DNA of 9,447 nt from Thecamonas trahens ATCC 50062. Taxonomy: Eukaryota > Protista > Apusomonadida. Within the stretch, counting starts at the first letter, position 1. The number at the start of each line of letters is the position of its first letter. Under the pieces are notes generated by a model. It did no database searches, was not told where the DNA came from, and saw only the letters and a list, made by a program, of their open reading frames with translations. Location: assembly GCF_000142905.1 (NCBI RefSeq), contig NW_013657585.1:1-9447 (forward strand). Reading direction: 5' to 3'. This document shows positions 1 to 9,447 of this stretch, one piece after another. Position numbers and translations under genes: made by a program.

Positions 1-142
1 AGGGAAGGAAGCGAGAGAAGGGAACGACGGGTGAACAACGGCTGGTTGGCGGGGCAAAGGACCTGGGCAAGGACAGGGGGGTGGGGACGCAGGGAGGGGG
101 GGGGACGGAATGGAGGGGGGAGGGAGGGGGGAGTGTGTACAG

Positions 143-154
143 TGCTCCACACAG
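143..154 (+). CDS. Candidate 12-nt microexon of the EF-hand gene (xTG CTC CAC ACA G)
   Basis: The only non-G-rich island in 60-320, flanked by TACAG| and |GTATGG. It is phase 1/phase 1 and joins in frame to 341, giving x-L-H-T-V-S-Q-V-D-L-F. Confidence 0.4.
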
Positions 155-340
155 GTATGGGATGGCTGGGTTCTGTAGTTGTGGGGAGGCGGTAGGGAGG
201 CAAGGCGGTGGGAAGGGTTGGCGGTGGTCGGCTGCGGCTCCGGCTGGTTGGTCGCTGGCGGGCTGGTGGGGCTGGCTGGCTGGCAGAGTTGATTGGGGTC
301 GGGGAAAGGACTTATGGGGGAATGGATGAGGCGTGTGTAG
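155..340 (+). other. Putative G-rich spliceosomal intron (EF-hand gene)
   Basis: GTATGG...GTGTAG, 186 nt, phase compatible. Confidence 0.45.
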
Positions 341-1290
341 TGAGCCAGGTGGATCTGTTTGAGCTCAAGGATCGGCTGAAGCGTGTGGCGGTGAAGGAGG
401 GCGGAATCTCGCTGGCGCAGTGGATCAAGACGTTCAAGGAGGTGGGCATCACGGACGATGGCTTTCTCCGCGGCTTTTACTCGCTCTTTGACTCGCAGAA
501 GAACGAGTGGATTGACTTTAAGGAGTTTGCCATCTACTCGGCGCTGGTGGGCCGGCCGCGGCGCGAGAAGAAGGTCGAGTACTGCTTCCGGGTCTTTGAC
601 CGCAACGGCTCGGGCGCGCTGGACAAGGAGGAGATGCGCAAGCTGATCAAGGCTGCGGTCCGAGTCATCAAGCGGTGCAACAACACGCTCCCGGGCCTGA
701 CGCCGTCCAAGAAGCCGTCCAAGATCGAGCGGTTCGAGCTGTCGGCGAGCGAGAAGAAGGCCATTGTCAAGGCTGCCGACAAGATCTTCAAACGGCTGGA
801 CAAGGACGACGACGGCGAGGTCTCGTACCGGATCTTCCAGACCGATGGCGATGTCAAGGAGGTGCGCACTGTTCTGGACTACTTTATGGCGCTCACCGAC
901 GCGCTGCCTGCCGAGCGGGCCTCGTCGTCCAAGAAGCGGAAGAGCAAGAAGGGCTCGGACTCCTCGTCCGACGACTCGAGTTCGAAGAAGGGCAAGCGCA
1001 AGGGCTCGAAGAAGGGCAAGGGGAAGGACAAGAAGGGCTCCAAGAAGGGGAAGGACAAGAAGGGATCCAAGAAGGGGAAGGACAAGAAGGGCTCCAAGAA
1101 GGGGAAGGATAAGAAGGGATCTAAGAAGGGGAAGGAGAAGGGCTCTAAGAAGGGCTCTAAGAAGGACAAGAAGGCCTCCAAGAAGGACAAGAAGGCCTCC
1201 AAGAAGGACAAGAAGGCCTCCAAGAAGGGATCCAAGAAGGGATCCAAGAAGGACAAGGGCAAGGGCAAGGGTAAGAGGAAGAGGAAGTGA
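341..1290 (+). CDS. EF-hand calcium-binding protein (NCS/recoverin/calcineurin-B/calaxin-like) with Lys-rich C-terminal tail; terminal exon, 5' end probably upstream
   Basis: EF loops DSQKNEWIDFKE (490-525), DRNGSGALDKEE (598-633) and degenerate DKDDDGEVSYRI (799-834). EKKVEYCFRVFD precedes the second loop, as in NCS-type proteins. Stop TGA at 1288-1290. The ORF upstream of ~340 is G-rich and non-coding-like. Acceptor TGTAG ends at 340 (phase 1); the in-frame ATG at 322 is an alternative start. Confidence 0.85.
1030..1221 (+). repeat. Coding tandem repeats: 27 bp x4 (KKGSKKGKD/E, 1030-1137) and 21 bp x3 (KKDKKAS, 1159-1221)
   Basis: Four near-identical AAGAAGGGMTCYAAGAAGGGGAAGGAN units and three exact AAGAAGGACAAGAAGGCCTCC units. 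Confidence 0.95.
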
Positions 1291-1569
1291 TTATCAGCCG
1301 ACTCCCATCTCATTGGTCTTGACCTCCTCGACCTGCACACGCCAGCCATCATTGAACGCATCCATCGATCACCTGCATCCGGCCCAAGTGCGCTGCGCAG
1401 TACGCAGGGTTGCCCGTACTTGCCATGGCGCGATCGTCGAGCATGGCTCGAGCATGTGCCACGGGGAGGGGGAGTTCGGGCATGGGGGTTGGGGAGAAGA
1501 CGAGAGTAAGAAGAAATGGAAATATCCAAGGGGGATACAAGTAGAGGAAAGGTTGAACATGTGTGTGAT

Positions 1570-1658
1570 GGGCTCAGAATACCAGGTGAGGCGTTACTCC
1601 CACAAGGCGCCTTAATTGAAGCACAGAGATACTCATAATTGGCGATTCATCGTAGCCC
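1570..1658 (-). ncRNA. Candidate box C/D snoRNA
   Basis: The - strand reads GGGC-T-ACGATGA...TT-CTGA-GCCC. It has a 4-bp terminal stem, a box C variant (1653-1647) and box D (1577-1574) with canonical kink-turn spacing. It is 89 nt long with an internal AGGCG/CGCCT stem, in an AT-richer intergenic island. Confidence 0.55.
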
Positions 1659-1853
1659 GAGAAATTGTACTCGACTGCCCGTAGGCAGTGACAAGTGCAG
1701 TTTCCCTACACGATGGTGCCGGAAAAGACACACGCCGAAACGCCGGCTATTCTCCGGTCCCCAATGTTTCGGAGGTCGCCACTGCTGAAAAGGGTTTGCA
1801 CACCCGCCCATCACTCCACCACTGCTAAACGAGGCAAACTCAACCACCTCACC

Positions 1854-2936
1854 ATGCTCCGCCTCAACCTCACCACCCTCGCCACCGCCTCCTGTGTCCT
1901 ACCGCGGGCTTTCTGTACGAGATCCTGCTAGAAATCACCATTGTGCAGCATGCTCTTGGCCCTTGCGTCGGAATACCTTCCCCTGTATCTTCTCTACACC
2001 CCCCGCCGTCGGCGGCTGCACTCACAGCTCAACCATCCTCCCCTTTCATCCATCCAGCGCTGACCGCTGCGCCGCGGGCGGCGTCCATGGCGCTCATCAA
2101 GGAGCTCCGCGCGGCAACGAATGCGCCGCTGAAGGACTGCAAGCAGGGTACGTTAGCAGCGAGCAGGGAGCGTGGGCAGGGGGTCAGGCGCCCAGAGCGC
2201 GAGACCGCCATCGCGGCGCTCTGCGGCACAGCAGCGGCAGCCTCGCGGCAGAGTGACTCACGACGGGGCGCGCGGCCGGAATGAAGCGCTCGAGGAGACG
2301 GCCGGCGATGTGGGTGCGGCGCAAAAGTGGCTGATCGAAAAGGGCAAGGTGGTGGCGGCGAAGAAGTCTGCCGGGCGTACGGCCAACGAGGGGCTCATCG
2401 GCCTGGCCACCGCCGCGGACGCGGCCGTCCTTGTCGAGATCAACTGCGAGACCGACTTTGCCGCCAAGAACGAGGCCTTCCACGCCTTTGTGGCCTCGCT
2501 CACCTCGCGGGCACTCACTGCGCCGCGCTCTGGTCCGGGCCCGCTGGATCTCTCGGTCCTCGAGGGTGAGACGCTCGACAACGACATCGCCGAGCTCACG
2601 CTCAAGATCGGCGAGCCGCTCAAGCTCGCCCGCGGCGTTGCCCTTGAGAGCGAGGTTGTCGGCGGCTATGTCCACGCCGGATCGACCGGCGGCAAGGTTG
2701 GCGATGTCGAGCTCGGCCGCGCCGGCGCTCTGGTGGCACTGCGCGGCTCGGCGGCGGCAGCCCCGGTCGCCCGCCAGCTTGCGCAGCACATTGTCGGCAT
2801 GCAGCCGGCGTCGCACGCCGATCTCCTTGCCCAGCCGTTCCTCTTTGACGGCGACAAGTCAGTCGCCGAGGTCATTGGCCGTGATGCCGAGATCGAGTAC
2901 GTCCAGCTGGCTGTCGGCGAGTCTGCATCGGAGTAA
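1854..2936 (+). CDS. TSFM: Mitochondrial elongation factor Ts; exons 1854-1914, 2058-2147, 2287-2936 (266 aa)
   Basis: The spliced product starts MLRLNLTTLATASCVLPRAF/SLTAAPRAASMALIKELRAATNAPLKDCKQ/ALEETAGDVGAAQKWL, i.e. a transit peptide with R-x-F-S plus the EF-Ts N-domain. It has the motifs GRTANEGLIG, EINCETDFAAKN and ARQLAQHIVGMQP. Both introns are phase 1. Stop TAA at 2934-2936. Confidence 0.95.
1915..2057 (+). other. Intron 1 of EF-Ts (143 nt)
   Basis: GTACGA...CATCCAG, branch-like GCTCAAC near 2030; restores the reading frame. Confidence 0.8.
2148..2286 (+). other. Intron 2 of EF-Ts (139 nt)
   Basis: GTACGT...ATGAAG, branch-like ACTCAC near 2258; restores the conserved DCKQALEE. Confidence 0.9.
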
Positions 2937-3033
2937 CACGCCAGCGTGATGAGCCAGCTCAGCCAGGTCAGGATCGGCCAGGATGAACAAGGCCAGTATC
3001 AGGCCAGGATCGACACGGCAAGGATGGGCCAAG

Positions 3034-3039
3034 AATAAA
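3034..3039 (+). promoter_or_regulatory. Possible polyadenylation signal of EF-Ts
   Basis: AATAAA about 100 nt after the stop, in otherwise GC-rich DNA. Confidence 0.3.
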
Positions 3040-3128
3040 GCCTGTCCGTGTTTCAAAGACTGCTCAACCGCCGAGTCGTCCATCGCGAGGCCGACTACCA
3101 TCCGATGATCATCATCAGTGAGTCGCCA

Positions 3129-3157
3129 CCGCCTCCGCCTCCGCCTCCGCCTCCGCC
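3129..3157 (+). repeat. (CCGCCT)n microsatellite, about 4.8 copies
   Basis: Directly visible upstream of the ATG at 3191. Confidence 0.9.
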
Positions 3158-3190
3158 CCCTCCCGCCACCCCCTTCTCTCCCATTCCCCC

Positions 3191-3852
3191 ATGCGTGCCG
3201 CTCGCCTTGCCCTTGTCCTCGCGCTTGTCGCTGCTGTTGCGTACGGCTCGTCGTCCAAGTCGAGCGAGACCTTTGTCCCCACTTCGGTGACCCTTCCGGG
3301 CAACACGACTGATGTGTCCAAGGTATGTTCTCTGTGGTGGTGGGGGAGGGGGGGCCGGGCACGTGACCCCATCACAGGCAAGGGGGGAGGGGGGGGGGGG
3401 GAGGGGAGGGGAGGGGGGGTATAGGCATGCCGACTCACGTGGTATGAGGCGGGGGATAGTGGGCATTGAGCATGACAACTGCGCTGCAGAACGGGAACTC
3501 GACGCTGCTGATGGGTCTGTTTGACGGCCAGGTGACCGGCTCCAACCCGCTGGGAGCTACTTCGACGACGACGGCAACGGCGCTGGTGAGCAAGCTGATG
3601 GATCTGGTCTCGGCTTTCAAGAGCTACTCGGTCGATGCTCTGGCTATTGTGCAGAATTTTGATGCGCCTGGTGTTGATACCAACTACGCTACCTTTACCC
3701 TCGTCTTCAACGGTGTCACCAACAACAACTGCATCGTCACATGGAACTCGCAGGTCATCGTCTCGTTCTCGGCAGAGAACAAGGCCGCCAGCTACGTCTC
3801 CCTTTGGGACGTCAACTCGGTCAACTCTCGCCTCGCGCAGAAGTGCCACTAG
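3191..3852 (+). CDS. Secreted hypothetical protein, probable SnoaL/NTF2-like fold; exons 3191-3322, 3490-3852 (164 aa)
   Basis: Signal peptide MRAARLALVLALVAAVAYG. Phase-0 intron GTATGT...CTGCAG. N-glycosylation sequons NTT and NST, two Cys, coding-like codon use, stop TAG at 3850-3852. The fold call is a pattern-based inference. Confidence 0.8.
3323..3489 (+). other. Intron (167 nt) with long G tracts at 3382-3419
   Basis: GTATGT donor, TGCAG acceptor, phase 0 at both ends. Confidence 0.8.
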
Positions 3853-4222
3853 TCTCCCCTGTGCCTTTTCTATCTCTCTTCGCTCCCGGCGCCCCTGACC
3901 CCGAGCTGCCTGGCGCCGCCTCGTCTCTCGTCAAGCGCACCCATACCTCCCCGCCGATCGCCGCCGTCGCCCAAGCCGCCCTTTGCCGCCATCCCCGCAA
4001 TAATGAACTCCTCCTCTCACAACTGCACACGCCGGGGCGACTTGGCGACCGAGACGCTGGGGATGCCGGCAATCAGGTCGATCGTGTGAAGCAGGACTCT
4101 TTGATGGAGGAGGATGGCGCAAAGCAGGTTGGCGAGAGGGTGGAAGACGGCGAGCAAGCCCGAGAGGACAGACTCATCTCCAGCCAGCCAGCCAAACCTT
4201 ACCGTAGTTGGAGAAGAAGGAT

Positions 4223-5742
4223 ATGTTTGCGTCGGTCCACCACCCTTCGGGTACTGCTGAGCAGCACCTCGGGTTTACCCTTGCAGCAGCAGCTGTGCTT
4301 CCTCCTGCTGCCCGTAGCGAGCTCCTTGCCGCCATCTCTGAGAAGAGCTCCTCCCGAGCAGTGGTCACCACTCGCCCAGGAGGTGAGGTCATTGTCGGTG
4401 ATGCCGCCACAGCCGTATACGCCATCTCCTGCTCCTCGCCCTCTGCACACCCTTCTTTCTCCACTCTCTCCTCTCTCTACTCGTGGTTGGCTTGGGCCTC
4501 CGCTTGTACGTTCTCCATGCCGTCCCCCCCCCCCCCCCACTTGCCCCCCCTCCCCTCCCGCGATCCCTCCGACACGTCCCGCTGATTGGGGATGATGCCT
4601 GATGCCGCCAACCGATGAGAGTCGCCGCCTGCTGATGGAGCAGGCAGCGAGTTGTCTGAGCTAATTGTGTCACGAAGATGTGCAGGGCTGTGTGAAACGC
4701 GCGATGGATACGGCGGACGGCTGCCAACTCATGGTGTGTGGGGGATGGGTGTTGGGGGACAGATGATGCAAACTCAGCGGCGGCGATCAAGGTGCTGGAG
4801 GAGCATCTGAAGCTGGCGGGATGTGGGCTGCTGAGCGAGCCTTTGGAGGGTGCTGAGGCGTCGCTGGCTGACTACGTGGTGTGCCAGCGGATTGCGACGT
4901 GGAAGGGCGAGAGTTCCGAGCTTGTGGCTGGGTACGTGAGCGGGGCCAAAGCAGCATCTCAGGTGCTTGACAGCGTGCTGAGTGCTGGCGACGCCGAAGC
5001 GGCGCGGTGGAAGGCGCTGGAGGAGCGGCAGGTCAAGCTGCTGGAGGCGATCGGGGCGCTGGAGGCCAAGGTGGCGGCCGGCACGGCCAACACTGGCGCC
5101 GGCGCCGTCACCAGCACCGGGCTGCCGGGCGACCCGCCCGTGCGGCAGGTCGAGCAGACGGTGTCCGAGGTGTGGACCCGGATTGACGGACTGTGCAAAG
5201 AAATGGGCATGACCAAGCATGCGTTCAAGCGCGCACCGCCCGAGTACTACGACTGCTCGCTGCAGTGGCGGCAAGCGCTCCTCGGCGCGCCGTCGATCCA
5301 CCAGCTCTGCAAGTCGATTGTCTTTGTCAACAAGAAGGCACCCAAGGACGTGGTCGACTGCTCCAACCCGCGCATGTCCAAGTACTACTGCGCTATTGTG
5401 CAGTACACCGCCCGGATCAACACTGCCGAGCTCGAGCGGTACGTCAAGTCGCTCAACCCCGGCGTGGCCAAGCGCAAGTTCCACTTCCGCCTGGTCAAGG
5501 ACGACCAGTCGGCCGTCCTCACCGGCTACGGCCACAACGCGGTCACTCCCATCGGCATGGCCACTCCCATCCCCATCGTTCTCGACGCTGCCCTCACCAA
5601 GCTCCCGCAGGGCAACTTCTGGCTAGGCGCCGGTGAGGTCGATCTCAAGATACGCGTCGATGCCAACGAGTTTGTTGCAGCCACCAACTGCTTTGTGGCC
5701 AACTTTACCGAGCCCAACCCGGACTACGCCGATCTCCCCTGA
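4223..5742 (+). CDS. GST-like domain + coiled coil + YbaK/ProX aminoacyl-tRNA deacylase domain protein; exons 4223-4505, 4763-5742 (420 aa)
   Basis: The C-terminal domain has PPEYYDCSLQWRQ, QLCKSIV (conserved Lys), SKYYCAIVQY, LTGYGHNAVTPIG and FWLGAGEVDLK, typical of the eukaryotic YbaK-like family. A phase-1 intron joins LYSWLAWASA/YDANSAAAIKVLEEHL...ASLADYVV (GST-C pattern). Stop TGA at 5740-5742. Exon 1 is less certain than exon 2. Confidence 0.85.
4506..4762 (+). other. Intron (257 nt), C-rich 5' part and G-rich 3' part
   Basis: GTACGT...GGGGGACAG, phase 1. Confidence 0.7.
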
Positions 5743-5868
5743 TGAGCCTCTCCTCTCCCTGCACTCGCCCCTAAAGCGAAGCCGTTCATCAAGGCTGATG
5801 TACCCCGCAAATCACCACCTTACCCACAACCCCATCCCTTCCCTCCACAACTACATCAGTAGCATACA

Positions 5869-5928
5869 GAGCAAGTGTACATTGAGAGCCAACTCGGATA
5901 TCATCTCAAGAGCTGCTCGACGACAACG
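5869..5928 (+). ncRNA. Candidate H/ACA-like guide hairpin
   Basis: Basal stem GAGCA/TGCTC, pocket AGTGTACA / GAGC, upper stem TTGAGA/TCTCAA, ACA at 5923-5925. Confidence 0.3.
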
Positions 5929-6020
5929 ATCCAACCAACTGCATCACCGCACGCCGACGAGGGATGGCCACCCACCGACCGCTGCCCGACCCAACTCCAT
6001 TCCTCTTCGAACCACCCATC

Positions 6021-8190
6021 ATGGCATCTCGGTTTGCCGATGCCGAGGATGACGAGACGGTGGGCATGGCGAGCGGACCGATGGTATGTGACATACAGAA
6101 GCCCTTCACCCGTGCCCCCTCCCCCCCAGCCCACCCACACCCTTTACTTCCTTCATGTCACTTTTTGGTTACATGAAGTGCATGCGGTGGGGATGGCGGA
6201 GACGGGGAGGCCACCCGGTGTGGCCGTGAAGAACGGATTGAAGGCGGTGGATGGGCCATTGACTCGGCAGAGGTGGCGGAGCAGGGGCGGAGACGGACGA
6301 GAGGGATAGAGGGCGCGTATGATGTGGGATAGGGGTGGGATCAGGGGTGGGGGTGGTGGGGTGCATGGAGTAGATGGGGTGGGAAGAAGGGAGGTGATGG
6401 CAAAAGGAGCGCGTCTTACACGGCGTGGATGTGGTCGGTGGTGGCGGCGACAGGCGGCGGTCCGGGGCGGAGGCGCAGCGCTGGTGGCAGGGAGCGGTGG
6501 CGATGAGGCTGGGCAGGCTGGTGTGGATGAATCGGAGGAGGTGGCTCCTGCCACGGCTGTGCGGGCACCCAAGCCGGTGGTCATGATGTCCAAGGTGAAG
6601 GGCAACAAGCCGGTGCAGGCGGCGGCAGCGGAGCGCGGCGATGATGTGGCCGAACCCGAGGCATCGATGGAGGAGGAGTGGGACTCTGATGATCTGATGG
6701 ATCTGGAGGGTGACGAGTATGCGTTTGCGCAGGACTTTACGGTGGGCGGCGGGCGGACAGCGTCGAACAACAAGGGCGGCGGCGGCGGGCTGCAGCCGAC
6801 CAAGGCTTCGATGCAGCAGTTCTACACACGGATCGACGTCCGGCGCAAGGTGCAAGAGTCTGAGCGCAAGGCAGCAGGCAGCTCACGGCCCAAGACAAAG
6901 GACAAGGCGGATCGGGCAACGACTGAGCAGGTGCTCGACCCGCGGACTCGGATGATCATTTTCAAGATGCTGAACAAGGGCCTGTTTGATGAGATCAACG
7001 GATGCATCTCGACGGGCAAGGAGGCCAACGTGTACCACGCGCTGGGCGCCAATGGGCAGGGCTACGCGGTCAAGGTCTTCAAGACCTCGATTCTTGTCTT
7101 TAAGGACCGCGACAAGTACGTGACCGGCGAGTTCAGGTTCCGGCGCGGGTACTGCAAGTCGAACCCGCGCAAGATGGTCAAGGTGTGGGCCGAGAAAGAG
7201 ATGCGGAACCTGCTGCGGCTCAAGGCCGCGGGCATCCCGTGCCCGGACGCTGTGGCGCTCAAGCTCCACGTCCTCGTCATGACGTTTATCGGGCGCGACG
7301 GGTGGCCTGCGCCGCGGCTCAAGGACGCCAACATCTCGACCGAGCGGGCACAGTCGGTCTACGTGCAGCTGGTCAAGATCATGCGGACCATGTTTCATGT
7401 GTGCAAGCTGGTGCATGCCGACCTTTCCGAGTACAACATCCTGTACCACCGCAAGAAGCTGTACATCATCGATGTCTCGCAGAGTGTGGAGCACGACCAC
7501 CCGCACGCGCTCGACTTTCTGCGCTCCGACTGCACCAACGTCACCGAGTTCTTCAAGAAGCTCTCGCTCGAGCCGATGACCGCGCGCCAGTTGTTCGACT
7601 TTGTGACGGACCCAAACCTCGCCGACTCGCAGCTCGACGCGTACCTCGATGCCGTCCAGGCCTTCAACGCGCGCACGACGCGGACCGCCGGCGACGACGT
7701 CGCAGACAACGTTTTTATGAACGCGTACATCCCGCGCAACCTCGAGGAGGTCATCGACTACGAGCGCGACATCGACAAGCTCGAGGCCGGCATCAACGAC
7801 GGTATCTACTACGAAAAGCTCTTTGGCATGAAGCCATCGTTGCCCGGCGGCGCCGAGCTGCCTGCCGACGACGCCAGCGGTCTGCCCAACGGCGAGACCG
7901 CGGCCAAGACCGAGGCGGATGATGGCGCTGACGCCGGATCTGTCTCGATCCCGACTACGGTGCCGTCGATTGGCGACGGCGTGGGCGACGGGAAGGATGA
8001 TCCCGAGTACGAGTACGAAGAGTACGACGACGATCCGCTCAAGCGCAAGGTTCTGGACCCGGAGCTGCAGAAGACAATGACCAAGAAGGAGTGGAAGAAG
8101 CTGGTCAAGGAGCACAACCGGATCAAGCGGCAGAACAAGATCCCCAAGAAGGTTAAGAAGCGGCGGCATAAGCTGGCCAAGCAGCGGTAA
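6021..8190 (+). CDS. RIO1: Serine/threonine kinase RIO1 (40S maturation); exons 6021-6083, 6454-8190 (599 aa)
   Basis: Motifs KDKADRATTEQVLDPRTR, STGKEANVYH, KTSILVFKDRDKYV, LVHADLSEYNIL, IIDVSQSVEHDHP and the basic C-terminus KKLVKEHNRIKRQNKIPKKVKK. Exon 1 MASRFADAEDDE resembles the RIO1 N-terminal F-x-D-A motif. Phase-0 intron GTATGT...GACAG. Stop TAA at 8188-8190. Confidence 0.96.
6084..6453 (+). other. RIO1 intron (370 nt), C-rich start and G-rich remainder
   Basis: GTATGT donor; in-phase CAG at 6451-6453. The exact acceptor is not certain. Confidence 0.65.
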
Positions 8191-8207
8191 ACCCTCGCCC
8201 CCCCCCG

Positions 8208-8326
8208 NNNNNNNNNNNNNNNNNNNNNNNNNNNNNNNNNNNNNNNNNNNNNNNNNNNNNNNNNNNNNNNNNNNNNNNNNNNNNNNNNNNNNNNNNNNNN
8301 NNNNNNNNNNNNNNNNNNNNNNNNNN
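8208..8326. other. Assembly gap (119 N) between poly-C tracts
   Basis: Run of N flanked by C-rich low-complexity sequence. Confidence 1.
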
Positions 8327-8543
8327 CCCTTGGGTCTACCCGTACCCGCCCCCCCCCCCGCCCCCCCCCCCCCCACCCTTATCCCACCCAACCCCTCGAC
8401 TGGCCGCCGTTCATCCTCCACCCGAGTCGCTTACGCACGCCCACCACGACGCCAGCCAACCACCGCCACCCACGCCCACCCCACCTCACCCCACCCCACC
8501 CCAGAACAGGGACCGGAAAGAGAGCAGGGCGGGCAAGAGGGGC

Positions 8544-9447
8544 ATGTCGCTCAACAACAAAAGTCGTGGGGAGTGCAGGGGTATGCGGCGCGTGAGCGAG
8601 TGTACAAGGCCGAGCTGGCGGCGCGGAAGGAGGCCCAGCGGATCGAAGAGCTGAAGAAGGAACGGGAGGAGGAGGCCAAGCGGGAGGCACTGCGGCGGAT
8701 GAACAGGTCGACGAGCGGAAAGGACGATGGTCCGCAGCGGATCGAGTGGATGTATGCCACGCCCATGCAGGCTGCATCAGAGGATGACTACATGACAAAG
8801 GCTGCCGAGATGGAGGAGAAAGAGCTGAAGGAGGCCATCGCCAGGGAGAAGGCTGCACTCGCAGCCGCTCCGGGTGCTCTCTTTGTTGCCTCAAAGTCGG
8901 TCAACCAAGAGCTCGAGGCGCGCACCGTCGCCCGGGAGGATCCCATGTCCATCATCATGGCCAAGGCCACCGAGAAGCTGGCCAACCCGTCCAAGCGTCT
9001 GCTAGTCCACGCCGGCACCGGCGCAAACACCCTTCCGCTAGGCCCGCGCACTTTGATGGTTCCGGGTGCAGCCGTCACCAAGGATGCGCGTGAGCGCGAG
9101 CGCGAACGCTCCCGCTCGCGGTCCCGCGAGCGCGGTCATCATGGCCATGGCCGCTCGCGCCGACACTCGTCGCGCTCCCACCGCTCACACTCGCACCGCA
9201 GCCGCAACAAGACCAAGAGTAAGGACAAGAGTAAGAGCCACCACTCACGGTCCCATCGCTCACGCCGTTCACACCGCTCACACAGATCCCATCGCTCAGG
9301 CAGATCCCATCGCTCCCGCCGATCGCGCCGCACGCGGAGCGGGAGCAGGAGCAGTACCAAGAGCGGGAGCGGGAGTGGGAGCGGCTCGCACTCGTCCAGG
9401 TCAGGCTCGGCGTCTCTTGCCGCATCGCCTGCTGCCCCGGCTCAAGC
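8544..9447 (+). CDS. CWC25: Pre-mRNA splicing factor CWC25-like (CIR N-terminal domain), 3'-truncated by the window; apparent frameshift at 8559-8562
   Basis: The frame starting at 8561 is open to the window end, so it is absent from the ORF track. It reads KSWGVQGYAARERVYKAELAARKEAQRIEELKKEREEE...RIEWMY...DDYM...PGALF...VAREDPMSII, then an RS/RSH-rich tail. ATG 8544 gives MSLNNK in the adjacent frame. Confidence 0.82.
9088..9410 (+). repeat. Low-complexity RE/RS/RSH-coding repeats
   Basis: RERERERSRSRSR followed by many SHR/RSH triplets, e.g. repeated CAGATCCCATCGCTC. Confidence 0.85.

What the first reader, a model, noticed from the sequence alone, without database searches (positions are those of the whole stretch)
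4223..5742. GST-like + leucine zipper + YbaK editing domain: candidate multi-synthetase-complex scaffold with built-in tRNA proofreading
Seen: joining a phase-compatible upstream exon adds a GST-fold-like region (VTTRPGGEVIVGDAATAVYAI...LYSWLAWA...IKVLEEHL...ASLADYVV), then a heptad helix RWKALEERQVKLLEAIGALEAKVAA (5005-5079), then a YbaK/ProX domain with LCKS and NAVTP in place of the GXXXP loop. Known: non-enzymatic GST domains and leucine zippers assemble aminoacyl-tRNA synthetase complexes (Arc1p, AIMP2, AIMP3, EPRS, MetRS), and YbaK/ProX domains deacylate mischarged tRNA. From memory, the helix resembles the AIMP2 zipper (ALESRQ..ILKRL.EL.A.V), and LGFTL also occurs in AIMP2. Inference: an AIMP2-like scaffold with rearranged domain order that tethers a trans-editing domain to a synthetase complex. 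I do not recognise this architecture as described.
Basis: partly seen in the sequence, partly recalled or inferred. Interest (0 to 1): 0.8.

Follow-up and report, generated by a model that had tools for sequence, protein, structure and literature searches.

The report
GST-like domain fused to tRNA deacylase
This Thecamonas trahens gene encodes a known kind of tRNA-proofreading enzyme (the MCP3 branch of the YbaK family) that, only in this small protist lineage, also carries a probable synthetase-type GST-like docking domain, suggesting how such enzymes are tied to the tRNA-charging machinery.

Summary
The window is a whole Thecamonas trahens contig. A marine-metagenome relative has the same first exon, with an intron at the same position and phase.

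The C-terminal domain is a certain YbaK/INS-fold editing domain with the invariant lysine. It is 40% identical to a trypanosomatid orthologue of T. brucei MCP3, a published Ala-tRNA deacylase of the multi-synthetase complex.

The "leucine zipper" is real, but it is the N-terminal helix shared by the whole MCP3 family; in T. brucei this region mediates homodimerisation. "NAVTP" is also the family norm.

Only the first ~145 residues are lineage-specific. Protein-language-model and ESMFold look-alikes point to GST-like domains of AIMP3/eEF1E1 and GluRS. A weak hhalign signal sits in the correct register. Pfam, PDB profile searches and AlphaFold2 are not conclusive, so I rate the GST fold at about 0.7.

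AIMP2-specific kinship and a scaffold role are not supported. Tethering a YbaK-like editor to a synthetase complex is already published. T. trahens does encode plausible partners: an Arc1p-like cofactor, GluRS with a GST-like N-terminus, and eEF1B-gamma.

Verdict: a new variant of a known kind, of moderate interest.

The parts
4223..4505 (+). Exon 1 (aa 1-94 plus the first base of Tyr95). It covers the N-terminal half of the probable GST-like domain: predicted H12-24, H28-41, E47-50, E56-59, H61-69, H79-95, and the conserved YSWLAWAS block.
   Evidence: NCBI model P0001. Conserved exon in L001/L003/L004/L005, BLASTP E 1e-8. Secondary structure from AF2.
4506..4762 (+). Intron, 257 nt, phase 1, GTACGT...ACAG.
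   Evidence: The relative L001 has an intron (427-501) at the same position and phase.
4763..5742 (+). Exon 2 (last two bases of Tyr95, aa 96-420, TGA stop at 5740-5742).
4765..4914 (+). C-terminal half of the probable GST-like domain (aa 96-145). It holds IKVLEEHL...ASLADYVVCQRI, which corresponds to the GST_C hallmark 'hL...yL.G...sLAD'.
   Evidence: ESM Atlas look-alikes for aa 1-175. hhalign puts aa 103-138 in register on GST_C of T. trahens eEF1B-gamma, a GST and GluRS-N, at P 0.008-0.04. No Pfam hit.
4915..5085 (+). Long helix, aa 146-202. The conserved heptad core is at 5005-5079 (aa 176-200): d = L180, L187, L194; a = W177, Q184, I191, V198. This is the MCP3-family N-terminal dimerisation helix.
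   Evidence: AF2 helix with pLDDT 78-95. In the 77-sequence family alignment, columns 180, 187, 191 and 194 are 93-96% hydrophobic, R183 is in 73% and E195 in 63%. Homodimerisation by the Tb MCP3 N-terminal region is reported in PMC11286415.
5086..5160 (+). Low-complexity linker (aa 203-227).
   Evidence: AF2 coil with pLDDT about 57-65.
5161..5715 (+). YbaK/ProX (INS superfamily, MCP3-type) aminoacyl-tRNA editing domain, aa 228-412.
5311..5313 (+). Lys278 (LCKS), the invariant INS-superfamily lysine.
   Evidence: K in 77 of 77 family sequences.
5536..5550 (+). NAVTP (aa 353-357), the position of the GXXXP loop.
   Evidence: At this position N occurs in 69 of 77 sequences and G in 7 of 77; P357 occurs in 73 of 77. 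Trypanosomatid members carry G.

Best explanation
The gene encodes an MCP3-family (INS/YbaK superfamily) aminoacyl-tRNA trans-editing deacylase.

Shown: a two-exon gene; a C-terminal editing domain with the invariant lysine; and, before it, the three-heptad amphipathic helix found in nearly all eukaryotic MCP3-like proteins.

Inferred from the T. brucei enzyme: it hydrolyses mischarged Ala-tRNA(Pro), possibly Ala-tRNAs more broadly, and the helix mediates homodimerisation.

Specific to Thecamonas and one marine relative: about 145 extra N-terminal residues that most likely fold as a non-enzymatic, synthetase-type GST-like domain of the AIMP3/eEF1E1, GluRS-N or Arc1p-N type.

Inferred function of that domain: it pairs with another GST-like domain and so anchors the deacylase to the synthetase/elongation-factor assembly. 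Candidates encoded in this genome are the Arc1p-like cofactor, GluRS and eEF1B-gamma. Anchoring would place proofreading next to tRNA charging and might restrain promiscuous deacylation. The protein is a tethered enzyme, not a scaffold.
For: Gene model and conserved intron.

MCP3 family membership: 40% identity over 184 aa, E 5e-48, to the free-standing YbaK protein of the trypanosomatid Angomonas. Its K-to-G spacing is 73, matching Tb MCP3 K118/G191 (PMC11286415). The family occurs across plants, algae, fungi, Discoba and haptophytes.

Helix.

GST-like N-terminus:
- Atlas feature hits for aa 1-175 are all of the GST_C clan: GST_C/Arc1p_N_like 0.91, eEF1E1 0.89-0.90.
- Atlas structure hits: TM 0.64 over 157 aa to eukaryotic GluRS, and 0.59 both ways to eEF1E1.
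- Among 96 non-self open frames, the two best hhalign hits are GST_C proteins, in the canonical register. GluRS-N gives P 0.039 in register.
- The predicted helix-helix-strand-strand-helix pattern followed by a helical bundle fits the fold.

Possible partners in the genome: Arc1p_N_like + tRNA_bind protein and eEF1B-gamma; GluRS with a GST-like N-terminus.

This is the only PF04073 locus found in the genome.
Against: No Pfam GST family matches at E<=10. The own-genome PF00043 scan does not ring here. PDB sequence and profile searches find no GST.

The GST_C halves of the two relatives cannot be aligned by BLASTP. Atlas hits are leads only.

The plant MCP3-like protein is reported as not being in the plant complex (PMC11286415), so family membership does not imply complex membership. 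No interaction or activity data exist for this protein. N replaces the G of the GXXXP loop; activity of such N-variants has not been tested.
Confidence: 0.55

Rival explanations
1. It is the same MCP3-type deacylase, but the N-terminal ~145 residues are not a GST fold. They would be a fast-evolving, lineage-specific helical or partly disordered extension, for example a regulatory or localisation region with a different partner.
For: No HMM-level GST signal. AF2 pLDDT is low. VIA finds nothing for exon 1 alone. The second half of the region is not alignable between the two relatives by BLASTP. Other family members carry unrelated N-terminal extensions, such as SAM in Rhodelphis P0171.
Against: All Atlas feature hits fall in the GST_C clan, and structure hits reach TM 0.59-0.64 to eEF1E1 and GluRS over 144-157 residues. 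The best non-self hhalign hits are GST_C proteins in register. Even the genuine T. trahens GluRS GST-like domain scores below Pfam's threshold (E 0.033), so a Pfam miss carries little weight.
Confidence: 0.25
2. It is a GST-like domain plus deacylase, but it does not belong to a synthetase complex. The GST-like domain would serve homodimerisation or bind eEF1B-gamma or another non-synthetase partner, and the enzyme would act as a free or elongation-factor-linked proofreader.
For: The plant MCP3-like protein is reported outside the plant complex (PMC11286415). GST-like domains also assemble eEF1B, and eEF1B-gamma is present. Two other family members (P0141, P0191) have an N-terminus that, from my memory only, resembles the eEF1B-beta N-terminal motif.
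Against: The nearest look-alikes are complex-type GST domains: eEF1E1/AIMP3, GluRS-N and Arc1p_N_like. The trypanosome family member is in the complex (PMC11286415).
Confidence: 0.3
3. One reading: an AIMP2-like central scaffold with rearranged domain order that organises the synthetase complex and carries an editing domain.
For: The helix consensus aLE.RQ..iL.Ri..LE resembles, from memory only, the AIMP2 zipper. An AIMP2 cluster appears at rank 14 (0.84) among Atlas look-alikes.
Against: No hit to Pfam AIMP2 families (PF18569, PF16780) at E<=10 or in the genome (uninformative control). No PDB AIMP2 hit with exon pieces, the helix or profiles. LGFTL is not conserved. The helix is shared by about 70 non-GST MCP3-like proteins, so it is not an AIMP2 mark here. 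AIMP3 and GluRS rank higher.
Confidence: 0.05
4. Gene-model artefact: exon 1 is not part of this gene and the protein starts within exon 2.
For: No transcript evidence was available here.
Against: Exon 1, the intron position and phase, and the Tyr junction codon are conserved in a relative at 33-61% identity, on three independent metagenome contigs. Exon 2 has no ATG before the helix.
Confidence: 0.03

Closest known systems
Trypanosoma brucei MCP3 (multi-synthetase-complex-associated protein 3) and 'MCP3-like' proteins of plants, fungi and protists (PMC11286415)
   Same: The catalytic domain is homologous: 40% identity to the Angomonas orthologue. The invariant Lys is present and the Lys-to-loop spacing is similar. 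An N-terminal amphipathic helix precedes the domain. Activity is probably Ala-tRNA deacylation.
   Different: The Thecamonas protein has about 145 extra residues (a probable GST-like domain) ahead of the helix. It has N where trypanosomatids have the G of GXXXP. Complex membership and activity are untested.
Non-enzymatic GST-like domains of the synthetase complex: AIMP3/eEF1E1 (p18), GluRS N-terminus, Arc1p N-terminus (Pfam Arc1p_N_like + GST_C)
   Same: Best language-model and predicted-structure look-alikes of aa 1-175. The W-rich helix and the 'LEEHL...sLADyvv' motifs are in register.
   Different: No significant sequence-profile match. Here the domain is fused to an editing enzyme rather than being free-standing or fused to a synthetase or a tRNA-binding domain.
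AIMP2 (p38)
   Same: A zipper plus a GST-like domain in one non-synthetase protein. The helix motif looks similar from memory.
   Different: The order is reversed. There is no LysRS-binding N-terminus, no Thioredoxin_16 match and no detectable homology. AIMP2 has no enzymatic domain.
Arabidopsis ProXp-ala (At1g44835; PMC9425024)
   Same: An INS-superfamily trans-editor with an appended helical dimerisation domain. It is reported in the plant synthetase complex.
   Different: It belongs to a different INS subfamily (ProXp-ala). Its extra domain is C-terminal and plant-specific, not GST-like.
Bacterial/archaeal YbaK and ProX (PDB 1dbu, 2z0k, 1wdv)
   Different: These are single-domain proteins with 11-24% identity.

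Membership tests
INS/YbaK superfamily (Pfam PF04073 tRNA_edit) | Profile match above the curated cut-off | tested here: met
   36.6-37.3 bits against a cut-off of 25.5, E 3e-9.
INS/YbaK superfamily (Pfam PF04073 tRNA_edit) | YbaK/ProX fold | tested here: met
INS/YbaK superfamily (Pfam PF04073 tRNA_edit) | Conserved catalytic-site lysine | tested here: met
   K278 is invariant in 77 of 77 sequences.
INS/YbaK superfamily (Pfam PF04073 tRNA_edit) | GXXXP loop | tested here: inconclusive
   The protein has NAVTP: P is kept and G is replaced by N. N is the norm in this eukaryotic family (69 of 77) and G occurs in 7 of 77, including trypanosomatids. The effect on catalysis is unknown.
MCP3 family | Sequence homology to trypanosomatid MCP3 | tested here: met
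   40% identity over 184 aa, E 5e-48, to Angomonas deanei P0315. K-to-G spacing is 73, as in Tb K118/G191 (PMC11286415). The Tb sequence itself was not in hand.
MCP3 family | Helical N-terminal extension before the catalytic domain | tested here: met
   Helix aa 146-202. The heptad motif is conserved across the family.
MCP3 family | Ala-tRNA deacylase activity; residence in the multi-synthetase complex | not testable with these tools
   This needs biochemistry. The plant member is reported outside the complex (PMC11286415).
Synthetase-type GST-like domain (Arc1p_N_like / GST_C) | Profile match to GST_C or Arc1p_N_like | tested here: not met
   No hit at E<=10. The genuine T. trahens GluRS GST-like domain also falls below the cut-off (E 0.033).
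Synthetase-type GST-like domain (Arc1p_N_like / GST_C) | GST-like fold (thioredoxin-like half plus helical half) | tested here: inconclusive
   For: Atlas ESMFold-based TM 0.64 to GluRS and 0.59 to eEF1E1, and feature hits 0.89-0.91. Weak in-register hhalign hits. Against: AF2 pLDDT 35-69. A domain-only model of the joined N-terminus could not be made by reference.
AIMP2 | Thioredoxin_16 / AIMP2_LysRS_bd profile matches; order N-peptide, zipper, GST | tested here: not met
   No Pfam hit at E<=10. The domain order is GST-like, helix, enzyme.
AIMP2 | Zipper homologous to the AIMP2 zipper | not testable with these tools
   No tool-derived AIMP2 zipper sequence was available. PDB searches with the helix found none. 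The resemblance rests on memory only.

The most novel reading that the evidence does not exclude
The apusomonad protein would be a 'Rosetta-stone' fusion: an AIMP3/p18-like GST module joined to an MCP3 deacylase. It would show that MCP3-type editors are ancestral clients of the GST-domain network of the eukaryotic synthetase / eEF1B assembly. It would also suggest that the family-wide helix (aLE.RQ..iL.Ri..LE) is the same docking element as the AIMP2 zipper. That would link the origin of the opisthokont scaffolds AIMP2 and AIMP3 to an editing factor in the sister lineage of opisthokonts.
Probability: 0.12. Interest if true: 0.75.

Novelty: new variant of a known kind. Interest (0 to 1): 0.45.

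Why it matters
Watkins et al. 2024 (PMC11286415) leave open how MCP3-type editing factors are held in synthetase complexes. A natural fusion of this editor to a synthetase-type GST-like domain, in the sister lineage of opisthokonts, gives a concrete hypothesis to test: docking through GST-GST pairing with the Arc1p-like cofactor, GluRS or eEF1B-gamma. It also adds a data point on how complex accessory modules were shuffled early in eukaryote evolution. It would not change the general picture, because complex-bound YbaK-like editors are already known.

Tried and rejected
- Pfam on P0001, each exon and the relative's exons at E<=10 gave only tRNA_edit.
- PDB phmmer/hmmsearch with exon 1, the GST_C part plus helix, the helix alone, and profiles A2 and A4 gave no GST or AIMP2 hit.
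- A word-index search of aa 1-190 found only the protein itself.
- A full HMMER scan of 1.84 billion representatives found no protein matching aa 1-127 among the 150 listed. Shorter exon-1-like hits could be hidden among the 950 total.
- A search with the exon-1 profile found only P0279 and P0280, from the same marine lineage.
- A JGI metagenome scan found nothing.
- VIA-wide on the full model was swamped by coiled coils matching the long helix.
- Pfam on 20 longer family members found no GST. It found SAM in Rhodelphis P0171 and an aminotransferase in P0164, the latter probably a merged gene model.
- A literature search for the AIMP2 zipper string found nothing.
- The Atlas search on relative P0002 and on P0141 could not be run because the service was busy.
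- The idea that P0141 and P0191 carry an eEF1B-beta-like N-terminus could not be verified.
- Rejected: LGFTL as an AIMP2 mark, because it is not conserved in the relative.
- Rejected: NAVTP as a peculiarity of this protein, because it is the family norm.

Full report
**What is there.** The window is a complete 9447-nt contig of Thecamonas trahens ATCC 50062, an apusomonad. NCBI's model P0001 is named 'YbaK/prolyl-tRNA synthetase associated domain-containing protein' and has 420 aa. The junction codon T|AT encodes Tyr95. An in-frame TAG lies 18 nt upstream of the ATG. All quoted motifs are at the stated coordinates.

I used the joined product only as database record P0001. I also did not cut out the N-terminal 175 residues as typed letters, so a domain-only fold of the joined N-terminus was left out.

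**Is exon 1 real?** Yes, by conservation. A relative is present in Tara and other marine metagenomes (L001, L003, L004, and variant L005). Its exon 2 product, P0002, is 53-61% identical to the Thecamonas protein. Its upstream exon runs MTSLIVEC...IYSWLAWASK. This is followed by a 75-nt GT..AG intron at the same codon position and phase, and again by a Tyr junction codon. The two first exons align at 33% identity, BLASTP E 1e-8, with an identical YSWLAWAS block. In L004 the neighbouring gene is RIO1, as in the window.

**C-terminal domain (aa 228-412).**
- Pfam tRNA_edit scores 37 bits against a cut-off of 25.5.
- AF2 pLDDT is 94-98.
- Foldseek gives TM 0.86-0.90 to T. thermophilus ProX and 0.84 to H. 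influenzae YbaK.
- K278 is invariant in a 77-sequence family alignment.

**Which family?** Homologues are about 230-300-aa proteins spread across eukaryotes. They occur in land plants, green algae, Mesostigma, a chytrid, Mucorales, a haptophyte, Willaertia, Blattamonas, Rhodelphis and the trypanosomatid Angomonas.

Angomonas P0315 is 40% identical over 184 aa, E 5e-48. Its Lys-to-Gly spacing is 73, the same as the K118/G191 reported for T. brucei MCP3 (PMC11286415). That paper states that T. brucei has only two INS-type domains, so the free-standing trypanosomatid protein is the MCP3 orthologue.

MCP3 is a published member of the trypanosome multi-synthetase complex and an Ala-tRNA(Pro)/Ala-tRNA(Ala) deacylase. 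Its helical N-terminal region (aa 1-66) confers homodimerisation. 'MCP3-like' proteins with N-terminal extensions are noted in plants, fungi and protists (PMC11286415, PMC4394549, PMC12021450). The plant complex holds a different YbaK-type protein, ProXp-ala (bioRxiv 10.1101/815837, PMC9425024).

**The helix.** AF2 predicts one long helix, aa 146-202, with pLDDT 78-95. The core at aa 176-200 has Leu at three successive d positions (180, 187, 194), and W/Q/I/V at the a positions. Across the family these columns are 93-96% hydrophobic. R183 occurs in 73% and E195 in 63%, giving the consensus aLE.RQ..iL.Ri..LE.

So the 'zipper' is the family's own N-terminal helix, not a special acquisition of this protein. 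No tool-derived AIMP2 zipper was available, and PDB searches found none.

**The N-terminal ~145 residues.** This is the only part specific to the apusomonad lineage. No other protein among those listed from 1.84 billion representatives matches aa 1-127. An exon-1 profile finds only the marine relative.

Evidence for a synthetase-type GST-like fold:
- ESM Atlas feature look-alikes of aa 1-175 are all of the GST_C clan: GST_C/Arc1p_N_like 0.91, eEF1E1/AIMP3 0.89-0.90, and AIMP2 only 0.84 at rank 14.
- The Atlas's own ESMFold model aligns to eukaryotic GluRS at TM 0.64 over 157 residues, and to eEF1E1 at TM 0.59 both ways over 144 residues.
- In hhalign against 101 open frames from this genome, the two best non-self hits are a GST and eEF1B-gamma. 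Both place aa 103-138 (IKVLEEHL...SLADYVVCQRI) on the GST_C hallmark motif. The GluRS N-terminus gives P 0.039 in the same register.
- The predicted helix-helix-strand-strand-helix pattern followed by helices fits the fold.

Evidence against:
- No Pfam or PDB profile hit.
- AF2 pLDDT is only 35-69, and the exon-1-only model is uninformative.
- The second halves of the two relatives are not alignable by BLASTP.

One mitigating point: the genuine GluRS GST-like domain of T. trahens itself reaches only E 0.033 in Pfam. I put the GST-like fold at about 0.7.

**Genomic context.** T. trahens encodes an Arc1p-like cofactor (Arc1p_N_like + tRNA_bind), eEF1B-gamma, and a GluRS with a GST-like N-terminus. 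These are plausible GST-pairing partners. This is the only PF04073 locus found in the genome, so it may be the sole INS-type editor there.

**Mechanism.**
- Shown: the domain composition, conservation of the catalytic lysine, and the conserved heptad helix.
- Inferred from T. brucei: Ala-tRNA deacylation, and dimerisation through the helix.
- Inferred from the look-alikes: the GST-like domain pairs with another GST-like domain and so tethers the deacylase to the synthetase or eEF1B assembly.

**Comparison and novelty.** The idea of a complex-tethered YbaK-like editor is published, and the protein is already annotated. What I did not find described, in five literature searches, is an MCP3-type editor fused to a GST-like domain. 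AIMP2 kinship and a scaffold role are not supported. This is a new variant of a known kind, of moderate interest mainly as a natural-fusion clue to how MCP3 docks.

Noticed in passing
L004:1716-3224 (minus strand) and window 6319-8190: In the marine relative a RIO1 kinase gene lies directly next to the YbaK-type gene, as in the window, but in the opposite orientation. This is conserved neighbourhood with an inversion.
   Followed up: partly
P0141 (332 aa) and P0191 (335 aa), residues 1-55: Two MCP3-family representatives of unknown origin start with L..xNg.L..qPYV.Gy.PS.eD..lY....RWA. From memory this resembles the eEF1B-beta/delta N-terminal motif that binds the eEF1B-gamma GST domain. If so, it would be a second, independent fusion of this editor to a GST-network docking module. 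It could not be verified.
   Followed up: partly
P0171 (Rhodelphis limneticus, 490 aa): An MCP3-type editing domain preceded by a SAM domain (Pfam SAM_2, E 1.5e-15). This is another lineage-specific interaction module on the same enzyme.
   Followed up: no
G000:C19:294808-294999 (L006:811-1818, minus strand): T. trahens encodes an Arc1p/AIMP1-like protein (Arc1p_N_like + Lys/Gly-rich linker + tRNA_bind). This implies a yeast-like cofactor for a synthetase complex in an apusomonad.
   Followed up: partly
L022:2274-5171 (minus strand; G000:C6): The GluRS open frame carries a GST-like N-terminus (LDAHLTLRTYMVGYAPTLADLALW). It is interrupted by a His/Thr/Pro-rich stretch that looks like an intron read in frame.
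   Followed up: no
whole genome G000: The six-frame scan finds PF04073 at this locus only. No free ProXp-ala or ProRS-fused editing domain was detected. This is a lower bound, because matches are made exon by exon.
   Followed up: no
L024:1408-2745 (minus strand; G000:C5): The only EF1_GNE (eEF1B guanine-exchange domain) match lies at the C-terminus of an unusual 445-aa Ser/Ala-rich open frame, not in a typical eEF1B-beta.
   Followed up: no
window 8208-8326: A run of 119 N (an assembly gap) sits just after the RIO1 gene.
   Followed up: no
window 208-1290 and 2172-2936: An EF-hand protein with a long Lys-rich KKGSKKGKD repeat tail, and an EF-Ts (mitochondrial type) exon, lie upstream of the finding.
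   Followed up: no
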